Source: an uncultured Planctomycetota bacterium
Lineage (GTDB): Bacteria; Planctomycetota; Planctomycetia; Isosphaerales; Isosphaeraceae
Length of the DNA: 64,000 nt
Reading direction: 5' to 3'
NCBI GenBank assembly: GCA_963737655.1
Contig: CAVTTN010000002.1
Location: 4,864,001 to 4,928,000 of the forward strand
In this document: one piece after another, positions 1 to 64,000 of the stretch
Layout of the letters: the number at the start of each line of letters is the position of its first letter
Numbering within the stretch: position 1 is the stretch's first letter
The notes under the pieces: model-generated
Told to the model about the DNA's origin: nothing
Database searches by the model: none
Seen by the model: the letters and a program-made list of their open reading frames with translations, nothing else
Made by a program: the position numbers and the translations under genes

Positions 1-84
1 CGTCTCGTGGGTCGAGCCCGAGGGAGGCAAGGTCGCCGCGTCGAAGACGTCGCCATCGGACGGGCCGTCCATCCCGGGGCCTCC

Positions 85-1101
85 TCAGCGGGTCCACTGG
101 AGACGATTCAACAGCCGTTCGTCCCAGGGATGCGATTCTTGGGCGATCGGCGAGGATTCGACCGCAATGGCCGGAATCGCCGGGTTCCGCCGCGACCGTC
201 GCCGATGATCGTGCCTCGGCCGATCGTCGGCGGGCTGGTCCAAGGCGCGCACTTCGAGGTGATGCCCCTCCTGAGGCGCGCCGAAATCGGCCTCTCGACC
301 GCTCAATTTGACCCGATACTTGCAGAGGTCGCAATTCATGAACGGCAGGCCATGAAACGCCTCGTGGGCACGGTCTTCCAGGGCCTGGACCAGCAAATCA
401 TGGACGCCGAGATGGGCCGTCGCGAGGATTTCGCGGGACGTATCGGCGGCCGAATGCCTCTCGGCCGCCTCCACGACCCGCTTCCTCAACACCCCGTCGA
501 ACAGGAGATACGGCTGGACCACGATCCGGGCGAAGCCCATCCGGCGGAGCCATTCCAGGGCCTGATCCACCGTCGGGCTGGTCAGGCCCGAGAACGCCAC
601 GGTCGCGAACGCCACCCCGGAGGCCTCCCACAAGAACCGGGAAAGCCGCGAGATCGTGGCGTTGGCGTCCGGGTCGGACGTCCCCCGGCCCACCACGAGC
701 AGCGCCGTCGAATCCATCGGGATCTCGGGTTTCCCGGCGATCGCCTCGCGAAATCGGACGGCGCAAAGCTCCAGCAACCCCGGATGGACCTCCAGGGCCC
801 GCGCCATCTGAAAGACCACGCCGGGATGCCGCCGCCGGGCGTCGGCCACCTCGCTCGGGACATCATTCTTCACGTGACCGGCCGCCGCCAGCATCGCCGG
901 GACCACCGCCACCCGCGCCGCCCCTCGACCCACCACCGAATCGATCGCCCGGCCGATCGTCGGGCGGTTGAACTCCAGGAACCCCGCCTCCTGGACCCGA
1001 TCGGGCCGAAGCCGCTTCCACAGCCTCACCAGCTCCACGAACTCCGCAGATCCCGCCTCATCGCGGGTCCCATGAGCGGCAATCACCAGGGCGTCGGACA
1101 T
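85..1101 (-). CDS. cbiX: Sirohydrochlorin cobaltochelatase, long CbiX family
   Basis: Motifs AHGTRD, VPAMLAAAGHVKNDVP, second domain VGRGTSDPDAN/PYLLFDG, C-terminal MNCDLCKYR; lies downstream of cob genes. Confidence 0.85.
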   Translation of the reverse strand: MSDALVIAAHGTRDEAGSAEFVELVRLWKRLRPDRVQEAGFLEFNRPTIGRAIDSVVGRGAARVAVVPAMLAAAGHVKNDVPSEVADARRRHPGVVFQMARALEVHPGLLELCAVRFREAIAGKPEIPMDSTALLVVGRGTSDPDANATISRLSRFLWEASGVAFATVAFSGLTSPTVDQALEWLRRMGFARIVVQPYLLFDGVLRKRVVEAAERHSAADTSREILATAHLGVHDLLVQALEDRAHEAFHGLPFMNCDLCKYRVKLSGREADFGAPQEGHHLEVRALDQPADDRPRHDHRRRSRRNPAIPAIAVESSPIAQESHPWDERLLNRLQWTR

Positions 1102-1231
1102 CGCGGCCTCATGCGCTCTCGGAAAGGGGACCGAATTCGGGCGGGGTCACGAACCTCATTTCGCGTTGACTCTACCCCGTCGCGGTCCCGATGATAAGGG
1201 GAGCGCCACCGTCGCCGACGAGGCCGCGAGC

Positions 1232-1459
1232 ATGGCCGACCTGCGAACCATCGAGCAAATCACGACCGAGTTCCCCTCGGAATGGGTCCTGATCGGCGAC
1301 CCGCAGGCCGACGAGGACGCCCGTCTCCACGGCGGCCGAGTCCTTTTCCACAGCACCAACCGCGCCGAAGTGGACAACAAGGCCGCCGAGTTGCGGTTGC
1401 CCTATTTCGCCGTCCGTTATCTCGGCTCGATGCCGGAGAATACGGCCCTGGTCCGATGA
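1232..1459 (+). CDS. Small hypothetical protein (DUF5678-like, 'EFPSEWVLI')
   Basis: 75-aa ORF with typical codon usage, opposite strand to the cob operon; its stop overlaps a following ATG (ATGA). Confidence 0.55.
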   Translation: MADLRTIEQITTEFPSEWVLIGDPQADEDARLHGGRVLFHSTNRAEVDNKAAELRLPYFAVRYLGSMPENTALVR

Positions 1460-1521
1460 GCGTCGCGTTCGATGGCATTCGAGGGCCGGTCCAGACCGGT
1501 TCACGGTCCGATTGCGCCCCC

Positions 1522-1580
1522 GTAGGGCAGGCCTTGGCCTGCCGAGACCCGCGCAGACGGCAGGCCAAGGCCTGCCCTAC
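1522..1580. repeat. REPIN-like element: perfect 22-bp inverted repeat GTAGGGCAGGCCTTGGCCTGCC
   Basis: 1522-1543 is the exact reverse complement of 1559-1580; GTAG terminus; a degenerate copy lies near 55000-55050. Confidence 0.85.
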
Positions 1581-1673
1581 GCGACCCATCGTGCGCAATC
1601 CGGCCGTGTACCGCGTTAGGTCGAGGCCGAGACTTCCGGTCCCTCGGGTCGGTCCAACCTCCTTTTTTTCCGG

Positions 1674-2635
1674 TCAAGCACCCTTCAGAATTGCCGCCCG
1701 GACCGCCCAGGCCAGGCCCACCGCCAACCCCGCCGCCACGATCATCACGCGAAGGGACCGCTTCACCGTTCTTGCATCAATGGTCGCGCCCGGGTCGCCC
1801 AGGAACGGCTTTCGACTCGGGACACCTCGATACGTGGCCTCGCCTCCGAGGCGAACGCCCAGGGCGCCGGCCATCGCGGCTTCTCCCCATCCGCTGTTGG
1901 GGCTGGGGTGGTTCCGGCCGTCCCTCCAGCCGATCCTCAGGGCCGATCGGCCGCGCTCGCCGCAAAGGGTCGCCGAGACGGCGATCAGGAGCCACGACGA
2001 CCGCGCGGGAATCAGCCCCGCGAGGTCGTCGATCCTCGCCGACGCCCAGCCGAAATCGCGATATTTGGTGCTTCGGTAGCCGATCATGCTATCGAGGGTG
2101 TTGATCGCCTTGAACGCGGCCATCCCGAACGGGCCGCCCACGGCGAACCAGAAAATCGGGGCGATCACGCCGTCGCCGAGGTTCTCGGCCACGGTCTCCA
2201 CGCTCGCCCGATGGATCTCGGGCCAATCGAGCGCCTCGGTGTCCCGGCCGACGATCATGGCGAGCTCGCGGCGGGCCGTCGCCAGGTCGGGCACTCGGAG
2301 GCGAGCCGCACCTCGTCGCGGAGGCTCCTCGTCGCCAGCCCAAAATGGACGATCAGGGCCCGACCCACCAGCGACGGGATCGGCCCGAACCGATCGCAAA
2401 TCGTGGCGAAACCCCAGGCCAGACCACCGGTTGCGACGATCACGCACACGGCCAAGATCGCTCCGGTGCAGCGTAGGCCGATCGGCCCCAGCCCCGGCCG
2501 TCTCAACCAGCGGTCGCCCGTCGAGACCATCCAGCCGATCCCCCGGACCGGATGGGGCCAGCCCCGGGGGTCGCCGATCAGGGCATCCAGCGCCGCCCCC
2601 AGGGGCAAGGCCCAGGCCGAGAGCGGCAGGGTCAC
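1674..2635 (-). CDS. cbiB: Adenosylcobinamide-phosphate synthase CbiB (frameshift near 2290)
   Basis: LDALIGDPRGWPHPV in one frame; IVGRDT, ESVAEN-like VETVAENLGDGV, NTLDSMIGY and HPSPNSGWGEAAMAGALG in the next; GTG start overlaps the cobQ stop. Confidence 0.85.
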
Positions 2636-4152
2636 CGGGAGATTCCCAGGGCCGCCCGGATCGGGCCGAGGTCCAGGTTTTCCCTTAATAAAGCGCTGAG
2701 CCCGGCGTAGCGTTTCGACATGGCCTCGCGATGGGCCTCTCGGCGGTTCGGCTCGAGCGGACCAAGCCCTTTTCGCCGCCGCAAATGGTCGATCAGGGCC
2801 GAGGCGAACGGCTCGCCGTCGAAGAGGCCGTGGACGTAAGTGCCGATCACCCGGCCGGACGCGTCGATCGCCCCATCCTCGACCCGCGTCCCCTCGCGAT
2901 GCCGGACCAGGTCGGCGAACGGCCGGGCCCCGGGGCCCAGACGGGTCCGTCCCATGTGGATCTCGTAGCCGACGATCGGATGGCGGCCGTCTCGGACGCG
3001 GCCCGAGACCTGATATTTCGCCTTTTCGGGCGCGAATCGGGTCGTCACGTCGAGGAGGCCGAGCCCGGCCACGCTCGGATCGATCGACTCGACCTGCAAG
3101 GGGTCGTCGATGGTCGCGCCAAGCATCTGAAATCCGCCGCAGATCCCCAGGATCACCGGGCCTTCCGGGTCTTCGCGAAGTTCGCCGATCGCCGAGGCGA
3201 TCCCCAGGTGGCGAAGCCAGCGGAGGTCGCGGACGGTCGTCTTCGTCCCGGGCAGGATCACCAGGTCGGGCCTCCCGAGGTCGCGGGCCCGCTCCACATA
3301 CCGCACCCGGACGTCGGGCATCCGGGCGAGAGGGGCAAAATCGGTGAAATTGCTGATCCCGGGAAGCTGGGCCACCACAATCTCGACGTCCGCCGGCCCG
3401 GAAGCGTCGCTGGCCGTCTCCTCGATCCCGAGCGAATCCTCTTGATCCAGTTGGAGTTCCGGCCGATACGGCAAGACGCCGAGGACCGGCCGTCCGGTCC
3501 GCTCTCGGAGGAATTCCAGGCCCGAGTCGAGCAACGAAACATCCCCGCGGAACTTGTTGATGACGAACCCGACCATCCGGCGGCGGTCGGCCTCGGGCAG
3601 GAGTTCCCACGTCCCCACGATTTGCGCGAAGACCCCGCCACGCTCGATGTCGGCGACGAGCACCGTGGCGGCCTCGGCGTGCCTCGCCATCTTCAAATTG
3701 GTCAAATCCTGGTCCATCAGGTTGATCTCGACGGGGCTGCCGGCCCCTTCGAGGACGATCACGTCAAATTTCGCCGCCAGAGCGTCATAACAAGCCGTGA
3801 CTCGCGGCCACAACCGCTCTTTTTCGCCATAATATTCGCGAGCCGTCATCACGCCGATCGGGCTGCCCTCGACGACGACCTGAGAGGCCCCTCCGCAGGG
3901 CTTGAGGAGGATCGGGTTCATGAGGGTCAGCGGCTCGACCCCGGCGGCCTCGGCCTGGGCGACCTGGGCGCGGCCGATCTCGCCGCCGGTTCGCGTCACA
4001 AAGCTATTCAAGGCCATGTTTTGCGCCTTGAACGGCGCGACGCGCCAGCCATCTTCCGCCAGCAATCGACAGAACGCCGCGGCCACCGTGGACTTGCCCG
4101 CGTGGCTGGACGTCCCCAGGACCATCAAGGCCGGCGTCCGACGTTCCGTCAT
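2632..4152 (-). CDS. cobQ: Cobyric acid synthase CobQ
   Basis: LGTSSHAGKS, PFKAQNMALNS, EGAGSPVEINL, GICGGFQMLG, GTYVHGLF. Confidence 0.95.
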   Translation of the reverse strand: MTERRTPALMVLGTSSHAGKSTVAAAFCRLLAEDGWRVAPFKAQNMALNSFVTRTGGEIGRAQVAQAEAAGVEPLTLMNPILLKPCGGASQVVVEGSPIGVMTAREYYGEKERLWPRVTACYDALAAKFDVIVLEGAGSPVEINLMDQDLTNLKMARHAEAATVLVADIERGGVFAQIVGTWELLPEADRRRMVGFVINKFRGDVSLLDSGLEFLRERTGRPVLGVLPYRPELQLDQEDSLGIEETASDASGPADVEIVVAQLPGISNFTDFAPLARMPDVRVRYVERARDLGRPDLVILPGTKTTVRDLRWLRHLGIASAIGELREDPEGPVILGICGGFQMLGATIDDPLQVESIDPSVAGLGLLDVTTRFAPEKAKYQVSGRVRDGRHPIVGYEIHMGRTRLGPGARPFADLVRHREGTRVEDGAIDASGRVIGTYVHGLFDGEPFASALIDHLRRRKGLGPLEPNRREAHREAMSKRYAGLSALLRENLDLGPIRAALGISR

Positions 4153-4271
4153 GGAATCAACGTCCGCCGGAGAGGAACGGAACACGCGAGGAGAGGATCG
4201 GTCCGCCGGGGACGCCGAGCTCGGCGTCCCCGGCGGACCGATTTTATTCTCCGTCGACTCGGCGGATCAGT

Positions 4272-5582
4272 TTACTTCCGGCCGTTGGCGATCGCCAGTC
4301 CGTTGCCGTTGGCGTGGGCGTGACCGTTGCCGTTGCCGTTGCCGTTGCCGTTGGCGTGGGGGGCGGAGACGGCTCGGGGTTCGGTCTTGGGCGGGGTGCC
4401 GGCGAGGATGTCGGCGAGGATGGTCAGGAGCTTGTCGTTCTCGGCCTTGGTGCGGACGGCGGCCCGGAGGTGGCCCTGGGTCACGATCCGGGTGCCGTCG
4501 GCCCCGGTGAGGACCCCGCCCGGCTCCAGTCCGCTGAAGTTGGAGCATTCGCGGACGAGGATGCCCCGGCGGGCGAGCTCCTCGTGGACCTGGACCGAGG
4601 TCCAGGGCGTGTCCACCAGGCTGAACAGGACCCAGTTGGGCCGGGGCGGGGCGCTCTCGGGCCTCTGGGCCGACGGCCAGACCGGGCGGACGCCGTCGAG
4701 GTCGAACAGGCGGTCGGTCAGCCAGGCGCTTTCGGCGGCGATCAGCTCGATCGTCCGTTCGAGGTAGTCCTCCTCGTCCAGGCAGGCGAGCAAGGCGGCC
4801 TCGGACGGGGAATCGACGCTCCAGGGGTTCTGGTACTGCTTCAACCGGGTCACGAGATCGGCGGAGGTCACGGCGTAACCCACGCGGATGCCGGGGATGG
4901 CAAAAATCTTCGTGACCGAGCGGAGCGCGAGCAGGTTGGTCCGGGAGGCGGCGGCGGTGGTGACGGTGCGGTCGGCCTCGTCGGGGAAGAACGGCAGGTA
5001 CGCCTCGTCCACGACGGTGAGCAGGCCCTGGGAGTCGTCGACGGCCTTCAAGAGGGCCTCGCGGGCCCAGGCCAGGCCGATCGGGCTGATCGGGTTGCCC
5101 GTCCAGTAGATGCCGTTGGCCGATCGGGGGAGGAAGTCGAGGTGCCAGCCCAGGGTCGGGCGCTTCCAGATCTGGGTCCGGTGCTCGTTGAGGACCGAGG
5201 CCCGGCGGTATTCGCCGTAGGTGGGCTCGACGAGGTGGGCCGTCGGCATCGTCGAGTCGCCGGCCTCCAGGGCGTGGAGCTTCAGGACCTCTCGGAGGGC
5301 CTGGGCGATCAGGGCGATGATCTCGCTGGTGCCGGCGCCGACGATCACGCGGTCCTCGGGGACGTTGTGACGGGCCGCGAGCTTCGCGGTCAGGCGAGGG
5401 CAGCCGGGTTCGGGATATTCGCCCGATCGGTCGATCGCCTTCCTCGCGGCGGCCAGGGCCGAGGGGGGCGGCCCCAGGGGGTTCAGGCTCACGGAGAAGT
5501 CCAGGAGGGGCCGGTCGCCCAGTCCCAGCCGCTTCCTGATCCCGTATTGGTTTCCTCCGTGCTGAATCGGACTGCTGGTCAC
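4272..5582 (-). CDS. Threonine-phosphate decarboxylase (CobD-type class I/II PLP enzyme) with an NG-repeat tail
   Basis: HGGN, LDFSVSLNPLGPP, VVDEAY, RSVTKIFAIPGIRVGY; adjacent to cobQ. Confidence 0.8.
   Translation of the reverse strand: MTSSPIQHGGNQYGIRKRLGLGDRPLLDFSVSLNPLGPPPSALAAARKAIDRSGEYPEPGCPRLTAKLAARHNVPEDRVIVGAGTSEIIALIAQALREVLKLHALEAGDSTMPTAHLVEPTYGEYRRASVLNEHRTQIWKRPTLGWHLDFLPRSANGIYWTGNPISPIGLAWAREALLKAVDDSQGLLTVVDEAYLPFFPDEADRTVTTAAASRTNLLALRSVTKIFAIPGIRVGYAVTSADLVTRLKQYQNPWSVDSPSEAALLACLDEEDYLERTIELIAAESAWLTDRLFDLDGVRPVWPSAQRPESAPPRPNWVLFSLVDTPWTSVQVHEELARRGILVRECSNFSGLEPGGVLTGADGTRIVTQGHLRAAVRTKAENDKLLTILADILAGTPPKTEPRAVSAPHANGNGNGNGNGHAHANGNGLAIANGRK
4324..4353 (+). repeat. 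(CCGTTG)5 hexamer repeat encoding NGNGNG
   Basis: Directly visible; further partial copies at 4282-4312. Confidence 0.8.
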
Positions 5583-5943
5583 GTGCCGTCGCCCCCTCTC
5601 GGACGCTCCGTTCCGCTCCGCTCGGGTCGGATCGTGTGCGATTGATGATGGTCCGTGAAAACCCGAAGTGGAGAGTATGGAGATCGTGCGAGGGGTCTGT
5701 CAATCCTCCTGCGAGCCTGCATGGAATTATGAAGATGCGAGGCCCGGGATGCCCCGGCCATCTCCGATCCGTGACCCCGCCGTCCGAGCCGTCCGGGTCT
5801 CGCCAGCTTGCGCCCTCGGAGGGGCCGGGCGGCCCGAATCCGGGACCCGGGCCGGCGAGGCCACGGGTTCGGCTGGTCTCCGAGGGCCGATCCGCGTAAG
5901 CTCCCGGCTCGGCATGTCCGTAGAGGCAAGGAGGCCCTCGGCG

Positions 5944-6609
5944 ATGAAGATCCGTCATCCGGCGCTGATCCGGGGCGTGGGGGCCTCGGGGGCGTGGCTG
6001 GTCCGTCGGCTGGTCGGTTCCTGCCGCTTCCATTTCCGCTACGCCGACCCGACGGTCAACCCCGAAGTCGCCCGACGGACCGGGGTTCGCTACCTTTACG
6101 CGTTCTATCACGAGGTCATGCTCTTCCCGGCCTATTTCTGGGCCTGGCCGGAGATGCAGATCCTGATCAGCGACCATCGAGACGGCGAGCTCATCACGCA
6201 AGTGGTGCAAAGGCTTGGGTTTGGAGTGGTCCGAGGCTCGACGACGCGAGGCGGGGCGCGGGCCCTCCGCGAGATGACGAACCGGGTCGATCGCGGCCAC
6301 CTCTGCGTCACGCCCGATGGCCCGAGGGGGCCGAGGCGGCACGTTCATCAGGGCCTCGCCTACCTTTCCAGCCGGACCGGGCTGCCGATCGTGGGGGCGG
6401 GCATGGCGTTCCAGGATCCGTGGCGGGCCCGAAGCTGGGACCGCTTCGCCGTCCCCCGGCCGTTCTCGGCGGCGGCGTGTGTCGTCCCCGAGCCGGTGGT
6501 CGTCCCGCCCGACGCCGGCCGCGAGGAGATTGAGGCGGCCCGCGAGGAGGTCGAACGGAGGATGCAGAGGGCCACCGAGGAGGCCGAGGCCTGGGTCCGC
6601 GAGCTTTGA
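5944..6609 (+). CDS. Lysophospholipid acyltransferase family (DUF374)
   Basis: LISDHRDGELI, VVRGSTTRGG, VTPDGPRGPR, SWDRFAVPRPFS. Confidence 0.85.
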   Translation: MKIRHPALIRGVGASGAWLVRRLVGSCRFHFRYADPTVNPEVARRTGVRYLYAFYHEVMLFPAYFWAWPEMQILISDHRDGELITQVVQRLGFGVVRGSTTRGGARALREMTNRVDRGHLCVTPDGPRGPRRHVHQGLAYLSSRTGLPIVGAGMAFQDPWRARSWDRFAVPRPFSAAACVVPEPVVVPPDAGREEIEAAREEVERRMQRATEEAEAWVREL

Positions 6610-7281
6610 TCACGAATACGGCAAATTGTGAACCAGGCTCTCCATCCGGGCCGAGAGCATCCGGCGGGGCTGGCCGGAGAGGGCCGCGAACATGTAGGGC
6701 GGCCAGAGGAAATGGACCGCCTGGACCATCTGGATCGCCTGCCCCCGAACGTTGGGATTCGGGTTCGGGATCACGTAAGTGAAGACCACAAAAGCCCCTC
6801 CGACCAGGGCGACCAGCCCCACGGCCAGGAAGGCCCAGCCGATCGCCAGCAGGAGCTTGCCGGTGGAGGCTTCGAGCGCATAGTCGATCCTCGTGCCGGC
6901 ACCCGACGGCGAGAACCGGACCCGGCCGCGGCGGAAGCCCACGCCGGGCGTCGGCCGATCGCCGGCGGCCTCGAAGACGACCTCGCGAGCGTCGGCCGAG
7001 ACGATCCGGACCGGCCAGGCCACGCCGAGCCCTTCGCGGGCGAGCTGGGCGGTGAGCTTCTCGGCGAGGTCGTCGGATCGACCGGCCACCTCGGCCCCCC
7101 CGACGATCGCGCCCTCGGCGGCCGGGGTCTCGATGTCGAACCGCTCGGCGGCCTCCTCGGCGCGGGCCCGGCGGGCCCGGGCGGTCCTCAGGAGCACGAC
7201 GAGCCCCCCGAACCAGGCGGCGGCCCCGACGGCGACGATCGCGGCGACGAGGATTTGGAGTGTCTCGGGCTCGAAGTTCAT
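6610..7281 (-). CDS. Hypothetical membrane protein
   Basis: N-terminal TM segment plus two C-terminal hydrophobic segments; GC3-rich codon pattern. Confidence 0.6.
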   Translation of the reverse strand: MNFEPETLQILVAAIVAVGAAAWFGGLVVLLRTARARRARAEEAAERFDIETPAAEGAIVGGAEVAGRSDDLAEKLTAQLAREGLGVAWPVRIVSADAREVVFEAAGDRPTPGVGFRRGRVRFSPSGAGTRIDYALEASTGKLLLAIGWAFLAVGLVALVGGAFVVFTYVIPNPNPNVRGQAIQMVQAVHFLWPPYMFAALSGQPRRMLSARMESLVHNLPYS

Positions 7282-7610
7282 CCGTACAAATCCTCGACCC
7301 TGCCGATCGCACGAGGTCGGCATTCGACACGAGACGGCGAGGGTGGTCAAGGGCCTCGGGTTTCCTTCCCTCGGCGGGATCGGGCCGTATAATAGAGAAG
7401 CAGGGTCTTCGCGGATGCCGTCTTCCGCCGGGGGCACCCCCCGCGTCCGCGATCGACGGGTTGAGGGCCATCCATCTCGGGTGGCCCATCCACAGGACGG
7501 TCCCGCCCCGCCGCCAGAACGCGGGGCCCGATCGCCCTCGGGCCGGTGGGTCCGCGGAGAGGCTCGGGGTGCGTCCCCATCGGCCGCCGCGACCCGGGAG
7601 GGCACCGATC

Positions 7611-8897
7611 ATGAAGGGCGGCGACGGGAGTCTTTTCGGCCGGTTTCGCTCGGCGGGCGCGGTGATGCGTCGAGGCCGGGCGGGACCGGCCGACGACGGC
7701 GGCGGCTCAAGCCTCGCAGCGCCCGATTCCGCCGGCTCGACCGGCCTGGACCTCAAGGCCGAGATCGGCCAAACCGCCATCTCCTTTCGGGGTTACGACG
7801 TTGCGAACCTCGGGCGGACCGCCGAGATCCTGAATCACCCGACCTACGGCCCGATCCTCGCCGACGAGCTGGCCGAAGCCTCGGTCGTCGCCTCCGACAC
7901 GCTCCACCGCCCGGTGGACCTGGCCGGCTACGTCCGCGAAGGGCGGCCGACCGCCCTGGCCGACTTCCCCCTGGACGTCGCGATGATCGTGGCCGTGGAA
8001 CTGGGACAGTTGAGGATCCTCGAGGAGGTGTTCGGCGTCCCGGTCCGCCGCGCGAAGCTGAGCTTCGGCTACAGCATCGGCGAGCTCTCGGCGATGGTCC
8101 TCGGCGGGTCGTTCCGGCTCGACGAGATCTTGCCCGTGCCCCTGGCCCTGGCCGAGGACTGCGCCAGCCTCGCCCCCGACACCTCGATGGGCATCCTCTT
8201 CACCCGGGCCCCGGTCCTGCCGGAGGAGGCCGTCGAGCGTCTCTGCGCGGCGGTGAGCGCCGAGGGGCACGGGCTGGTCGCGCCGTCGGCCTTCCTGTCG
8301 CCCAACACGGCCCTGCTGCTGGGTCAGGGCGACACGATCTCGCGAGTCGAGGCGCTGAAGGACCGCTTCCTGCCTCCGAAGGTCATGCTTCGCCGCAACC
8401 CGAACAAGTGGCCGCCGTTGCACACGCCGCTCGTCCGCGAGAAGAACATCCCGAACCGGACGGCCGTGGCCATGTACAAGATCGCCGGAAATCGGCCCGC
8501 GCCGATGCCCCCGGTGCTCTCCTGCGTGACCGGCAAGTACTGCCCCGATGGCGCCAACCTCCGGGAACTGCTGATCCAGTGGACCGAGAGGCCGCAACGG
8601 CTCTGGGACGCGATCGACGCGACCCTGGCGGCGGGGGTCTCGACGGTGATCCACGTCGGCCCGGCGCCGAACCTCGTCCCGGCCACGTTCGAACGGCTGA
8701 CCACGAACGTGAACAAGCACCTCGGGAACAAGTACGTGAGGGGGATGATCCGGGGGATGAACCGGATGAGCTGGCTCTCGACGATGCTGCCGCATCGGGC
8801 GGCGTTGTTGAGGGCGCCGTTCCTCCATCACGTGATCCTGGAAGACTGGCTCCTGGACGTGGCCGCCGTGCCGACGGTCTCCGCCCCGGCGGCGTGA
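7611..8897 (+). CDS. FabD-like (ACP S-malonyltransferase fold) acyltransferase
   Basis: GxSxG nucleophile elbow GYSIGE, PPLHTP, VIHVGPAP; GGGAGG RBS upstream. Confidence 0.7.
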   Translation: MKGGDGSLFGRFRSAGAVMRRGRAGPADDGGGSSLAAPDSAGSTGLDLKAEIGQTAISFRGYDVANLGRTAEILNHPTYGPILADELAEASVVASDTLHRPVDLAGYVREGRPTALADFPLDVAMIVAVELGQLRILEEVFGVPVRRAKLSFGYSIGELSAMVLGGSFRLDEILPVPLALAEDCASLAPDTSMGILFTRAPVLPEEAVERLCAAVSAEGHGLVAPSAFLSPNTALLLGQGDTISRVEALKDRFLPPKVMLRRNPNKWPPLHTPLVREKNIPNRTAVAMYKIAGNRPAPMPPVLSCVTGKYCPDGANLRELLIQWTERPQRLWDAIDATLAAGVSTVIHVGPAPNLVPATFERLTTNVNKHLGNKYVRGMIRGMNRMSWLSTMLPHRAALLRAPFLHHVILEDWLLDVAAVPTVSAPAA

Positions 8898-8999
8898 TCG
8901 CGGATCGCATTTCGCCGGGTCGGATGGCCCGAAGGCCGTCCGGCTTTCGTAGAATGGGCAGCCGCCGACCGACCTCAACCCCGAAGGAGTGGCCAAGTC

Positions 9000-10937
9000 A
9001 TGCCTCAGGACCTGAAAGAGCCGGAGGCCCAGACGTTCGTCGAGGTCGCCCTGACGCTCGGGGGCAAGAGCGCCGAGGAGGCCCGGACGACCGGCAAGCT
9101 CGACCGCGCCGACGAGCAGGTCGAAGACCTGTTCGCGCCGAGATATCAGACCTCTCAGAGCCCCGCGCACCGGGCCGTCTGGGACCATCACCTGCCCGTC
9201 GACCTCTTCCTCCCCCAGCCGTCGGAAGTCCCCCCCGCGTGCAAGAAGGTGATGGACGACTCCCTGGCCGTGGTGAAGCGGAGGAAGGCCGAGAAGACGC
9301 TCCTGGACGATCGCGGCAAGGTCTCCGACGACACGCTCCACGAGCTCGCCGGGGTCGGCTACTGGGGCCTCCTCGTCGATCGCGAGTACGGAGGCCAGGG
9401 CGCCCCGTTCTCGGCGTTCGCGAAGTTCCTGGCGAAGATGGCGGCGATCGACGCGACCGTCGCGGGCCTGGCGTCGGTCCACGGCTGCATCGGCGCCGTG
9501 GACCCCCTGAGGACCTTCGGCACCGCCGAGCAGAAGGCCCGCATCCTCCCGCGATTGGCCAGCGGCGAGCGCCTCTCCGCCTTCGCGCTGACCGAGCCCA
9601 ACGCGGGATCGGACCTCACGGCCCTGCGGACGACGGCCCGGCTCGAAGGGGACGATTATCTCGTCACCGGCGAGAAGCTGTTCATCACCAACGCCGTGGC
9701 GGGCCGGACGGTTGGCCTCGTCTGCCTGATCGAGGGGAAGCCGGCCGTCCTGATCGCCGACCTGCCCGACCATGAGGACGAGCATTTCCAGGTGATTGGC
9801 TACGGCCTGTACGCCCTGAAGCACACGAACAACAACGGGCTGAGGTTCCGCGATTTCCGGGTCCCGAAGGAGAACCTGCTCGTCCCCAGCCGAGGCGACG
9901 GCCTGACGGTCGCCTATCACGGCCTGAACCTCGGCCGGGTCGCCCTGTGCGCGGCGGCCTCGGGCACCATGAGGACGATGATGGCGAACATCCTCCCCTG
10001 GGCCCACTTCCGCAAGACGTATGGCGCGGCCATCGAGACGCGGGAGCTGGTCCGGAGGCGGGTCGGCCGGCTCGCGGCGCTGATCGCCGGGTGCGATGCC
10101 CTGGTCGATTGGTGCTCGTGGCTCCTGGACCAGGGATACCGCGGCGAGATGGAATGCGTGGTCGCCAAGATCTTCGGCAGCGAGAGCCAGAAGGAGGCGG
10201 CCATCGAGCTGTTCATGAAGACCCACGGCGGCCGCGCCTTCCTCCACGGCCACCTGTTCGGCGACAACGTCCACGAATATCTCGCCCCGTGCATCTATGA
10301 GGGCGAAGGCGAGATGCTCGGGATGAGCTTCTTCAAGTCGCTGATCAAGGAGCACGGAAAGGCGTTCTTCGAGCCGATCGGCCGGGCGCTGGCGGCCTCG
10401 GGGATCAAGAAGCCAAACATGGCGAACCCGGCCCACGCCTGGGCGTTGCGGAGCGCCCTGGTCCCCTACGCGAAGTGGCGGGCCTCGGAGCTCTTCGCCG
10501 GCAAGAGGCACCCCGAGTGGCCCTCGGACATGCCGGAGAACCTCAAGGCGCACGCCGAGTTCGCCGCCGCCGCGCTGGACCGCAGCCGGATGGAGATCAG
10601 CGCCACGATGGTCAAGCACCAGCTCAAGCTGGCCGACCGCCAGTGCCGGATGAGCGAGCTCTCGGCCCGCCTCCAGGACATGACGATCATGCTCGCCGCG
10701 AGCCTCTGGGGATCGAAGCAGCCCTCGGAGATCACGCGAAAGAGCGTGGATCTCCTCTGCCGGGACCTCAAGCGCAAGCTCACCGGCAAGAGGCCCAGCG
10801 ACGCCGACATCCGGGCCGCCACCGACCTGGGCAAGGCCATCGAGGAAGGCGGCTGGCGGGAGATCTGCGACGGGATCGAGCCCGAGCCGATCCTCATGCC
10901 ATATTCCGACGGTTCGTCGTCCAACGGCAAGGCGTGA
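9000..10937 (+). CDS. Acyl-CoA dehydrogenase
   Basis: AFALTEPNAGSD, GEKLFITNA, LNLGRVALCA, HGGRAF, IYEGEGE. Confidence 0.92.
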   Translation: MPQDLKEPEAQTFVEVALTLGGKSAEEARTTGKLDRADEQVEDLFAPRYQTSQSPAHRAVWDHHLPVDLFLPQPSEVPPACKKVMDDSLAVVKRRKAEKTLLDDRGKVSDDTLHELAGVGYWGLLVDREYGGQGAPFSAFAKFLAKMAAIDATVAGLASVHGCIGAVDPLRTFGTAEQKARILPRLASGERLSAFALTEPNAGSDLTALRTTARLEGDDYLVTGEKLFITNAVAGRTVGLVCLIEGKPAVLIADLPDHEDEHFQVIGYGLYALKHTNNNGLRFRDFRVPKENLLVPSRGDGLTVAYHGLNLGRVALCAAASGTMRTMMANILPWAHFRKTYGAAIETRELVRRRVGRLAALIAGCDALVDWCSWLLDQGYRGEMECVVAKIFGSESQKEAAIELFMKTHGGRAFLHGHLFGDNVHEYLAPCIYEGEGEMLGMSFFKSLIKEHGKAFFEPIGRALAASGIKKPNMANPAHAWALRSALVPYAKWRASELFAGKRHPEWPSDMPENLKAHAEFAAAALDRSRMEISATMVKHQLKLADRQCRMSELSARLQDMTIMLAASLWGSKQPSEITRKSVDLLCRDLKRKLTGKRPSDADIRAATDLGKAIEEGGWREICDGIEPEPILMPYSDGSSSNGKA

Positions 10938-10969
10938 TCGGCGAGGCCGAAGGGATCGGAGGATCGCCG

Positions 10970-11761
10970 ATGGCGCTATCTCCCGAGGATCACCGGGCGG
11001 TCGAGCGGGTCGCGGACCTTCTCGACCCCTCGAAACGGCTCCTGTTCGTCACCGGGGCCGGGATCTCGGCCGATTCCGGCCTGCCGACCTATCGAGGCGT
11101 CGGCGGCCTCTACGCCGATCGCCCCACGCCGATGGGCTGGCGGATCGAGGAGGTACTCTCCGGCGACATGATGGCCATCCGGCCGGACCTCACCTGGAAA
11201 TACCTCGCCGAGATCGCCGACGCCAGCCGAGGGGCCACCTTCAACCGGGGACACTCGGTGATCGCCGAGATGGAGGCCCATTTCGCCGACGTCTGGACGC
11301 TCACGCAGAACGTGGACGGCTTCCACCGCGCCGCCGGATCAACCCAAGTGATCGACATCCACGGCGACATGAACCGGCTGATCTGCCCGAAGTGCCGATG
11401 GTCGGGCGACACCCGATCGTTCAAGATCGAGACGCTGCCGCCCCCGTGCCCGCGATGCGCGAAGCCGATCCGCCCCGACGTCGTCCTGTTCGGCGAGATG
11501 CTCGCGAAGGAGAAGTTGGCGGTCCTCCAGGAGCAGATGGCTCGCGGATTCGACGTCGTCTTCTCGATCGGGACCAGCAGCCTGTTCCCCTACATCATCG
11601 AGCCCGTCATGCTCGCCCACGAAGCGGGGGTGCCGACCGTCGAGATCAACCCCGGCGAGACCGAGATCGCCGACCTGATCGAGATCAAGATCGCCGCCGG
11701 AGCCGCCGAGGCCCTCGATGCCATCTGGAGCCGTTATCGGGACGGCCGGGGTTCGGACTGA
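10970..11761 (+). CDS. cobB: NAD-dependent protein deacylase (sirtuin, CobB-like)
   Basis: TGAGISADSG, TQNVDGFH, IHG, CxxC..CxxC, RPDVVLFGE, IGTS. Confidence 0.88.
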   Translation: MALSPEDHRAVERVADLLDPSKRLLFVTGAGISADSGLPTYRGVGGLYADRPTPMGWRIEEVLSGDMMAIRPDLTWKYLAEIADASRGATFNRGHSVIAEMEAHFADVWTLTQNVDGFHRAAGSTQVIDIHGDMNRLICPKCRWSGDTRSFKIETLPPPCPRCAKPIRPDVVLFGEMLAKEKLAVLQEQMARGFDVVFSIGTSSLFPYIIEPVMLAHEAGVPTVEINPGETEIADLIEIKIAAGAAEALDAIWSRYRDGRGSD

Positions 11762-11803
11762 CGATTGCCCCGTCACGACTCCCCGGCGAAAGGGAAGGCT
11801 CGG

Positions 11804-11827
11804 GTAGGTCCGACTTCAGTCGGGCCT
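11804..11827 (+). repeat. REP, RAYT-associated family (GTAGGTCCGACTTCAGTCGGGCCT)
   Basis: Same sequence as the REPs flanking the RAYT gene. Confidence 0.85.
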
Positions 11828-11910
11828 TCTCGGTCGGTCGAACCGACCGGGGTATTCGACCGAGCAACCGACGAGCGTTTTCCAGCGAAAAAATGCAAAA
11901 TCGCAAGGAT

Positions 11911-12246
11911 TCAAATATTAAGTTGCATGGCCGTCCTGGCCGCGATCCCCGCGCGAAGGCGGGCCCGGAGAGGGGAATCCGGCTTCGAAGGAGCGGCCCG
12001 ACTCTCGGCCACTTCCGCCGCGATCTCGGCGTCGATCTCGGCCTGATGATCCCAGAAATAGAGCATCGCCGCGTGGGCCTCGGCGGGGGTCAGCCCGGGA
12101 TGTTGTCGGCACATCTGGTCGGGAAACCAGCCATGGGCGAGGTAATCCATCGCCACCTGGGCGACGCGGATTCTCGGCAGCCTTTCCAGCCGGGGCGATC
12201 CTCCCGGCGGCTCCTCGATGTGCGGATATTGGACTTCGACGGCCAT
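11911..12246 (-). CDS. DUF433-domain protein (antitoxin-like)
   Basis: PHIE..G.PRL..RIRVAQV..G..PDQM...HPGLTPAEAHAAMLYFWDH pattern. Confidence 0.75.
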   Translation of the reverse strand: MAVEVQYPHIEEPPGGSPRLERLPRIRVAQVAMDYLAHGWFPDQMCRQHPGLTPAEAHAAMLYFWDHQAEIDAEIAAEVAESRAAPSKPDSPLRARLRAGIAARTAMQLNI

Positions 12247-12352
12247 CCCGTCCTCCCTCGCGACCCGGTCCCATCGTAGGATGCGAGCGGGGCGTCCGCC
12301 AGACGTTTTTCTCGATGGACCCGGGCCGCGAACCTTTTCGATTGGGGGAACC

Positions 12353-14500
12353 ATGCCAGGCGCCTTCCGCCTCGAGGAGCGCGACGACAAGGTCGCCGTC
12401 CTCACCTTCGACCTTCCCGACAAGAAGGTCAACACGCTGGGTCGGGAGGTCCTCGACGAGCTCGGCGGGGTCGTCCGCGCGCTCTCGACGAGGACCGACC
12501 TTCGCGGCCTCCTGTTCGTCAGCGGCAAGCCCGGCCAGTTCATCGCCGGGGCCGACTTGAACGAGCTGGGCGCGATGGCGTTCGCCTCCAGGGAGCAGGT
12601 CGAGCAGGCCCTCGGCTTCGGCCATGTCCTGTTCGGCGCCGTCTCGAAGCTGCCGTTCCCCACCGTCGCCCTGATCGACGGCAATTGCATGGGCGGCGGC
12701 ACCGAGCTCGTCCTGTCGATGGACGAGCGGATCGTCTCGGATGCGTCTCACACCAAGATCGCGCTGCCCGAGGTCAAGGTCGGGCTGATCCCGGCCTGGG
12801 GCGGCACGCAGAGGCTCCCTAGGCTCGTCGGCGTGAACCCCGCGGTCGAGATGATCACCTCGGGCGAGGGGGTGGACGCCAAGAAGGCCGCCGCCATCGG
12901 CCTCGCGTTCGACGCCGTCCCCGCCGATCGCCTGATCGACGAGGGCCTGAGGCGGATCGAGGCCCTCCGCGAGGGGGACGAGTGGGCCAAGCTCCGCAAG
13001 ACGAGGTCGCAGCCCGCGGGCCTGAGCGCCGATCAGAGGCAATTCGCCTTCGGAGTGGCCGAAGGGGCGATCCGGGGCAAGACCAAGGGGCAATATCCCG
13101 CCCCGCTCGTGGCCCTTCACGCGATCCGGGACGGCTGCAACCTCACTCTGGAGGAAGGCATCGCCGTCGAGAAGAAGGCGGCCCTGGACGTGGTCGGCTC
13201 GCCGATCTCCGCCGCGCTGATCGGCGTGTTCTTCCTCCAGACGAAGGCCGGTCGCGACCCCGGCGTGACCGACCCCAGCGTCAAGCCCCGCGACGTGAAG
13301 CGAGTGGGCGTCCTCGGCGCCGGCCTGATGGGATCAGGGATCGCCACGGCCCACGCGCGCTCGAAAATCCCTGCGGAAATGGTGGACGTCGATGACGCGA
13401 GGATCGCCGACGGCCTGAAGAGGGCCGAAGACGTCGTGATGAGTCGGATCAAGATCGGCCGGGCGCAGCCTCAGGACATGGTGGACATGCTCGCCCACCT
13501 GAGCACGTCCACATCCCAGAAGATTTTCGCCGACGCCGACGTGGTGATCGAGGCCGTGACCGAGGACGAGGCGGTCAAGACCGCCATGTTCCGCGACCTG
13601 GCCTCCGTGATGAAGGACGGGGCGATCCTCGCGAGCAACACCTCCACGATCTCGATCACGAGGATGGCCGAATCGGCGCCCTCGGCCGATCGGTTCATCG
13701 GCATGCATTTCTTCTCGCCGGTGGACCGGATGGAGCTGGTCGAGGTCGTCCGGGGCGAGAAGACCAGCGACGAGACCGTGGCCACGATCGTGGCGCTCGC
13801 CCGGAAGATCCGCAAGACGCCGATCGTGGTGAAGGATTGCCCCGGGTTCCTCGTCAATCGCGTGCTGTTCCCGTACATGAACGAGGCGCTCGTGATGCTG
13901 GCCGAGGGCGTGCCGATGGACGCCATCGACGCCGCCGCCGAGGCCTTCGGGATGCCGATGGGGCCGATCGCCCTGGAGGACATGGTCGGCCTCGACGTGG
14001 CCGCCTACGCCGGCCGGGTGCTCGCGAACGCGTATCCCGATCGCGCCGTGCCGACGCCGATCCTGCTCGATCTGGTGAAGTCCGGCCGCCTGGGGAAGAA
14101 GACCGGCGCCGGCTTCCGCAAGTTCTCGGGCAAGGGCAAGCCGACGAATGACCCGGCGTTCGACGCCCTCCTCGCCAAGCATCGCTCGGGCGAATCCCAG
14201 CTCTCGGCCGACGCGATCCAGGACCGCCTGTTCCTCCCCATGCTCCTGGAGGCGTCGCGAGTCCTGGAAGAAGGGATCGTCCGCGAGCCGGGGGACGTGG
14301 ACCTCGGCCTGATCCTCGGCACCGGCTTCCCGCCGTTCAAGGGCGGGCTGCTGAGATGGGCCGACACGGTCGGGGCGAAGGCAATCGTGGAAAAAACCGA
14401 GGCGCTCCGGCACCTCGGCAAGCGGTTCGAGCCGACCGAAACGCTCGTCCGGATGGCCCGGACGGGCGAGACGTTCTATCCTCGGCCGAAGCTGGGTTGA
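12353..14500 (+). CDS. Fatty acid oxidation complex alpha subunit (enoyl-CoA hydratase / 3-hydroxyacyl-CoA dehydrogenase, FadB/FadJ-like)
   Basis: FIAGADL, CMGGGTEL, LPEVKVGLIP, GAGLMGSGIA, SNTSTISI, GMHFFSPV. Confidence 0.93.
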   Translation: MPGAFRLEERDDKVAVLTFDLPDKKVNTLGREVLDELGGVVRALSTRTDLRGLLFVSGKPGQFIAGADLNELGAMAFASREQVEQALGFGHVLFGAVSKLPFPTVALIDGNCMGGGTELVLSMDERIVSDASHTKIALPEVKVGLIPAWGGTQRLPRLVGVNPAVEMITSGEGVDAKKAAAIGLAFDAVPADRLIDEGLRRIEALREGDEWAKLRKTRSQPAGLSADQRQFAFGVAEGAIRGKTKGQYPAPLVALHAIRDGCNLTLEEGIAVEKKAALDVVGSPISAALIGVFFLQTKAGRDPGVTDPSVKPRDVKRVGVLGAGLMGSGIATAHARSKIPAEMVDVDDARIADGLKRAEDVVMSRIKIGRAQPQDMVDMLAHLSTSTSQKIFADADVVIEAVTEDEAVKTAMFRDLASVMKDGAILASNTSTISITRMAESAPSADRFIGMHFFSPVDRMELVEVVRGEKTSDETVATIVALARKIRKTPIVVKDCPGFLVNRVLFPYMNEALVMLAEGVPMDAIDAAAEAFGMPMGPIALEDMVGLDVAAYAGRVLANAYPDRAVPTPILLDLVKSGRLGKKTGAGFRKFSGKGKPTNDPAFDALLAKHRSGESQLSADAIQDRLFLPMLLEASRVLEEGIVREPGDVDLGLILGTGFPPFKGGLLRWADTVGAKAIVEKTEALRHLGKRFEPTETLVRMARTGETFYPRPKLG

Positions 14501-14536
14501 GTCGGCCCCACCAAGTTATCGGGGGGAGAAGAACGA

Positions 14537-14562
14537 GTAGGTCCGACTTCAGTCGGGCCTAC
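14537..14562 (+). repeat. REP, left flank of RAYT
   Basis: GTAG-GTCCGAC-TTCA-GTCGGGC-CTAC imperfect palindrome. Confidence 0.9.
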
Positions 14563-14650
14563 ACATCTCTTATCATCAATCCATGAAATTCCATATCGGG
14601 CAAATCATTTCAAGTTATATTAAATTTCCGAACGAATTGGAGGTCCCCCG

Positions 14651-15181
14651 ATGGCGGAAGGCGAGTATTCCCGGAGATTCGTAACCGAGCGCCCCCGATT
14701 CGGTCGTCATCATTTGCCTCACCATCAGATGGGCGGTAGTACGTACTTCGTCACGTTTCGCTCGGCCCGGGGCGTCTTGCCCGATCAGGCCCTGGCGGCC
14801 TTGAGAGATCACCTGAGCGAGGGGCATGGAGGCCTGTTCGACCTGGCGTTCGGCGTAATCATGCCCGATCACGTGCATCTCCTCTTGAGACCTCGGCCTC
14901 ATTCGCCCGGCCTCTGGCATGACTTGGGCGCGATCATGAAGTCGATCAAGGGGGGAAGCGCGAGGAAGATCAATCGAATCCTCGGGACCGAGAGGGCCGT
15001 CTGGCAGAAGGAATCCTTCGATCGGATCGTCCCCGACGATGCCGAGTTCGAGCAGAAATGGGATTACATGGTGAATAATCCGCGAAAAGCGGGGCTGGTC
15101 GAGGATTCGGAGGATGACCGCTTCTTCATCAGGCCGGTCGATGAGGGCAACTCGTCGAGGGAATCGGGGACGGTTTTGTAG
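14651..15181 (+). mobile_element. REP-associated tyrosine transposase (RAYT / TnpA-REP, Y1 HUH family)
   Basis: TYFVTF, HUH motif MPDHVHLL, WQKESFD, catalytic YMVNNP..AGLV; inverted GTAG REPs on both sides. Confidence 0.9.
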
Positions 15182-15203
15182 GCCCGACTGAAGTCGGACC
15201 TAC
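15178..15203 (-). repeat. REP, right flank of RAYT (inverted; supplies the RAYT TAG stop)
   Basis: Reverse complement of 14537-14562; TAG at 15179-15181. Confidence 0.9.
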
Positions 15204-15245
15204 TCGGCAAGCCACACAACAGAACATGTTCGAGGGAGACTTGCG

Positions 15246-16412
15246 ATGAGACGCGCCGTGATCGTCGAGGCCGTCCGCACGCCGATCGGGCGGGCCTCGG
15301 CCGACAAGGGATACTTTCGCGACGTCCGCGCCGACGAGCTCTCGGCCGGGCTCGATGAACGCGCTGATCGGGCGCACCGGGATCGACCCGAAGCTGATCG
15401 AGGACGTCCGCTGGGGCTGCGTCCAGCAGCAGGGGGAGCAGGGGTTCGACGTGGCCAGGATCGCCGCGCTGATCGCCGGGCTGCCGGTCGAGGTCGGCGG
15501 CGTGACGATCAACCGCAACTGCGCCAGCAGCCTCCAGGCGATCAACGACTCGGCCATGAGCATCGCCGCCGAGTGCGAAGACGTCCAGATCGCCGGGGGC
15601 GTCGAACACATGGACCACATCCCCATGTCCAAGGATTACAACCCGAGCCGCTCTTGTTCCGGAAGAACAGCGAGGCGATCAACCACATGGGCCTCACCGC
15701 CGAGTACCTGGCGATGAAGTACCGCATCCCCCGGCAGAAGCAGGACGAATTCGCGCTGAGGAGCCACCTCCTTGCGGCGAAGGCCACCGACGCCGGCCTG
15801 TTCCTCAACGAGATCGTGCCGACCTACGGCCGCGACGACGCCGGCCACAAGACGAAGCTGACCACCGACCAGTGCATCCGCCGCGATTCGTCGATCGAGG
15901 CCCTCGCCGCGCTGCCCCCGGCGTTCAACCCGGCCGGAGGCTCGGTCACGGCGGGCAACAGCTCGCCGATCAACGTCGGGGCCGCCGCCCTGCTCGTCAT
16001 GTCCGAGGACAAGGCCAGGGAGCTCGGCCTCGAACCGCTGGCCCGGGTGAGGTCGATGGCGGTGGCGGGCGTCGATCCCTCCGAGATGGGCATCGGCCCC
16101 GTCCCGGCCACCCACAAGGCCCTCAAGCGGGCCGGCCTCTCGCTCGACGACATCGGCTGCATCGAGCTCAACGAGGCGTTCGCGGTCCAGGTCCTCGCGG
16201 TGATGAAGCTGCTCGGCCTCAAGGAGAAGGACGAGCCCAGGATCAACGCCAGAGGGGGCTCGATCGCCATCGGCCACCCCCTGGGAGCCAGCGGAGCCCG
16301 GATCACCACCACGCTCCTCCACCGGATGCGCGACGAAGGCCAATCGCTCGGCCTGGCCACCATGTGCGTCGGCCAGGGGCAGGGCGTGGCGACGATCTTC
16401 GAGCGGGTGTGA
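15246..16412 (+). CDS. 3-ketoacyl-CoA thiolase (FadA-like), two compensating frameshifts (about 15354 and 15648)
   Basis: VRTPIGR; TINRNCASS (catalytic Cys) lies in the shifted frame 15355-15650; ELNEAFA, GGSIAIGHPLGASG, TMCVGQGQG. Confidence 0.9.
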   Translation: MRRAVIVEAVRTPIGRASADKGYFRDVRADELSAGLDERADRAHRDRPEADRGRPLGLRPAAGGAGVRRGQDRRADRRAAGRGRRRDDQPQLRQQPPGDQRLGHEHRRRVRRRPDRRGRRTHGPHPHVQGLQPEPLLFRKNSEAINHMGLTAEYLAMKYRIPRQKQDEFALRSHLLAAKATDAGLFLNEIVPTYGRDDAGHKTKLTTDQCIRRDSSIEALAALPPAFNPAGGSVTAGNSSPINVGAAALLVMSEDKARELGLEPLARVRSMAVAGVDPSEMGIGPVPATHKALKRAGLSLDDIGCIELNEAFAVQVLAVMKLLGLKEKDEPRINARGGSIAIGHPLGASGARITTTLLHRMRDEGQSLGLATMCVGQGQGVATIFERV

Positions 16413-16873
16413 CCCTCAAGACCAGGGACGCCCGCCAAGCCAGGTCGCGGGACGGAGCGGAGACCTCGAGGATCCGTTCCGCCCCCAGCCCTCTCCGCCT
16501 TCTCGGAACGCGCACTGCATACTACAAAACAGAAAAATTTTATAAAAATGAGCTTTTCTTAATATTCAAATGTTCTCTGGTGAGGAGATCACGGCCGCCC
16601 GCCGGCGCTCCGGCTTCGGGGAGGACGGCCCCATTGGTGGCCGAGCCGATCGCCGCGACCGGACTCCGCAGGCGGTCCCGGACTCCGATCGGGGCCTTGA
16701 AACCCTGGTCTCGGGGCTTCGCGATCGTCCGGATGGGGTGAAGAAGCGGCTTGTGTCGGGTTCGCGAGCGGGATAAGCTCTGAGATCGAGGGAGAAGGTC
16801 CGATCCCGATCGGGCTGCCATCCGGAGCGGAGGCACCCTCGGCGGTCGAGTCTCCCCGGGGGTTTCCTCTCGC

Positions 16874-17278
16874 GTGTCCACGTCCCGCAGCTCGGTCCGC
16901 TGGAACTCCCGGCTCGTCGGAGCGGCCTTCGCCCTCCTGACGCTGGCGAGCCTCGCGCCCGACGCGGCTCGAGCCGGTTGCGTGCATCCGGCGACCGAGG
17001 GGGCGGACCACCTGGACCTGCTCCGAGCCGCCGGTTCGCTGGGCGATGCGCCCGCGATGCCGAGACCGGACCCCGGGGGATGCACCGGGCCGTATTGCTC
17101 GAGCCGATCCGATCCGCCGCTCGGGCCTTCCGCCGCCTCGTCCCCGCGGGTGAGCCAGTGGGCGGTCCTGGACCCGCCGCCTCCTCGGATCGCCCGGGCT
17201 TCCTTCCCCCGCCGCCGAGATGGCGGCCGGGCGAAGCCGATCCTCGCGGCCGAAGCGATCTTTCATCCTCCGCGATGA
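16874..17278 (+). CDS. Small signal-peptide protein with Cys motifs and C-terminal HPPR (leader / DUF2946-like architecture)
   Basis: Hydrophobic signal ending ARA-GC; CVHP and CTGPYC; ends AIFHPPR-stop; precedes the DUF1559 cluster. Confidence 0.55.
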
Positions 17279-17691
17279 GCCTCGCCCGCGGTCTGGTCGC
17301 CGGATCGTCGCGATGACGGTGCGCACCCCCGGGGTGTCGCGCCATCGACCTCGAACCGCCGTTGATCCCTCGGCGAAGCCGCGCCCTGCGCCGGACTGGG
17401 AGGGCCCTCTCCCGATCCGGCCGGCGCCGCCCTTCCTCCGGCGCGATCGGCGACGGCCACGCAGGAAACGCGCCTCGATCCGGCCGCCGTCGCCGTGGGC
17501 GGGCCCGCGCCTTCCGGTTCCACTCCGACGTCGAGAGCCTGAGGTCTCGGGCCGGGCGCCTGCGCCCCGATCGCCCCGACCTCCCGGCCTGCCGGCCACG
17601 CCCCGACGGGTCGGCCGGGTCGCCGCTCCGTCCTCCGGGCGGCTGCGCGACGAGTCTCACTCATCCCTCCTTCTTCAAATGAGAGAATTCC

Positions 17692-18651
17692 ATGATACTT
17701 CGTGAATCGCGGCGCGGTTTCACCTTGATCGAGCTCCTCGTGGTGATCGCGATCATCGGCGTCCTGATCGCCCTGCTGCTGCCGGCCGTCCAGGCGGCTC
17801 GTGAGGCCGCCCGCCGGGCCCAGTGCACCAACAACTTGAAGCAGATCGGCCTGGCGGCGCACAACTATCACGACCGGGTCGGCGCCCTTCCCGGGGCCGA
17901 ACTGGCCCAGGGCGTGACGAGCTTCTCGGCCCTGTCGCACCTGCTCCCCGGCCTGGAGCTGGGGAATCAGTACAACGCCCTGAACTTCTCGCTGCCGAAC
18001 TCGGACCCCTCGAACGCGACCGTGGCGTTCGTGGCGGTCTCGTCGTTCATCTGCCCGTCGGACGTGAACAACTCGGCGCTGGCCTCGATCGGGGCGCAGA
18101 CCAACTACATGGCCGACATGGGGAGCTGGATCGTCTGGATGTCGGCGACCGGGCCGAACGTCGGCCTGATGCCGCCCAACGGCGTGTTCTACGGCAACAG
18201 CGCCACCCGGTTCGCCGACGTGATCGATGGGCTGTCCAACACGGGGTTCTTCAGCGAGCGGATCCTTGCCGACGGCAACAATGCGGTCGTCAGCCCGATC
18301 GCCGACGTGTTCTTCAGCCCGGCGGCGCCGACGACGATCGACGACGCCGTGACGTTGTGCCGGGCGTTGGACGTCAACAACCTCTCCAACCAGTTCCCGC
18401 TGTTCATGGGGGCGCCCTGGGTCAACGGCCAGCACGTGTTCCTCCACGTGACGGGCCCGAACACGCGGTCGTGCGGCTTCTTCGCCGCGCTCCGCGCCGT
18501 GATGCCCGCCAGCAGCCGCCACCCCGGGGGGGTGAACGTGCTGATGGGCGACGGCTCGGTGCGGTTCATCAAGGATGGGATCAGCGTCCCGACGTGGCGG
18601 GCCCTGGGCACCGTCGCCGGGGGCGAGATCGTCAACCAGGGCGAACTTTGA
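17692..18651 (+). CDS. DUF1559 (PulG-like) prepilin-type N-terminal cleavage/methylation protein
   Basis: [48 protein letters not shown]9-DG motif [14 protein letters not shown]. Confidence 0.95.
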
Positions 18652-18669
18652 GAACGGAGCCTGCCGCCC

Positions 18670-19068
18670 ATGACTCGCGCCCTCCGCACGGCGGTCGCCG
18701 CGACCCTGGCCCTGGCCGCGCTCGTCGCGGCCGGGTGCTCGGAGCGGATCGCCGCCACCCCGCTGGACTCCACCCGGGCGATGGACTCCCTGAAGGCCGC
18801 GCTCGAGGCGTGGAAGAAGGGGGAGCCCGCCGACGCCCTGAAGAGCGGGTCCCCGCCGATCGTCGCCCAGGACCTCGACTGGCAGGGCGGGGCGACCCTC
18901 GTCGATTACGCGATCGACGGCCCGGGGGACAGGGTGGATTCCAACCTGAAGGTCCCGGTGAAGCTGACGCTCAAGGCCAGGTCCAGGTCCGGCAAGGACG
19001 TGACCAAGGCCGTGAAGTACCTCGTGACCACCAGCCCATCCATCACGGTCTTCCGGGCCTTCCCCTGA
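18670..19068 (+). CDS. Hypothetical lipoprotein (DUF1559 partner)
   Basis: Lipobox LVAAG-C; directly follows the DUF1559 gene. Confidence 0.75.
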
Positions 19069-19110
19069 AGGCCGGGGCCCGTCGATCTCCACGAAAAGGA
19101 AGGTTCGTTC

Positions 19111-20499
19111 ATGAATCCGTCCCGATCCCTCGCCGCCCTGGCCGTGGCCTGCGGGCTGGCCTCTCCGTCGGTCGCCTCGGCCGAGGGCACCCTGCTCGCG
19201 CCGCTCTCGAATGAGGACGCCTGGAAGGCGCTCCCCCCGGCGGAGGCCGGCGCCGGCCTCCCTTTGCCGTCCTGGGCCCGGATGCTCGCCCGGTCCCTGC
19301 CCCGGACCACGGCGGCCCTGCTCCAACTGGACCTGGCGCAGCGATCGAAGAACCCGCTCGACCCGAAGCTCCGCGCGGCGATGCGCCACGTCGCCGCCCG
19401 CGCCAACGGCTCCTCCTATGGCGAGGCCTGCGCCGAGGCCGACGCCCGCCGCGCCGGCCTCGCGGCTTCGGCGATCGCGGCCCTCGCCCGGGGCGACCTC
19501 TCGGGCTTCTCGGCCGAGGACCGGGCCGCCCTGGAGTTCGCCCGCAAGATGACCGTCGAGTCGTCGAAGGTCACCGACGCCGAGTTCGCGGCCCTGGTCC
19601 GGGGGTTCGGCGAGAAGAAGGCCGCCGCGATGGTCTTGACGATGGCCTACGCGAACTTCCAGGACCGCCTCCTGATCGTCCTGGGCGCCCCCGTCGAGGA
19701 GGGCGGGCCGCCGCCCCCGGTCGAGGTGGCATTCCGGCCCGAGGTGCTCGCGTCGCGGAAGGCGCCCGCCTCCCCGCCGACGATCTCCGACCTGCCCCGG
19801 CCCTCGGGCAAGGACGTCGTCGAGGACGACGACGGCTGGGAGGCCGTCTCCTACGCCCGGCTCCAGGAGAAGCTGGAGGAGCAGAGGAGCAAGCCGACCC
19901 GGCTCCGCGTCCCCGCGATCGACGAGGTCAAGTCCGGCCTGCCCCCGGGCGCCTCGATGCAGGGCGAGCGGGTCGTCTGGAGCCTCGTCGCCTTCGGCTA
20001 TTGCCCGGAGCTGGCCGTCCCGTGGGAGGCCGTGATGTGGATCAACGGCGAGGAGAACGGCCGGCGATTCGACCGCGCGTTCGGCCTCGGCCTGTTCTGG
20101 ATCGTCACCCGGACGATCGACTGCCCGTACTGCATGGGGCACGTCGAGATGAACTGGGAGGTCATCGGCATGAAGCCCGAGCAGATCGCCGAGAGGAGCC
20201 GGGCCCTGGCCGGCAAGGATTGGTCGAGCTTCCCGCCGGAGGAGCAGAGGGCGTTCGCCCTGGCCCGCAAGCTCACGGCGACCCCGGCGAAGGTCACCCG
20301 CGACGAGATCGACGGCGCGATCAAGGACTTCGGCCGCGACCCGGCGGTCAGCCTCCTGACCTACGTCTGCCGGTGCAACTACATGGTGCGCGTCTCCAAC
20401 GGCTTCCAGCTCTCGCTGGAGCGGGACAACGTCTTCTTCGACTACTACAAGGTGAAGCCGCCGACTCCGGCCGGGCCGGGCGGCGAATCGCGGCGATGA
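19111..20499 (+). CDS. Exported AhpD / carboxymuconolactone-decarboxylase-like protein (two lobes; CxxC = CPYC)
   Basis: Signal peptide; [47 protein letters not shown]. Confidence 0.8.
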
Positions 20500-20567
20500 G
20501 ATCCGACGCCGGGGCGGGCCGTCGAATCGCCGGGGCCCGCCCCGGCCCTGACCAACCGGAGCGATCC

Positions 20568-21785
20568 ATGAAGGCGTTCTCGCGACGACTGGGCTGGGCG
20601 ATCGCGCTGGCGGCGCTCTCGGGGGCGGCGCCGGCCTTCGCCGGCGAAGGACCGACCGCGGACTCGCTCTCCGTGGGCACGGCCAGGGCGCTCGACGCCC
20701 TCTGGCCCGGCCACCCCGAGGCGATCGACATGCTGGCCGACATCCTCATCAAGGGCGAGGAGATGGGGGGGGCCGACGGCTGGTTCCGCAAGGCCCCCTC
20801 GCGGACCCGATTCGACTGGGGCGCGACCCGCGCGGCGCTGGATCGGGACGGCGACGGCTCGGTCACCCGGGCCGAGTTCGGGGGCCCCGACGCCGACTTC
20901 GCCCGGCTCGACCGCGACCGGGACGGCCGGCTCTCGGCGGCCGACTTCGACTTCTCGGCGCGCCCCTCCGGGCCGCCGGCCGGCTCGATCCTCCTGGTCC
21001 GGGCCGACCGCGACGGCGACGGCCGTCTGACCCGCGACGAGCTCGACCGGTTCTTCCGGGACAACGACCGCGAGGGCCTGGGCTTCCTCTCGCTGGCCGA
21101 CCTCCAGGAGGCCCTCTCGACCGCCCCGGGGCCGGGCGCCTCCTCGTCGATCCCGACGCGGTCGGTCCTGCTCAAGAGCTTCTTCCGGGGCGAGCTCGGC
21201 GCCTGGCCGCCCGGCCCCCCGCTGGACGCCCCGGCCCCCGACTTCACCCTCAAGGCGGCCGAGGGGGGCGAGGCCGTCTCGCTGTCGAAGCTCGTGGGCC
21301 CGAAGCCGATCGTCCTGGTCTTCGGCAACTTCACGTGCGGGCCGTTCCGGGGGCAGGCCGGCAACCTCCAGAAGCTCCACGCCCGCTACAAGGACCGGGC
21401 GGAGTTCCTGATGGTCTACGTCCGCGAGCCCCACCCCACCGACGGCTGGAGGATGGAGAATAACGACCGCGTGGGGGTGGCGGTCCGCCAGCCCCGCGAC
21501 GCGTCCGAGCGGCTCGAGGTCGCCCGGTCGTGCGGCCGGACCCTCAAGCTCGGCTTCCCGATGCTCGTGGACACGATGGACGACGCGGTCAACAATGCCT
21601 ACAGCGGCATCCCCAGCCGGCTCTACCTGATCGACCGGGGCGGCAAGATCGCCTTCAAAAATGGCCGGGGGCCGTTCGGATTCCGGCTCGCCGAGCTGGA
21701 GCAATCGCTCCTGCTGCTCCTCCGCCAGGAGGCGACCGCCGCCGGACCTCCGGCCGACGGCGATCGACCGCCCGGCGGGCGATGA
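20568..21785 (+). CDS. Exported EF-hand + iodothyronine-deiodinase-like thioredoxin-fold protein
   Basis: Signal peptide; [83 protein letters not shown]. Confidence 0.85.
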
Positions 21786-21836
21786 GGATCGGATCGCCGT
21801 CCCCTTCCCGACCCCAACCCCTCGCGGACCCCCCTC

Positions 21837-24378
21837 ATGATGCATCCCCGATGGTCCCTCGCCGGCCTCCGCCTCGGGCTCGCCCTCCTGCTGGTCGCGC
21901 CCTGGACCTGGGCCGGGCCAGGATCTGAGGACCTCGCCGATCCGGAAGGCCGAGACGCCCGCCCAGGCGGCCCGCAGGGCGCTGGACGAGTCCTGGCCCG
22001 ACCACCCCGAATGGCTCGACCAGTACACCGACATCCTCAACGACGCCGGCAGCGGCCCCAACGACGGCTGGTTCCGCCGGGCCCGGTCGCAGACCCGGTT
22101 CGGCTGGGGCGCCGTCGCCGGCCGGCTCGACGGCGACCACGATGGCGCGATCTCCCGCAAGGAATTCCCGGGCACCGACCGCGACTTCGCCCGGCTCGAT
22201 CGCGACCGCGACGGGGCCTTGACCCGCGCCGACTTCGACTTCCCGGCCAACAGCGCCCTGAACGCATCGCCGGGGTCGCTCCTGATGTACGTCCTGGACG
22301 ACGACGGCAACGGCAAGGTCACCCGCGAGGAGATGGAGGCGTTCTTCAAGAAGGCCGACGGCGGCGACCTCGGCTTCCTCTCGCTGAACGACCTCCAGGA
22401 GAACTTCACCACCCGCCCGAAGACATCGGGCCTGCCCGACCCGGGCCCCCCGTCGAAGGAGACCCTCATCCGGGGGCTGTTCCGCCGGGAGATCGGCTCC
22501 CTCGAACCCGGCCCGTCGCTCGACCAGAAGGCGCCGGACTTCACCCTCAAGACCGTCGACGGCAAGGGGGAAATCACCCTGTCGAAGCTGGTGGGGCCGA
22601 AGCCGGTGGTCCTGGTCTTCGGCAACTTCACGTGCGGGCCGTTCCGCAGCCAGGCCGGGAACGTGGAGAAGCTCTACCAGCTCTACAAGGACCGGGCGGA
22701 GTTCGTGATGGTCTACGTCCGCGAGGCCCACCCCACCGACGGCTGGAGGATGGACAGCAACGACGCGGTGGGGATCACCACCGCCCAGCCGAGGACGTAC
22801 GAGGAGCGGGTGGCGCTGGCCCGGACCTGCGGCAAGAGGCTCTCGCTCGGGTTCCCGATGCTCGTCGATGGGATCGACGACCCGGTGGGCAACGCCTACA
22901 GCGGGATGCCCAGCCGGCTCTACCTGATCGACCGCGACGGCAAGGTGGCCTACAAGAGCGGCCGGGGCCCCTACGGCTTCCTGCCGGCCGAGCTGGAGCA
23001 TTCGCTGGCCCTCCTGCTCCAGCCGTCGGCCGAGCCCTCGGGCCATGCCGAGGCTCCCGGGCCGACCCCCCCCGTCCAGCTCGCCCGTCCGGTCGAAGGG
23101 CCCGGCCCGGTGAAGCTCCTGAGCAGCGAGGAGGCCTGGAGGCGCCTGCCCCGGGTCGTCGAGGGCGGCCATCCTCCGCTGCCCAACTGGGCCCGGGCCA
23201 CGGCCCACGCCCTGCCCCAGACCACCGCGGCGATGCTGGAGCTGGACCGGCTCCATCGGACCGAGAGCCCGCTCGGCCCGGCCCTCCGCGGCAAGATGCG
23301 CTGGGTCGCGGCCGACACCAACCGCTGCGCCTACGGCCGGGCCACGGCCGAGGCCGACCTCCTCCGCGCCGGGATCGACCGGGCCGAGATCGACGCCCTG
23401 AAGGCGGGCCCCCGGCTCTGGCCGGAGGCCGAGCGAACGGCCCTGGAGTTCGCCTCGAGGATGAGCCGCGACGCCTCCGAGGTCACCGATGGCCAGGTCG
23501 CCGCCCTGATCCGCGCCCACGGCGAGGAGAAGGTCGTGGCGATGGTCCTCCTCCTGGCCGCCGCCAACTTCCAGGACCGCCTGGTCATGGGCCTGGGGAC
23601 CCCTCTGGAAACGGACGGGCCGATGGCGCCGGTCGCGGTCCGATTCGCCAAGGACGGCCCCCCGCCGCTCGTCCCGAACCGAGGCAAGCCCGAAGACTGG
23701 CGGGGCCCGCCCGTCCCCGACCGCGTGGACGATCCCGAATGGGCCGTCCTGGACTTCGACGACCTCCGCAAGGGCCTGGACTCGCAGAAGAACAACGCCG
23801 GGCGGATCCGCGTGCCCTCGCCCGAGGAGGCCGTCGCCCACCTCCCGGCCGACTATCCGAAGCCGAAGTCGCCGATCCGGATCAAGTGGAGCCTGGTCGT
23901 CTTCGGCTACCAGCCGAGGCTGGCGGCGGCGTGGTCGTCCGTCATGAGGGCCTTCGACTCCGATGCCCACCTCGACGACGTCTTCGGCGAGAGCCTCTTC
24001 TGGGTCGTCACGAAGTCCATCCACTGCTTCTACTGAATGGGCCACTCCGAGATGGTGCTCGCGGTCGCGGGCCTGGACGCGGAAGCCCTGGACAAACGGA
24101 CCCGGACCCTCGCCTCGGGCGACTGGTCCACCCTGCCGCCTCGCGATCGCGCCGCCTTCTTCTTCGCGAAGACGCTGGCGCAGGCGCCCTGGGAGATCCG
24201 CGACGCCGATCGGCAACTCCTGATCGAACACTTCGGCCCGGAGAGGGCCGTCGACGTGATCTGGCAGTCGAGCTGGTGCAACTACATGACCCGGGTCGCC
24301 GACGCGTTCCAGCTCCCCCTGGAGCGAGAGAACGTGTTCGCCCCCCCACCGGCGCCCAACCCAGGGGCCAAGCCCTGA
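21837..24378 (+). CDS. Exported EF-hand + deiodinase-like + AhpD-like fusion, probable selenoprotein (Sec at TGA 24034-24036; frameshift near 21910)
   Basis: Signal peptide from 21837; homology to both upstream genes; in-frame TGA aligns to the second Cys of the paralog CxxC and homology continues in frame to 24378. Confidence 0.75.
24054..24074 (+). promoter_or_regulatory. Candidate bacterial SECIS hairpin
   Basis: GG-[bulged T]-GCTCGC-loop GGTC-GCGGGC-CT; the loop starts 27 nt after the TGA. Confidence 0.6.
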
Positions 24379-24555
24379 CTCGCCCCGGCGGTCCCGGAAA
24401 CGGGGTCAGGAACAGGAATCACGATTCCGAGACGTTCCCGACCCCTTCCCTCGCCGCCCCGAATTCGTCTGTCCGTTCCGGTCCGTTTCGTCTAGGATTC
24501 GCGGCGCGTCCGGCGGCCGATTTTCGGAGACCTGGTCTCGGAGAGCCTTCCTCCG

Positions 24556-25704
24556 ATGAGGCGATCCGTTGCGGGGAAGCTCCCCTGGGGTTTGCTGGGC
24601 TCCGCCGTCCTGATCGTCCTGATCGAGCGAGGGTTCGAGCGACATCGGCTCTTGCTGTCCGACGCCGGCTCGGTGAACTGGCGATCCTCGGCGTATGCGA
24701 CGGGCCATCAGGCGGTCCGCGCCGAGGTCCTCGCGTTCGGCGACAGCTTGACGAAATTCGGGGTCCAGCCTCGGGTGATCGAGGCGGAGACCGGCCTGTC
24801 GGCCTACAACCTCGCCGGGGTCGGGGCGCCTCCGGCGTTCTCGTATTTCCTGCTCGGCCGGGCGATCCGGGCCGGCGCCCGGCCGAAGCTGATAGTCCTG
24901 AACGTCGCGCCCCATCACACCTATTCCTCGCCCTCCTCGCACATCCGGCCGTTCAGCGAGTTCCTCGCGATCTCCGAGGCCCTGGATTACTCGTGGAACG
25001 CCCGCGATCCCTCGCTGTTCCTCGGCCTGATGGTCCCTCGATTCCTCCCGTCCGCGCGGTCCCGCCTGGAGATCCGCAACACCCTCAGGGAGGCGCTCGC
25101 GGGCGACGGACCGCCTCGCCTGCCGGTCCCCGAGGCGATGCTCCGCAACTGGAACGCCAACCTCGGCGCGTTCGCGATGCCGCCGACGCCCCATTCGCCC
25201 GGGGATGCCCGCGCCGCCATGCTCGGGCTCCTGCCCAGCCCCCTCGTCGCCTGGACGGGCGACCGGACCTTCCAGGGCGACTACCTCGATCGGTTCCTCG
25301 ACCTGGCCGAGTCCCACGGCATCCCGGTCTTCCTGGTCGTCCCGCCGATGCACCCCGACTACGAGGCAAGAGAGATCGCGCTGGGCAACCCGCCGGTCCT
25401 GGACGCGTTCCTCCGGATGACCCGGGATCGCCACCCCCGGATCACGATCCTCGACGGCCGTCGCAAGGGTTACGACGCCTCGCTCTTCTGCGAGGACATC
25501 GTCCACCTGAACGTGCGAGGCGCCTCGGCCTTCACCCGCGACGTCTCCGGCGCCATCTCGCGTTGGAGAGCCGGCGGCGTGAAGCCCGGCACCACCGTCG
25601 CCTTGCCTGCGTATCGGGACGGCCGCCCGCAACCCGGGATCGAGAGTTTCCCCGAATCGCTCGCGGCGATTTCCGGCAGGGTTAGGAAAACGCCTCGTCG
25701 ATGA
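24556..25704 (+). CDS. Membrane-anchored SGNH/GDSL-like protein (DUF1574-like)
   Basis: N-terminal TM; VLAFGDS, AYNLAG, DIVHLN (DxxH). Confidence 0.65.
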   Translation: MRRSVAGKLPWGLLGSAVLIVLIERGFERHRLLLSDAGSVNWRSSAYATGHQAVRAEVLAFGDSLTKFGVQPRVIEAETGLSAYNLAGVGAPPAFSYFLLGRAIRAGARPKLIVLNVAPHHTYSSPSSHIRPFSEFLAISEALDYSWNARDPSLFLGLMVPRFLPSARSRLEIRNTLREALAGDGPPRLPVPEAMLRNWNANLGAFAMPPTPHSPGDARAAMLGLLPSPLVAWTGDRTFQGDYLDRFLDLAESHGIPVFLVVPPMHPDYEAREIALGNPPVLDAFLRMTRDRHPRITILDGRRKGYDASLFCEDIVHLNVRGASAFTRDVSGAISRWRAGGVKPGTTVALPAYRDGRPQPGIESFPESLAAISGRVRKTPRR

Positions 25705-25921
25705 GCGGAGACGCCAGCATCGCTTCCTCGCTCACGCCCCGAGGGGAAATCGCCGGATCGCCCGGGGAGGGCCATCCCACCGGGCGATCCGGCCTCGTCG
25801 CGGAGGGCCGCTGGAGGCCAGGACCCAGGCTCGGCAACGAGGCCACCCGCGACGACCTCGCCAGACCCTTGTCGATGATCACGACGTCCCCTGGTCGGGA
25901 CGCCGGCATGCAACGGCCTCG

Positions 25922-26644
25922 TCAGGCCCCGAGGGGGGACTCGCGTCGCCGCCGGGCGAGCTTGACGAGTCCGAACACGCCGGTGCCCAGCAGGACCAGG
26001 CCGGAGGGCTCGGGCACCGCGTTGGCCGACGAGGAGACCGAGCCGAACGCCGTCCCCACCCCGAAATGGACCAGGGTCAAGTGGGAACCCGCCTGGATGG
26101 GGGTCGAGATCGGCGCGTTCATATCGGCGCGGTCCGCGGCGTATTGCCGGATGAACTCGAATTCCTGGCCGATGGCCGTGTTATCGTCCGCGCCGTTGAG
26201 GAGGACGGCTAGCGCTTCGCTCTCGGTGACCTGATGGCCCTGATACATCAGGTCGGAGAAGACCTGTTCGAAGGTCATTCCCACCTGGTCGGCCCCGCCG
26301 TTGACGAAGCCCGCGACGACCGATTGGGTCATCCCGCCCTGGCCGTCCGGGGCCGAATAAACGCCCATGAGGTTGAACGTGGTGTAGATGGTCGGGTCGT
26401 TGTTGAACGGGTCGGTGATCCCCAAATCGAAGCTGGACGGCGTCGACAACGAGAAATCGAAGCCACCGGTCGTCGTGTAGCCATCGGGATTCTTCCAGGT
26501 GATCGGGTCGATATGCAGGGACGCGCCGGGGTCCGCCGCATCGATGGTGAAGCCGAAGTCGAGGTAGGCGTCGGCCCGGGTCGCCGACGCCGCGGAGAGG
26601 GCCATCCCGAGCGTGAGGATGCCGATTCGCAACGCCTTGCTCAT
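25922..26644 (-). CDS. PEP-CTERM sorting-domain protein
   Basis: Signal peptide; C-terminal VPEPSGLVLLGTGVFGLVKLARRRR. Confidence 0.88.
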   Translation of the reverse strand: MSKALRIGILTLGMALSAASATRADAYLDFGFTIDAADPGASLHIDPITWKNPDGYTTTGGFDFSLSTPSSFDLGITDPFNNDPTIYTTFNLMGVYSAPDGQGGMTQSVVAGFVNGGADQVGMTFEQVFSDLMYQGHQVTESEALAVLLNGADDNTAIGQEFEFIRQYAADRADMNAPISTPIQAGSHLTLVHFGVGTAFGSVSSSANAVPEPSGLVLLGTGVFGLVKLARRRRESPLGA

Positions 26645-26831
26645 CAAGGGAGCTCCGGTGAGGGGCCGCCACGTCTCGGAACGGCCGCCGAAGCGGGGCC
26701 GCCGATCGTGAGGGCGGAGAGGAATTGAAGCACTTGATCGCAGCGCTCGCATCCCCCAGAATTGGGGGGTCGCCCGCTCCTCGCGACGGCCGCGGCCGGG
26801 CCTGGGCGCCGCCGTCCGAACCGGAAGCTCG

Positions 26832-27632
26832 ATGATGGGCCGTTCCCAACTGTTGCGCCTCCGCGACATCCGCTCGGCATTCCGGCTGGTGGGCGAGGCT
26901 CGCGACATGGGGGCGGACCCCTCGGCGTGGCGGTCCCACGTGATCGGGGAAATGGCCCGCCTGGTCGGCGGGTCCGTGGCGATGACCCTGGACCTCCACG
27001 AGTTCCTCCCCGGCCGTGTCCCCCGATGGGTCGCGCCGGCGGACCTCGGCTGGGAGAGCGACCTCGAACGGCGCCGCTTCCTGGATTACCTGGGATCCGA
27101 CCTCCCGAAGGAAGATCCCTCGGCCGTCGCCTGGCTCGCCCTCCTGACGCGGAGGAGCATCGCCACGGCCACCCGTCGCGAGATGATCGCCGATCGCGAC
27201 TGGTATGGCTCGCCCATCGTCTCCGAAGGCCGGAGGTCGTCTCGGATCGACGACCCGCTCATCTCCTGCGCCCTGATCGGCGGGCCGGGCCGGGTCCACG
27301 GCTTCCAGGTCTACCGGCCCTGGGGGGCCCGCGGCTTCGAGCGTCGCGAGCGGAACCTCGTCCGCTTGATCCACCTCGAGCTGCTCCGCCACCTCGACCG
27401 GGGGCCGATGGACGACGGCCTGGCCCCCCACCTCCGACGGGTCCTGCGGCCCCTGCTCGGCGGCCTGACCACGAAGGAGATCGCGCGAACGTTGAGCCTG
27501 AGCGCCCACACCGTGGACGGCTACATCAAGGCCATCTACGCCCATTATCAAGTCGGGAGCCGGGCCCGCCTCATCGCCCTGGCCCCCGATCGTCCACCGC
27601 CGGGCCGGCTGAGCCTCCCCCAGGGTTTCTAG
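26832..27632 (+). CDS. LuxR-family HTH transcriptional regulator
   Basis: GLTTKEIARTLSLSAHTVDGYIKAIYAHYQVGSR at the C-terminus; GAF-like N-terminal region. Confidence 0.85.
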   Translation: MMGRSQLLRLRDIRSAFRLVGEARDMGADPSAWRSHVIGEMARLVGGSVAMTLDLHEFLPGRVPRWVAPADLGWESDLERRRFLDYLGSDLPKEDPSAVAWLALLTRRSIATATRREMIADRDWYGSPIVSEGRRSSRIDDPLISCALIGGPGRVHGFQVYRPWGARGFERRERNLVRLIHLELLRHLDRGPMDDGLAPHLRRVLRPLLGGLTTKEIARTLSLSAHTVDGYIKAIYAHYQVGSRARLIALAPDRPPPGRLSLPQGF

Positions 27633-27712
27633 GGCGAGGCGAGTCAAGTACCCACCGACGGAACCGCGACATCCCCCTTGACGATCAATAACCCGCCGGC
27701 TATGATTCGGCC

Positions 27713-28036
27713 ATGAACGCCGCGCCGGACGAGATCTTCAAGGCCCTGGGTGACCCGACGCGACGCGCCCTCTTCGAGCGCCTCGTCAGCGACGGGGAGC
27801 AGACGGTCCGCGCGCTGACCGACCATGCCGGGGTCTCCCAACCGGCGGTCTCCAAGCACCTGGGCGTCCTGAAGACCGTCGGGCTGGTCCGCGACCGCCC
27901 GGAGGGCCGTCAGGTCCACTACAGCGCGGACCCGCAGGGCCTGGCCCCCCTGGTCCACTGGATGAAGCTTTACGGAGCCTTCTGGACGGAACGCGTCGAT
28001 CGCCTCGAACAACTCCTGGAGAGGATGGACGAATGA
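27713..28036 (+). CDS. ArsR/SmtB family regulator
   Basis: FKALGDPTRR, VSQPAVSKHLGVLK..GLV. Confidence 0.9.
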   Translation: MNAAPDEIFKALGDPTRRALFERLVSDGEQTVRALTDHAGVSQPAVSKHLGVLKTVGLVRDRPEGRQVHYSADPQGLAPLVHWMKLYGAFWTERVDRLEQLLERMDE

Positions 28037-28479
28037 ATCCCATCGACAAGACCGACCCGTCGCAAACCGAGGCCCTGGCCTTCGAGTTCGACCTGCATCA
28101 TCCGCCGGAGAAGGTCTGGCGGGCGCTCACCGATCCCGCGCTGCTGACCGAGTGGCTCCTGCCCGTCGTCGGGCTCGAGCTCGAACCGGGGGCGGCGTTC
28201 ACGCTCAAGACCCAGCCGTATCCCGGTTGGGACGGCACGGTGAACTGCCGATTCCTCGAGATCGACGCGGAGAGGAAGCTCAGCTACTCCTGGGTCGTCG
28301 GCGACATGGGGCTGGATACCGTGGTGACGTTCACGCTCGCGCCCACGGCGTCGGGCACGCGGTTGTCCCTCGTGCAGTCGGGCTTCAAGCCGGAGCAGAA
28401 GCAGAACTTCGGCGGCGCCCGCTACGGCTGGAAGCTGATGGGCGGCAAGCTCATCGACCTGCTCGCGAAGACCCCGTGA
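28033..28479 (+). CDS. SRPBCC (AHSA1-like) domain protein
   Basis: PPEKVWRALTDP..L.EW, LSYSW, GTRLSL.QSGF, YGW; overlaps the ArsR stop (ATGA). Confidence 0.88.
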   Translation: MNPIDKTDPSQTEALAFEFDLHHPPEKVWRALTDPALLTEWLLPVVGLELEPGAAFTLKTQPYPGWDGTVNCRFLEIDAERKLSYSWVVGDMGLDTVVTFTLAPTASGTRLSLVQSGFKPEQKQNFGGARYGWKLMGGKLIDLLAKTP

Positions 28480-28558
28480 TCCGGTCGAGGCGCGGGGCCG
28501 CAGGCGGTCCCGCGCGAGTCCGCGAGCCGCTTCGGCCCACATTTCCAAGGAGGTTTCC

Positions 28559-28801
28559 TTGATCGGGAACGAATGGATGCGGCAGGCCCACCGCTGGGTG
28601 TCGTTGGCCTTCACGGCGGGCGTCATCGTCAACATCATCGCCCTGAGGCAGAAGGCGCCGGCCGCCTGGGTCGGCCTCCTGGCGCTGATCCCCCTCCTCG
28701 TGCTCCTCGTCACCGGCCTGTACCTGTTCGTGCAACCGTATACCGCCAGGAGGCGAAGCGGGCGACGTCCCCAGGCGTCACAGGCCATCGAACCCCGATG
28801 A
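28559..28801 (+). CDS. Small two-TM membrane protein
   Basis: AGGAGG RBS before TTG; WMRQAHRWVSLAFT...LLVTGLYLFVQPY. Confidence 0.7.
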   Translation: MIGNEWMRQAHRWVSLAFTAGVIVNIIALRQKAPAAWVGLLALIPLLVLLVTGLYLFVQPYTARRRSGRRPQASQAIEPR

Positions 28802-28922
28802 GACGAACGCGCAGGATGGAGCAGGAAGAGGGGTCAGCAGTGCTCCATAGAAAACCCCGGCATGACTCGGGATTCGAGTAGGCCCGACCGAATTCGGGTT
28901 CATTTTGAGCGCGTTATAACGG

Positions 28923-29008
28923 CGGTCTTCGTAGGGTCCGCTCTTGCGGACCTCTTCGAGTCAAAGGGAGATTGAAAAGGCCCGCAAGAGCGGACCCTAC
29001 GAAGACCG
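28923..29008. repeat. REPIN-like inverted repeat, GTAGGGTCCGCTCTTGCGG family
   Basis: CGGTCTTCGTAGGGTCCGCTCTTGCGG ... CCGCAAGAGCGGACCCTACGAAGACCG. Confidence 0.85.
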
Positions 29009-29012
29009 GGCC

Positions 29013-29098
29013 GGGTGGCATGCTTACGTCTTCGTAAGCATGGATTCGGTCGAGTTCGAACCGCAGACATGCTTACGATGACGTAAGCATGTCACTCG
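29013..29098. repeat. Palindromic repeat pair, GGGTGGCATGCTTACG family
   Basis: Two CATGCTTACG..CGTAAGCATG hairpins; related copy at 57991-58026. Confidence 0.8.
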
Positions 29099-29304
29099 AG
29101 TCTTGACCCTTAAGGGATCACTCGACGGCCCCCGGGGCCTGCGACCCTGGGGGGTCCGGGACTTCCGGGAAATCCACGGAAGAAAATCGGGTTGGGCGGT
29201 GTCTGCGGGCGGCTTGCGAGCGGCAATGCGCCGATGTTTTGAGATTTGCGAATTTACATTCCATTAACTTGAACTATTGCACAAGTTTCATTTTCTATAG
29301 AAAA

Positions 29305-29410
29305 TCGCAATCGCTGTTTTGTCAGAAGTTGACTACACTTTTCCCCGAAAAACGCGCCAAAGGGCTTTTTTCGTAGGGTTTTCGGGCGCGCAGTCACTGT
29401 TGCCGAGCCA
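29305..29410 (+). repeat. Dispersed non-coding repeat, copy A
   Basis: Colinear with 58175-58280 at a constant offset of 28870 (TCGCAATCG, GAAGTTGACTACA, GAAAAACGCG, AAAGGGC). Confidence 0.7.
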
Positions 29411-30124
29411 TGTTTTCTGATTTGAGAATCCGTTCGGTTTTGACCCGCAACGATCGACTTATAAGAGACTTGTGTCGATCGAATTTTTGAGCTTCACCGC
29501 CGACTTTTGCCGGAAATGGTGGATCGCTCGGGGGTGCGCGTGAGGGGTCGTTCGGAAGGGGCGGTGGGCGTGGTGGCGGGATTGGGTGATCGGGGGTGGG
29601 GGCGGCCCTCGATGATGGGATCACGGGGGCGGCGGCGTTGGGGCTCGGGTCCGATTTGCGAGGGGGAGGGTGGCCGTGATCGATGGGGATGGATCGGGTC
29701 GGGATGTCGGCTCGGGGGCCGGGGCGACATCCTCTTGGGGCCGGGCCAGTCCCGGAACCATTCGCGATATTTTATAATCTCGATGTGATTCGGGCCATTC
29801 GGATCAAGGACGTCGAGAGAGAACTTTTCCATGATTGCTTGAAGGATCTCACGACCTTCGACTTATTTGGCCCGGATTGCCGGATTGCCGCGGTCTTCCG
29901 AAATCGTCCCTTTCTTGTGAGGCGTGAGGGTCCTGGCTTTCCCAAGGCGAGCCGCGGGCGTCCTTTGCGACGATTTCTCGATCCGGGAGGGGTCTCGGGG
30001 TCCGTCTGGTGTTGGCAGTGGCTGGACGGCGACGGTCCGATCGGTTGGAATGAGGCCGCGATCGACCCGGGTTCGTGGCGAACGAGCGGGGCGGGGTCTT
30101 GCCGATCCGCCGGGAGAGGGTGAC

Positions 30125-31821
30125 GTGGCCTCCGAGAACCTTCCCGCCCTCTTCCGGGCGACCTGCGATCGCCTCGGCCCTCGGGCGGCGGTTCGGTTCC
30201 GGCGCGATGGCCTGTATCGTGACCTTTCCTGGGACGATTACCGCCGACGGGTGGATGAGGCGGCGGCGGGCCTGGTGGCCCTGGGGGTGAAGCCCGGGGA
30301 TCGGGTGGCGATCCTTTCGGAGAACCGGGTCGAGTGGCTGGAGGCCGATCTGGCGGTGCTCTCGGCCGGGGCGGTGGGCGTCCCCTTGCATGCCCCGCTG
30401 TCCGCCGGGCAGGTCGCCTATCAGGTGGCCCATAGCGGGGCCGTCGGGGCGATCGTGAGCGGGCCGGGTCAGGCGGCGAAGGTCCTGGAGGCGAGGGATC
30501 AGGCCCCGGAGCTCCGCTGGATCGTCGCGTTCGACGCGATCGGGGCGGGCGATCCGGGGATTCGCGCCCTTTCGTGGCTCGGATTGGGCGGCGAAGGCCG
30601 GCGGGCGGGGCCGGCGGCGAGGTTGGACGTGGATCGGAGGATCTCGGCGCTCTCTCGCGGCGACCTGGCCTCGATCCTCTATACGAGCGGCACCACCGGC
30701 CCTCCCAAGGGCGTGATGCTGTCTCATGGGAACTTCCTCTCGAACGCCGAGACCACGGCGGTCATCTCCGGGTCGGTGCCGACCGACGTGGTGTTGAGCT
30801 GGCTGCCCTATAGCCATGTTTATGCCCGCACGTGCGACCTCTACGTGTTCCTGGTGGATGGTGCCACGCTGGCCCTGGCCGAGTCGGTCGATGCCCTGAT
30901 GGTCCATCTGGCCGAGGTCCAGCCGTCGTGCATGTCGTCGGTGCCGAGGTTCTATGAGAAGGTCTGGGGCAACCTCCAGGGGGTCCCCGAGGCGGCCCGG
31001 CCGAGGGCGCTTTGGGGGATTTTCGGGCCGAATGTCCGCCATTTCTCCTCGGGGGCGCCCCGTTGCCGAGGCCGGTGGCCGAGGGGTTCCACGCCTGCGG
31101 GATGACCTTGATGGAAGGCTACGGGATGACCGAGTCGTCGCCCGTGATCAGCTTCAACACGCCGGGGGCCGTGAAGGTGGGCTCGGTCGGCCGGCCGATC
31201 CCGGGCGTGGAGGTCCGGATCGCCGAGGATGGCGAGATCCTCACCCGGGGGCCTCACGTGATGATGGGTTACTGGCGAGATCCCGACGCCACGGCGAGGA
31301 CGATCGTCGACGGCTGGCTGCACACCGGGGACGTGGGCCATCTGGATCCCGACGGCTACCTGTTCATCACCGATCGCAAGAAGGACATCCTCATCACCTC
31401 GGGCGGCAAGAACGTCGCCCCGAGCGAGCTGGAACGGCTGATCGTGGCCGATCCGACGTTCGATCAGGCGGTGGTCTTCGGGGACGGCCGGCCGTTCGTC
31501 GGGGCGCTGGTCGTGCCGACGGCCGAGGCGATGGAGGCCGAAGCGGCCCGCCTCGGCGCCCCCCTCGATCGTGACGGCGAATTCCTCGCCCCGGGGCCGA
31601 TCGTCGATGCCTTCTTCGCCCGGGTCTCGACGGCGATGCAGGCCGTGAGCGGGCCGGAGCGGGTGAAGGCGATCCTCGTCCTCGGGCGGCCCCTGAGCGT
31701 CGATCGCGAGGAGGTCACGGCCACGCTCAAGGTCCGCCGGCGGCACGTCCTGGCCGAATTCGCCGACCGGATCGAGGCGCTTTACCAGAGCAAGGCCGCC
31801 TCTGCGGCCCTGGACGTCTAG
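30125..31821 (+). CDS. Long-chain fatty acid-CoA ligase (frameshift in the G run near 31052)
   Basis: YTSGTTGPPKGVMLSHGN; EGYGMTESSP; WLHTGDVG; DRKKDILITSGGKNVAP. Confidence 0.9.
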
Positions 31822-31933
31822 CCTCCGCGTTTCGGTCTCCCTCGTCCGCGCCATCCTTGACGATGGCCCCGCCGTCCCTACAAGATAGGCAGCCAAATCG
31901 GCGGACGTTGCGGCGTTTCGGGAACTCTCTTCC

Positions 31934-32938
31934 ATGCGCGTTTTCCTGACGGGCGGGACCGGGCTGATCGGTCGGCGGATCACCTCGGAATTGATCGGGA
32001 GGGGCGACTTGCCGGTGATCCTGTCGAGGCAGGCCGACAGGGCCCGGCTGAACCCGGCGCTCCGGGGGGCGGAGATCGTCCAGGGCGATCCGAACGTCCC
32101 GGGGAGCTGGGAATCGGTGGTCGACGGCTGCGACGCCGTGGTCAACCTCGTCGGCCACAACCTCTTCGCCCAGAGGTGGAGCGACGAGGTGAAGGCCAAG
32201 ATCCGCGACAGCCGAGTGGTGGCCACGGAGCACGTCGTCGAGGCGATCGCCCGGGCCTCGAACCGGCCGAAGACGCTGGTCCAGGCGTCGGCCATCGGCT
32301 ATTACGGCCCGACCGGCGACGAGGAGTTGACCGAGGACAGCAAGCCGGGCGACGACTTCATGGCCAGGGTCTGCCGGGAGTGGGAAGAGGCCGCGAAGCC
32401 GGTCGAGTCTTTGGGAGTCCGGCTCGCGACGATCCGAACCGGGGTCGTCCTGGCGAAGGGGGAGGCGGCCCTCGGCGTGATGACGCCCATCTTCAAGTAC
32501 CTCCCCGGCGGGGCGGCACCGGTCGGCAGCGGCAAGAACGCGATGATGCCGGGCTCGGGCAAGCAATGGATGAGCTGGGTCCACCTCGACGACATCGTCG
32601 GCCTGTTCCTCTTCGCCCTGGACAACTCCGAGGCGACCGGGCCGATCAACGGGACCGCGCCCAACCCCCTGACGAATCACGACTTCTCGAAGGCCCTGGC
32701 GAAGGCCGTCGGCCGAGGGTGGGCGTTCCTGCCGATCGGCCCGCCGGACTTCATGCTCAACCTCGTCCTCGGCGAGGTGGCCCAGGTCGTGACGAAGGGG
32801 CAAAAGGTCCTGCCGAAGAAGGCCGAGAGGCTCGGCTATCGCTTCCTCTTCCCCGAGATCGGCCCCGCCCTGGCCGACATTTTTGGACCGAAGGCCGCAC
32901 CCCGGGCCAAGGCCCCCGAGCCGGCGGCGGTCGCCTGA
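31934..32938 (+). CDS. TIGR01777 family NAD-dependent epimerase/oxidoreductase
   Basis: VFLTGGTGLIG, SAIGYYG, VCREWE, GKQWMSWVHLDD. Confidence 0.9.
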   Translation: MRVFLTGGTGLIGRRITSELIGRGDLPVILSRQADRARLNPALRGAEIVQGDPNVPGSWESVVDGCDAVVNLVGHNLFAQRWSDEVKAKIRDSRVVATEHVVEAIARASNRPKTLVQASAIGYYGPTGDEELTEDSKPGDDFMARVCREWEEAAKPVESLGVRLATIRTGVVLAKGEAALGVMTPIFKYLPGGAAPVGSGKNAMMPGSGKQWMSWVHLDDIVGLFLFALDNSEATGPINGTAPNPLTNHDFSKALAKAVGRGWAFLPIGPPDFMLNLVLGEVAQVVTKGQKVLPKKAERLGYRFLFPEIGPALADIFGPKAAPRAKAPEPAAVA

Positions 32939-32954
32939 TCGAGCGAAAGGACGC

Positions 32955-33320
32955 ATGATGGCCCGATTGATCCAGGGGCCGACGATCATCGAGTCGGCCG
33001 GCAATTTGCCGAAGCGGATCGAAGAGTTCGTCGGCCTCGTCAACTCGACGACCCCGGGCGTGAGCATCGCGAGGATGACCAGCCCCGAAGGATGGGTCGA
33101 GCCGGGCCAGACGCCCGAGTTCGAGGAGTTCACGATCGTCTTGAAAGGACTGGTCCGCGTGACCACTCGCGAGGGGACCATCGACGTCCGCGCCGGCCAG
33201 GCGATCCACGCGCCAAAGGGGGAATGGGTCCGGTACGACACCCCGGAGGCCGGAGGCGCCGAATACCTCGCGGTCTGCCTGCCGGCGTTTTCGCCCGGGA
33301 CGGTCCATCGCGACGAGTGA
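32955..33320 (+). CDS. Cupin-domain protein
   Basis: KRIEEFVG, WVEPGQTPEFEEFT, CLPAFSP. Confidence 0.8.
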   Translation: MMARLIQGPTIIESAGNLPKRIEEFVGLVNSTTPGVSIARMTSPEGWVEPGQTPEFEEFTIVLKGLVRVTTREGTIDVRAGQAIHAPKGEWVRYDTPEAGGAEYLAVCLPAFSPGTVHRDE

Positions 33321-33344
33321 ACGGCGGCCTGGGAAGGCTCGGTC

Positions 33345-34181
33345 CTACCCGACCCACTCCCCGGTGAAAACCTCGGTCGCCGGGCCGGTCATGAAGACCG
33401 ATTGGCCGTCGCCGGGCCATTCGAGTTCGAGGTCTCCGCCGGGAAGGTGGGCCAGGAGGCGGAGGGCGGTCTTCCCGGTGAGGACCCCGGCGACGCAGAC
33501 GGCGCAGGCCCCGGTCCCGCAGGCCAGGGTGATCCCCGAGCCTCGTTCCCACGTCCTCATCCGAACCTCTTCGGGGCCAATCACCTCGACGAAATGGACG
33601 TTCACGCGACGGGGGAACGCCGGGTGGACTTCCAGGGCCGCCCCGACCTCCTCGACCGGGAAATGCTCCACGTCCTCGACATAAACCACCGCGTGAGGGT
33701 TGCCCATCGACACGGCGGTGATCGCCAGCGAATGCCCCCGGACGTCCATCGGGGCGTTCACGGGCGGATCGCCGGGCAAGGTGGTGGGGATGTCGAGCGA
33801 TCGGAGGATCGGCGCGCCCATGTCCACGCGGACCCGTTGCGCCAGACCCGCCTCGGCCTCGACGTCGAGGGACAGGACGCCTCGGCCGGTCTCGATGGCG
33901 ATCCGGCCCTTGCGGGCGATCCCCCGGTCATAGACGAACTTGGCCACGCAGCGGACGCCGTTGCCGCACATCTCGGATTCGGAGCCGTCGGCGTTGAACA
34001 TCCTCATCCGGGCGTCGGCCCGATCGGAGGGGCCGATCAGGATCAGGCCATCGGAGCCGATGCCGAAGTGGCGGTCGCTGACGGCCCGGGCCAGGGCGGC
34101 GGGGTCGGCCGGCGGGGGCTGGTCGAACGCGCTCACGTACACGTAGTCGTTGCCCAGGCCGTGCATCTTGGTGAACTTCAT
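33345..34181 (-). CDS. dapF: Diaminopimelate epimerase
   Basis: [43 protein letters not shown]. Confidence 0.97.
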
Positions 34182-34350
34182 CGATTCGGGTCTCGTCGCC
34201 CATGGTTCCGGGGAATCCGGCCCATTCTAGCCCGTGGGGCCAAAGGCCGTCTCGTCCGAGAGATGGATCGCTGGCCAGAGTCCCCGGGTTTGTGTCAAAC
34301 TGGGAGAGACGGTGGGATCCACGACGACCGGACGACGAGGAGATTCCCGG

Positions 34351-34644
34351 ATGAACCGCCAGGCGATCCTCGATCGCGTGAAGGCCGAGGCGCCCGTCCT
34401 GAAGAGGAAGTACGGGCTGGCCTCGCTGGCTGTCTTCGGCTCGATGGCCCGGGGCGACGACCACGAGGGCAGCGACCTGGACATCCTCGTGAACTTCGAG
34501 GGGCCCGCGACGTTCCGGGGGTTCATGGGCCTGAAGCTGGAGCTGGAGGCCCTGAGCGGTCGGCAGGTTGACCTGCTCACGCCGAAATGCCTGTCGGCCG
34601 CGATGAATGATGAGATCGAGAAGGAGGCGATCCTTGCCTCGTAG
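34351..34644 (+). CDS. Minimal nucleotidyltransferase (MNT/MntA-type antitoxin)
   Basis: FGSMARGDDHEGSDLDILV (GS-x10-DxD). Confidence 0.88.
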   Translation: MNRQAILDRVKAEAPVLKRKYGLASLAVFGSMARGDDHEGSDLDILVNFEGPATFRGFMGLKLELEALSGRQVDLLTPKCLSAAMNDEIEKEAILAS

Positions 34645-34978
34645 CCCCGAGCAGCGCATCGATGACATCCTCCGTTGCTGCGAGAAGATCCTCCGGTTCA
34701 CGGCGGGGATGGCTCGCGAGCAATTGTCCGAGCAGGAACTCGTGATGGATGCGGTCCTGAGGAACCTCGAAATCTTCGGTGAGGCCACGAAACACCTGCC
34801 CGACCACGTCCGCGCCGCGATGCCGGGGATCGCCTGGAAGGAGATCGCCGGGATGCGCGACTGGATCTCTCACGTCTACGACCGGGTGGATGACGAAGTC
34901 GTGTGGAACGCGATCGAGGTGGATCTGCCGCTCCTCCTCCACACCCTCCAAGTCCACAGGGGGATCGGACGGTCCTGA
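34634..34978 (+). CDS. HEPN/DUF86 (HepT-like) RNase toxin
   Basis: DAVLRNLEIFGEA, W..IAGMRDWISHVY (RxxxxH); overlaps MNT; AAGGAGG RBS before TTG. Confidence 0.88.
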   Translation: MPRSPEQRIDDILRCCEKILRFTAGMAREQLSEQELVMDAVLRNLEIFGEATKHLPDHVRAAMPGIAWKEIAGMRDWISHVYDRVDDEVVWNAIEVDLPLLLHTLQVHRGIGRS

Positions 34979-35114
34979 ACGGTCGAAGCGTCCACGAAGG
35001 CGAAGGACCCTGGCGAGGGCGGGGGTCCTGGCTTGCCGGATGGGGGTCCGGGCGCTACTCTTACAGGAATCGGTCCGCGCGGCCCGCTCTCCCGCCCGCT
35101 CCCTGAGGTGATGA

Positions 35115-35932
35115 ATGCTGGGAACCCCGTCACCGACCGATTTCGACCTGAATTTCCGGGTGTTTCGCATCCCGGTGCGGGTGTCGATCTGGTTCTGGCT
35201 CGGCTGCGTCCTGCTCGGGCCGAAGCAGCCCCGGGAGATCCTGATCTGGGCCGGATGCCTGTTCGGATCGATCCTGATCCACGAGCTCGGGCACGGGCTG
35301 ACGTCGCGGTTCTTCGGCGACCGGCCGAGGATCGTCCTTCATGGGATGGGCGGGGTCTGCATCTCGGACGACGCCGGGCGCGAGACCTTCGGGCAGAGGC
35401 TCACCATCCTCCTGATGGGCCCGGGGCGCAGTTCCTCCTGCTCCTGGGGCTGATGGTCTTCGGATGGTTCCGGCTGGGGATCTCGTGGCGGGGCGACCTG
35501 AGCCTGGCGCGCTACCTCCTCGGCCTGCCTCTCGGCCACGAGGACGTCGGGGGCGCCGAGGTCGAACGGGCGATCAATGGCGGCCTGGCGGGCAAGTTCT
35601 ACTGGTATCTGTTCCAGGTCAACTTCCTCTGGCCCCTGATCAACCTCCTGCCGATCTACCCGCTCGACGGCGGCCAGGTGGCGATGACCCTGCTCCAGAG
35701 GTTCGACCGCCGCCACGGGGCGAGGCGGACCCACATCCTTTCGATGGTGACCGCCGGCATCCTCGCCGCCTTCGCCCTGAACCGGATGACCTCCTCCGAG
35801 GACGGCCAGAGCGCCTTCTACCTCGTGATCTTCTTCGGCCTGTTCGCGTTCATCAACTTCCAGCACCTCCAATCGTACCACCGCAAGTACATCGAGTCGG
35901 GCCCCGATGACGCGGACTGGTGGCGGAGGTAG
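35115..35932 (+). CDS. Site-2 protease (M50) family (frameshift near 35425)
   Basis: HELGH zinc motif; NLLPIYPLDGG in the next frame. Confidence 0.85.
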
Positions 35933-35961
35933 CGACGGACCCATCCCCCGATCCTGGATCG

Positions 35962-36252
35962 ATGTTCGAAACGGCCATTCATGCGATCGTCGGTCGGCTG
36001 GTCCGTGGGGATTTCGTGATCCGCCATCGCCCGGGGCGAGGGGTGTCGGTCCGGGGACGGGTCCCCCGGGGGAAGGTGGGGATGATCTCGGAGTTTTTTC
36101 GCCGAGACCTGAACCCTCCGGGCCCGGTGACGGTCTGGGGCTCGTGGAGCGGGGGCCGGGGCCGGGGCGTCCTGCGTCTGAGGTTCCTGGGACGGCTCGA
36201 TGGGGCGGACCGCCAGAGGGCCCGGAACTTCCTGAGCGAACATCTGGCCTGA
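35962..36252 (+). CDS. DUF3634-like small protein
   Basis: FVIR...V.GRVP..., QRARNFL pattern. Confidence 0.55.
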   Translation: MFETAIHAIVGRLVRGDFVIRHRPGRGVSVRGRVPRGKVGMISEFFRRDLNPPGPVTVWGSWSGGRGRGVLRLRFLGRLDGADRQRARNFLSEHLA

Positions 36253-36407
36253 GCGCGGGTTATGGCAATCGGCGCCCCCCCGGCGGCGGGCCCTTCCTTT
36301 CGGGCCGTCGATGGTGAAGAATTCGTCAGGGGCCGGCTCGTCGGCGCCCGTCCTCCGTGGGTCCGCCTTCGTCCTCCCCATCGACGTCCGACGAAACCCA
36401 TCTCCCC

Positions 36408-38933
36408 ATGCCTAAACGCAAGACGACCGGGGCCTCGGCCCCCTCGCCCGCCGATTCGACCGCCCCCGGCGGAGGTCGTGACCTCATCCTGATCGGGCCC
36501 GGGTCGCCCGAGAGCCTCCCCCTGCTGCCGCTGCGGACCGACGTCGTCTTCCCCCAGACCGTCGTCCCCCTGATCGTCAGCCGATCGGCCGGGATCCGCC
36601 TGATCGACGAGGTCATGCTCGGCGACAAGCTCGTGGGGCTGGTGACCCAGGTCCGGCCCGACGACGAGGAGCCCGGCCGGGACGACTTGCACCCGGTCCT
36701 CTGCGTCGGCACGATCCTCAAGATGCTCAAGTTCCCCGACGGCTCGACGCGGATCGTCGTCCAGGGGAACTCCCGGGGGCGCCTCAAGTCGATCACGAGG
36801 ACCGAGCCCTACCTGATCGGCAAGGTCGAGCCGCTGGACGAGGTGGAGGAGGCCGGCGTCGAGACCGATGCCCTGGTCCACCACGTCAACGCGCTGTTCA
36901 ACCGGATGGTCGAATCCAGCGGCCAGGTGCCCGAGGAATTGCAGGTCGCCGCGATGAACACGAGGGAGCCCGGCCGGTTGGCCGACCTCCTCGGCTCCAG
37001 CCTGCCGTTCCCCTCGGAGGAGAAGCAGGAGCTCCTGGCCGAGCTCGACGTCCGCAAGCGGCTGACCACGCTCTCGCAGTTCCTCGCCCGGCAGCTCGCG
37101 GTGATGGAGCTGGCCGGGAAGATCCAGGCGCAGGTGGGATCGGAGATCACCAAGGCCCAGCGCGATCACTTCCTCCGCCAGCAGATCAAGGCGATCCAGG
37201 AAGAACTGGGCGAAGGGGAGGGGGAGAACCCGGAGCTCGACGAGCTCTGGGACAAGATCGAGCGCGCCAAGCCGCCGGCCGAGGCCAAGAAGGAAGCCCG
37301 CCGCGAGCTCGAACGCCTCGCCGGGATGCATCCGAGCTCGGCCGAGTACTCGATCGTCCGCACCTATCTCGACTGGCTGGCCACCCTCCCCTGGTCCAAG
37401 GCCAGCCGCGATCGCCTGGACCTGAAGCGGGCCAAGAAGATCCTCGACGCCGACCATTACGACCTGGAGAAGATCAAGGAGCGCATCCTCGAATACCTGG
37501 CCGTCCGCAAGCTCAAGAAGGACATGAAGGGGCCGATCCTCTGCTTCGCCGGCCCGCCGGGGACGGGCAAGACCAGCCTGGGCAAGAGCATCGCCAAGGC
37601 CCTGGGCCGCGAGTTCGCCCGGGTGAGCCTGGGGGGCGTCCACGACGAGGCCGAGATCCGCGGCCACCGCCGGACCTACGTCGCCGCCATGCCCGGCAGG
37701 ATCATCCAGGGGCTCCGCAAGGCCGCGACGAACAACCCGGTGTTCATGCTCGACGAGGTGGACAAGCTCGGGGCCGACTTCCGCGGCGACCCCTCGGCGG
37801 CGCTCCTGGAAGTGCTCGACCCCGAGCAGAATTCGACGTTCCGGGACCACTATCTCGACGTCGATTTCGACCTCTCCAAGGTCATGTTCATCGCCACGGC
37901 GAACATGCTGGAGACCATCCCCCCGCCCCTGCTCGACCGGATGGAAGTGCTGGAGCTGCCCGGCTATAGCGAGGAAGAGAAGATCCTGATCGCCCAGAAA
38001 TTCATCATCCCCAAGCAGCTCGAGGCCCACGGCCTGGCGCCGAAGGACGTGACCATCGGCGACGCGACGATCCGCAAGGTCATCGCCGACTACACGAGGG
38101 AGGCCGGCCTCCGCAACCTCGAGCGCGAGGTGGCGACGATCTGCCGGAAGGTGGCGAGGAAGCACGCCGAGGGCGCCCGCGGCAAGACGATCGTGGAACC
38201 GCTGGACGTGCCCAAGTCCCTCGGCCCCCCGAAATACTTCCGCGAGGTCGCCGACCGGACCGGGACGCCCGGGGTGGCCACCGGCCTGGCCTGGACGCCC
38301 ACCGGCGGCGAGATCCTGTTCATCGAGGCCACCGGGCTGCCGGGCAAGGGCGGATTGACCCTGACCGGGCTCCTCGGCGAGTCGATGAAGGAATCCGCCC
38401 AGGCGGCGATGACCTATCTGCGGACCCGCGCGAAGCTGCTGGGCCTGGACCCGTCGGCCGTGGCGAAGACCGATGTCCACGTCCACGTCCCGGCCGGAGC
38501 GGTCCCCAAGGACGGCCCGAGCGCGGGGGTGGCGATCGCGGCGGCCCTGCTCAGCCTGTTCCGTCGCGAGGCGATCCACCAGAACCTGGCGATGACCGGC
38601 GAGGTCACCCTGACCGGCCGGGTCCTGCCCGTCGGCGGGGTCCGGGAAAAAATCCTGGCGGCGAGACGGGCGGGGATCAAGAAGGTCCTGATCCCGCATC
38701 ACAACGAAAAAGACCTGATCGAGCTGCCCGCCGACGTCAAGGCGGACGTGGTGTTCCAGTCGGTCGAGACCCTGGACGACGTCCTCCCGCATCTCTTCCC
38801 GGAGAAGGCCAAGGGACGGGCGAGGGCCGACGACTCGGGGCCGATCCCGAGGAAGGCCGCCCCCCTGCCCTCGCCGGCCGAGCCCAAGCCCCGGACGGCC
38901 GACAAGGCGAATCGTCGGCCTCGGACACCGTGA
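36408..38933 (+). CDS. lon: Endopeptidase La
   Basis: GPPGTGKTSLG, LDEVDK, HVHVPAGAVPKDGPSAG, GGVREK. Confidence 0.97.
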   Translation: MPKRKTTGASAPSPADSTAPGGGRDLILIGPGSPESLPLLPLRTDVVFPQTVVPLIVSRSAGIRLIDEVMLGDKLVGLVTQVRPDDEEPGRDDLHPVLCVGTILKMLKFPDGSTRIVVQGNSRGRLKSITRTEPYLIGKVEPLDEVEEAGVETDALVHHVNALFNRMVESSGQVPEELQVAAMNTREPGRLADLLGSSLPFPSEEKQELLAELDVRKRLTTLSQFLARQLAVMELAGKIQAQVGSEITKAQRDHFLRQQIKAIQEELGEGEGENPELDELWDKIERAKPPAEAKKEARRELERLAGMHPSSAEYSIVRTYLDWLATLPWSKASRDRLDLKRAKKILDADHYDLEKIKERILEYLAVRKLKKDMKGPILCFAGPPGTGKTSLGKSIAKALGREFARVSLGGVHDEAEIRGHRRTYVAAMPGRIIQGLRKAATNNPVFMLDEVDKLGADFRGDPSAALLEVLDPEQNSTFRDHYLDVDFDLSKVMFIATANMLETIPPPLLDRMEVLELPGYSEEEKILIAQKFIIPKQLEAHGLAPKDVTIGDATIRKVIADYTREAGLRNLEREVATICRKVARKHAEGARGKTIVEPLDVPKSLGPPKYFREVADRTGTPGVATGLAWTPTGGEILFIEATGLPGKGGLTLTGLLGESMKESAQAAMTYLRTRAKLLGLDPSAVAKTDVHVHVPAGAVPKDGPSAGVAIAAALLSLFRREAIHQNLAMTGEVTLTGRVLPVGGVREKILAARRAGIKKVLIPHHNEKDLIELPADVKADVVFQSVETLDDVLPHLFPEKAKGRARADDSGPIPRKAAPLPSPAEPKPRTADKANRRPRTP

Positions 38934-38984
38934 GGACCAGGCCCGAGGCCGTCCGGGCGCCTCTCCGAATCCTCAACTGAATGA

Positions 38985-39049
38985 GGACTGGCATGCTCTG
39001 TCGGAAACCCCGGTGGGGGACTGGCATGCTCTGTCGGAAACCCCGGTGG
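38985..39049 (+). repeat. Direct tandem duplication of a 32-bp unit (GGACTGGCATGCTCTGTCGGAAACCCCGGTGG)
   Basis: Identical copies at 38985-39016 and 39018-39049. Confidence 0.85.
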
Positions 39050-39054
39050 TGGGA

Positions 39055-39139
39055 AGGAGTCGAGTAGGTCCGACTTCAGTCGGGCCTACGAAAAAGGGAT
39101 TTTTGTAGGCCCGACTGAAGTCGGACCTACTCGACTCCT
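39055..39139. repeat. REPIN: inverted doublet of the RAYT-associated REP
   Basis: REPs at 39064-39089 and 39105-39130 with extended complementary flanks; between convergent genes. Confidence 0.9.
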
Positions 39140-39192
39140 CTCTCAACGGGGCCTTCGACAGATCGAGCCAATCCCCATCTGGTTCGGGATCC

Positions 39193-40965
39193 TCACGCCA
39201 GGATCGTGGACGCCTGGGACGTGTTCAGGGTGTTCTTGGCCGCCAGGGCCACGGTGGACAGCGCCGGGGCGGTCCCGGTGGCGCCTCCCAGGCGGTAGAT
39301 GATGTCGTTGTAGTCGCGATCGCTCTTGCCGGTGGACAGCCCGTTGTCTTCCCAGCCGAACGTCGTGCCGTTGCTGTCGTAGGAGGCGAGCTGGTTCTCA
39401 CTCGTGGGGTTGGCCTCGGGGATCGAGAACAGCGGCTGCTTCTTCGGGTCGGTGTTGGACGGGTTGGAATACGCCTCCCAGACGGTCCCGGCCGGCACGA
39501 GCATCGTGGCGAACTGGTCGCCCGGGGTCATCGCGAAGGTCTTGATCCCGAGATACGAGCCGCTGTTGTAGCCCGACTCCCACGGCAGGGAGACCGAGGT
39601 CTTCGCCCCCTCCGAGCCGTCGGAGATGACGACGTGGCCCAGGACCGAGTCGCTCAGGGCGCGCCGGGCGGCCTCCTTGATGAAGTCGGGGGAGCCGGGC
39701 GTGAGGTTGCCCATGCCCTGAAGGCTGAAGATCGCCATCTGGCTCTGGTAGCCGCCGCCGTCGTACAGGTAGTCCACGGTCACCTGGCCCGACGAGCCGA
39801 CCGTGTTCGTGCCCGAGGAGTACGACCCGTTCTCGGCGGACTGGTCGGCCGTCTCGTTGGTCGCGGCGTAGGTTTCGATCTGCTGGAAGATGTCCGTGGT
39901 CTGGAAGTTCCGCGACGAGTTGACCATCTCGGAGACCGGGGCGGCGAGCCCTCGGGCCCCGGTGACCTGGAAGACCATGTCGTTGTAATCCCGGTCGCTG
40001 CCGTTGGCCAGGCTGATGTCCTCGAACGAGAACAGCGAGCCGTGGCCGTCGAGGTCGCCGACCTGGCCGCGGAGCTGCGGGGTCACGGTATAGGGGTCCG
40101 CCGCCGGGACCGAGTACAGCGGCTGCAAGCTGCCGGTGGCCGACGGGTTGGCATAGACCTGCGAGGCCGTCCCGTTGGGGATCAGCATGGCGCCGAAGGT
40201 GTCACCGGCGGTCATGCTGAAGGTCTTGGGCCCGGCGTAGCTGCCGTGGCCGTCGTGGAAGTCCGATTCCCACGGCATCTTGGCGTCGAACTTGGCCGTC
40301 TCCGAGGAGACGGAGATGACCACGTGGCCGAGCGTCGAGTTGCTCAGGACGCGGCGGGCGGCCTCCTCGTTGTAGGCGGACGAGCCGGGGGTGTAGGCGT
40401 CCATGCCGTCGAGGCTGTAGATCCCCAACTGGCCGCGATAGCCGGCGCCGTCGTACAGGTAGTCGATCGTGACGTTCCCCGTGCTGCCGACGGTGAACTG
40501 GCCGACCTGGGCGTTGGCCTGGGCGTCCTGGCTGCCGGGTGCCCCGGTCAACAGCGTGGTGCTGACCACCCCGGTCGAGGTGGTGTTGTAGGAGGAGGTG
40601 ATCGTCGTCCCATTGGTGAAGACGTCATTGCCCCCCTTGCCGACGAAGAGGATCGACGAGACCGACGCGACCGGGATGGTCTGCTGGTCGGCATAGCCTC
40701 CGTCGTCGGCGAAGCTCACCGAGAGCTGGGTGGGGTCGTTCACCGCCTGGCCGCCGACGACCTTCGTCGCATAGGTGACCTTGGCCACGTCATTGGTCGT
40801 CGTGCCGAACAGGGTCAGCAGGCCGGTGGAGGGATTCAGGGAGATGCCCGTGGTCATCATCTCCCGGCGCTCCATCGCCTCGACGGCCGGTCGCCTCCTG
40901 CGGCGGCCGGGCCCGAGAGGGATTCGGGCGGTCCGGTCGCGGCTCGCGATCTTGCGGAAGAACAT
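39193..40965 (-). CDS. Extracellular protein with two tandem DUF4114-like domains and a planctomycete LEPRxLL-like N-terminus
   Basis: RRRPAVEAMERREMM; duplicated DYLYDG.GY..EAARR.LS.S.LGHVVIS ... (F/W)ED....SDRDYND units. Confidence 0.75.
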   Translation of the reverse strand: MFFRKIASRDRTARIPLGPGRRRRRPAVEAMERREMMTTGISLNPSTGLLTLFGTTTNDVAKVTYATKVVGGQAVNDPTQLSVSFADDGGYADQQTIPVASVSSILFVGKGGNDVFTNGTTITSSYNTTSTGVVSTTLLTGAPGSQDAQANAQVGQFTVGSTGNVTIDYLYDGAGYRGQLGIYSLDGMDAYTPGSSAYNEEAARRVLSNSTLGHVVISVSSETAKFDAKMPWESDFHDGHGSYAGPKTFSMTAGDTFGAMLIPNGTASQVYANPSATGSLQPLYSVPAADPYTVTPQLRGQVGDLDGHGSLFSFEDISLANGSDRDYNDMVFQVTGARGLAAPVSEMVNSSRNFQTTDIFQQIETYAATNETADQSAENGSYSSGTNTVGSSGQVTVDYLYDGGGYQSQMAIFSLQGMGNLTPGSPDFIKEAARRALSDSVLGHVVISDGSEGAKTSVSLPWESGYNSGSYLGIKTFAMTPGDQFATMLVPAGTVWEAYSNPSNTDPKKQPLFSIPEANPTSENQLASYDSNGTTFGWEDNGLSTGKSDRDYNDIIYRLGGATGTAPALSTVALAAKNTLNTSQASTILA

Positions 40966-41333
40966 CCGACGTCTCCCCGAGGGCCGGGGTACCCGCTCAG
41001 GGGTCTCCGGCCCGATGCCTGGAAGCAGAAGGAAAGCCGGCGGCCCTCGAACGGGCGCCGAGGGGCACCATCGCCCCGGGATCACCCTAGGTCCGGAAAT
41101 CTCGAAGGTTGGGGAGTGATGTCCGTCCGCCTCATCGCGCCGGGTCGTCGGCCCGAAATCGCCTTCTCGGGCGGCCGATCGGCCCGATCAGGGCGGGTCG
41201 AAGGCCCGGGGACGGGCGCCGGAATGCGTCCTAGAGTCCCTGTGGAGGGGGTCCCCTCGCGGGATCGCCCGTCCCCCGGTCCGGACGTCCGGGGCGAGAC
41301 GACAGATACCTCGGCGACGAAGGCGAGAGGCGA

Positions 41334-42644
41334 ATGCTCCCGGATCGCGACCGGCTCCGCGTGCTCCTCCTGGCCGAGGCCTGCCACCCCCGGTGGGCCA
41401 GCGTCCCGAGGATCGGATACAACCTCGCCCGGGCCCTGGCCGACCGGCCGGACCTGGAGATCACCCTGGCCACCCAGGTCCGCAACCGCGAGGCCCTGGA
41501 AGACGACCCGATCGCCGGGTCCGCCCGCCTGTTCTTCGCCGACTCCGAGCGGGTGGCCCGTCCGCTCTATCGGCTCGGCAAGCTCCTCCGAGGCGGCAGC
41601 ACCCTGGGCTGGACCACCATGACGGCCCTGGCCCTGCCCGCCTACCTCGCCTTCGAGGCCGCCGTCGTCCGCGAGTTCGACGACGACCTCCGCCGAGGCC
41701 GGTTCGACCTGGTCCATCGGATCACCCCGGTCTCGCCGACGATCGGCAGCCGCCTGCCGTCTCGCGGCGACGTCCCCACGGTCCTCGGGCCGCTCAACGG
41801 CGGCCTGGCCTGGCCCCGAGAGCATGGCCGGCTCTGGCGGCAGGAGCGCGAGTGGCTCGCCCCCCTCCGGCCGCTCCACCGCCTGCTCCCGTACCACCGC
41901 TCCGCCTACCGGAACGCCTCGGCGGTGCTCTACGGGAGCCGGTCCACCGGCCAGGAGATCCCCCCGGGACGCGGCCTCCGGCTCTACCTCCCGGAGAACG
42001 GGATCAATCCGGCCACGTTCCCGATCGAGGACGCCTGGAAGCCCCCGGAGACCGGGGCCCGGTTCCGCTTCCTGGCCGTCGGCCGGCTCGTCCCGTACAA
42101 GAGCTTCGACCTGATCCTCCGGGCGATGGCCGGGTCGGGAATCCTCAAGAATTGCGAGGTCCGGATCATCGGCGACGGCCCCGACCGGGCCTCTCTGGAG
42201 GCGCTTTCGGCCGAGTTCGGCCTGGGGGAGTGCGTCAAGTTCCTCGGCTGGGTGCCGCAGGAGGCCGTGGGGGAGGAGCTCCGCTCGGCCCAGGCGTTCG
42301 TCTTGCCCAGCCTCCGCGAGTTCGGCGGGGGGGCCGTCCTGGAGGCGATGGCCGCCGCGCTTCCGGCCATCGTCGTCGATTACGGAGGCCCCGGCGAGCT
42401 GATCGAGGGAGGCCGGGGCGTCCCCCTGCCCATGACCCGGGCCGAGGGGCTCGTCCCCCTGCTCCGAGACGCCATGGAGGGCCTCGCCACCGACCCCGCC
42501 CGATGCGCCGAGATCGGCGGCGCCGCCGCCAGGTTCGTCCGCGAGGCCCACACCTGGGACGCCAAGGCCGAGACGATCGTCGGCACCTACCGCCGGGTCC
42601 TGGGCATCCCCGAACGCTCGCCGGTCGGCGCGAGTCTTGCATGA
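41334..42644 (+). CDS. Glycosyltransferase family 4
   Basis: AVGRLVPYKS, IIGDGPDR, PSLREFGGGAVLEAMA. Confidence 0.9.
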   Translation: MLPDRDRLRVLLLAEACHPRWASVPRIGYNLARALADRPDLEITLATQVRNREALEDDPIAGSARLFFADSERVARPLYRLGKLLRGGSTLGWTTMTALALPAYLAFEAAVVREFDDDLRRGRFDLVHRITPVSPTIGSRLPSRGDVPTVLGPLNGGLAWPREHGRLWRQEREWLAPLRPLHRLLPYHRSAYRNASAVLYGSRSTGQEIPPGRGLRLYLPENGINPATFPIEDAWKPPETGARFRFLAVGRLVPYKSFDLILRAMAGSGILKNCEVRIIGDGPDRASLEALSAEFGLGECVKFLGWVPQEAVGEELRSAQAFVLPSLREFGGGAVLEAMAAALPAIVVDYGGPGELIEGGRGVPLPMTRAEGLVPLLRDAMEGLATDPARCAEIGGAAARFVREAHTWDAKAETIVGTYRRVLGIPERSPVGASLA

Positions 42645-42687
42645 GAAAGGGGCCGTCCGCCCACGACGGCCGAGAGACTCAGCGACG

Positions 42688-43317
42688 ATGGCCACCGAGA
42701 CGGCAGCCGAGGAAGTCCGCGACCTCCAGTACGCCTCCGAAGGCACCGGCCCGCTCCTCCAGCGCGACTACTGGGCCGCCTTCCGGGGCGTGGACCGGTC
42801 TCCCGAGCAGGTCATCGAGGCCGTCCGGTCCCGGTTCTGCGACTTCGCCCCGCCGGAGACGGCCGCCTTCCGCCTCTGCGGCGAGGATTGCGACGGCCCC
42901 CTGGACCTGGGCAGCGAGATGGAGATCCACATCCGCCCCCTGGCGCTCTGCCGGGTCCGCGTGGTCCACCGAGACGAGCGGAGCCTGACCCTCCGCACCC
43001 TCGCCGGCCACCCGGAGGCCGGGAGGATCACCTTCGGCTCGTATCGGGACGACGCCGGCACCCTGGCGTTTCGCATCCGCAGCCGGACTCGCCAGGCCGG
43101 CTTGCTGCACTATCTGGGGTTCCTCCTGATCGGCAAGCAGATGCAGTCGCGATGCTGGATCAAGTTCATCGGCCGGCTCGCCGAGATCCTCGGCGGGCAA
43201 GTCGAGGACACGATCCACGTCCGAACCCGGACCACCCGGGACCGACCGGCCGACTGGGGCGCCGCCGACGAACCGACCTTCCCCACGCCCGAGGTCGTCC
43301 CCGACGGCCGGTCCTGA
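42688..43317 (+). CDS. DUF1990-like protein
   Basis: TLAGHPEAGRITF motif. Confidence 0.65.
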   Translation: MATETAAEEVRDLQYASEGTGPLLQRDYWAAFRGVDRSPEQVIEAVRSRFCDFAPPETAAFRLCGEDCDGPLDLGSEMEIHIRPLALCRVRVVHRDERSLTLRTLAGHPEAGRITFGSYRDDAGTLAFRIRSRTRQAGLLHYLGFLLIGKQMQSRCWIKFIGRLAEILGGQVEDTIHVRTRTTRDRPADWGAADEPTFPTPEVVPDGRS

Positions 43318-43345
43318 GCTCCGCCACCGGAACAGGGAGGGATTC

Positions 43346-44049
43346 ATGGCCGTGTGGCGATTCGGGCGAGGCTGGACGGACGACGAGCTCAAGGCCCACC
43401 TGGCCGGGCTCGCGTCCCGGACCGTCAACTTCGACGTTCCCCCGAGCCAGATGACCCGCCAGAACGGCTGGACCATCGACGGCCGGGAGGAAGTCCCGAT
43501 CGGCACCGAGCCCCGGGCCCCCCTCTCGGTGATGGCTTCTACGCCCGGGCCAGGCAGGCGATCATCAACTACGACTTCTCCGACCCGACCATCGTCGTCG
43601 GCCACTTCGACCCGAACACCCCGTTCGTGGGGCGAGACATCTTGCTGGAAATGAAGGTGATGGGCTTCCGGTTCCTCAGCGGATGCCGGGTCCATTCCGT
43701 CAGGGAGGAGACCGACGAATCCGGGACCACCTTCGGATTCCGCTACGACACCTTGCAGGGGCACATCGAGCAAGGGTTCGAGTGGTTCCTGCTGGTCAAG
43801 GAGCACGAATCGGGGAAGATCCACTTCACCATCGAGGCCCACTGGAGGCTCGGCGACTTCCCCAACCTCTGGAGCAAGGCCGGCTTTTACGTGATGGGCG
43901 AGCACTACCGCAAGCTCTGGAGGCAACGCGCCCCGGAACGGCTCCGAAGGCTCGCCCACCAGCCCGAAGCCGCGCCGGTCGCCGAACCCGGCCAGCTCGC
44001 CCACCGGGGCGACGAGACGCCCGTCCGGACCGGGCCGCCAGGCTCGTAG
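43346..44049 (+). CDS. DUF1990-like protein (frameshift near 43512)
   Basis: FGFRYDTLQGHIEQGFEWF; the N-terminus lies in a different frame. Confidence 0.7.
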
Positions 44050-44207
44050 GGTGCATGCAATGCACCAACCAGGCGGCGGCCGACGGCCGCCATCCTTTTC
44101 CCCATCTCCCAAGCACGCGAAATGACGAGGTGGTGGGCGGCCTTCGGCGGCCAAGCCGTCGGCGCATTGCATGCACCGGGCATGACGGTGCATTGCATGC
44201 ACCCTAC
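44046..44207. repeat. REPIN-like element, GTAGGGTGCATGCAATGCACC family
   Basis: 21-bp terminal inverted repeats plus an internal partial copy at about 44161-44177. Confidence 0.85.
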
Positions 44208-45271
44208 ACGTCCCCGAGCTGCTCTCGCCGGTCGTGGTGGATCAGGGCCGTCGTCAACGGCTGCAATTCGCCCTGGATGATCCGGTCGAGGTTGTACAGG
44301 GTCAGGCCGATCCGGTGGTCGGTCATCCGGTTCTGGGGGAAGTTGTAGGTGCGGATGCGTTGCGAGCGGTCGCCCGAGCCGATCAGGGTCCGGCGCTGCT
44401 CGGCCCGTTCGTTCTGGGCCTTCTCCTGGATCGAATCGAAGATGCGGCTTCGGAGGAGCCTCAACGCCTTGGCGCGATTCTTGTGCTGGCTGCGTTCGTC
44501 CCGGCAGACGACGACCGTGCCGGTGGGCAAATGCGTCATCCTCACGGCGCTGGCCGTCTTGTTCTGGTGCTGGCCTCCGGGGCCTCCGGCGGTCATGGTA
44601 TCGACCTGGAGGTCTTCGGGGCGGATCACCACGTCCACTTCCTCGGGCTCGGCCAGGACGGCCACCGTGGCGGCGGAGGTGTGGATCCGGCCCTGGGTCT
44701 CGGTCTCGGGGACTCGCTGCACGCGATGCCCGCCGGATTCGAACTGGAGGTGGCGGAACGCCCCGTCGCCCGAGACGCTGAAGCTCGCCTCGCGGAACCC
44801 GCCCAGCTCGGTCGGCACGAATTCCAGGGGCTCGAACTTCCAGCCCATGATCTCGGCATAGCGGCGGTACATTTCGAGGAGATCCCGAGCGAACAGGGCC
44901 GCTTCGTCGCCGCCGGTGCCGGCGCGAATCTCCATGATCAGGCTGGGCCGATCGGTCCCGGCGGTGCGATCATAAAGCAGGTTGCGGAGGCCCTCGGCGA
45001 CCTCCGATTCCTCGGCGCGAAGGGCCTGGACCTCGGCCTCGGCGTAGGACCTCATCTCGGAGTCGGACTCGGCCTCCAGCATCGCCTCGGCCTCGGCGAC
45101 CTTGCGGCCGAGTTCGAGGTATCGGCCGTAAGGCAGGGCGATCTTGGCCAGAGTGCCCCGCTCCTTGGCCAGCGCGGCGACCCTCGCCGGGTCGGCCGAG
45201 ACGCCCGGATCGAGCAGGGCGGCCTCGATTTCCAGGAACCGGCGATAATCGCTGTGGAGCTTGTCGAACAC
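44204..45271 (-). CDS. prfA: Peptide chain release factor 1
   Basis: [20 protein letters not shown] (PxT), [17 protein letters not shown]. Confidence 0.96.
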
Positions 45272-45284
45272 GGGTCGTCTCGGG

Positions 45285-45530
45285 TCACACGGTCGCCAGG
45301 GACGGTCTCGGGCCGATCAGCTCATCAACCTGGCCGCGATCCTGGAGCCACGCCGTATCGCCCCGCTCGGCATGCTCGGCGACTTCCCGGACGAACTCCA
45401 CGGTCTCCGACTCGTAGCAAGGCCCGTCGGGATCGTCGGGCGGGATCACCATCTCGACCTCGACGGCCACCACGAATCGGCCGCCACGGATGAGCCTGGT
45501 CGTCTTGAATCGTTCCCCGGCGATTCGCAT
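45285..45530 (-). CDS. Small hypothetical protein
   Basis: 81-aa ORF between rpmE and prfA on the same strand. Confidence 0.55.
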
Positions 45531-45641
45531 CGTTCATCACCGGTCGAGGAAATGGACCGTGACTAGCGTCGAAAAGCTGGCCCATCATCGATCCCAACTC
45601 GAATCGAGCTGATCCTCGACCGGCCCACGATCACCGAGCGG

Positions 45642-45941
45642 CTACCCCTTCGCGGCGCCTTCCTTCTCCTTGGCGGCGTCCTTCTTGGCCTTGCCGTAGG
45701 TGCCCTGGAACTTCTTGTTGAACTTGTCCACCCGGCCGGCGGTGTCCACGAACTTCTGGGTGCCGGTGTAGAACGGGTGGCTGGCGCTGGAGACGTCCAC
45801 CGTCACCAGGGGGTACGTCTGGCCGTCCTCGAACTCGATCGTCTGATTGGTGCGGATCGTCGAGCGGGTCAGGAAGGTGAAGCCGGAGGAGGCGTCCTTG
45901 AAGACCACCGGGCGGTAGTTGGGGTGGATGCCGTCTTTCAT
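45642..45941 (-). CDS. rpmE2: 50S ribosomal protein L31 type B (Cys-free)
   Basis: [16 protein letters not shown]...TRST...[25 protein letters not shown]. Confidence 0.95.
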
Positions 45942-46017
45942 CGCGGGGCGTCCTTCGGGCAAAAAAGCGAGACCGAGGCGGTTCTCTGGGGATCGGGTCG
46001 GCAACGGCGGACGGAGC

Positions 46018-46611
46018 TTACGGCTTGACCTTGTTGGCCTTGGGCGAATCATTATGCCCCGGGACGGGCTTTCCGTCCAGGAGGGCCCGGGCGGCCTTCT
46101 CGACGTCGTCGTAGGTGAACGGGTGGTCGGCGTCGTCGCCCGAGTAGCGGAAGATCTCCTTGCCGTCGGGCCCGAAGAAGAAGACGGCGGGCACCCCGCC
46201 GACCTTGAGCTTCTCGAACGCCTCGGTCGGCTCCTCGTCCAGGACGTAGTTGGGGAAGACCGCGCCCTTGCTCTGGAGGAACTTCTTGACCTCGGCCATC
46301 GCCTTGGGCTCGGTCGGGTCGTCCAGCGACAGGGAGACGACGGCCAGGCCCTGGTCGGCGTACTTCTTGTGCATCTCGACGACGTGGGGGAAGTTCTCCT
46401 TGCACGGGCCGCACCAGGTGGCCCAGGCATCGACCATCGTGATCTTGGCCTTCTTGTTGGCGGCGATCCTGGCGAGGTATTTGTCGAACTTCACGGCCTC
46501 GACCTTCACCTCGGAAGCCGGGGCCGGTGCCGGGGCCTTGTCGCCGTCATCGGCGCAGGCGTTCAGGGCGAGGGCCGAGATCGCGACCGAGGCCGTCAGG
46601 GCGAATCGCAT
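46018..46611 (-). CDS. TlpA-family disulfide reductase
   Basis: [13 protein letters not shown]; signal/lipoprotein-like N-terminus. Confidence 0.88.
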
Positions 46612-46741
46612 GGCATGCGGTCCTTCGGGAAGGGTGACCGTTCGGTTCGGGAAGGACGAACGCCCGCCGCCGAAGGATGGTTCGGCGGCGGGCGCGGGGA
46701 TCATCGATCGAGCGATCGGATCTCGTTCAGCTTCGCTCCGC

Positions 46742-47326
46742 TCAGCGGGCGTACTTGATGCCGCAACCGCGAGGGGCGGTCTCGGAGGTCGGGACGTCCT
46801 TGCCGGCGAGCAGGGCGTCGACGGCGTCCTTGACGTAGGTCTTCTTGACCTTGCTCTCGCTCTGGTTGTCGTCCAGGGCGCCGTGGTAGCGGATGGTCCG
46901 GGTCTTGTCCAGGACGAAGAACTCGGGGGTGCGGGTGGCGCCGTATTCCTTGCCGATCTTGCCGGACTCGTCGTAGCCGTAGACGTAGTTGAAGCCCTTC
47001 TCCTTGGCCTTGTCCTTGATGGCCGGGAGGCGGTCCTCGTCGATGTCGTTGACGCAGACGCCGACGACCTTGACGCTCTTGCCCTTGTAGGCGTTGGTCA
47101 GGTCGATGACGCGGTCGTCATAGGCCTGGACGACCGGGCAATGGTTGCCGAGGAAGACCAGGACGACGACGTCTTCCTTGATGTCCGGCAGGCTCAGGCT
47201 GGCTTCCTGGCCGTTGATCGTGGCCGGGATGCCCGAGAACGTCGGGGCCTTGTCGCCGACCTTCGCGCCGGCGAAGACGGGGCTGGCGAGGGCCACCAGG
47301 GCCAGGGACAGGACGATCTTCCGCAT
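46742..47326 (-). CDS. Exported thioredoxin-family (redoxin) protein
   Basis: VGDKAPTF, NHCPVV, ATRTPEFFVLD, GCGIK. Confidence 0.85.
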   Translation of the reverse strand: MRKIVLSLALVALASPVFAGAKVGDKAPTFSGIPATINGQEASLSLPDIKEDVVVLVFLGNHCPVVQAYDDRVIDLTNAYKGKSVKVVGVCVNDIDEDRLPAIKDKAKEKGFNYVYGYDESGKIGKEYGATRTPEFFVLDKTRTIRYHGALDDNQSESKVKKTYVKDAVDALLAGKDVPTSETAPRGCGIKYAR

Positions 47327-47621
47327 CGTGGGAACTCCTCCAAGGTAGTGAGACCGCGGCCAAAAGGGCGAGCATTCGCCCCGGGCCTATTCCCTCTCCC
47401 CTCCCCGGCCATCCCCGGGTCGGGGCCTCTGGGCGGGTTCGAGACCTCGGTGAGATATTCGAGGACGCTTTCGGAGCTTCTCACAGAGGGTTCAGCGTCA
47501 TTGGTCGGCGGGTCGGCCCGGATCTGACAACGCCTCTTCTGGAATTCTCGCATCGCCCGCAGAGCGAAAATACGCGGACGACGCCCCGGCGTCAACCACC
47601 CGTCCCGGAGAAACCGACCGG

Positions 47622-48437
47622 TCAACTCGTCGGAGACCGTCCCGCGACCCAGGCCGAGGCGTTGGCGATCAGTTGCCGGACGGCCGGATGGAACAGGACG
47701 GGGAAGCCGTCGTGACCGGGGCGGAGGAAGGCCACCCGGCCCTTGCCGACGGTCCAGGTCAGGCCGCTCCGGAACGTCCCTCCGCCGTCCCAGGCCGAGG
47801 TGAAGACGACCGCCTCGGGCTCGGGCACGGCGAACGGCTCGGAGAACGCCGCGGTCTTGGGGATCGTGAACGAGCCCACCCCCCGGGCGATCGGGTGTTC
47901 GGGCCGGAGGATCGTGACGTGCTCGGGCATGCCGTCGTCCCGCCACGCCCTGGGCGAGCACATCGGGCCGAGCAAGGCGCGGAACGGCTTGCTGGCGTAC
48001 GAGCCGTGGAGGGCGACCAGGCCGAGCTTGCCGGCCCTCACCCGCTCGACGATGGCCCGGGCCCGCGATTCGGGCAGGTCGTCGTGGCGGAGCCGGCCCC
48101 ACCAGACCAGGGCGTCGGTCCGGTCCAGCTCGGCGTCGGTGAGGCCGGAGTCGGCATGGTCCAGCCGGCCCCGGGTCGCCACGAACCCCTTGCGGCGGGC
48201 GAGGTCCGCGGCGATCGCGCCGTCCACGTCCCGGGGATAGATCGCCCGGGGGGCGGTCCCCTCGCACCAGACCTTCACGCGGATCGGCGAGGAGGCCGGG
48301 TTCGGGTTCGGGCCGCCGTCGAGGGCCAGGGCATCCCGGGCCAGGCCCATCGCGGCGGCGAAGGCCGCGCCCTGGACGAACCGACGACGACCGATCGAGG
48401 GCGGTGAGGGCGAGTCGGCGGGAATCTCGGGGGGCAT
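47622..48437 (-). CDS. ThuA-domain protein with Tat signal
   Basis: GRRRFVQG; LVWWG..H; GLVALHGS; FRSGLTWTVGKGRVAFLRPGH. Confidence 0.85.
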   Translation of the reverse strand: MPPEIPADSPSPPSIGRRRFVQGAAFAAAMGLARDALALDGGPNPNPASSPIRVKVWCEGTAPRAIYPRDVDGAIAADLARRKGFVATRGRLDHADSGLTDAELDRTDALVWWGRLRHDDLPESRARAIVERVRAGKLGLVALHGSYASKPFRALLGPMCSPRAWRDDGMPEHVTILRPEHPIARGVGSFTIPKTAAFSEPFAVPEPEAVVFTSAWDGGGTFRSGLTWTVGKGRVAFLRPGHDGFPVLFHPAVRQLIANASAWVAGRSPTS

Positions 48438-48609
48438 GGCCGGTCCGGGGAGTGGGGCGGTCACGGACGATCCGGGAGGGCGGAGCCGCCGAGCTTCGGG
48501 CGGGCCTCCGTGGGTGAAATCCGGGCAGGATGGAAATCGTAATCCGTGGATGGGGCCATCGCAAGGGGGCAATCCGGCGGGCGTTCGGATTTCTCGGAGA
48601 AGCGGCGGG

Positions 48610-48996
48610 TCACTCCCGGAGGCGGAAGGCCCGGGGCAGGAGCTCGTCGAGCCGGAACCGGCCCACGCCATCGACGAACACCGGGGTTTCCGGGGCCGCG
48701 AACTCGGCCAAAACCTGGCGACACGCCCCGCACGGCATCTTCAGGCCGGGGTCGGCGTCGCTCGGGGCGTCCACGCAGGCCACGGCGATGGCCTCGATCG
48801 GCCCCGCACCGGCGAGGATGGCGGCGAACGCGGCGGTCCGTTCGGCGCAGACGGTCAGCCCATACGAGGCGTTCTCCACGTTCGCGCCGACGAAGACCCG
48901 GCCGCCCGCGAGGACGGCCGCGCCGACGTGGAAGTTCGAGTAAGGGCAATAGGCCGATCGGCTCGCGTCGCGGGCGGCCTGGACCAGGGATTCCAT
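48610..48996 (-). CDS. cdd: Cytidine deaminase
   Basis: AYCPYSNFHVGAA, NVENASYGLTVCAER, PCGACRQ. Confidence 0.95.
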   Translation of the reverse strand: MESLVQAARDASRSAYCPYSNFHVGAAVLAGGRVFVGANVENASYGLTVCAERTAAFAAILAGAGPIEAIAVACVDAPSDADPGLKMPCGACRQVLAEFAAPETPVFVDGVGRFRLDELLPRAFRLRE

Positions 48997-49137
48997 CGGC
49001 GGACGGCTCCGGCGGGTCGGGTCGGCTCAAGCACGACGGACCGATCTTACCCGAGACGGCGCCCCGCGTCTCATCCGGCCCCTGGTTCGGTCGGGTGGCA
49101 TGTTTGGTAGAAAACCTCGTTGAGACTGAGGAAACGA

Positions 49138-49163
49138 GTAGGCCCGACTGAAGTCGGACCTAC
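49138..49163 (-). repeat. REP, RAYT-associated family
   Basis: GTAGGCCCGACTGAAGTCGGACCTAC. Confidence 0.9.
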
Positions 49164-49247
49164 TCGATCGACCTGTTCGATCGGGGTCTTCTACCGAGCG
49201 ATTCCACCCGGTTTTCCATGACTCCGAGCGTCCCCATCGATCCGGGA

Positions 49248-49955
49248 TCACTCGCCGATCTTGTTGTTGTGGATGTCGTCGCCGGCGGCGTGGTCGACGA
49301 AGTGCCAGGAGAGCTCCTCCATGACGACCTTCATGAAGGTGTTCTTGAACGTGGTCCGGCTCACGCCCGACTCGATCGGCCGCCCGCCGGTGGTGGGGAA
49401 CTGGGTGATCCGGTCCCCTTCGTAGATCACGTTGGATTCCTTGGGCTTGTCGGTCAGGGGCTTGCCGCGGTCGTCCTTGGGGTAATCCAGCTCGGTGACC
49501 TGGATGTGGATGTTGGACTGGCCTTGAAGGAGTTCGAGGTCGCGCGGGGTCTGGACCTGGAATTGCTGGATTTCGAGGAAGATGACGACGTCCGCCTCGA
49601 AGGCGCGGGCGGCCTCGGCCGGGTCGGTCAGGCTGGGCTTGGTCCGGGCCCAGTCGCGGACCTTCTCGGGGTCCACCACGTCGATCTTCTTGATCTCCTT
49701 GCGGAGGATCGGCACGAGCTTGTCGGTGATCTCGCGGTCGATGGCCGGGTAGTCCGACTGCGCCACGTTGGCCGTCAGGACGACGACCCTCTTGCCCTTC
49801 AGGGGCGGGCACGGCGGCGGGATCTTCGGCTCCAGGGGCTGGAGAAAGTACATGGCCTGTCGCGGGTCGCACCCGGCGATCAGGGCCGTGACCGAGGCCA
49901 GGCAGGCGAGCCCGACGACGGCCCGACGCATCCTTGCGAGCGGCCCAGGGGTCAT
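49248..49955 (-). CDS. Hypothetical lipoprotein
   Basis: Lipobox LIAG-C. Confidence 0.7.
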   Translation of the reverse strand: MTPGPLARMRRAVVGLACLASVTALIAGCDPRQAMYFLQPLEPKIPPPCPPLKGKRVVVLTANVAQSDYPAIDREITDKLVPILRKEIKKIDVVDPEKVRDWARTKPSLTDPAEAARAFEADVVIFLEIQQFQVQTPRDLELLQGQSNIHIQVTELDYPKDDRGKPLTDKPKESNVIYEGDRITQFPTTGGRPIESGVSRTTFKNTFMKVVMEELSWHFVDHAAGDDIHNNKIGE

Positions 49956-50027
49956 CCGTAACCCTCCGAGAAAAGAGGAATCGGCGCTCAGGCCGACGGG
50001 ATCGATGCGATCAGGGATTGGCGAGGG

Positions 50028-50468
50028 TCAGGGGCCACGAGACAGGCGGACCGCCCAGTTGACCAAACCGAGGGCGACGAATCCGAGGACCAAGACCATC
50101 AGCGGGGCATCCGCCGAGCGGAACGGCCGGGGCGATCCCCGGGCCGAGGCCACGGCCAGCCACGCGGCCGCGAGCAGGCAGATCGGGGCGATCACGGCGC
50201 CGGCCGGGTTCGCCGACCACGCCCGATCGAGCCGGCCTCGCGAGGCCCAGGAGAACGCCGTGGTCATCCCGCACGACGGGCAGGGTTGGCCCGTCAACTC
50301 CCGGAACGTGCAGGGGCTCAGGCCGAGCTGCGAATGGGTCCCGAAGCCCCGGGGGTCGGGCTTCAGCGCCCGAGCCAGCCCCAGGACCACGACGATCGCG
50401 GCGGCCAGGGCCGCCAGCGCGAGCCTCGACCTCGGGCCGAGCCGCTCGACCTTCGGGGACATCGCCAT
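50028..50468 (-). CDS. DUF2752-domain membrane protein
   Basis: GTHSQLGLSPC.F..LTG.PCPSCGMTTAF. Confidence 0.85.
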   Translation of the reverse strand: MAMSPKVERLGPRSRLALAALAAAIVVVLGLARALKPDPRGFGTHSQLGLSPCTFRELTGQPCPSCGMTTAFSWASRGRLDRAWSANPAGAVIAPICLLAAAWLAVASARGSPRPFRSADAPLMVLVLGFVALGLVNWAVRLSRGP

Positions 50469-50685
50469 CCGCTCGCTCGGGGTGCGTCGGGGGCCAACCG
50501 GCCCCCGGTCCAGACATGCGACGCCACCATAGCCCGGATCGCCCGGCGAGGCAAGGGGAGTCGCGGAACCGAGCGGGGCCATTTCCTTGGACCGACCCAG
50601 CGGGCCACGCCGAGGAAACGGCCCTGTGGAATGGATCGGGGCCGCGTCCTCCTCGGCGACGCGCCCGGAGCGGCGCGGATCCGCC

Positions 50686-51702
50686 TCAGGAGAACTCGGC
50701 CAGGACCACCGTCACGTCGTCGGCCGGTCCGTCGCCCGGGGCGGCCATCGCCATCGCGGCCGAGACTCGTTGCTGGGGCGACCGGGCGTCCTTCGGGCCG
50801 ACGAGATCCACCAGGCCGGCGAGGCCGTGGCCGGCGTCTCCCCACCTCGTCGATTCGATGCCGTCGCTGAACACCAAAAGACGATCTCCCGGGAGAAGGG
50901 GGACGGTCTCTTGCCGGAATTCGGCCTCGTAGACGCCCAGGAGAGGCCCGCCTTCGCCCAGGGGGCGGGGCGGCCCGTCGCCTCGGAGGAGGAGGGCCGG
51001 CGGGTGGCCTCCGCAGCAATACGTGAGCGACGGGCCGGTCAGGTCGATCACCCCGTAGAACATCGTCACGAACGGGCTCTCGGCGAAGTCCGCCTCCATG
51101 AGGTCTCGACTCAGGCCGTCGAGCACCTCCGAGGGCTGGATGATCTCGTACGACGAGCCCTCGATCTTCTTCATCCTCAGCCCCTGCATGGCGAAGACCC
51201 CGAGCAGCGCCGCGGCCGGGCCGTGGCCCATGACGTCGCCCAGGCAGATGGCGAGGTGGTCGCGGTCGAGCCGGGTGATGTTGTAGAAGTCCCCGGCGAG
51301 GTGGAGGCTCGGCCGGAGCGAGGCGCCGAAGGCCACGTTGGGGAGGTCCGGCAGGGTCCGGGGGAGCATGCTCCTCTGGACCCTCTCGGCCAGGCGGAGC
51401 TCGCGGACCAGGACGTCATGCCGCTCGCGGAGGGACCGGGCGGACCTCGGGCGCTTCGGGGCGGCCAGGGACTTGCCCTGGGCCGTCGCGGCGTTGCCGG
51501 GGGCGGAGAACCGCCGACGGACGCCCGGGAACCTCCGGGAGATCGGCTCGGCGACGATCCGAGGGGCCATCGGCCGGGACGGCGGGTCGATCCGGGCCGC
51601 GAGTCTCGCGGGGGGGAGCCAGGCGGCCGACGACGCGGCCAGCCGGGTGAGGGTCTCGATCATCGGGGCGAAGTCCTGGGCGGTGACTCGCGATATCTCC
51701 AC
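50686..51702 (-). CDS. PP2C/SpoIIE-type serine phosphatase
   Basis: AERVQRSMLP, AGDFY, GDVMGHG, FSDGI, DDVTV; start codon uncertain. Confidence 0.88.
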   Translation of the reverse strand: MEISRVTAQDFAPMIETLTRLAASSAAWLPPARLAARIDPPSRPMAPRIVAEPISRRFPGVRRRFSAPGNAATAQGKSLAAPKRPRSARSLRERHDVLVRELRLAERVQRSMLPRTLPDLPNVAFGASLRPSLHLAGDFYNITRLDRDHLAICLGDVMGHGPAAALLGVFAMQGLRMKKIEGSSYEIIQPSEVLDGLSRDLMEADFAESPFVTMFYGVIDLTGPSLTYCCGGHPPALLLRGDGPPRPLGEGGPLLGVYEAEFRQETVPLLPGDRLLVFSDGIESTRWGDAGHGLAGLVDLVGPKDARSPQQRVSAAMAMAAPGDGPADDVTVVLAEFS

Positions 51703-51734
51703 GAGTCACCGTAGGTCACGCCCGACCCGCGGGC

Positions 51735-52918
51735 TCAGGTCGCCGAGGCCGATTCCCCCGCCGCCACGGCCCGGGCCCGGTGTTTCGGGGCCCGGAGGAC
51801 CAGGCGGACGGCCTCCGGCGGGCAGTGCCACCGCAACGGATGCTTCCCGGCCACGCCCTGGCTCACATGAAGGAGCGTCGGGCCTCGGCGGAAGAAACCC
51901 CGGTCGAACCGCCGGCTGTAGCGGCTGGGCATCAGGATCGCGCCCAGGACCGGCAGGCGGACCTGCCCCCCGTGGACGTGCCCGGCCAGCATCAGGTCGA
52001 TCCCCCACGACGCCGCCCGGTAGACCTCGTCGGGGGCGTGGCTCAGCAGGATGCGGAGGTCGGCCTCGGGCATCTGGCGGGGGTCGGGCTCGCGGCCCCA
52101 CGGGGCCACCGTCCCCCCGATCGCCAGGGAGCACCCGTCGGCCTCCACCTTCCGCCATTCCGCCTCCAGGACGTCGAATCCGGCCTCGTCCAGCGCGGCG
52201 AGGATCGGCCCGAGCGGGTGGCGGTAGTCGTGATTGCCGAGGATCGCGAACTGGCCGAGCCGCCCCCGGAGCTTCGAGAGGCTCGGCACGAGCCATCCGG
52301 CCACGTCGTCGTCATCGACGAAGTCCCCGGTGATCGCCACGAGGTCCGGCTCCGGGCCGTCGGCGAGGATCTCGGCGATCCGATCGAAATATCGTGCCGT
52401 GAACGCGTGAGAAAGATGGAGGTCCGAGACGTGGAGGATCGACAGGCCGTCCAGGGACTCCGGGAGCCCGGGGACCTCCACGTCCCACTCGTCCATCTTC
52501 AGGCGGAAGGCTTCATTGAACGGGAGGCGGAGGACCCAGGAGTTCCATCGAGGCCCGATCATCGGCGCGACGGCGGGCCCCGGGCGATCTCCTCGACCCG
52601 GGAGCCGACGGCCCGGCAGCCCGCCGGCAAGGGCCGCAGGAGGCGGGCCAGGGTCACCGCCGGCAGGCCGATCCCCAGCGTCCCCAGGCAGACGGCCCCG
52701 TAGGCCAGGATCGGCAGGGGCCAGCTCGGCACCGGCCGATTCCAGAGGAGGAACACCAGGGCGAACGTGGACAGGCCCAGCGCGGCGAGGGTCGCCAGGA
52801 CGACGTCGTCCATCCACTTCGCGTTGAAACCCAGGCCGTGGGCCGTGTTCAAGGCGAGGATCAGGAGGAGGACGTGCCCCGCCGCGAAGGCGAGGAGGAG
52901 GATCTGGTCGCCCGTCAT
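51735..52918 (-). CDS. Membrane metallophosphoesterase (frameshift near 52578)
   Basis: N-terminal TMs; SDLH, TGDFVD, LGNHD, LSHAPD, AGHVHGGQ. Confidence 0.85.
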
Positions 52919-52946
52919 GCGGGGGAACCTCTTGGCGGGGGAGGGG

Positions 52947-54679
52947 TCAGTCGGTGGACGAGGCCACCACGGAAGGAGAGGGCGAGGGGGCCGCCTCGCC
53001 GGACTGGGGCCGGAGCGCCTGCTCGACGGCTTCCATCAGGCGGTCGGCCCGGAATGGCTTGTACAGGACGGTCTGGAGCCCTTCCTGGCGGGCCTTGACG
53101 ATCGAATGGGTGGGGTCGTAGCCGAAGCCCGTCATGAGGATGATCGGCACGCCGGGCTGGACCTCTCTGAGGCGGCGGAACACCTCGTAGCCGTCCAGGT
53201 CGGGCAGGCGGATATCGACCATCACGGCCGAATAGGGCGACTGCCGGGCCAGGGCGATGGCCTCGTGGCCGTCCCGGGCCGTCTCGACCGTCGCCCCTTG
53301 CCGTCCCAGCAAGTTGTGGGCCGCCTTGCGGACCGATTCCTCGGCATCGACGACCAGGAGCCTCGCCCCGCCCAGCCGGGCCGCCGGCTTGGACCCGTCC
53401 CGCCTCGGTTCCGGGACGATCGTCGAGCCGACCTTCTGGATCAGGCTGCGGATCTCCCGGGCCCGGAACAGCAGGTGCTTCAGGCGGTTGATGACCTCGT
53501 CGTCGTGGCCGGCGTAGCGGTCCAGGACGGTCGTGGCGTCGCTGAGGATGTCGTCCAGCGGCAGCGCCAGCTCCCGGCTGATCGCCTCGACCGACGCCGA
53601 GGCGGTGCTGAGCTTCTCGGCCTGGAGCAATTCCAGCGTGTTCAGGGCCGAAGCGACGCTCCTGGCGTAGATCTCCAGGAACTGGCGGTCGCGCTCATCG
53701 AAGGCGTTGGGGCTGGCGTTCTCGACGTTCAGGGTGCCGATGACCGTCCCGTGATAGAGCAGCGGGACGGTCAGCGAGGACCTCGCCCCGGCCGCCCCTT
53801 CGAGGTAGAGCGGGTCGTTCGCCGTGTCGGGGCAGAGGTAGCTCTGGCCTGTCGCCGCCACGAACCCGGTCACGCCGTTGCCCTCCTTCCGCGAGAATAG
53901 CTCACGCTTGGCCGCCAGGGGGGTCATCCCCTCGGTCAGCAGGGGGACCAGCCGGCCGGTCGGGCGGTCCAGCAGGCGGATCTCGATGAAGTCCAGCCCG
54001 AGCAGGTCCTTCATGTGGCGGGCGATGTTGTACTTGAGCAGGTCGGTCCTCTCCTCCACGCCGAGCTCCGAGAGCTCGTCGGGGGTGAGGTCCGCGAGCT
54101 CCTCGCCGGCCTTGTGGATGGCGTTGATCTTCTGCTCTTGCTGGAACTCGGCGGTGACGTCGCGGGTCAGGGCGATCAGGTGCGAGGGCTGGCCCGAGGG
54201 GTCCAGGACCGGCGTGACCATCACCTTCAGGTAGCAATGCGCCCCGACCCGAAGCAGGGTCGAGGCCGGGCCCTTCGACGCGATGGCCGAGGTGAACGGG
54301 CAGGGATCGGGCCGAGGACTTCCGGCGAGCCCAGGGCCGAGTAGAACCGCGCCTCCGCCGAATCGAGCTTCGCATCGGTCAGCTTCTGGAACTCCGGGTT
54401 CGCCCAGAGGATCTTGAGGTCCGGGTCGAGCACCGCCACGCCGTCGGCGATCGCGTCGAGGATCTCGTCGGCCTGGATCAGCACCGACGCCCAGCGGACG
54501 GCCGAGAGCTGCGCCGAATCGACGAAGACTCCGACGAACTGCTGCTGGCGAAGCAAGACGATCGCCCGGGCGATCGACCGGGCGACGACGACGTCGAACC
54601 GGTCCGCCAGGTCGTCGCGGGCCGAGGGTCCGGGCCGGCTCTCGCGCTCAATCACGAGGAGTCGGGGCTTCTCCGCCAC
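52947..54679 (-). CDS. PAS/GAF-containing response regulator (frameshift near 54310)
   Basis: PAS-like ILDAIADGV..WANPEF; GAF GVTGFVA..VPLL..IGTLNVE; C-terminal receiver DIRLPD..MTGFG..YKPF. Confidence 0.8.
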
Positions 54680-54949
54680 GCCAGAAAGACTCCTCGGGAC
54701 GAGCCGCCCGATCGGCCGGGGCCGTCGTTTGAACGGTCGATGCATCCTATCGCGACCAAGGCCCCCGACGCAAGCGAACGGCCGAAAGCCCCAGGGCCGT
54801 TTCTCCCCCGGTGGAAGAGTCTTCCGAAGGGTTTTGTGCGGAACGGGTTCCGGCCAAACACTCTTCGAGAGGCAAACGGCCCTCGCGGAGGGCCCAGGGC
54901 CGAGCCGTTCTTCAACCCGATGCCGAGCTTGTACTCTTCCCCGATCCGG

Positions 54950-55093
54950 GGGAGGGCGCGGCAGATCCTCGAGAGCGGTTCTCGGTCGGATGGCGCCCCC
55001 GGAGGGCCGGCCTCGGCCTGCCGAGACCCGCGAAGCCGGCAGGCCGAGGGCTGCTCGACGAGACCCGTCGTGCGCAATCCGAGCGTGAACTGC
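54950..55093 (+). repeat. Degenerate copy of the ~150-bp element at about 1480-1615
   Basis: Shared CGGTTC.CGGTC.GAT.GCGCCCCCG, GGCCTGCCGAGACCCGCG..G.CGGCAGGCC, GACCC.TCGTGCGCAATCCG. Confidence 0.75.
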
Positions 55094-55323
55094 TCTAATC
55101 AGAACGACCGAACGGCCGTCCCCAAAGCTGCCGGGCCTTCGAAACTCCGCCGCGCCTTTCCGACTCGCCGGGCCATCCCATCCGACAAAAACCTCGAAAC
55201 CCAAATAAACGACCCAAACTGCCAGCATGGGTACGTCACTTGCTAGGTCCGTGCGACGCCCGAGGTTGCGACGCCTCTGTGAAAGAGGCGCCCTCCGCCC
55301 GCCTTCGGCGCCTCACCCCGGAG

Positions 55324-56067
55324 ATGCCCGCGATGACGCCCGAGAACGGCTCGAATCCCGCCCCTGCGCCGCAGACGCCCCCCGGACCGTCCCGGAGGTC
55401 GTTCCTCACCACGGCGGCCAGGGCCTCGGCGCTCGCCGCGCCGGCCGTGGCGCTGGCCGCCTCGCCCGCCCTGGGTGGCAGCAAGCCCAAGAGGGGCGCC
55501 AGCCCGGCCGCCACCACCTCGACCCTGGGCACGCCGTTGCCCCAGTTGTACGGGGGACAGAACAAGTCGCTGTTCCAGGAGATCCAGTCCGACGAGAACT
55601 TCCACGTCCAGTACTTCCTGGAGATCCTCGGCTCCAACGCCCGGCCCAAGCCGACCTTCCAGAACCTCACGGCCTCCACCTACCAGCAGTTCCTGATGAT
55701 GTCGGCGGCCTTCGAGAACACCGGCGCCGGCGCCTATCAGGGGGCGGCCCCCTACATCTTCAGCCCGGTCCGCCTGGAGGCGATCGCCCGGGTCGCCTTC
55801 GTCGAGGCGTACCACTCGGGCTTCCTCAACGCCCTGTCCAACGACTCGCTGATCCCGGGCTTCACCAACCTGACCACCCCGCTGACGATCGACCAGGTCG
55901 TCATGGCCGTCTCGCCCTACATCGCCAGCCTCAACGGCGGTCCGCCCGCCACCTTCAGCACCACCCCTTCGGACGACAACGACACCGCCATCTTCAACTT
56001 CGCCCTGATCGCCGAATACCTCGAGCAGGAATTCTATAACACCAACGTGCCCAAGTTCTTCCCTTGA
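55324..56067 (+). CDS. Tat-exported ferritin-like (Ferritin_2-type) protein, circularly permuted
   Basis: SRRSFL; DENFH, FENTG.GAY.GAA, VEAYH, and C-terminal IFNFALIAEYLEQEFY. Confidence 0.8.
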   Translation: MPAMTPENGSNPAPAPQTPPGPSRRSFLTTAARASALAAPAVALAASPALGGSKPKRGASPAATTSTLGTPLPQLYGGQNKSLFQEIQSDENFHVQYFLEILGSNARPKPTFQNLTASTYQQFLMMSAAFENTGAGAYQGAAPYIFSPVRLEAIARVAFVEAYHSGFLNALSNDSLIPGFTNLTTPLTIDQVVMAVSPYIASLNGGPPATFSTTPSDDNDTAIFNFALIAEYLEQEFYNTNVPKFFP

Positions 56068-56167
56068 GTTCCCCCTCCGACCGGGCCGGCCAGCCCTCGA
56101 CCTTGACAGGCGGGGCTGGCCGGTCCTAGATTGGGCGACGCACCGGCCCTTTCTCGGAGGCGACCCC

Positions 56168-56748
56168 GTGGCGACGACCGATCGGTTCTCCGCGCCGGAG
56201 GGGTCTTGCTCGTCATCGACATGCAGGATCGACTCCTCGGCGCCATCGCCGGCCGGGAGTCCGTCCTCGCCCGCTGCGCCCGCCTGGCCCGGGGGGCGAA
56301 GGCCCTGGGCTTGCCGATCTGGGGGACCGAGCAGAACCCCTCGCGACTCGGCCCCACCTCCCCGCAACTCGCCGAATTCCTCCCCGAACCGGCCGGCAAG
56401 ATGGCCTTTCGAGCGACCGATTGCCTCCCCATGAGCGAGCGGCTGTTCGCCACCGGGCCGAGCCACCTGACGATCTGCGGGATCGAGACCCACGTTTGCG
56501 TGAGCCAGACCGTCCTGGACCTCCTCGGCCGGGGGTTCCGCGTCCAGGTCGCCGCCGACGCCGTCGCCAGCCGCTCGTCGCTCGATCACGACGTGGCCCT
56601 CCGGCGGATGGAGCGCGCGGGCGCCGTGGTCACCACGACCGAGGCCGTCCTGTTCGAGTGGGTCGAGACGGCCGACCATCCCGCCTTCAAGGCGATCAGC
56701 GCCCTCGTGAAAGAAGCCGGACCGCCCCGAGCCGAACCCCAGGGATAG
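56168..56748 (+). CDS. Isochorismatase-family hydrolase (frameshift near 56200)
   Basis: GGAGG RBS and GTG at 56168; LLVIDMQ, TEQNP..LG.T, GIETHVCV.QT. Confidence 0.85.
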
Positions 56749-56754
56749 GATAGG

Positions 56755-57966
56755 ATGGACGCCGTGACGACGCCCCGACCCGCTCCTCTCGACCCGCCCT
56801 CTCGCGTCCTCCTCGGCCCCGGACCGAGCGAGTGCCACCCTCGCGTCCTCCAGGCCCTGAGCATGCCCCTGCTCGGCCACCTCGACCCGGCGTTCGTCGC
56901 CCTGATGGACGAGACCCAGAACCTCCTCCGCGACGTCTACCGCACCAAGAACCGCCTGACCATGGCCGTCTCCGGCACCGGCTCGGCCGGGATGGAGGCC
57001 GTGGTCGTCAACCTGATCGAGCCCGGCGACAAGATGCTCGTCTGCGTCAACGGCGTCTTCGGGGGCCGGATGGTGGACGTCGCCCAGCGCGCCGGGGCCG
57101 AGGTCACCGCGATCGAACGCCCCTACGGCGAGGTCTTCGACCCGCAAGAGGTCCGCGACGCCGTCAAGAAGGTCGGCCCCAAGGTCGTCGGCATCGTCCA
57201 CGCCGAGACCTCCACCGGCGCCTGGCAGCCGATCGACGAGATCGCCAGGATCGCCCACGAATCCGGGGCGATGATCGCCATCGACACCGTGACCAGCCTC
57301 GGCGGAGTCCCCGTCGAGATCGACGCCTGGGGGATCGACGCGGTCTATTCCGGCACCCAGAAATGCCTGAGCTGCCCGCCCGGCCTCTCGCCCGTCTCCT
57401 TCAGCGACCGCGCCGTCGAGGCGATCCACAGCCGCAGGACCAAGATCCAGAGCTGGTATCTGGACATGACCATGATTAGCCGGTACTGGGGTTCCGATCG
57501 GTTCTACCACCACACCGCGCCGATCAGCATGAATTACGCGCTCCGAGAGGCCCTGGCGCTGGTCGTCGAGGAGGGGCTGGAGGCCCGCCACGCCCGGCAC
57601 CTCCGCAATCACCGGGCGTTGAAGGCCGGGCTGTCGGCGATGGGCATCTCCTACTTCACGGCCGAAGGCCACCAACTGCCGCAGCTCAACTGCATCCGAA
57701 TCCCCGACGGCGTGGACGATGCCGAGGTCCGCCGGAGGCTCCTGAACGAGTGGGGCATCGAGATCGGCGGAGGGCTCGGCCCGGTCAAGGGCAAGGCCTG
57801 GAGGATCGGCCTGATGGGCCATTCGTCGCGACAGGCGTATGTCACCCTGGTCCTCGCGGCCCTCGAAACCTGCCTGAGGGACGCCGGAGTCCCCATCGAA
57901 CCCGGGGCGGCCCTGGCGGCGGCCTCGGAGGCTTATGGACACGCCTCGATGGCTCCGGTGGGCTGA
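56755..57966 (+). CDS. Alanine-glyoxylate / serine-pyruvate aminotransferase (class V)
   Basis: [34 protein letters not shown]. Confidence 0.92.
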
Positions 57967-57990
57967 GGCTCGCAGATCCGCCGTCCCGTC

Positions 57991-58026
57991 GGGTGGCATG
58001 CTTACGAAGACATAAGCATGCCACCC
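57991..58026. repeat. Palindromic repeat, GGGTGGCATGCTTACG family
   Basis: GGGTGGCATGCTTA...TAAGCATGCCACCC; may also act as a terminator hairpin. Confidence 0.8.
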
Positions 58027-58174
58027 AATTCGCGATCATGGACCGACCGATCGACCCGGCCGGGTCGGGGTCATGGGACGACAAAACAGGACGAGTAGCT
58101 TGCGTCGAGTTTGACGTTGAGGCCATACAACGTTTCACATGATCGCGCAATCAAGCATAGGAAGCATCAAAGGT

Positions 58175-58280
58175 TCGCAATCGAGCCTCGCCGGGAAGTT
58201 GACTACAGATTTCGCCGGAAAAACGCGAAAAGGGCGGAAATCAGGCCGGATTCGCGTGCGCAACGACTCGTGCGCGAGCA
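58175..58280 (+). repeat. Dispersed non-coding repeat, copy B
   Basis: Colinear with 29305-29410. Confidence 0.7.
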
Positions 58281-58699
58281 AATCCTCTCGCGCTTGCAAT
58301 TTTAGATTGCAAAGCCACAAACCTCGTCCTCCTCGTGAGATGCGGCGGATCGATTTTTGGCCCGATCGGCCCCGATCGCGTGCCAAGTCGCGCGCACTCC
58401 GGGCGGCCGGGAATCATCCAAGACCCCGCAAACGATCGCGTGATGATGTTAGGAATTCGCCGGCGAATAATGCGAGGGCGACGGATTGGGTGATCGTCGA
58501 TGGCCCCGGTCGCGATGATCCGAAGGGGCGTTGAGCGTGGCGGGGCCGCCGTCGAGGCGGGCCCTCGCTCGAACCCGGCCAGTTCCTCAATCCGAATCTT
58601 TTCGGAGAAGTCTCTTGATCCCCCGCGATCGGCCGATTACACTTCGGTGAATGGGGAGATTCCCCGCTTCAGACACCCTAGAGCAGTGGGGGCGGAGCC

Positions 58700-60339
58700 G
58701 TGCGCGAGTTCGACAAGCCGATCGGTCGGGCGTGGCGACGGATGCGGTTCCAGCGGTTCCTCTCGGCGCTGGTCTGGTGCCTGGGGGCGGGGCTGCTGGC
58801 GGTCGCCGGGACGATCGCCGCGGAGAAGATCACCGGGCGGGACCTCCCGGGCGCGTCCTGGATCCCGTTCGTCGTGGCCGGGAACATCGGCGCGATCGTC
58901 GCGGGGCTGATCGCCCTGTTCACCGGGCCGAGCCGGGTCGATGCGGCCGTGGCGATCGACCGCCTGTTCGGCCTGAATGATCGCCTGGCCACCACGTTGA
59001 CCCTGCCCGAGGCGCTCCGCGACACGCCGGCCGGCCGGGCCCTGATCGCCGACACGCTCCGCCACGTCGGTTCCCTGGAAATCCCCGAGAAATTCGGGCT
59101 GAAGGCGCCGCGCCTGGCGTGGATCCCGCTGCTGCCGGCCGCCCTGGCGCTGGGCCTGATGTTCATCCCCGAATGGGCGACGACCCAGGCCCGGGCCCGG
59201 AGCAAGGAAGAGGTCGCCCAGGACAAGGAGCTGGTCAAGGCCCAGTCCAAGGCCCTGAGCAAGTCCTCGGCCGAGAAGCGCAAGGAGGCCGAGAAGAAGG
59301 AATTCTCCGCCGAGACCCTCAAGGTCCTCGCCGAGATCGAGAAGGCCGCCGACAAGCTCTCCAAGAGCCCCCGGCCGAGAAGGACAAGGCGATGGTCGAG
59401 CTCAACAAGCTCACCGACAAGGCCCAGGAGCAGCGCAAGAGCCTCGGCTCCGCCGAGCAGATCGCCAAGCAGCTCCAGCAGATGAAGGAATTCGCCACCA
59501 ACGGCCCGGCCGACGAGTTCTCCAAGGACCTGGCCAAGGGGGACTTCCAGAAGGCCGCCCAGCAGGTCAAGCAGCTCGCCGAGAAGCTCCAGAATAACAA
59601 GCTCTCCGAGGCCGAGAAGAAGGAGCTCAAGCAGCAGCTCAACCAGATGAAAGAGCAGCTGAACAAGCTCGCGAACATGGACCAGAGGAAGAAGCAGCTC
59701 GAAGAGGCCCTGAGCAAGGGCGCGATCACGAAAGAGCAGTTCGACAAGCAGATGGACAAGCTCGCCCAGCAGTCCAAGGACCTCCAGAAGCTCGGCCAGA
59801 TGGCCCAGCAGATGGAGAAGGCCGCCGAGGCGATGGCCAAGGGGGACATGAAGAAGGCCGCCGAGGCGATGGGCACGACCCAGGAGCAGCTCGAGCAGAT
59901 GGCCAAGCAGATGGAAGAGCTCGAATCGATCGACCAGGCCCTCGCCGACCTCCAGGACGCCAAGAACGGCATGGCCAACGACGGGATGAACCAGCTCGGC
60001 CAGGGCCTCGACGGGATGAACCGGCTGGGCCAGGGGAACCGTCCCGGCAACGGCAACGGCCTGGGACGAGGCCGAGGCCAGGGAGACCGCCCCGAGGCCG
60101 AGGACAAGACGGCCGCCTACAACACCAAGACCAAGGCCCAGATGAACAAGGGCAAGGCGGTCATCGAGGGGCCCGCCCAGGCCGGCAAGCAGATGAAGGG
60201 CGAGACCTTCCTGATCGACCAGGCGACCATCGAGACCTCCGCCGGGGAGCAGTCCGAGGCCCTCTCGAACCAGAAAATCCCCAACTCGGTCAAGAAGCAC
60301 GTCCTCAAGTATTTTGACGAGATCCGCAAGGGGCAGTGA
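58700..60339 (+). CDS. Membrane-anchored coiled-coil protein (frameshift near 59370)
   Basis: TM segments, LNDRLATTL, long Q/K/E/M-rich heptads, C-terminal IP..VK..V.KYF. Confidence 0.75.
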
Positions 60340-60364
60340 GCGGGCCTCGAACACGCTTCCGCGA

Positions 60365-60450
60365 GGCATGCCCACGGCTTCTTGGGCATGGCTTCCCTGG
60401 AGAGATCGACAGGCCGAAGCCATGCCCACGAAGCCGTGGGCATGCCACCC
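60365..60450. repeat. Palindromic repeat pair, GGCATGCCCACG family
   Basis: CATGCCCACGGCTTCTTGGGCATG ... CATGCCCACGAAGCCGTGGGCATGCCACCC between convergent genes. Confidence 0.75.
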
Positions 60451-60471
60451 AGGAGGGGTCCGGAAGGCCGC

Positions 60472-61371
60472 TCACCAATCCCCCGGCCCTCGGCTCCTGG
60501 GCTTGGGGATGTCGGTGACGAGCCGGCCTCCCTTGAAGACCGAGATCGTCCCGGTGGATTGCGAGACGCTCAGAGCGATGGCCTCGGTGATCGCCGTGAT
60601 CGCCGCGGCGGCCTCGTGACGGGCCCCGAGCCCTTGCGGCAAGGTCTCCTTCGGCTCTCCTCCGGCGTTCAGGTAGCGGCCGGCGCTGAGCAGGACGCCG
60701 TCGCCCCGGATCAGGAACGCGCCGTCGATCGCCGAGAATTCCTTGATGGTCTCCTCCATCCTCGGGTCGAGCACGTTCCGTTCGGTCTCGTCGTAGCCGA
60801 AGAACGGGTTGATGACCAGTTGGCGGCTCTGGGCCATCACGCGGTCGCTGTCGCCGAGGATGAAGATCGTCCCGACCGGCCGCCCCTCGCGGCCTTCCAG
60901 GCCGAGCTCGCTGGCCAGGGTGAGCATCCGTTCGAAGACCGCGGGCGCGACGTCCGAGGGGAGGACCTCGGCGGCCGACCCGGCGAACATCTCGACCTCG
61001 CGGCCCAGGTCCAGGACGAACACGGTGTCGATCGTCCCGGAGCCGTCCAGGCCGGTCAGGCAGAGGACGCGATCGCCGCTGCGGAGCAGTCCCTCCGCCC
61101 CGGCGACCAGGACGGCCAGCTTGACCTGGCCGGCTCGGGTCATCGGGATGTTCGGGACGCGAACCACCGCGCAGAGATCGGCCCAGCCCTCGGGGGCCCG
61201 GAAGTGGGAGCGTCGCGAGATCAGGATCACCCGGAAATCGACGTCCTGGATCAGGTCGGCGAGGTCCGCGTCTTCCTCGACCACATCGGCATAGAGCAGG
61301 ACGACCCGGGCCCCGACCTCCCGGGCGATCGCATGGCCGTGACGGACCAGGCTCCTCGTCAGCAGCTTCAC
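60472..61371 (-). CDS. DisA_N/DAC-domain protein (DacZ-like diadenylate cyclase)
   Basis: EGREGRPVGTIF, EFSAIDGAF, GLGARHEAAAAIT, VSQSTG; GTG start overlaps the upstream stop. Confidence 0.82.
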   Translation of the reverse strand: MKLLTRSLVRHGHAIAREVGARVVLLYADVVEEDADLADLIQDVDFRVILISRRSHFRAPEGWADLCAVVRVPNIPMTRAGQVKLAVLVAGAEGLLRSGDRVLCLTGLDGSGTIDTVFVLDLGREVEMFAGSAAEVLPSDVAPAVFERMLTLASELGLEGREGRPVGTIFILGDSDRVMAQSRQLVINPFFGYDETERNVLDPRMEETIKEFSAIDGAFLIRGDGVLLSAGRYLNAGGEPKETLPQGLGARHEAAAAITAITEAIALSVSQSTGTISVFKGGRLVTDIPKPRSRGPGDW

Positions 61372-63177
61372 GGCGACGCCTTCTTCCCGGGCCCCTCCGG
61401 GCCGAATTCCAGACCCACCCCGAGCAGGCCCATGTTGTCCCTCAGCTTCGGCTCCTTCTCGGTCCCGTCCTGGACGATCCTCACCAGGTTCTTCGGCTTC
61501 AGGACGCCCGAGGGGATCGCCAGCCGGACCCGATGCGGCGTCTCGTTCCTCGCCGGGACGTGATCGTTCAGGTCGTCCAGCCTCGTCCCGTTCACGAGGA
61601 CGTGGGTCCGCAACTGCCCTTTCTTGACCAGCTCGGAGAACGGCGGCGAGCCTTCGAGGCCCACGACCTGGACGACGTCCAGGGTGAGCCGGGCCTCGCC
61701 CGACGGGACGTTCTCCAGCGCGAAGGGGACCTCCAGGGGGGTTTCCTCGGCCTGGGGAGGGTCGAAGTCCTTCGACACCCGGTCGCCCAGATGATGGGTC
61801 GAGGGATCGATCACGATCCGGCGGCACGTCCCCAGGCTCACGAGCCTCCGAAGCCGGTCTCGGGGGACCTCCAGGGTGCCGACGAAGGGGATCTCCAGGG
61901 TCGCCGAGGATTCGGTCAGGGATTTCAGCGCGGCCTCGGCCGAGTCCGTGTCTCTGGGGTCGTTGCCCGGGGCGGTCCGCCACTCGGCGCGGACCCAGAG
62001 CCCCTCGATGGGCGCCGACTGGGCGGCCGTCCGTCGGAAGGCGATCCCGGCGACCTCCGACCAGGGCTCGCGGGCCTCCTTCTCCTCGATCCGGAGCCGG
62101 ACGGAGTCGGCATCGGCCGCGGTGACGTCGCCGAAGAGCTGATCGCCGGTCACGAGCCGAACCTCGTCCTGGGTCGGATCGATCTCGACCGGCCCGGAGG
62201 GGCTCGACGAACCGGACGAGGCGGAGGTCATCGAAGGTCGCGGCGAGCCCCTCGGGCGGAGCGGTCGGCCCGACGGTCTCCGTGGCCAGGCGGACCTCGA
62301 TCAGCGGGCCTCCGGGTCCGTGACCGTGGGCCAGGGCGTCGCCGTCGATCGAGATCTCGGCCCGGGACTCATCGAACCGGATCGCCAGGCGGCGCCAGCC
62401 GGGCTTTCGGGCCAGGGGCTGGACGTTCAACGCCGGCCCGCCCGGGGTTTCCACGGCCAGGCTGGGCTCGGCCCAGGCCGGGACCACGCGGATCGTCGAG
62501 CGCTCCCCCTCCCGTTTGCGGAAAGTGAGGTCGAGGAAGACCCGTTGCGAGGCCGCTCGCGTTCCCTCGTCCCGGAACCCGATCTCCAACCGCCCGGAGG
62601 CCAAAGGATCGGCCAGCCGGGTGGTGATCGACGAGCCTCCGGCCGGGAGCCTGAGCGCCGAGGCGCCGCTCCACCGCGGTTCGGCCACGACCTCCGGGCT
62701 CCCGCCCTGCGACCACCGCGCCGCGTCGAGGGTCTCGAACCCCTCGCGGAAGACCTGGACCTCGCCGGGCCTCTGGACGACCGAGGCCGCCCCCTTGCGG
62801 TCGATCTCCACCGGGAGCCGGCCGAGGACGCCGTCCAGGCGGATCTTCGAACCGTCCAGCCCCAGGAAACGGCCCGAGATCCGGGTCGATGAGCCAAGCT
62901 GAACCGAGAATGGCGCCGGCCCCGAGGGGGCCTCCGGCGGAGGGCCGTCCATCGTCACCTCGACCCCCGCGCCGAGGGGGACGGCCGCCGAGCCGTCGCT
63001 CGGGACGAACCGGAAACCGGAGGGCCCGCCCGGCTCGACGCGGCCGACGCGCTTCAGGCCGTCGGCCGTCAAGATCGAATCGGACCGGGGACCGGGCGGG
63101 GCCTGGGCCTCGCTCTCGGGGAGGGGAAGGACGACGACCAGGACGGCGGCCAGGACGAGGCGAGCGATGGGGTTCAT
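61368..63177 (-). CDS. Hypothetical exported protein (frameshift near 62200)
   Basis: Signal peptide MNPIARLVLAAVLVVVLP; the coding frame switches near 62200. Confidence 0.65.
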
Positions 63178-63365
63178 GGGTTTGATTCTAAAGCCCCGCG
63201 AAGCCGCCCGACAAGCGGCCAGGGCCACGCGGCCCCTCGCCGGTCGTCAAGCCCTCGACCCCTCGGCCGGGACCGACGCGAGGCCCATCGATCCCCGGGC
63301 TCATCATCGAGGCCCCTGGGGATCGCCTCCATCGAAATCGTCGGGGAATCCCAGGCGACGCCCAG

Positions 63366-64000
63366 TCAGGTCCGCTCGTCCTCGCCGGGCTCGACCTCGG
63401 GGGCCGGGCCGGCGAGCCACTGGTTCAGGGCCTCGGGCTCGATCTCGGCCTTGTCGTCTTTCGGGAAGAAATCCCTCCGCTCGCTCGGCCGTCGCAGGCC
63501 CTTCCTCAGGCTGAAGGCCATTCGGATGCAGAAATAAAGGCCGAGGAGGCCCAGGGGGGCGACGTTCCACCACATCGAGCGGGGCGCGGCGGCCTCCTCG
63601 GGATGATGCGTGATCCGGCCGACCAGCAATGGGGCGAAGCGGGCGGCGTCTCGGGCCTTGTAGGCGAGGAGGCGAAGGAACACGCCGTCGAACGACACCG
63701 GCTCGCCCCGGAGCGTCCCGGCCGGGAGGGTCGGCGGGACGTCCTCCACCAGGACGCAGACCGGCGCGTCCCTCTGGTCGGGCACGTTCAACCAGATTTC
63801 ATAATAGCGATGCGAGGGCGTGAGCGTCGGCTCGTCGTCGTGGACCACGGCGAGCTGGGCGTTGCCTTCGAGGTGGATCGTCAGCCCTCGATAGAGCTTC
63901 GGGTGCATGTCGAGGTCATAGGGGGTGACTTCGCGACGGACTTTGGCCGAGAGCTCATCGGGCGAGAGCTTGCGGACCTCCTCGAAGGCGAGCTTCTTGG
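63366..64000 (-). CDS. Hypothetical membrane protein, 5' end outside the window
   Basis: Frame is open to the window edge; C-terminal TM segment. Confidence 0.6.
   Translation of the reverse strand, partial: KKLAFEEVRKLSPDELSAKVRREVTPYDLDMHPKLYRGLTIHLEGNAQLAVVHDDEPTLTPSHRYYEIWLNVPDQRDAPVCVLVEDVPPTLPAGTLRGEPVSFDGVFLRLLAYKARDAARFAPLLVGRITHHPEEAAAPRSMWWNVAPLGLLGLYFCIRMAFSLRKGLRRPSERRDFFPKDDKAEIEPEALNQWLAGPAPEVEPGEDERT

Follow-up and report, generated by a model that had tools for sequence, protein, structure and literature searches.

A putative exported thiol/selenol redox cassette with a regulatory-type leader and a DUF1559 protein in Planctomycetia

Genes at the locus and their conservation

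The window, meaning here the whole 64,000-nucleotide stretch of DNA that was analysed, carries six co-oriented open reading frames on its forward strand (Table 1), all of them where the preliminary description had placed them. Its statement that all six bear export signals was borne out on inspection by eye; a hydropathy check, which covered the leaders only, found a hydrophobic segment in 19 of 20. Downstream of the DUF1559 gene the intergenic gaps are short (18, 42, 68 and 51 nt). A promoter and terminator scan yielded no terminator-like site in positions 16400–24600 and nothing useful otherwise. The assembly is prone to indels, because the C-terminal motif is out of frame or missing in 3 of 32 DUF1559 ORFs and two other genes of the window appear split.

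Table 1. Features of the cassette, in window coordinates
Feature	Positions	Strand	Basis or detail
Leader ORF, 134 aa, CruR/CutF-like candidate regulatory upstream ORF	16874..17278	+	sequence motifs, relatives
Leader motif CTGPYC	17081-17098	+	
Leader C-terminal motif IFHPPR	17258-17275	+	55 residues past Cys75
Untranslated spacer, leader to DUF1559 gene	17279..17691	+	413 nt
DUF1559 prepilin-type protein	17692..18651	+	PF07596 E 1.6e-48, prepilin motif, H-X9-DG C-terminus
Lipoprotein, lipobox Cys23	18670..19068	+	no Pfam family; weak NTF2-like leads
Exported tandem AhpD-like protein, Cys type	19111..20499	+	sub-cut-off profile matches, fold
Active motif CPYCMGH	20122-20142	+	C-terminal half
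Exported EF-hand + deiodinase-like thioredoxin-fold protein, Cys type	20568..21785	+	EF-hands, PF00837, NF038285
Deiodinase-like motif GNFTCGPF	21324-21347	+	
Fusion gene: signal peptide, EF-hands, deiodinase-like domain, then tandem AhpD-like domain	21837..24378	+	
Deiodinase-like motif of the fusion gene, Cys type	22621-22644	+	
In-frame TGA read as selenocysteine (CxxU), CFY-U-MGH	24034..24036	+	Cys-aligned, homology both sides
Bacterial SECIS candidate	24057..24072	+	6-bp stem, GGUC loop 26 nt past UGA

We know of no function for DUF1559. Its genes form one of the largest planctomycete gene families, with 68 paralogues in Planctopirus (PMC10632474). The protein of the window belongs to a subfamily with two additional invariant cysteines, Cys223 and Cys261, and a G-x-PW-x-x-G motif; this motif pair occurs in 2 of 37 pilin-start DUF1559 ORFs of the source genome (G000), both of them leader-headed, and a dedicated DUF1559 subfamily is strongly supported by these sequence comparisons. 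Complex modelling, which the preliminary description had proposed, scored the DUF1559 protein and the lipoprotein as a complex (0.77, against 0.11 for the best control), with at least 83% contact agreement between runs and a partner pLDDT of at least 84. The mark used was attained by 116 of 157 solved pairs and by 2 of 215 mismatched pairs. The lipoprotein is thus predicted to be the binding partner of the DUF1559 protein in a heterodimer.

The cassette is conserved across Planctomycetia. Neighbourhood analysis upheld the synteny expected from the outset, in that a DUF1559 gene, a deiodinase-like gene or a leader is present at 45 of 47 fully flanked AhpD loci. Leader, DUF1559 gene and lipoprotein gene stand together at only 16 of the 47, so the cassette is modular rather than fixed. 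The DUF1574-like gene at 24556 is absent from the recurrent neighbours of cassette loci.

The two redox proteins

The AhpD-like proteins were recognised by profile matches far below cut-off (NF041238, 29.7 bits against 175, with 9 of 24 members matching at E<=0.01; TIGR01926, 43.3 bits against 81.8), and their identity was confirmed by fold comparison. With the AhpD/CMD family (Bmp8, PA0269, TIGR01926, NF041238) they have in common the fold, at Z 16–17 per domain, and a CxxC/CxxU-His centre, and with NF041238, the CFYUT selenoprotein, also the tetrapeptide CFYU. They differ from that family in being exported and in forming a tandem two-domain chain; the N-terminal half has no Cys, and sequence comparison strongly supports one live CxxC/CxxU centre beside one dead half. 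The best fold match of the whole chain is human Sestrin2 (Z 26.4, rmsd 3.3 Å, 296 residues aligned, 16% identity), which likewise has two AhpD-like halves per chain, but the catalytic centre lies in the C-terminal half, unlike in Sestrin2. No Pfam match to the Sestrin family (PA26) appeared at E<=0.1, the likeness being one of fold, and it may reflect an independent duplication of an AhpD dimer.

Both copies of the deiodinase-like protein score above the NF038285 cut-off of 250, at 450.7 and 487.9 bits. Dio3 and Dio2 are the top matches in both sequence (E 6e-25) and fold (Z 16.4 and 16.3). The window copies have the thioredoxin fold with deiodinase insertion that is common to NF038285 and animal Dio2/Dio3, and they keep the motifs T-C/U, Y-x-x-E-x-H-P-x-D-G-W and G-R-G-P of the animal enzymes; they differ from these in that EF-hands and a signal peptide replace the membrane anchor, and in a second invariant Cys in helix alpha3. 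No reaction has been assigned to the bacterial deiodinase-like proteins since their discovery (PMC1088965). The EF-hands are canonical, and as they would lie outside the cytoplasm they are probably loaded with Ca2+ constitutively; the Ca2+ modulation suggested earlier therefore found no support. Lanthanide binding of the lanmodulin type was also considered and rejected: the profile matches fall far below cut-off, and the EF loops are without Pro at position 2, the lanmodulin motif.

The two scaffolds invite a reading in which the cassette carries out reductive dehalogenation at the cell surface, with the AhpD-like protein in the role of the debrominase Bmp8 and the deiodinase-like protein in that of Dio2/3; I, Br or Cl would be removed from electron-rich haloaromatics, and the substrates divided among paralogues. 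We regard this reading as unlikely. Thiol-dependent dehalogenase relatives do exist for both: Bmp8 matches the AhpD-like proteins in sequence (E 8.1e-13) and in fold (Z 16.6–16.7), and these proteins place CxxCxxH on the AhpD fold with the CxYCxxH spacing of Bmp8 (CMYCKSH) and not the CxxCxxxH of PA0269 and DrAhpD. In Bmp8 an Asn on the C-terminal helix partners the His. The LNRWN helix that holds it is, however, replaced by MTRVA or MVRVS in the window proteins, which do not have this Asn, and in the single-domain fold search Bmp8 scored within 1 Z unit of several ordinary AhpD peroxidase relatives that are not dehalogenases. The deiodinase side is similarly divided. Six residues have been named for the deiodinase proton relay, namely Ser, Thr, Tyr, Glu, His and His (PMC11592359), and the window proteins keep four of them (Thr, Tyr, Glu, His) together with the deiodinase Trp and Arg clamp, but the Ser is Asn and the third and last relay His is Pro, so that the full relay is not present. 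A selenocysteine form of the deiodinase-like protein, GSFT-U-GP, also exists and frequently adjoins AhpD-U, which speaks for dehalogenation; against it, the 32 recurrent neighbour clusters hold no halogenase, dehalogenase or aromatic catabolism family, and the type of leader (see below) suggests metals or oxidants.

ResA/DsbE-type proteins come next in the fold search (Z 14–15). Their closeness, together with the additional invariant cysteines of the linked DUF1559 subfamily, would suit a housekeeping disulfide reductase or isomerase that matures the co-encoded DUF1559 protein and other exported Cys-rich proteins. This explanation appears very improbable: the AhpD-like and deiodinase-like genes are frequently without DUF1559 (not found nearby at 20 of the 47 fully flanked loci), and several AhpD subtypes per locus and the use of selenocysteine fit dedicated chemistry better.

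That the two enzymes work together, as the preliminary description had supposed, is backed by recurrent fusions of AhpD-like and deiodinase-like domains, in which either domain may come first and several AhpD subtypes take part; their coupling is strongly supported by this pattern. In mycobacteria AhpC is paired with AhpD, likewise a peroxiredoxin-like thioredoxin-fold protein with an AhpD-like protein. The cassette is unlike AhpC–AhpD and Prx–AhpD operons in being exported, leader-headed and DUF1559-linked, and in having a partner without PxxxTxxC, the peroxidatic motif. Operons of a Prx-like protein and an AhpD-like selenoprotein have been described from marine metagenomes (PMC13188914).

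The fusion gene and its selenocysteine codon

The last gene had been described as a fusion of the two before it. The domain types are as claimed; it is neither a copy of its neighbours, to which its parts are 57% and 43% identical and thus of different paralogue types, nor a single open frame, since the signal-peptide frame and the body are separated by a frame break near 21945. This 5′-end frameshift may be an assembly error, and intact single-frame fusions are found in three relatives (G076, G077, G117).

Recoding of the UGA to selenocysteine, making the last gene a selenoprotein, is strongly supported by comparison with relatives. All six pairs of the SECIS hairpin are present in 44 of 44 UGA forms and in 0 of 72 Cys forms, the loop is GGUC in 43 of the 44, and third-position conservation is 0.98 as against 0.66 upstream; folding energy by itself was not unusual (z −1.3), and the comparative test alone was significant. 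The source genome contains selA, selB and selD, and its selD and the adjoining SelW-like gene likewise carry an in-frame UGA. SelA was not found in G118 (98% complete) or G117 (74%), where the orthologues read CFYC, and G115, with SelA, has CFY-UGA. In the source genome (87.7% complete) tRNA-Sec was not found with Rfam, pattern scans, BLAST or a profile from five relatives, while it was detected in 5 of 5 relatives; a relaxed ARAGORN search was uninformative.

The missing tRNA-Sec, the frame break and a second cassette in the same genome that appears internally deleted could mean that this copy, irrespective of the family, is decaying as a pseudogene or consists of two distinct ORFs. This seems quite unlikely, given that the SECIS is intact, that UGA stands in frame also in selD and the SelW-like gene, and that the assembly is indel-prone.

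The leader and the proposed relay

The first ORF had been taken for a plain exported gene; instead it looks like a regulatory leader, with a signal peptide, invariant cysteines and [H/R]PPR at a fixed distance, and this regulatory look is the best clue to the function of the cassette. Cys36 stands directly past the AxA site, and Trp96 lies between the two motifs of Table 1. C36, C70, G72, C75, P132 and P133 are invariant in 20 of 20 members, and the spacing from CxGxxC to [H/R]PPR is 54–58 residues in all 126 leaders counted, with 50–62 permitted, while synonymous codons vary freely. A cassette gene follows within 900 nt in 50 of 61 leaders. The leader was restricted to class Planctomycetia in the samples searched. 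It has no Pfam family, DUF2946 (PF11162) being matched by 0 of 20 members, and the nearest named Atlas clusters are DUF2946, DUF6660, CzcI and DUF6769, at 0.88–0.90. The spacer behind it measures 110–658 nt in 76 relatives. Rho-type control of the spacer was unsupported, its C-skew (0.085, 76 spacers) being close to that of 34 control regions (0.063).

Known leaders of similar build are CruR of Bordetella (DUF2946) and CutF of Rhodobacter; they have in common with the present one the position as the operon's first gene, a signal peptide, a Cys motif, a C-terminal Pro-Pro at conserved distance and a long untranslated spacer (PMC9426467, PMC9973294). The rules for CutF-like proteins (fewer than 150 aa, a signal peptide, PP in the last 15 residues and a co-oriented gene within 1000 nt downstream; PMC9973294), all describe the 134-aa leader of the window. 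These known leaders have CxxC or CxxxC and head TonB receptors or Cu oxidases, and CruR ends in RAPP at a spacing of about 45, whereas the present leader, besides having no PF11162 match, has CxGxxC and, at the N-terminus of the mature protein, a third Cys, ends in [H/R]PPR at a spacing of 55 and heads DUF1559/AhpD cassettes. It is apparently, by this analogy, a new CruR/CutF-like, Cys-sensing regulatory uORF. The literature search found no account of the cassette or the leader; the supplementary CutF-like lists of PMC9973294, outside that search, may include these leaders; among their entries are some proteins with pilin-type neighbours.

Leaders of this build that have been characterised are metal sensors (PMC9426467, PMC9973294), and the three invariant leader cysteines would suit acquisition or handling of soft metals or of metalloids (Cu, Hg, As, Se), with the ion bound and given off again at the Cys/Sec centres without a catalytic redox cycle. 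Of 40 hand-picked regions downstream of leaders, 5 further encode an ABC binding protein that is rich in Cys and resembles SaoX (NF040735 E 5.8e-15, below cut-off); ASPIC/UnbV proteins, likewise Cys-rich, and a single selD also occur in leader-headed regions, and PMC13188914 includes an arsenite methyltransferase/AhpD selenoprotein family. Yet canonical metal pumps, chaperones and reductases do not recur, the 32 recurrent neighbour clusters holding no classic Cu/Zn/Hg/As genes except a P-type ATPase cluster (3 of 77 loci), and both CxxU and the thioredoxin fold are typical of catalytic redox chemistry; pure metal handling is, in our view, rather unlikely.

The evidence supports an exported thiol/selenol redox module, as first suggested, and we favour, at a probability of roughly 0.55, a thiol/selenol reductase relay of Planctomycetia that would lie in the periplasm or at the cell surface and be run by a nascent-peptide Cys sensor of thiol-reactive species. 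The leader would be threaded into SecYEG as the ribosome arrives at [H/R]PPR, and the fixed 55-residue spacer would place the Cys cluster just past the ribosome tunnel and translocon, which suggests that this family senses beyond the Sec translocon, on its far side. Once the leader cysteines bind a soft metal(loid) ion or become oxidised, stalling would change, and with it downstream expression. Electrons would come from a DsbD-type membrane carrier, a DsbD transmembrane domain being present in the source genome, to the deiodinase-like protein, which may use its catalytic and alpha3 cysteines like an atypical 2-Cys peroxiredoxin, and to the AhpD CxxU/CxxC centre. The two enzymes would act in relay, in either order, and the electrons would end on a thiol-reactive substrate, which could be an oxidant such as a peroxide, an S/Se adduct in oxidised form, or an adduct of a thiol with a metal(loid). 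In its least supported step, the DUF1559–lipoprotein heterodimer might capture or present the substrate at the envelope.

A wider and doubtful extension of this relay is a Planctomycetia-wide regulon, in which translocon-coupled leaders (three Cys, 55-residue ruler, [H/R]PPR) would switch on surface selenoenzymes, tandem AhpD proteins of Sestrin-like build and bacterial ancestors of the deiodinases would remove halogen reductively from natural organohalogens or act on metalloid adducts, and DUF1559–lipoprotein heterodimers would be the receptors. If true, it would provide a first function for bacterial deiodinase homologues and for a DUF1559 subfamily. The cassette itself links one definable DUF1559 subfamily to a predicted partner, two redox enzymes and a testable regulator. 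With it comes a selenoprotein family that scores above the cut-off of no NCBIfam model and whose members gene callers cut short at the UGA: of 150 library relatives, 52 stop exactly at CxY.

The cassette and the UGA codon of its last gene

The six co-oriented genes of the preliminary description are present as it claimed, and all of their products carry, as judged by eye, export-type N-termini. The last gene contains a frame break and a TGA codon. The frame break is likely an assembly error, because the counterpart fusions of three other genomes (G076, G077 and G117) keep a single open frame across this region and because the C-terminal motif is out of frame or absent in 3 of the 32 pilin-start DUF1559 ORFs of the source genome, G000. 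The thiolase-like and acyl-CoA ligase-like genes of the window fit an indel-prone assembly as well.

Features of the cassette, its surroundings and related loci (window coordinates unless a locus or contig is named)
Feature	Position	Remarks
Cassette	16874-24378	+ strand, six ORFs
Leader ORF		gene 1; 134 aa
DUF1559 prepilin-type protein		gene 2; PF07596, E 1.6e-48
Lipoprotein		gene 3; 132 aa
AhpD-like protein		gene 4; 462 aa
EF-hand + deiodinase-like protein		gene 5; 405 aa
Fusion of deiodinase-like + AhpD-like domain types	21837-24378	gene 6
Frame break in fusion gene	~21945	separates signal-peptide frame from body
TGA in fusion gene	24034	
Y1 transposase-like gene	14534-15206	176 aa; PF01797
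Thiolase-like gene	15246-16412	apparently split across two frames
Genes 3' of cassette	24556-28800	
Acyl-CoA ligase-like gene	29924-31821	apparently split across two frames
SelW/Rdx-like gene and selD	G000:C2 3221300-3222400	
Second leader cassette (L038)	G000:C2:5980954-5984045	
Third leader cassette (L039)	G000:C2:5852000-5855900	
CruR-type ORF	G000:C2:1395087-1395425 (-)	CxxC + C-terminal RAPP
AhpD-like protein without CxxC	L060:652-1824	
NQxxIL-repeat protein	L118:9539-10066	also in L116, L211

Sequence comparison points to the fusion gene product being a selenoprotein. The context CFY-TGA-MGH aligns with CPYCMGH of the adjacent paralogue. The SECIS comparison drew on the 77 loci around AhpD anchors, which hold 44 distinct sequences with UGA and 72 with Cys. 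Every UGA form has kept a hairpin of six pairs at 24-39 nt from the UGA, with a GGUC loop in 43; in none of the 72 Cys forms are all six pairs kept. Third-codon-position conservation in the hairpin region is 0.98 versus 0.66 upstream (Cys forms 0.56). G000 encodes selA, selB and selD, and in five genomes tested for SelA against CFYC or CFY-UGA, the SelA match is absent from G118 (98% complete) and G117 (74%), whose orthologues read CFYC, and G115 combines a full SelA with CFY-UGA. Among the best 150 relatives in an unrelated protein library, 52 stop exactly at CxY. What counts against the selenocysteine reading is that tRNA-Sec was looked for in G000 and not found; it is present in five of five relatives. 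Decay of this single fusion copy, which would be compatible with the family-level readings, could draw on that absence and on the frame break, and is quite improbable. A Sec version of the deiodinase-like protein exists (GSFT-U-GP), frequently adjoining a Sec-type AhpD; both copies in the window are of the Cys type. Elsewhere in G000, a SelW/Rdx-like gene with CxxU lies immediately upstream of selD, whose own frame contains a UGA.

Perfect 30-nt inverted palindromic repeats of GTAG type (another copy at 11801) border the Y1 transposase-like gene, which lies within a fatty-acid oxidation gene cluster and resembles a REP-associated tyrosine transposase locus. The cassette is followed by a DUF1574-like gene, a PEP-CTERM protein, a LuxR-type regulator and then, judged by eye, ArsR-like and SRPBCC-like ORFs, none of them recurrent near the cassette in relatives.

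Modularity of the cassette and its leader

Of 121 genomes from the family, 101 contain a match to at least one domain of the fusion protein; named relatives belong to Isosphaeraceae, Gemmataceae, Pirellulales and Planctomycetaceae. Neighbourhood profiles, trained on 20 loci of which some are the same contigs as among the 77, placed a deiodinase-like gene within 3 kb of the AhpD anchor in 50/77 and a DUF1559 gene within 6 kb in 37; a leader precedes the anchor in 34, and 31 have the lipoprotein. Synteny, which the proposal of a common system presupposed, is conserved, with at least one of DUF1559, deiodinase-like gene and leader at 45 of the 47 loci with full flanks; leader, DUF1559 and lipoprotein occur all together at 16 of these. 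The cassette is thus modular, and holds between one and three of the AhpD subtypes CFY, CNY, CPY and CQY/CTY. Deiodinase-AhpD fusions recur in both domain orders and with several AhpD subtypes, which argues for a shared pathway. In 4/77 loci an extra AhpD-like protein without CxxC (as in L060) lies upstream of a Sec-type deiodinase and Sec-type AhpD pair.

The leader has no match at any useful score in Pfam (0/20 members), and its closest named Atlas clusters (DUF2946, DUF6660, CzcI and DUF6769, 0.88-0.90) serve as leads only. Searches found the family in 68 of 151 genomes of Planctomycetia; a sample drawn from across the phylum gave it in 6 of 151, each of them from that class. Across 20 diverse members (~30% identity), C36, C70, G72, C75, P82, P132 and P133 are invariant, and 19 have a hydrophobic segment before the first Cys. 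The 61 leaders of the 77 loci are followed by DUF1559 (36), AhpD (12), deiodinase-like (2) or other genes (8), or by the locus edge (3). The leader type is already defined by CruR, which senses cytoplasmic copper with 45 residues between CxxC and RAPP (PMC9426467) and whose arrest has been demonstrated in vitro (PMC12992588), and by CutF, a sensor of periplasmic copper with a signal peptide, a CxxxC motif and a Pro-rich end (PMC9973294). In 126 distinct leaders, by contrast with CruR, the second Cys of CxGxxC and [H/R/D/E]PP are 54-58 residues apart (search window 50-62), with free variation among synonymous codons. We infer that the leader is a nascent sensor acting in cis, with a longer ruler that would place the Cys cluster past the translocon. 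At 110-658 nt, leader-to-gene spacers are long for a mechanism of unmasking a ribosome-binding site, and with a C-skew of 0.085 (n=76) they come close to the control (0.063, n=34).

Models of the proteins and the proposed relay

Human Sestrin2 is the best structural match of the Sec-type AhpD part (pLDDT 90), with Z 26.4, rmsd 3.3 and 296 residues aligned; the matches to single AhpD domains, that to the debrominase Bmp8 among them, lie level at Z 16-17. The tandem halves are homologous to each other, with the CxxC/U-His centre kept in one only. The deiodinase-like part (pLDDT 73) best matches Dio3 (Z 16.4) and Dio2 (16.3), followed by ResA and AhpE types; it keeps four of the six relay residues described in PMC11592359, and an invariant second Cys lies within helix alpha3. 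A complex model of DUF1559 (residues 33-319) with the lipoprotein (24-132) scored 0.77 versus 0.11 for the best control, with at least 83% contact agreement between runs and a pLDDT of 84 or more for the partners. Among solved pairs 116 of 157 come up to the mark, among mismatched pairs 2 of 215, figures that apply only roughly when own alignments are used. The model supports a predicted binding of the lipoprotein by the DUF1559 protein.

The most likely reading, with a rough probability of 0.55, is that the cassette encodes an exported thiol/selenol reductase relay, to which a DsbD-type carrier (present in G000) would supply electrons, whose expression the Cys-sensing leader would gate and whose target would be some thiol-reactive species. 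Good support exists for the recoding, the architecture and the coupling of the genes; we infer the sensing, the electron flow and the capture of substrate. For the Ca2+ modulation once suggested, nothing speaks except the presence of the EF-hands. Dehalogenation of haloaromatics, the substrates first proposed beside peroxides, is doubtful: Bmp8, whose debromination is described as Cys-based (PMC5577590), shares the CxYCxxH spacing of the cassette AhpD, unlike PA0269 and DrAhpD, but its LNRWN helix is not kept. Among 32 recurrent neighbour clusters (each in at least three of the 77 loci, some represented by antisense shadows), halogenase, dehalogenase and classic metal-resistance families found no match, a P-type ATPase cluster (3 loci) excepted. 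Non-catalytic metal(loid) handling, which the likeness to copper-sensing leaders would suit, is unlikely beside this result. Extra invariant cysteines mark the linked DUF1559 subfamily; among the 37 pilin-start copies in G000 two have them, each headed by a leader. A role in maturation of the DUF1559 protein is highly improbable.

The cassette parts belong to known kinds: bacterial deiodinase-like and AhpD-like selenoproteins are already catalogued (PMC1088965, PMC13188914), and NF038285 already takes in the EF-hand deiodinase-like protein. DUF1559 is termed uncharacterised (PMC10632474, PMC2754498, PMC4807772), and planctomycetes are unmentioned in the BSepDB main text (PMC13326102). In full-text literature no description was found of the tandem exported AhpD selenoprotein, of the CxGxxC-55-HPPR leader family or of their joint assembly with DUF1559; some of the sequences may stand in key papers or in one supplementary list.

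Other leader-headed regions

In 40 hand-picked leader-downstream regions, the first gene is DUF1559 in 21, and an AhpD-like gene is present in 18. A scan of 75 of the 95 unlabelled ORFs gave FG-GAP/ASPIC proteins in eight regions, multiheme c554-like genes in three and NMT1-type binding proteins in five. The last share conserved Cys residues, among them a CC pair, and match SaoX, a proposed binder of metal adducts (bioRxiv 10.1101/2022.07.06.499078), weakly and below the cut-off (E 5.8e-15). At L066, L070, L061, L178, L197, L201, L207, L208 and L213 the leader was also seen ahead of exported TPR/FG-GAP/ASPIC-UnbV proteins that bear a Cys cluster and of multiheme cytochrome c554-like genes. One region (L179) contains selD, and another (L189) a single-domain AhpD with O-acetylhomoserine sulfhydrylase and MetX downstream of it; each seen once, these two arrangements hint at S/Se metabolism.

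G000 has three leaders, each at the head of such a cassette, and elsewhere a canonical-looking CruR-type ORF. In the second cassette an AhpD-like start is joined in frame to a deiodinase-like thioredoxin part, probably by deletion; downstream come ABC-transporter-like ORFs and a small NQxxIL-repeat protein. In 7/77 loci a small protein of NQxxIL heptad repeats (as in L118), which has no Pfam match, adjoins the Cys-rich ABC importer. The third cassette has a distant tandem AhpD in which it is the N-terminal half that holds the live CTYCMGH centre, reversing the arrangement of the window proteins.

Follow-up and report, generated by a model that had tools for sequence, protein, structure and literature searches.

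What do bacterial relatives of the animal iodothyronine deiodinases do when they carry cysteine (Cys) in place of the catalytic selenocysteine (Sec)? A planctomycete locus, within a window of 64,000 nucleotides, raises this question with two EF-hand deiodinase-like proteins encoded next to AhpD-type proteins. Published records of bacterial deiodinase-like proteins go back to 2005, when both Sec and Cys forms were reported (excerpts of PMC1088965), and deiodinase-like (seleno)proteins of Pfam family PF00837 are also listed in passages of two reviews (PMC13188914, PMC9312934). The passages of the 2005 description deal with the same domain and leave EF-hands, export, AhpD coupling and the DUF1559 cassette unmentioned, and the word EF-hand has 0 occurrences in the main texts of both reviews, supplements aside. 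Our literature search, with most subscription papers and supplements outside its reach, found no dedicated study of the family beyond the 2005 report, the remaining hits being surveys or reviews, and no measured activity for any family member.

Results

Two adjacent genes carry the deiodinase-like domains

The first-pass annotation had placed two deiodinase-like domains with EF-hands in one feature ending at 23030. Both domains and their EF-hands were found, but a single two-domain protein was rejected because the domains belong to two separate genes, A and B (Table 1), and gene B runs beyond 23030 into a tandem AhpD module. As annotated, both copies contain the motifs P(I/V)[12 protein letters not shown] and MVYVRE(P/A)HPTDGW; the third motif (D..D....AYSG) is present too, with five residues instead of the proposed four between its second D and AYSG. 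Inspection of the codons at 21336 and 22633 confirmed TGC (Cys) at both. DxDxDG loops do precede each domain, as three DxDxDG/DxDxNG loops per copy plus a degenerate fourth.

Pfam EF-hand models exceeded their cut-offs, and the predicted structural model contains three loops with flanking helices; the EF-hands probably bind Ca2+, lending stability to the exported protein. A lanmodulin-type lanthanide binder was rejected, as the corresponding model scored only 17 of 135 bits. Predicted signal peptides suggest that the products of both genes are located outside the cytoplasm. The signal peptide of gene B starts at ATG 21837/21840, out of frame with the gene body, and a frameshift lies near 21935-21950. 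Searches of Pfam and NCBIfam gave no match for the small lipoprotein encoded upstream, and its nearest Atlas clusters are unnamed. The downstream DUF1574 gene lies outside the cassette, being part of it at 0/80 related loci.

Table 1. Features of the locus (positions refer to the window)
Feature	Position	Strand	Description
Small upstream ORF	16874..17278	+	Present in 11/80 related loci; conserved in part of the cassettes
DUF1559 prepilin-type protein (H-X9-DG-CTERM)	17692..18651	+	Same-strand neighbour in 45/80 related loci
Small predicted lipoprotein	18670..19068	+	Partner of DUF1559; neighbour in 43/80 related loci
Stand-alone tandem AhpD protein	19111..20499	+	Predicted exported; Sestrin-like architecture
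Gene A	20568..21785	+	405 aa; NF038285 member with predicted signal peptide, EF-hand domain and deiodinase-like domain
Gene A EF-hand loops	20841..21041	+	Three loops (D92, D115, D147)
Gene A Cys257	21336..21338	+	Catalytic position (Dio3 Sec170 position); codon TGC
Gene A Cys322	21531..21533	+	Additional Cys on helix aD, with a putative resolving role
Gene B	21837..24378 (start approximate)	+	Predicted signal peptide in other frame, then EF-hands and a deiodinase-like domain, and a tandem AhpD module containing an in-frame TGA
Gene B catalytic-position Cys	22633..22635	+	Codon TGC; helix aD Cys at 22828
CFY-TGA	24025..24036	+	CxxU motif of the C-terminal AhpD repeat in gene B, followed by MGH
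Predicted SECIS apical hairpin	24057..24072	+	6-bp stem, GGUC loop; 21-36 nt 3' of the UGA

The domain is deiodinase-like and has a modified active site

Both proteins are members of an already catalogued planctomycete EF-hand deiodinase-like family, NCBIfam NF038285 ('deiodinase family protein'), with scores of 450.7 and 487.2 bits (E 4e-135 and 3e-146), about twice the curated cut-off of 250 bits, with matches that run from position 4/7 to 345/346 of the 347-position model and take in the EF-hands. Gene B differs from this family (deiodinase_rel, a hypothetical equivalog) by the added tandem AhpD module with CxxU. The Pfam T4_deiodinase model PF00837 matched both copies with 98.2 and 90.6 bits (E 5.8e-28 and 1.2e-25), above its gathering cut-off of 27 bits. 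The best sequence matches were mouse Dio3 and Dio2 (E 2e-22 and 5e-19). The predicted structure of gene A (pLDDT 88.9) had Dio2 as its top structural match (PDB 9H48; Z 18.2, rmsd 2.5, 169 aligned), and Dio3 (PDB 4TR3) reached Z 17.2, while all peroxiredoxin (Prx) and thioredoxin (Trx) chains stayed at or below 15.4; the next-best folds were the 1-Cys peroxiredoxin AhpE and ResA/BCP. A generic AhpC/TSA fold was therefore rejected, since Dio2 and Dio3 are the best matches in sequence and outrank the Prx/Trx chains in structure, and the deiodinase loop residues are kept; the annotated deiodinase-like assignment holds. We found the family in 44/48 sampled genomes of the host family, Isosphaeraceae.

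Active-site residues were surveyed in 130 parsed bacterial copies, comprising 84 Cys-type, 18 Sec-type EF-hand and 28 other phylum copies. The deiodinase loop residues Tyr197, Glu200, His202 and Trp207 (Dio3 numbering) are kept in 84/84 Cys-type copies; together with these, the Thr169 and Arg225 positions are kept in 83-84/84 and Arg275 in 82/84. The Ser167-Thr169-Tyr197-Glu200-His202-His219 network of the deiodinases is nevertheless incomplete, with Thr, Tyr, Glu and His202 kept and Ser167 and His219 replaced. In all 84 Cys-type copies Pro replaces His219 and Asn replaces Ser167, which lies three residues ahead of the catalytic position, under a search pattern that admitted only S or N at this Ser site. 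A hydroxyl at the Ser site belongs to the active site of peroxiredoxins; with Asn in its place throughout the Cys branch, ordinary peroxidase activity is not assured. Tyr257 is mostly Met, Glu259 is A/S/G, and Phe258 is Pro in 130/130 copies, at the thioredoxin-family cis-Pro position. Both copies differ further from Dio1-3, with which they share the Trx/Prx fold and the deiodinase insertion: Cys takes the place of the catalytic Sec, which many relatives still encode as TGA; the recycling cysteines of Dio3 are absent (F at the proximal Cys168, a residue of Dio1 and Dio3, and F/M/I at the distal Cys239); and a signal peptide with EF-hands stands in for the membrane anchor. Instead of Cys168 or Cys239, a Cys occurs on helix aD, within residues 318-326, in 84/84 Cys-type, 18/18 Sec-type EF-hand and 26/28 other phylum copies. 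According to excerpts of PMC7506546, Ser167Ala lowers Dio3 activity by >90% and a change of Phe258 to Pro reduces it.

Selenocysteine and cysteine forms

At the site of the gene B CFY-TGA, 14 copies have TGA and 29 have Cys across the 80 related loci. A 14-nt hairpin core 3' of the TGA is invariant in 15/15 TGA forms and found in 0/30 Cys forms, the TGA forms being kin and not independent. Folding of the whole 67-nt region after the UGA was no better than that of shuffled sequences (z -0.36), so that only the comparative test is informative. The genome contains selA, selB and a Sec-containing selD above cut-offs. Taken with the hairpin distribution, this indicates that the TGA very probably encodes Sec. 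In the 87.7% complete assembly, neither Rfam nor ARAGORN, nor a pattern search or BLAST with the genes of four relatives, detected tRNA-Sec; it is missing from the syntenic site where two relatives keep it, and low-threshold ARAGORN returned noise only. Also absent from the tRNA list are Lys(TTT) and Val(GAC), and Met(CAT) appears in it only once.

The first-pass annotation had assigned the Sec to the AhpD module rather than to the deiodinase module. This is correct for the locus itself, where the only Sec-type TGA is that of the AhpD module, but not as an either/or: at 4/17 retrieved Sec-deiodinase loci one fused gene has a TGA in each of its two modules, and 122/133 phylum-wide PF00837 matches have an in-frame TGA. 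A move of Sec from one module to the other is ruled out by these double-Sec fusions and by relatives with Sec in the deiodinase domain. In the tree, the Cys forms make up one group (82/81, unstarred) nested among Sec forms within the EF-hand clade (100/95, starred), and the Cys copies probably represent a derived branch, independent of selenium, within a selenoprotein family. Gene callers truncate Sec forms; among the best 150 library representatives, 46 stop exactly ahead of the catalytic codon.

Association with AhpD-type proteins

The stand-alone AhpD protein has a degenerate N-terminal repeat and CPYCMGH in its C-terminal repeat; tandem AhpD proteins with a Cys-less N-terminal repeat have been described in other bacteria (excerpts of PMC11429811). 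It shares the tandem architecture of Sestrin2 (Z 26.6, rmsd 3.4, 297 aligned), although here, unlike in Sestrin2, the active repeat is C-terminal. Over the catalytic repeat the AhpD profile also matched the debrominase Bmp8 (E 1.9e-6; Z 14.3, rmsd 2.8, 158 aligned), with peroxidase-type AhpD entries scoring equal to or above it in both profile and structure comparisons. The AhpD module of gene B stayed below all NCBIfam cut-offs, those of the named AhpD-like selenoprotein families among them (TIGR01926, 40 of 81.8 bits; NF041238, 27 of 175; NF053654, 20-31 of 310).

A same-strand AhpD-type gene lies within 6 kb at 44/80 related loci (27/44 where the locus spans at least 12 kb), compared with a frequency of 0.5% in 12-kb windows drawn at random from this genome; at 36/80 the locus sequence examined contained no AhpD gene, and the relatives are not independent samples. 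Deiodinase-AhpD fusions in one frame occur at 6/80 related loci. Among the best 150 library representatives 11 are fusions, 9 with the deiodinase first and 2 with AhpD first, one of them with a different AhpD subtype. Both orders and the differing subtype indicate repeated fusion. The arrangement resembles the mycobacterial AhpC/AhpD couple in that an AhpD-fold protein with CxxC-x-x-H is found next to a peroxiredoxin-like enzyme; in Mycobacterium tuberculosis, AhpD acts as reductant for the peroxiredoxin AhpC (excerpts of PMC11429811). The arrangement differs in that the AhpD is predicted to be exported, often contains Sec, and is paired with a deiodinase-fold enzyme instead of AhpC.

Discussion

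We give an even chance to the explanation we consider best, namely that A and B are predicted exported peroxiredoxin-like thiol reductases that are re-reduced by the adjoining or fused tandem AhpD. In the pocket beneath the deiodinase loop, the Cys257 thiolate would attack a small oxidant, for which an organic peroxide or an oxidised thiol of the envelope is the most probable candidate. Cys322 on helix aD would then resolve the oxidised Cys257, yielding a disulfide that the CxxC/CxxU-x-x-H site of AhpD may reduce, by analogy with mycobacterial AhpD and AhpC. What the data show directly is membership of the family, the match in fold, the conserved motifs, and the linkage and fusion of the genes; the cycle itself is inferred. 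This redox reading is supported by AhpE and ResA/BCP as next-best folds, the helix aD Cys, the linkage and fusion with AhpD, and the Pro at the Phe258 site; available passages of the 2005 description (PMC1088965) likewise propose a redox role. The strict conservation of the deiodinase-specific loop argues against it, suggesting a specific ligand over a generic peroxide.

In a rival reading, the cassette would be an exported reductive dehalogenation system in which the deiodinase-like domain strips iodine or bromine from halo-aromatics through halogen bonding to Cys or Sec, with AhpD either recycling it or itself acting as a Bmp8-like debrominase. The closest solved relatives, Dio2 and Dio3, the kept Thr169, loop and arginine positions and the match to Bmp8, whose debromination proceeds via cysteine oxidation according to excerpts of PMC5577590, favour this reading. 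We nonetheless regard it as doubtful, given the replacement of Ser167, including the activity loss on its mutation in Dio3, of His219, Tyr257, Phe258 and Glu259, and the absence of Cys168 and Cys239; moreover, Bmp8 does not stand out among AhpD matches, and presence in nearly all sampled host-family genomes is easier to reconcile with a general function than with a niche substrate. The more far-reaching form, an undescribed exported planctomycete dehalogenation cassette of repeatedly fused deiodinase-like and Bmp8/Sestrin-like tandem AhpD enzymes, each existing as a Sec and a Cys version, that belongs to a DUF1559-lipoprotein surface module and represents the source chemistry of the animal deiodinases, appears unlikely; if true, it would pair two unrelated folds that each have a dehalogenase precedent.

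Coupling of the two enzymes is itself open to challenge. The number of AhpD paralogues per cassette ranges from 0 to 4, with several subtypes and a variable order, many loci consist of DUF1559, lipoprotein and deiodinase-like gene only, and Sestrin2 and AhpD act as alkyl-hydroperoxide reductases on their own (excerpts of PMC4674687), all consistent with parallel, independent redox enzymes in one DUF1559-lipoprotein surface cassette, each with its own substrate (or thiophilic metal binding) and no redox couple. Since repeated fusion in both orders and the double-Sec fusions fit a tight functional link better, we consider this quite unlikely. It is less probable still, and in our view very unlikely, that gene B is decaying, with a real frameshift and a UGA left undecoded through loss of tRNA-Sec, so that only gene A and the Cys-type AhpD work. 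The frameshift after the signal peptide, the failure to find tRNA-Sec by several methods or at the relatives' site, and a third cassette copy elsewhere in the genome with internal deletions point that way. However, the window also contains thiolase and acyl-CoA ligase genes broken across different frames, which points to indel errors in the assembly; the incomplete tRNA list and assembly, the presence of selA, selB and selD, and the intact SECIS core likewise speak against decay.

As the family is known and common, the surprise is modest. The Cys-type copies nevertheless bear on the substrate of bacterial deiodinase-like proteins, a question since 2005, and on the physiological reductant of the animal deiodinases. 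They can be expressed without selenium machinery, AhpD is a genetically nominated reductant, and a candidate resolving Cys is at hand, which together make the substrate question directly testable.

Locus organization and reading frames

The two deiodinase-like domains lie in two separate genes, A and B, and carry the motifs and the TGC codons at both catalytic positions that the first-pass annotation had read from the sequence. The same strand upstream of gene A carries a small ORF, genes for a DUF1559 prepilin-type protein and a small lipoprotein, and a gene for a stand-alone tandem AhpD protein with CPYCMGH. Signal peptides were called by eye. Gene B shifts frame near 21935-21950, after the signal-peptide-like stretch and ahead of the EF-hand and deiodinase-like domains. 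A thiolase and an acyl-CoA ligase gene in the window are likewise split between frames, which points to indel errors in the assembly of this genome (G000).

Features of the locus (window coordinates)
Feature	Position	Strand	Description
Gene A	20568-21785	+	405 aa; signal-peptide-like N-terminus, EF-hand domain, deiodinase-like domain
Gene A catalytic codon	21336	+	TGC
Gene B	21837/21840 (ATG) to stop 24376-24378	+	signal-peptide-like start, EF-hand, deiodinase-like, tandem AhpD module
Gene B catalytic codon	22633	+	TGC
CFY-TGA-MGH of gene B AhpD module	24025-24045	+	
Thiolase gene	15246-16412		broken across frames
Acyl-CoA ligase gene	29924-31821		broken across frames
DUF1574 gene	24556-25704		downstream of cassette; no linkage in relatives (0/80 loci)

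Outside the window, at about 5981000-5984020 of contig C2 of G000, a second cassette copy has the upstream ORF, a frameshifted DUF1559 gene and the lipoprotein gene. Its last ORF is a hybrid in which the first ~105 aa of AhpD run into a deiodinase domain with a loop deletion; the copy looks like a decayed paralogue.

Genes A and B belong to a known deiodinase-like family

Both proteins passed the EF-hand profiles, Pfam PF00837 (T4_deiodinase; 98 and 91 bits, cut-off 27) and the NCBIfam 'deiodinase family protein' model NF038285 (450.7 and 487.2 bits, cut-off 250). Mouse Dio3 and Dio2 were the top sequence matches among solved structures. An AlphaFold2 model of the gene A core (74-row alignment, pLDDT 88.9, pTM 0.90) matched Dio2 best (Z 18.2, rmsd 2.5, 169 aligned), then Dio3 (Z 17.2); the peroxiredoxin AhpE, ResA and BCP scored lower (Z at most 15.4). 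The deiodinase-like identity was thus upheld, and a generic AhpC/TSA fold, the alternative raised in the first-pass annotation, is rejected because Dio2 and Dio3 lead in both sequence and structure.

The family is common: PF00837 matches occurred in 99/301 sampled genomes of the phylum, and NF038285 matches in 90/201 genomes of the class and 44/48 of the family. A 2005 report described bacterial deiodinase-like proteins in Sec and Cys forms and proposed that they act in redox chemistry (PMC1088965, in part); two reviews tabulate them (PMC13188914, PMC9312934, in part). Genes A and B are additional members of this known, uncharacterised family; a literature search, with most subscription papers and all supplements outside it, turned up no paper on the EF-hand form or on its coupling to AhpD. 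In one library protein (P0006) the EF-hand deiodinase module stands behind an unrelated ~470-aa domain that had no NCBIfam match.

A deiodinase scaffold with its own cysteine pair

Residues were numbered by sequence alignment to Dio3, with roles taken from the accessible parts of PMC11592359, PMC7506546 and PMC9141512. Residue conservation was counted in 84 copies of the Cys type, 18 EF-hand copies of the Sec type and 28 further copies from the phylum; these were chosen by pattern and required at least 110 residues past the catalytic site, with truncated or frameshifted copies excluded. Cys-type copies retain Thr169, Tyr197, Glu200, His202 and Trp207 (84/84), Arg225 (83/84) and Arg275 (82/84). 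The Ser167 position is Asn in 84/84 of them versus Ser in 46/46 Sec forms, His219 is replaced by Pro and Tyr257 mostly by Met, and the Glu259 position holds A, S or G, versus mostly acidic residues in Sec forms. Pro occupies the Phe258 position in all 130 copies; Ser167Ala and Phe258Pro each reduce Dio3 activity (PMC7506546, in part). Cysteine is absent from Dio3 positions 168 and 239 in Cys-type copies, and a helix aD cysteine (residues 318-326) is present in 84/84 Cys-type, 18/18 Sec-type EF-hand and 26/28 other copies. The protein thus combines the scaffold of a deiodinase with its own arrangement of two cysteines, and does not qualify as an iodothyronine deiodinase.

Distribution of probable selenocysteine sites over the two modules

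In-frame TGA was found in 122/133 phylum-wide PF00837 matches, and at the deiodinase catalytic site in 28 of the 29 loci parsed (30 fetched); the domain is usually a selenoprotein in its own right. Within the EF-hand family, TGA occurred in 19/100 matches over the NF038285 cut-off, and a hairpin stood behind the catalytic codon in 16/18 Sec copies versus 2/84 Cys copies. In the relatives' loci L121-L137, Sec-type EF-hand deiodinase genes have a common SECIS-like hairpin ~11-27 nt past the UGA, with stem changes that compensate one another between copies. One relative's DUF1559 cassette (L130, G484:C421) holds three tandem Sec-type EF-hand deiodinase genes.

Homologues have Cys at the position of the gene B TGA, and an invariant 14-nt hairpin core follows the TGA in 15/15 TGA forms, which are kin, versus 0/30 Cys forms. 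TGA also occurs, at one locus (L055:3967), in another AhpD subtype, whose active repeat is the N-terminal one (NxCxYCxGHQ). G000 encodes selA, selB and selD above cut-offs; selD is Sec-containing, with a similar hairpin behind its own TGA. No tRNA-Sec was found in the assembly, which is 87.7% complete and misses other tRNAs too, nor beside the gene at C2:5113400-5114765, whose counterpart adjoins tRNA-Sec in two relatives; four of five relatives tested carry one at 69 bits or more.

A midpoint-rooted tree of 82 deiodinase domains, built with the catalytic column masked and a subset of Cys loci, placed the Cys forms in one group (82/81, not starred). Since this group nests among Sec forms in an EF-hand clade (100/95*), the tree suggests a single Sec-to-Cys change together with Ser-to-Asn. 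Of the 17 Sec-type loci retrieved, four encode the two modules fused in a single frame, each module with a TGA. The first-pass view that Sec sits in the AhpD rather than the deiodinase module holds at the window locus but not as a swap between modules; the pattern there is loss in one module.

The AhpD partner

The stand-alone AhpD protein, below every NCBIfam cut-off, was modelled as two AhpD repeats (pLDDT 93.0). Its N-terminal repeat has no cysteine pair, and CxxC/U-x-x-H lies in the C-terminal one; this layout has been described before in other bacteria (PMC11429811, in part). Sestrin2 was the best structural match (Z 26.6, rmsd 3.4, 297 aligned); single AhpD-like peroxidases and Bmp8 came next, at Z 13-16. 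Among 189 related loci, the best 80 had as same-strand neighbours within 6 kb AhpD (44), DUF1559 (45) and the lipoprotein (43), against a random background in G000 of 0.5% for AhpD and 6.5% for DUF1559. The latter occurs at 45 places in this genome and is a large paralogue family to which the available text of PMC10632474 assigns no function. Full deiodinase-AhpD fusions, in both orders, were present at 6 of these 80 loci and in 11/150 library representatives.

Proposed function

A reductive dehalogenase system would accord with the intact deiodinase loop and with the kinship of the AhpD protein to Bmp8. We regard it as rather unlikely, as Dio3 residues are changed and Bmp8 is not prominent among the AhpD matches. 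That the deiodinase-like and AhpD proteins are parallel enzymes sharing one cassette seems less probable still. As a separate matter, gene B may be inactive in G000, as its frameshift could suggest, though we hold this improbable: with neighbouring thiolase and acyl-CoA ligase genes also split, the frameshift probably stems from the assembly.

The likeliest reading, to which we give about an even chance, is an exported peroxiredoxin-like reductase recycled by the AhpD partner. The proteins are predicted to be exported and to bind Ca2+. Cys257 of gene A would be oxidised by substrate and resolved by Cys322, and the AhpD partner may then re-reduce the protein, on the analogy of AhpC/AhpD (PMC11429811, in part).

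Follow-up and report, generated by a model that had tools for sequence, protein, structure and literature searches.

Our results indicate that the TGA codon at positions 24034-24036 of the window, a stretch of 64,000 nucleotides from an uncultured planctomycete, is read as selenocysteine (Sec) in a single gene for an exported three-module redox protein. We give this reading a probability of roughly 0.8, with assembly defects as the most likely cause of a frame break in the gene and of the missing tRNA-Sec. Comparison with related sequences strongly supports a CxxU selenoprotein that annotation pipelines cut at the TGA. The protein would consist of a signal peptide, three EF-hand calcium loops, a deiodinase-related domain of thioredoxin fold with Cys where deiodinase has Sec, and a tandem AhpD-like module whose second domain would carry the motif C-F-Y-U-M-G-H. 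The features, with positions of the window, are the following.

19111..20499, forward strand: paralog of the tandem AhpD-like module in Cys form (CPYCMGH), beginning with a separate signal-peptide-like segment
20568..21785, forward strand: stand-alone paralog of the EF-hand/deiodinase-related module
21837..21920, forward strand: start codon and signal-peptide-like N-terminus (MMHPRWSLAGLRLGLALLLVAPWTWA...), in a frame different from the rest; the N-termini of intact fused relatives are homologous
21916..21925, forward strand: 1-nt frame break, position approximate, in a run of the type GGGCCGGGCC; the high-GC3 frame switches here, and in relative P0086 the homologous point is spanned by ...SGAQDPKMSP...
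21997..23022, forward strand: deiodinase-related module with thioredoxin/peroxiredoxin-type fold (NF038285, 487 bits, cut-off 250)
22129..22335, forward strand: three EF-hand-type calcium-binding loops (DGDHDGAISRKEF, DRDRDGALTRADF, DDDGNGKVTREEM), matched by Pfam EF-hand_7 and related models
22627-22644, forward strand: FTCGPF, its Cys aligned with the Sec position of mouse deiodinase 3
22819-22836, forward strand: ARTCGK, with the second invariant Cys of the deiodinase-related module
23113..23595, forward strand: first AhpD/CMD-like domain, with a degenerate redox motif, NRCAYG (first Cys kept, Gly at the second position); weak NF053654 and TIGR04029 hits at residues 465-560, all-helical model with pLDDT >90
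23833..24330, forward strand: second, probably catalytic AhpD-like domain with C-F-Y-U-M-G-H (TIGR01926 at residues 696-801; CxxC aligned with 3c1l and 2pfx)
24034..24036, forward strand: in-frame TGA, read as Sec at the second CxxC position
24057..24072, forward strand: candidate SECIS core, a 6-bp stem (GCUCGC/GCGGGC) with apical loop GGUC (24063-24066), 26 nt past the UGA
24376..24378, forward strand: true stop codon, TGA

A single frame continues on both sides of the codon (...TKSIHCFY before it, MGHSEM... after it), and the TGA occupies the second Cys position of a CxxC motif (HCFY-TGA-MGH, aligned with DCPYCMGH in the paralog at 19111-20499), with homology beyond it extending to ...CNYMTRVADAFQLPLERENVF. 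These were claims of the sequence-only reading and they hold, as does its proposal of an EF-hand/deiodinase/AhpD fusion, which domain profiles and intact fusions in relatives bear out. A search with the C-terminal 205 amino acids was made against 101 genomes of the same family (Isosphaeraceae), and its closest matches, at 55-68% identity, contained one TGA each. Among 30 fetched loci from 18 genera of one planctomycete family, which include the query's own, the aligned codon reads CFY-TGA-MGH in 28 and CFY-TGC-MGH in two (G082 and G092); a locus from a different family (G270, 48% identity) has CFYU too. The TGA/TGY alternation that had been suggested as a check is thus observed. The protein family is largely restricted to one planctomycete family; elsewhere in the phylum, 2 of 300 genomes had a match.

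The U aligns with the second Cys of CPYC, CFYC or CNYC in the paralog, in three Cys-form relatives (two in the family and one in another) and in 26 database proteins, and the C, U and H of the motif are kept by every one of 17 aligned sequences. The gene is split at the TGA by automated pipelines, as had been anticipated: 94 of the 120 best public database hits end exactly at ...CFY, named RefSeq-type entries from Aquisphaera and Tundrisphaera included, and every Sec-form record among these 120 is truncated.

Decoding of UGA 24034-24036 by SelB would be directed by the hairpin located 26 nt downstream. Its 6-bp stem and GGUC loop are identical in 29 of 29 TGA loci, with a consensus energy of -9.54 kcal/mol, and all four constraints of the bacterial SECIS model, as worded in the legend of Fig. 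2 of PMC13188914, are satisfied: a loop of 3-9 nt with G at its first two positions (here 4 nt, GGUC), a stem of 4-16 bp (6 bp), a spacing of 16-37 nt (26 nt) and a minimum free energy of at most -7.5 kcal/mol. In 28 distinct sequences, third-codon-position entropy is 0 at codons +6 to +12, while most other degenerate codons with a conserved amino acid show about 0.5-1.9 bits. This synonymous-site freeze 3' of the TGA is found in TGA forms only, the Cys-form loci deviating at four of codons +7 to +12. Covariation was seen at 0 of 6 pairs across the 29 loci because the base pairs never vary, and the single-sequence stability of the hairpin is ordinary for the local G+C content (z = -0.89; as stable a fold arose in 35 of 200 shuffles). 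A longer alternative hairpin, often preferred by single-sequence minimum free energy, is disrupted in copies whose +4 codon differs, and the invariant 6-bp core was therefore preferred. A second copy of the 16-nt core, at G000:C2:4838049, has neither a TGA in register nor a homologous frame and was discarded as a chance match.

The genome itself encodes selA (506 bits), selB (302 bits) and selD (341 bits), all exceeding their curated cut-offs and all full-length, with no stops besides the Sec codon. The selD gene is of the Sec type, reading CAG-U-AGK, and lies just downstream of a SelW-like CALU gene; each of the two Sec codons is followed by a hairpin with a G-U-containing loop. Of the Sec machinery to which the sequence-only reading had pointed, selA, selB and selD are present, and a tRNA-Sec was not found in the assembly. 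It was sought by ARAGORN, by Rfam model RF01852 (whose best hit was a tRNA-Leu), by a custom structure scan, by blastn with the tRNA-Sec of four relatives, by an nhmmer --max profile, and by Rfam scans around selAB, selD and candidate syntenic sites. Synteny with two same-genus genomes did not fix the orthologous site, the flanks matching only paralogous genes at 68-72% identity. Two candidate sites have long palindromes; these are copies of dispersed repeats, each family giving about 40 hits, and were taken as coincidence.

A 95-nt tRNA-Sec scoring 68-77 bits is present in 6 of 6 other TGA-form genomes tested (G057, G049, G026, G040, G006 and G054), and overall in 8 of 8 relatives that have Sec-form genes or belong to the same genus; selA was found in 3 of 3 TGA-form genomes tested. 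Neither selA nor tRNA-Sec was detected in the Cys-form genomes G082 (98% complete) and G092 (74% complete). The alternation between Sec and Cys therefore tracks the Sec machinery, the codon and the trait varying together.

The claim of a single secreted CxxU protein of about 845 amino acids stood in part, since the CxxU selenoprotein is supported by comparison and a frameshift inside the span separates the signal peptide from the body. The span 21837-24378 measures 2542 nt, which is not divisible by 3; the ATG at 21837 and the signal-peptide-like sequence are in a frame different from that of the body (21916..24378), in which no ATG, GTG or TTG occurs before 22219. These observations together imply a 1-nt frame break, which GC3 and alignment to intact relatives place at about 21916-21925, and even with the TGA read as Sec, the assembly does not contain one open reading frame of about 845 amino acids. 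Export of the protein is suggested by its N-terminal sequence.

Apart from this one break, 2.46 kb are open, with GC3 of 0.90-0.95. A genuine selenoprotein family whose copy in this organism is decaying, with a real frameshift, a lost tRNA-Sec and a gene (together with selD and the SelW-like gene) no longer read through, would account for the break after the signal peptide, for six approaches without a tRNA-Sec that all eight relatives possess, and for a long terminal branch (0.62, median 0.11). Yet selA, selB and selD retain their full length, and no damage is seen in the TGA, the Cys, the His or the SECIS core. The long branch had suggested relaxed selection on this copy, an idea that was dropped when its unusual residues proved common to its closest fused database relatives, intact ones among them. 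Marker genes put the completeness of the assembly at 87.7%, and only 43 tRNAs were found in it, one with a CAT anticodon and none with an initiator signature. Frame breaks also affect an AMP-binding gene of the window (Pfam positions 2-272 in one ORF and 291-384 in the next) and a PAS domain, interrupted near 54.3 kb, and 220 of 4302 ORFs show coding signal for at least 25 codons before any start codon. Such frequent frame breaks and missing essential tRNAs point to assembly defects, to which we would rather attribute both the break after the signal peptide and the absent tRNA-Sec than to real gene decay; decay is a reading that we consider unlikely, though the strongest of the competitors.

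Returning to the intact selenoprotein, the deiodinase-related module matches NF038285 (deiodinase_rel) with 487.1 bits over profile positions 4-345 of 347, exceeding the cut-off of 250, and its N-terminal catalytic domain matches PF00837 with 90.6 bits. In alignment with 4tr3, the FTCGPF Cys falls on the Sec-to-Cys position of that structure; it is invariant in 40 of 40 homologs, so that deiodinase-type Sec is absent from this domain. The AlphaFold2 model has a mean pLDDT of 83.4, and Foldseek retrieved the cores of deiodinases 2 and 3 (TM 0.72-0.75) and, for the tandem AhpD part, Sestrin2 over about 420 columns (E = 1.7e-6, TM about 0.6). With phmmer, 3c1l and 2pfx were found at E = 3e-4 with the CxxC aligned, and the helical model (pLDDT >90) shows the all-helical architecture of the AhpD type, its active-site helix bearing CxxC(U) and, after it, His. 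The NF041238 model (AhpD_rel_CFYUT) gave 26.9 bits over profile positions 233-338, against a cut-off of 175, and the Sec protein is best regarded as a relative of that family, not a member. TIGR01926 scored 40.3 against a cut-off of 81.8, and PF02627 gave no hit on the Sec protein and 18 on the paralog, against a cut-off of 23.

Intact single-frame fusions occur in G006, G054 and G026, and 13 of the best 120 database hits are fused. In 16 of 30 loci the deiodinase-related gene is either fused to an AhpD-like gene (4) or is its same-strand neighbour, upstream (4) or downstream (8). This recurring arrangement is a Rosetta-stone hint that the uncharacterised bacterial deiodinase-like family may have the AhpD-like selenoprotein as its redox partner. 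A complex prediction for the Cys paralog pair (19111-20499 with the deiodinase-like domain of 20568-21785) scored 0.00, with the controls not folded.

In Mycobacterium tuberculosis, AhpD re-reduces the peroxiredoxin AhpC through its CxxC, and for this reason we propose a redox relay from the AhpD-like module to the deiodinase-like domain. By analogy with AhpD, the selenol would be the attacking nucleophile and would act in the periplasm on the deiodinase/peroxiredoxin-like domain, whether fused or neighbouring, re-reducing its oxidised Cys (a sulfenate or a Cys-Cys disulfide); the substrate may be a peroxide or another oxidant. A more specific function, an exported, calcium-binding, selenium-dependent reductive dehalogenase in which the deiodinase fold would bind a halogenated aromatic and an AhpD/Bmp8-type domain would supply the selenol in cis, seems improbable to us. 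According to the passages of PMC5577590 that concern it, the debrominase Bmp8 (PDB 6ohi) is a thiol-dependent reductive dehalogenase of AhpD/CMD fold; it shares a redox cysteine pair and weak sequence similarity (E = 0.0014) with the putative catalytic AhpD-like domain, but it is no closer than the other AhpD-like structures (3c1l and 2pfx, E = 3e-4), and nothing points to a halogenated substrate. Were the dehalogenase reading correct, bacteria would possess a counterpart of the animal deiodinases made of two domains, and a partner could be named for the bacterial deiodinase-like family, which is unexplained.

Were the TGA an ordinary stop, the locus would give two products, a protein of 700-odd residues ending in CFY and one of 113 residues starting at the next ATG, which lies directly 3' of the TGA; gene callers annotate it in this way. 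However, the Met is equally present after the motif in Cys forms (CFYCMGH, CPYCMGH), which makes it a conserved residue and not a start; the cut would split the active-site helix of one AhpD-like domain; and both the way the Sec/Cys alternation follows the Sec machinery and the restriction of the synonymous-site freeze to TGA forms speak against two products, which we judge extremely improbable. Insertion of a residue other than Sec, whether Trp or Cys through near-cognate suppression or one set by a reassigned code, has the same very low probability; it would likewise keep the frame open, with nothing specific in its favour. Against it, TGA is the main ordinary stop here (2417 of 3272 well-supported ORFs, 74%) and also ends this very gene, the conserved hairpin fits the SECIS model, and genomes lacking selA and tRNA-Sec carry TGC instead.

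Our findings suggest that Isosphaeraceae-type planctomycetes have a large subfamily in which the Sec-containing form appears to dominate. Curated selenoprotein models do not capture it, and annotation is the practical point. The two Cys-form genomes without selA or tRNA-Sec offer a clean natural case of Sec-to-Cys replacement alongside loss of the Sec trait.

Knowledge of CxxU selenoproteins of the AhpD-like type goes back to 2005. The passages of PMC2398784 and PMC13188914 that deal with them count them among the longest-known bacterial selenoprotein families and distinguish AhpD-like 1 (COG2128/TIGR01926), AhpD-like 2 (PF02627) and the AhpD-related NF041238 'CFYUT'. The protein described here resembles them in having Sec in place of the second CxxC Cys of an all-helical AhpD-type domain, a hairpin SECIS within the ORF, and Cys homologs, and it shares the local motif C-F-Y-U with NF041238. 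It differs from them in pairing a degenerate domain with a catalytic one in tandem (about 440 aa), in its signal peptide and its fused or adjacent EF-hand/deiodinase-related module, in scores far under every curated cut-off, and in its occurrence mostly in one planctomycete family. The fold match over the tandem part recalls eukaryotic Sestrin2 (PDB 5dj4), which has two AhpD-like halves. The N-terminal catalytic domain resembles iodothyronine deiodinases and bacterial 'deiodinase-like' selenoproteins (PF00837; PDB 4tr3, 9h48), but it has Cys at the deiodinase Sec position, and the Sec lies in the AhpD-like module. The AhpC/AhpD pair of M. tuberculosis, our model for the relay, likewise combines an AhpD-type CxxC protein with a peroxiredoxin-like partner of thioredoxin fold, whereas the partner here is of the deiodinase family, the pair would be exported and bear EF-hands, and the nucleophile would be Sec. 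The kind of selenoprotein was already known, and the new detail is its fusion and conserved adjacency with an EF-hand/deiodinase-like module.

The TGA at 24034-24036 of the window (contig C2 of the source genome, G000:C2:4864001-4928000) breaks an otherwise open frame, with ...VVTKSIHCFY before it and MGHSEMVLAV... after it, and this frame then runs to ...LERENVFAPPPAPNPGAKP and a terminal stop, again TGA, at 24376-24378. As the sequence-only reading had proposed, homology continues past the TGA, and the codon falls on the second cysteine of a CxxC, as judged from the homologous place in the neighbouring Cys paralog (19111-20499); a histidine follows the interrupted position. The proposal of one secreted open reading frame over 21837-24378 held in part: the TGA does lie within an open frame, but the span is 2542 nt and the signal peptide is in another frame than the body. 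The ATG at 21837 and the signal-peptide-like MMHPRWSLAGLRLGLALLLVAPWTWA are out of frame with the body, which has no ATG, GTG or TTG before 22219. The third-position G+C changes frame at about 21916-21925, within a GGGCCGGGCC-type run, and an intact fused relative reads ...WTPPSGAQDPKMSP... continuously across the homologous point, which together place a 1-nt break between signal peptide and mature protein in this assembly.

The stretch ATG-CTG/GTG-CTC-GCG-GTC-GCG-GGC is the same in 29/29 TGA loci, save one first-position change in the source genome, and RNAalifold folds all 29 into a SECIS hairpin of -9.54 kcal/mol with a 6-bp stem (GCUCGC/GCGGGC, one U-G pair) and the loop GGUC. Counting from the TGA, third-position entropy is zero at codons +6 to +12 (28 distinct sequences) and mostly about 0.5-1.9 bits at other degenerate codons with a conserved amino acid, for example Val -18, Thr -8, Leu +18 and +25, and Arg +21; among codons +7 to +12, four are different in the Cys-form loci. 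The SECIS model for bacteria in PMC13188914 has a loop of 3-9 nt that starts with GG and then has G or U, a stem of 4-16 bp, a distance of 16-37 nt from the UGA and a minimum free energy of at most -7.5 kcal/mol. The hairpin of the Sec gene, which lies 26 nt from the UGA, fits this model in every respect. The hairpin has no covariation signal because its pairs are invariant, and its single-sequence fold is unexceptional for a genome with 69% G+C (z = -0.89).

The C-terminal 205 residues of the Sec protein were searched against 101 genomes of the same family, 71 of which matched at E <= 1e-10, and every match of at least 55% identity, two excepted, contained one TGA. The alternation of TGA and Cys codons sought across relatives was indeed seen: CFY-TGA-MGH stands at the aligned codon in 28 of 30 fetched loci, the source genome's own counted, spanning 18 genera by their genus labels, and CFY-TGC-MGH in the other two, from genomes G082 and G092 of one genus. 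Only two matches at E <= 1e-25 were obtained from 300 further genomes sampled from the phylum, a Cys form (G218) and a TGA form from a different family (G270, 48% identity). A 95-nt tRNA-Sec (68-77 bits) was found in all six other TGA-form genomes tested (G057, G049, G026, G040, G006 and G054) and selA in all three tested, while both are absent from G082 (98% complete) and G092 (74% complete). The codon alternation follows the Sec trait. Another genome of the family encodes a more distant paralog (G090:C2:3803491-3804081, 43% identity) with one in-frame TGA, which may represent a further branch with Sec in the tandem AhpD-like family.

A search of the source genome for selA, selB, selC and selD found the three protein genes, two loci being the following.

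C2:7428346-7431635, selB and selA side by side (selB 302 bits, 336 with its C-terminal piece; selA 506 bits)
G000:C2:3221372-3221679, minus strand, outside the window, selD (CAG-U-AGK) and a SelW-like gene

The selD gene (341 bits) is itself a Sec form with one in-frame TGA (...NCAG-U-AGKL...), the SelW-like gene directly upstream carries C-A-L-U, and a hairpin with a G-U-containing loop follows each of the two TGAs. TGA is also the ordinary stop of the genome, ending 2417 of the 3272 ORFs in which coding signal extends to the stop. The tRNA-Sec, however, was not found in the source assembly: ARAGORN reported none, the top RF01852 match (49.5 bits) is tRNA-Leu(UAA), and a structure-pattern scan gave 0 candidates. 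With tRNA-Sec genes of four relatives, blastn-short returned T-arm matches only and an nhmmer --max profile nothing better than tRNA-Ser, and permissive Rfam scans near selAB, near selD and near candidate syntenic sites detected no tRNA-Sec. The assembly is 87.7% complete by markers. It has 43 tRNAs (RF00005), one of them with a CAT anticodon and none with the signature of an initiator-type anticodon arm; ARAGORN found neither tRNA-Lys(UUU) nor tRNA-Val(GAC). Essential tRNA genes seem to be missing from the assembly, and the lack of tRNA-Sec is therefore weak evidence of its absence in the organism. Outside the window, two intergenic, AT-rich, near-perfect palindromes (G000:C2:381368-381559, ~190 nt; C2:101208-101316, ~108 nt) belong to dispersed, REPIN-like families with about 40 blastn matches each, and attract spurious microRNA matches in Rfam.

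The source assembly combines a Sec gene with a frame break and a genome without detectable tRNA-Sec, and we consider both more likely to be technical than biological; for the Sec-gene copy, we put the probability of an assembly artefact at roughly two in three. Real decay of this copy is unlikely: its terminal branch is long in a tree of all 30 loci and the paralog (0.62 versus a median of 0.11), but the copy keeps all its catalytic residues, its TGA and its SECIS core, GC3 is 0.90-0.95, and the 2.5 kb of the gene contain a single lesion. P0013 and P0017, the closest fused proteins in the database, share the unusual residues F48, M62, L71 and G76 (numbering of the 205-residue piece), which therefore mark a subclade rather than decay. 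Other genes of the window with split or overlapping frames are listed below.

29921-31105 and 30958-31821, plus strand, AMP-binding (acyl-CoA ligase type) gene, split into overlapping ORFs in different frames
52947-55312, minus strand, PAS-GAF-response-regulator gene, apparently frame-broken at ~54.3 kb
58682-60339, plus strand, two overlapping same-strand ORFs with no Pfam family, whose coding signals abut at ~59.37 kb
42436-44049, plus strand, two or three adjacent DUF1990-type ORFs in overlapping frames

The first ORF of the split gene covers positions 2-272 of Pfam AMP-binding and the second 291-384, and the gene therefore has a frame break near 31.0 kb. The PAS domain ends at profile position ~37, where the coding signal of one ORF runs out, and the GAF and receiver domains follow in another frame. 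A further break may lie near 59.37 kb, without family support, and the DUF1990-type ORFs reflect either a tandem duplication or a break near 43.5 kb. Genome-wide, an uncalibrated heuristic flagged 220 of 4302 strong-signal ORFs with coding signal at least 25 codons ahead of any start codon. By tblastn, copies of the gene pair at five loci of relatives (L028, L037, L047, L051 and L052) are likewise split between frames, so that frame breaks in records of this gene family are not peculiar to the source genome.

Analysed in the body frame with the TGA read as U (821 codons), the Sec protein contains three EF-hand loops, a deiodinase-related domain (NF038285, 487 bits, cut-off 250; PF00837, 90.6 bits) and two AhpD/CMD-like domains. 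The best curated matches of the latter are weak, with TIGR01926 (40.3, cut-off 81.8, for the AhpD/CMD-like part) and NF041238 'AhpD_rel_CFYUT' (26.9, cut-off 175) both below threshold. The motif is degenerate in the first AhpD-like domain (NRCAYG) and reads C-F-Y-U-M-G-H in the second. In phmmer searches of solved structures, the C-terminal domain resembles the AhpD-type 'peroxidase-related' proteins 3c1l and 2pfx, CxxC on CxxC (E = 3e-4), and more weakly the debrominase Bmp8 (6ohi; E = 1.4e-3). In the alignment of the deiodinase-like domain with mouse deiodinase 3 (4tr3; E = 3e-20), the Cys of FTCGPF coincides with the Sec of the enzyme, a position taken by Cys in the mutant that was crystallised. 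An AlphaFold2 model from a 42-row alignment reached a mean pLDDT of 83.4 (mostly >90 in the AhpD-like part) and a pTM of 0.62. By Foldseek only, this predicted structure shows similarity to the deiodinase 2 and 3 cores (TM 0.72-0.75), to ResA-type thiol-disulfide oxidoreductases and, for the tandem AhpD part, to human Sestrin2 (~420 columns, E = 1.7e-6, TM ~0.6).

Three relatives (G006, G054 and G026) have intact fusions in a single frame, which begin with a signal-peptide-like start and continue through EF-hands, deiodinase-like and tandem AhpD modules to CFYU. The deiodinase-related gene forms a fusion at 4 of the 30 loci, directly precedes on the same strand at 4 others and directly follows at 8; it was not found in the flanks (<=1.5 kb) of the other 14, several of which end at contig ends. 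The expectation that automated pipelines cut the protein at the TGA was borne out: the public collection gave 635 matches at E <= 1e-20, and 94 of the best 120 stop exactly at ...CFY, 81 as stand-alone proteins (~335 aa) and 13 as fusions (~715-740 aa, the window's own 605-aa call included). The remaining 26 of these 120 are full-length Cys forms (CPYC 11, CFYC 10, CNYC 5), and none of the 120 contains U. Their names are 'alkylhydroperoxidase family enzyme', 'carboxymuconolactone decarboxylase family protein' and 'hypothetical protein', from organisms including Aquisphaera, Tundrisphaera, Paludisphaera and Isosphaeraceae MAGs. The EF-hand/deiodinase-related protein is abundant (1658 proteins at E <= 1e-30, NCBI name 'deiodinase family protein'), and the FTCGPF Cys and a second Cys are retained in 40/40 aligned homologs. 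The Sec gene neighbours a DUF1559 prepilin-type protein, a small lipoprotein-like ORF and a DUF1574 protein, with no DsbD/CcdA-type gene nearby.

The signals for Sec decoding, the domain make-up and the linkage of the genes are established. In the AhpC/AhpD system, the CxxC of AhpD reduces oxidised peroxiredoxin. By analogy, the oxidised partner here would be the thioredoxin/peroxiredoxin-type deiodinase-like domain with its two invariant cysteines; the second AhpD-like domain would reduce it through its CxxU, the selenol making the attack. Both partners would be extracytoplasmic, provided that the putative N-terminal signal works, and the EF-hands suggest calcium dependence. Both Bmp8 (PMC5577590) and the deiodinases are thiol/selenol-dependent reductive dehalogenases. 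A bolder analogy, drawing on the likeness to deiodinases and Bmp8, would make the Sec protein a reductive dehalogenase; we rate this as very improbable, since Bmp8 is no more similar to the Sec protein than other AhpD-like proteins are.

Within the limited literature searched, no paper describing a deiodinase/AhpD-like fusion was found. The 2026 review (PMC13188914) does not contain the string 'Planctomyc'; its relevant passages include NF041047, TIGR01926, PF02627, NF041238 and an arsenite-methyltransferase/AhpD fusion, and hold no tandem-AhpD or deiodinase-AhpD fusion. Sec machinery has already been published for planctomycetes, Isosphaera pallida included, according to passages of PMC4807772. 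Marine metagenomes, as excerpted from PMC2398784, contain CxxU AhpD-like selenoproteins, namely AhpD-like 1 (299 sequences) and AhpD-like 2, together with a 'deiodinase-like' family, and in one metagenomic read Prx-like 1 and AhpD-like 2 selenoprotein genes adjoin. The Sec gene is a genuine selenoprotein gene of a kind already known, its subfamily is missed by current models and annotations, and its fusion to a deiodinase-like module is informative.

Follow-up and report, generated by a model that had tools for sequence, protein, structure and literature searches.

The 64,000-nt window of planctomycete DNA analysed here contains an open reading frame on the plus strand in which a TGA triplet at 24034-24036 is followed by 113 further open codons and, just downstream, by a hairpin. 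The question raised by this locus is whether the triplet is a stop codon or is recoded as selenocysteine (Sec, U in protein motifs) under the control of the hairpin. Comparative sequence analysis makes it very probable that the hairpin at 24057-24072 is a bacterial selenocysteine insertion sequence (SECIS) which recodes the UGA as Sec and completes the CxxU motif of a predicted exported redox enzyme. The evidence comprises the position of the hairpin, the alternation of TGA with Cys codons, a freeze of synonymous sites, covariation, and the presence of selA, selB and selD.

The interrupted gene and its hairpin

With TGA read as U, the translated frame spans approximately 21916 to a TGA stop codon at 24376-24378. 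The candidate Sec codon takes the second position of the CxxU motif in an AhpD-type active site, C-F-Y-U-M-G-H (24025-24045), which can be aligned to the CxxC..H motif found in PDB structures of AhpD-fold proteins, Bmp8 among them. Profile, structure and alignment assign the region 23110-24378 to two tandem AhpD/CMD-like lobes, of which lobe 1 is degenerate (N-R-C-A-Y, with one Cys) and lobe 2 carries the CxxU motif. In frame with the AhpD part, an EF-hand and a deiodinase-like thioredoxin-fold domain (FGNFT-C-GPF) are encoded at 21997-23022, the latter as a Cys form with its Cys codon at 22633-22635; this part scores 487 bits with NF038285 (cut-off 250) and matches PF00837 (E 1.2e-25) and PF00578 (E 3.3e-10). 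Three-frame translation places a signal-peptide-like N-terminus at 21837-21920, one base out of frame near 21910-21920. By eye, a similar hydrophobic leader opens 11 of the 11 fused relatives shown, two of which align from 21916, and the fusion of EF-hand, deiodinase-like and tandem AhpD parts is predicted to be exported. Because other genes in the assembly look frameshifted too, the N-terminal frameshift is likely, if unproven, an assembly indel. A thiolase-like gene (15246-16412) and an AMP-binding-enzyme-like gene (29924-31821) in the window, both named by eye, are split across frames, which is consistent with indel errors.

Two paralogues precede the gene on the plus strand. The first (19111-20499) encodes tandem AhpD/CMD lobes with C-P-Y-C, the second Cys at codon 20131-20133, and lacks the 16-nt hairpin sequence; the second (20568-21785) is a stand-alone EF-hand/deiodinase-like protein of the Cys form (NF038285, 449 bits). 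A DUF1559 prepilin-type gene and a small open reading frame (17692-19068) lie upstream of this cluster, and 20 of 66 related loci have DUF1559 no more than 2 kb away from the Sec codon. In a protein collection search, the nearest named homologues of the protein belong to Isosphaeraceae, which makes a planctomycete of this family the probable host.

The hairpin of the source copy consists of GCTCGC (24057-24062, +21 to +26 after the TGA), an apical loop GGTC, or GGUC in the RNA (24063-24066, +27 to +30), and GCGGGC (24067-24072, +31 to +36), all on the plus strand. The six pairs include one U-G pair, and the spacer from the TGA measures 26 nt. The coordinates of stem and loop given in the preliminary description are accurate. 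Covariation makes a pair between G24063 and C24066 within the loop likely, which would leave GU exposed. Below the stem, the fold of the source copy has a bulged U at 24056 and lower pairs between 24053-24056 and 24073-24075, namely G24055-C24073 and G24054-U24074. According to the consensus rules for bacterial SECIS elements (Fig. 2A legend of PMC13188914), the apical loop has 3-9 nt with a G in its first two positions, the upper stem 4-16 bp, the spacer 16-37 nt and the minimum free energy is at most -7.5 kcal/mol. The element lies within all of these limits, with a 4-nt loop beginning with GG, a 6-bp stem, a 26-nt spacer and -8.7 kcal/mol. Nothing essential distinguishes it from this consensus, apart from a sequence that is unusually fixed across four planctomycete orders.

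Folding energy is a poor guide to the nature of this element. For 24034-24090 (-24.7 kcal/mol) and for 24045-24085, the hairpin is the structure of lowest energy, but within 24037-24080, the limits originally proposed for it, a different structure takes its place. Four folding z-scores of -1.28, -0.83, +1.01 and +1.41 were obtained, with 21, 33, 172 and 185 of 200 shuffles folding as well, the first value referring to 24034-24090. In the Cys paralogue, the conserved stem is absent (P = 0.0), as had been noticed by eye, yet a bulged hairpin does fold there, which is weaker and closes a GGGA loop (-5.2 to -8.8 kcal/mol, z -1.21). As the source fold is no more stable than shuffled sequences and the Cys paralogue has a similar z-score, energy alone decides nothing, and it was dropped as support for a SECIS. 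The arrangement itself is rare: of the 150,302 TGA triplets of the genome, 134 (0.09%) are followed at a comparable distance by a 6-bp stem closing a GGTC loop. A genome-wide scan for TGA plus hairpin was rejected as a means of finding selenoproteins, its 466 matches being mostly non-coding noise among those listed.

Conservation and covariation of the hairpin

A family search yielded matches in 61 of 121 family genomes. From these, 70 loci were used (30 listed ones and 40 regions picked among the strongest of the other matches; two fragments flagged for TGA were left out). They gave 85 motif rows, two loci being without the motif. Once a row duplicating the window and an unrelated CMD protein had been removed, the set comprised 35 TGA copies, found in 33 genomes, and 48 Cys copies (TGC or TGT). 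The UGA thus aligns to Cys, and the frame is conserved beyond it. An even sample across Planctomycetota contained matches in 3 of 401 genomes only.

The same 16-mer stands at +21 to +36 in 35 of 35 TGA copies, whose flanks all differ, and in 0 of 48 Cys copies. The TGA set has 81 four-fold degenerate columns in which the amino acid is conserved; only six of them have an invariant third base, and these are exactly the hairpin codons +7 to +12; the corresponding number in the Cys set is 0 of 56. Synonymous sites inside the Sec clade are otherwise near saturation, with a mean major-base frequency of 0.61. In a quick unrooted tree of 82 of the 83 rows, 34 Sec rows lie on one side of a branch with 97% support, so that the TGA copies represent one origin and not 35 independent cases. 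The Sec clade is sister to two Cys copies (G129 and G130), and neither genome gave a selA or selD match.

In the region just 3' of the hairpin (24079-24156 of the window and the orthologous codons), GC3 is 0.63-0.72 in the Sec set versus 0.83-0.91 in the Cys set, and the Glu codon at +13 to +15 ends in A in 31 of 35 Sec copies versus 3 of 48 Cys copies. The A/T richness of these third positions may serve to avoid competing pairing; the lower GC3 of the Sec set, which is a single clade, extends to other bins as well.

Covariation was examined in a wider set of loci found with the pattern C-x-Y-UGA-M-G-H-x-E-M, which ends 5' of the stem and is therefore blind to the hairpin. It retrieved at least 119 genome and at least 120 metagenome loci, and 112 of the 119 genome loci among the matches listed are titled Planctomycetota (Gemmatales, Isosphaerales, Pirellulales and Planctomycetales). 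Four TGA loci (L192, L193, L205 and one genome locus) bear the titles Chitinophaga or Alcaligenaceae, for which mislabelled bins or transfer are possible explanations. Among the matches listed, 237 loci had 45 nt downstream of the TGA, corresponding to 195 distinct loci, or 194 after removal of a frameshifted one. The exact 16-mer is present in 150 of the 195, and most variants are compensatory.

The covariation predicted for a genuine element, which the preliminary description had proposed looking for among TGA-bearing orthologues, is most evident at the base of the stem. In the 194 loci among the matches listed, the pair +21:+36 is G-C in 155, C-G in 24, U-A in 6, and A-U, G-U and U-G in 2 each, with 3 broken; it is thus paired in 191 of 194, where the maximum in shuffles is 149, and its mutual information is 0.71 bit compared with 0.13 bit for the next third-position pair. 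In the same 194 loci, +24:+33 is C-G in 190, G-C in 2, U-A in 1 and broken in 1, +25:+32 shows a single swap to A-U, which alters two amino acids, and at the ends of the loop +27:+30 is G-C in 191, A-U in 2 and G-U in 1. Overall, 99.7% of stem cells among the matches listed are paired, as opposed to 31-53% when partners are slid, although sliding by +3 still gives 27 both-side changes versus 38 for the true partners. On a tree of 182 rows, third positions changed 2-3 times in the inner stem and loop versus 36-70 times in the flanks. A tree-aware test of independent pairs at +21:+36 comprised only 6 pairs, of which 5.4 were concordant and 0.0 opposed (median p 0.0625), so that this sign test alone falls short of 0.05. 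The earlier proposal had been that the SECIS reading would fall if the hairpin were not conserved among TGA-containing orthologues or were equally present in Cys versions; neither was observed, and the hairpin is conserved in Sec copies but not in Cys copies, with covariation.

These data also bear on the possibility that the 16-mer is kept only by the protein motif L-A-V-A-G and GC-rich codons, the UGA being a stop or a hairpin-free Cys or Trp codon. The unremarkable shuffle z-scores would agree with this, several stem columns are set by first and second codon positions, and the 16-mer occurs once more in the genome with no TGA upstream. However, where Cys homologues have V-A-G, it is encoded in many synonymous ways, wobble positions in the stem covary, and some of the swaps alter amino acids. 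Furthermore, the occurrence of the Sec form follows that of selA, homologues have Cys and not Trp at the aligned position, and UGA terminates ordinary genes in this organism. This explanation is largely refuted already and is regarded as highly improbable.

Comparison with the SECIS of enterobacterial fdhF reveals similarities and differences. The fdhF SECIS of Salmonella has a GGUC loop and a bulged U18 (PMC4489274), and the loop sequence is the same as that found here. Both elements are located in the coding region just 3' of the UGA and have a short GC-rich stem. The G-C pair within the loop, a feature of the fdhF SECIS, is backed here by the A-U swaps, with G..C ends in 191 of the 194 loci among the matches listed. 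The stem sequences are unlike, and the loop starts at +27 here and at approximately +19 in fdhF. The planctomycete element has no conserved bulged U or lower stem. The bulged T at 24056 and two lower pairs of the preliminary description are present in the fold of the source copy, where the bulge is 6 bp below the loop, but they lie outside the conserved element: +19:+37 is paired in 19 of the 194 loci among the matches listed, against a shuffle mean of 21. With no lower-stem pairing above shuffles in these loci, an extended lower stem was rejected, and the likeness to the fdhF bulge is not supported.

The folding of the hairpin is context-dependent, which counts against the SECIS reading. Bases +7 to +14 can pair with the stem in most orthologues, and when +1 to +60 are folded, only 7 of 35 reach P > 0.5 for the stem. 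With +12 to +45 folded, P exceeds 0.5 in 35 of 35 TGA orthologues versus 7 of 48 Cys copies, and the number of TGA orthologues drops with longer 3' ends, to 22 of 35 for +12 to +60 and 9 of 35 for +12 to +75. Following the E. coli paradigm, a ribosome with the UGA in its A site would melt the first ~11 nt, freeing the stem from competing bases, and the 6-bp stem would then form. As in the E. coli pathway, the winged-helix domain of SelB would read the exposed GU of the loop and deliver Sec-tRNA to the UGA; in vivo, the WH3/4 domains of E. coli SelB have been reported to sequester tRNAs that carry the fdhF SECIS as a tag (PMC7590224).

Selenocysteine machinery of the host

The genome encodes selA, selB (PF09107, with the winged-helix domain) and a selD that contains its own TGA. 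Directly upstream of selD (C-A-G-[TGA]-A-G-K) lies a gene with C-A-L-[TGA], which we take from this motif to be SelW/Rdx-like (contig C2, approximately 3,221,370-3,221,700, minus strand). Each of these genes has a stem with a GU apex that is unrelated to the hairpin described here: in selD, the apex is at +33 in 40 of 41 TGA copies, and in the SelW-like gene, at +22 in 30 of 31 copies. Likewise, Sec forms of the deiodinase-like domain (18 of 42 distinct motifs) have unrelated GU-apex stems of their own after the TGA.

Among the TGA-bearing genomes, 28 of 33 have selA; the other five are 54-83% complete, and four of these have selD. In genomes that are at least 90% complete, selA is present in 19 of 19 TGA-bearing but in 4 of 16 Cys-only genomes, with the qualification that kin are not independent.

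A gene for tRNA-Sec was not found in the source assembly by Rfam, ARAGORN, purpose-made anticodon-arm and cloverleaf descriptors or blastn, nor by an HMM built from the tRNA-Sec of 14 relatives or at syntenic positions, and an Rfam scan of the sel loci gave none either. The best Rfam match to tRNA-Sec proved to be a tRNA-Leu, and a 16-nt match at C2:818,500 is no selC remnant. Together with the one-base frameshift after the signal peptide, this negative result is what speaks for the alternative that the hairpin descends from a genuine SECIS but is idle here, selC having been lost and/or the gene being frameshifted, so that the product ends at CFY or is absent. The assembly, however, is 87.7% complete, the two ends of contig C2 do not overlap, and tRNA-Lys(UUU), tRNA-Val(GAC) and the second CAU tRNA are also absent from it, even at a relaxed threshold; tRNA-Ser(CGA) was not found in it either. 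A 95-nt tRNA-Sec (UCA) is present in 3 of 3 genomes of the same genus, and tRNA-Sec was detected in 12 of 12 selA-positive family genomes of that search. Since essential tRNAs are missing too and the same-genus genomes have tRNA-Sec, the simplest reading is that its absence is probably an assembly gap. In addition, frameshift-like breaks occur in other genes, and the hairpins of selD and the SelW-like gene are intact. All 6 SECIS wobble bases are kept in the source copy, while 49-57% of four-fold sites match the nearest relatives (p ~0.01-0.03). An idle SECIS is therefore considered very unlikely, and a functional SECIS remains the preferred reading.

Contig C2 terminates in an integrase-like gene which itself changes frame, and the site of the missing selC may conceivably hold an integrated element. 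A tRNA-Ile with a UAU anticodon is encoded at C2:6624238-6624310; this tRNA was known earlier from planctomycetes (PMC4807772).

The enzyme and its relatives

AhpD fold, CxxU motif and downstream His are all present in the protein, but its AhpD lobe scores below the curated cut-offs of TIGR01926 (43.3 vs 81.8 bits) and NF041238 (29.7 vs 175 bits). PF02627 matches 22 of 40 aligned members at E <= 0.1, and the protein of the window is not among these. Its sequence thus indicates membership in the AhpD superfamily as a separate subfamily. An AlphaFold model of the tandem AhpD part (23110-24375) has a pLDDT of 92.8, and its top Foldseek match over both lobes is human Sestrin2 (E 5.9e-7, TM ~0.5-0.6). 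The superposition is loose (rmsd 9-14 Å) and the sestrin Pfam profile has no match in 40 members, which speaks against membership in the sestrin family; in the model, the likeness reads as a shared two-lobe layout only.

AhpD-like CxxU proteins have been reported from 2005 on (PMC1088965, PMC2398784), and PMC13188914 lists AhpD-like, CMD-like, AhpD-related and deiodinase-like selenoproteins as well as clustering of Prx-like with AhpD-like ones. Common to those proteins and the present one are the AhpD fold, CxxU..H, the occurrence of Cys homologues and neighbouring Prx-like partners in print. Differences are the two lobes per chain, the leader peptide, the fused or adjacent EF-hand/deiodinase-like domain and sometimes two Sec residues per chain. 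Moreover, 92 of the 120 best database matches stop at the UGA and end at C-x-Y, and no displayed name says selenoprotein. A homologue from the cultured Aquisphaera giovannonii likewise stops at the UGA. The fusion of deiodinase-like and AhpD parts is absent from the available lists of PMC13188914, and the tandem subfamily was not found in the available part of PMC4807772 on planctomycete selenoproteins (Table S9); it may be filed within the AhpD-like class of BSepDB (PMC13326102). No description of it was found in the literature searched, and subscription journals or supplements may hold one. Apparently, the SECIS marks a so far unlisted planctomycete subfamily within a selenoprotein superfamily that is already known.

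The N-terminal domain passes the NF038285 cut-off for deiodinase-like selenoproteins (PF00837/NF038285), in which Sec and Cys alternate at the deiodinase position. In contrast to those proteins, the source copy has Cys and is fused to AhpD lobes, and its motif is [CU]-G-P-F without a resolving Cys, whereas the review, in its available part, lists UxxC. Of the 66 loci that span at least 3 kb, 34 have a deiodinase/peroxiredoxin-like domain with a single Cys or Sec no more than 2 kb away. This domain is fused as the Cys form in 8 and fused with an in-frame TGA of its own in 7 (L183, L193, L198, L199, L209, L224 and L244). These seven single open frames contain exactly two in-frame TGAs each, one in FG[SN]FT-U-[GP]P[FY] and one in CFY-U-MGH, and a hairpin follows either of the two, which makes the seven candidate double selenoproteins, the fetched DNA stopping short of their 5' ends.

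AhpD proteins regenerate oxidised thiol peroxidases via CxxC (PMC10460364). By analogy, the CxxU lobe would act as a reductase that recycles the lone Cys or Sec of the deiodinase/peroxiredoxin-like domain, and we lean slightly towards such a relay from the AhpD lobe to a fused or neighbouring deiodinase-like domain outside the cytoplasm. A different function is suggested by the debrominase Bmp8, which shares the CxxC..H lobe, matches the CxxU lobe better in sequence than any other PDB entry (profile E 3e-8) and has been proposed to debrominate through cysteine oxidation (PMC5577590). The partner domain belongs to PF00837 and has a Sec of its own (FG[SN]FT-U-[GP]P[FY]) in 18 of 42 distinct motifs. 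The host enzyme might accordingly be a selenol-dependent reductive dehalogenase joining deiodinase-like and Bmp8-like folds and not a peroxidase-recycling system. More broadly, the hairpin might mark an unlisted family of exported two-module selenoenzymes throughout planctomycetes (deiodinase-like plus sestrin-like tandem AhpD, in some species one chain with two Sec and two SECIS) that would be selenol-based reductive dehalogenases of halogenated aromatics and not plain antioxidants. The lead of Bmp8 over AhpD proteins in sequence is slight (5.6e-8 for the latter), however, and by structure it ranks below AhpD. Asn170 of Bmp8, which has a catalytic role, aligns with Thr here. The Sargasso paper, in its available text, expects a different, redox role for bacterial deiodinase-like proteins. 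Both the dehalogenase function of the host enzyme and its extension to the whole group are considered unlikely; if true, they would provide a bacterial counterpart of, and possibly a recycling partner for, deiodinase chemistry.

The mechanism of recoding is a textbook one, and AhpD-like CxxU selenoproteins have been predicted since 2005. To these predicted proteins, a widespread planctomycete subfamily with more than 230 loci is added. Its annotation is affected by a systematic error, as the catalytic Sec, the His and the ~113 C-terminal residues are missing from the 92 truncated homologues. Covarying wobble pairs and a pair within the loop make the hairpin an exceptionally clear natural test case for the bacterial SECIS model. 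Finally, the fusion of deiodinase-like and AhpD domains, at times with two Sec residues, suggests a possible partner for bacterial deiodinase-like domains.
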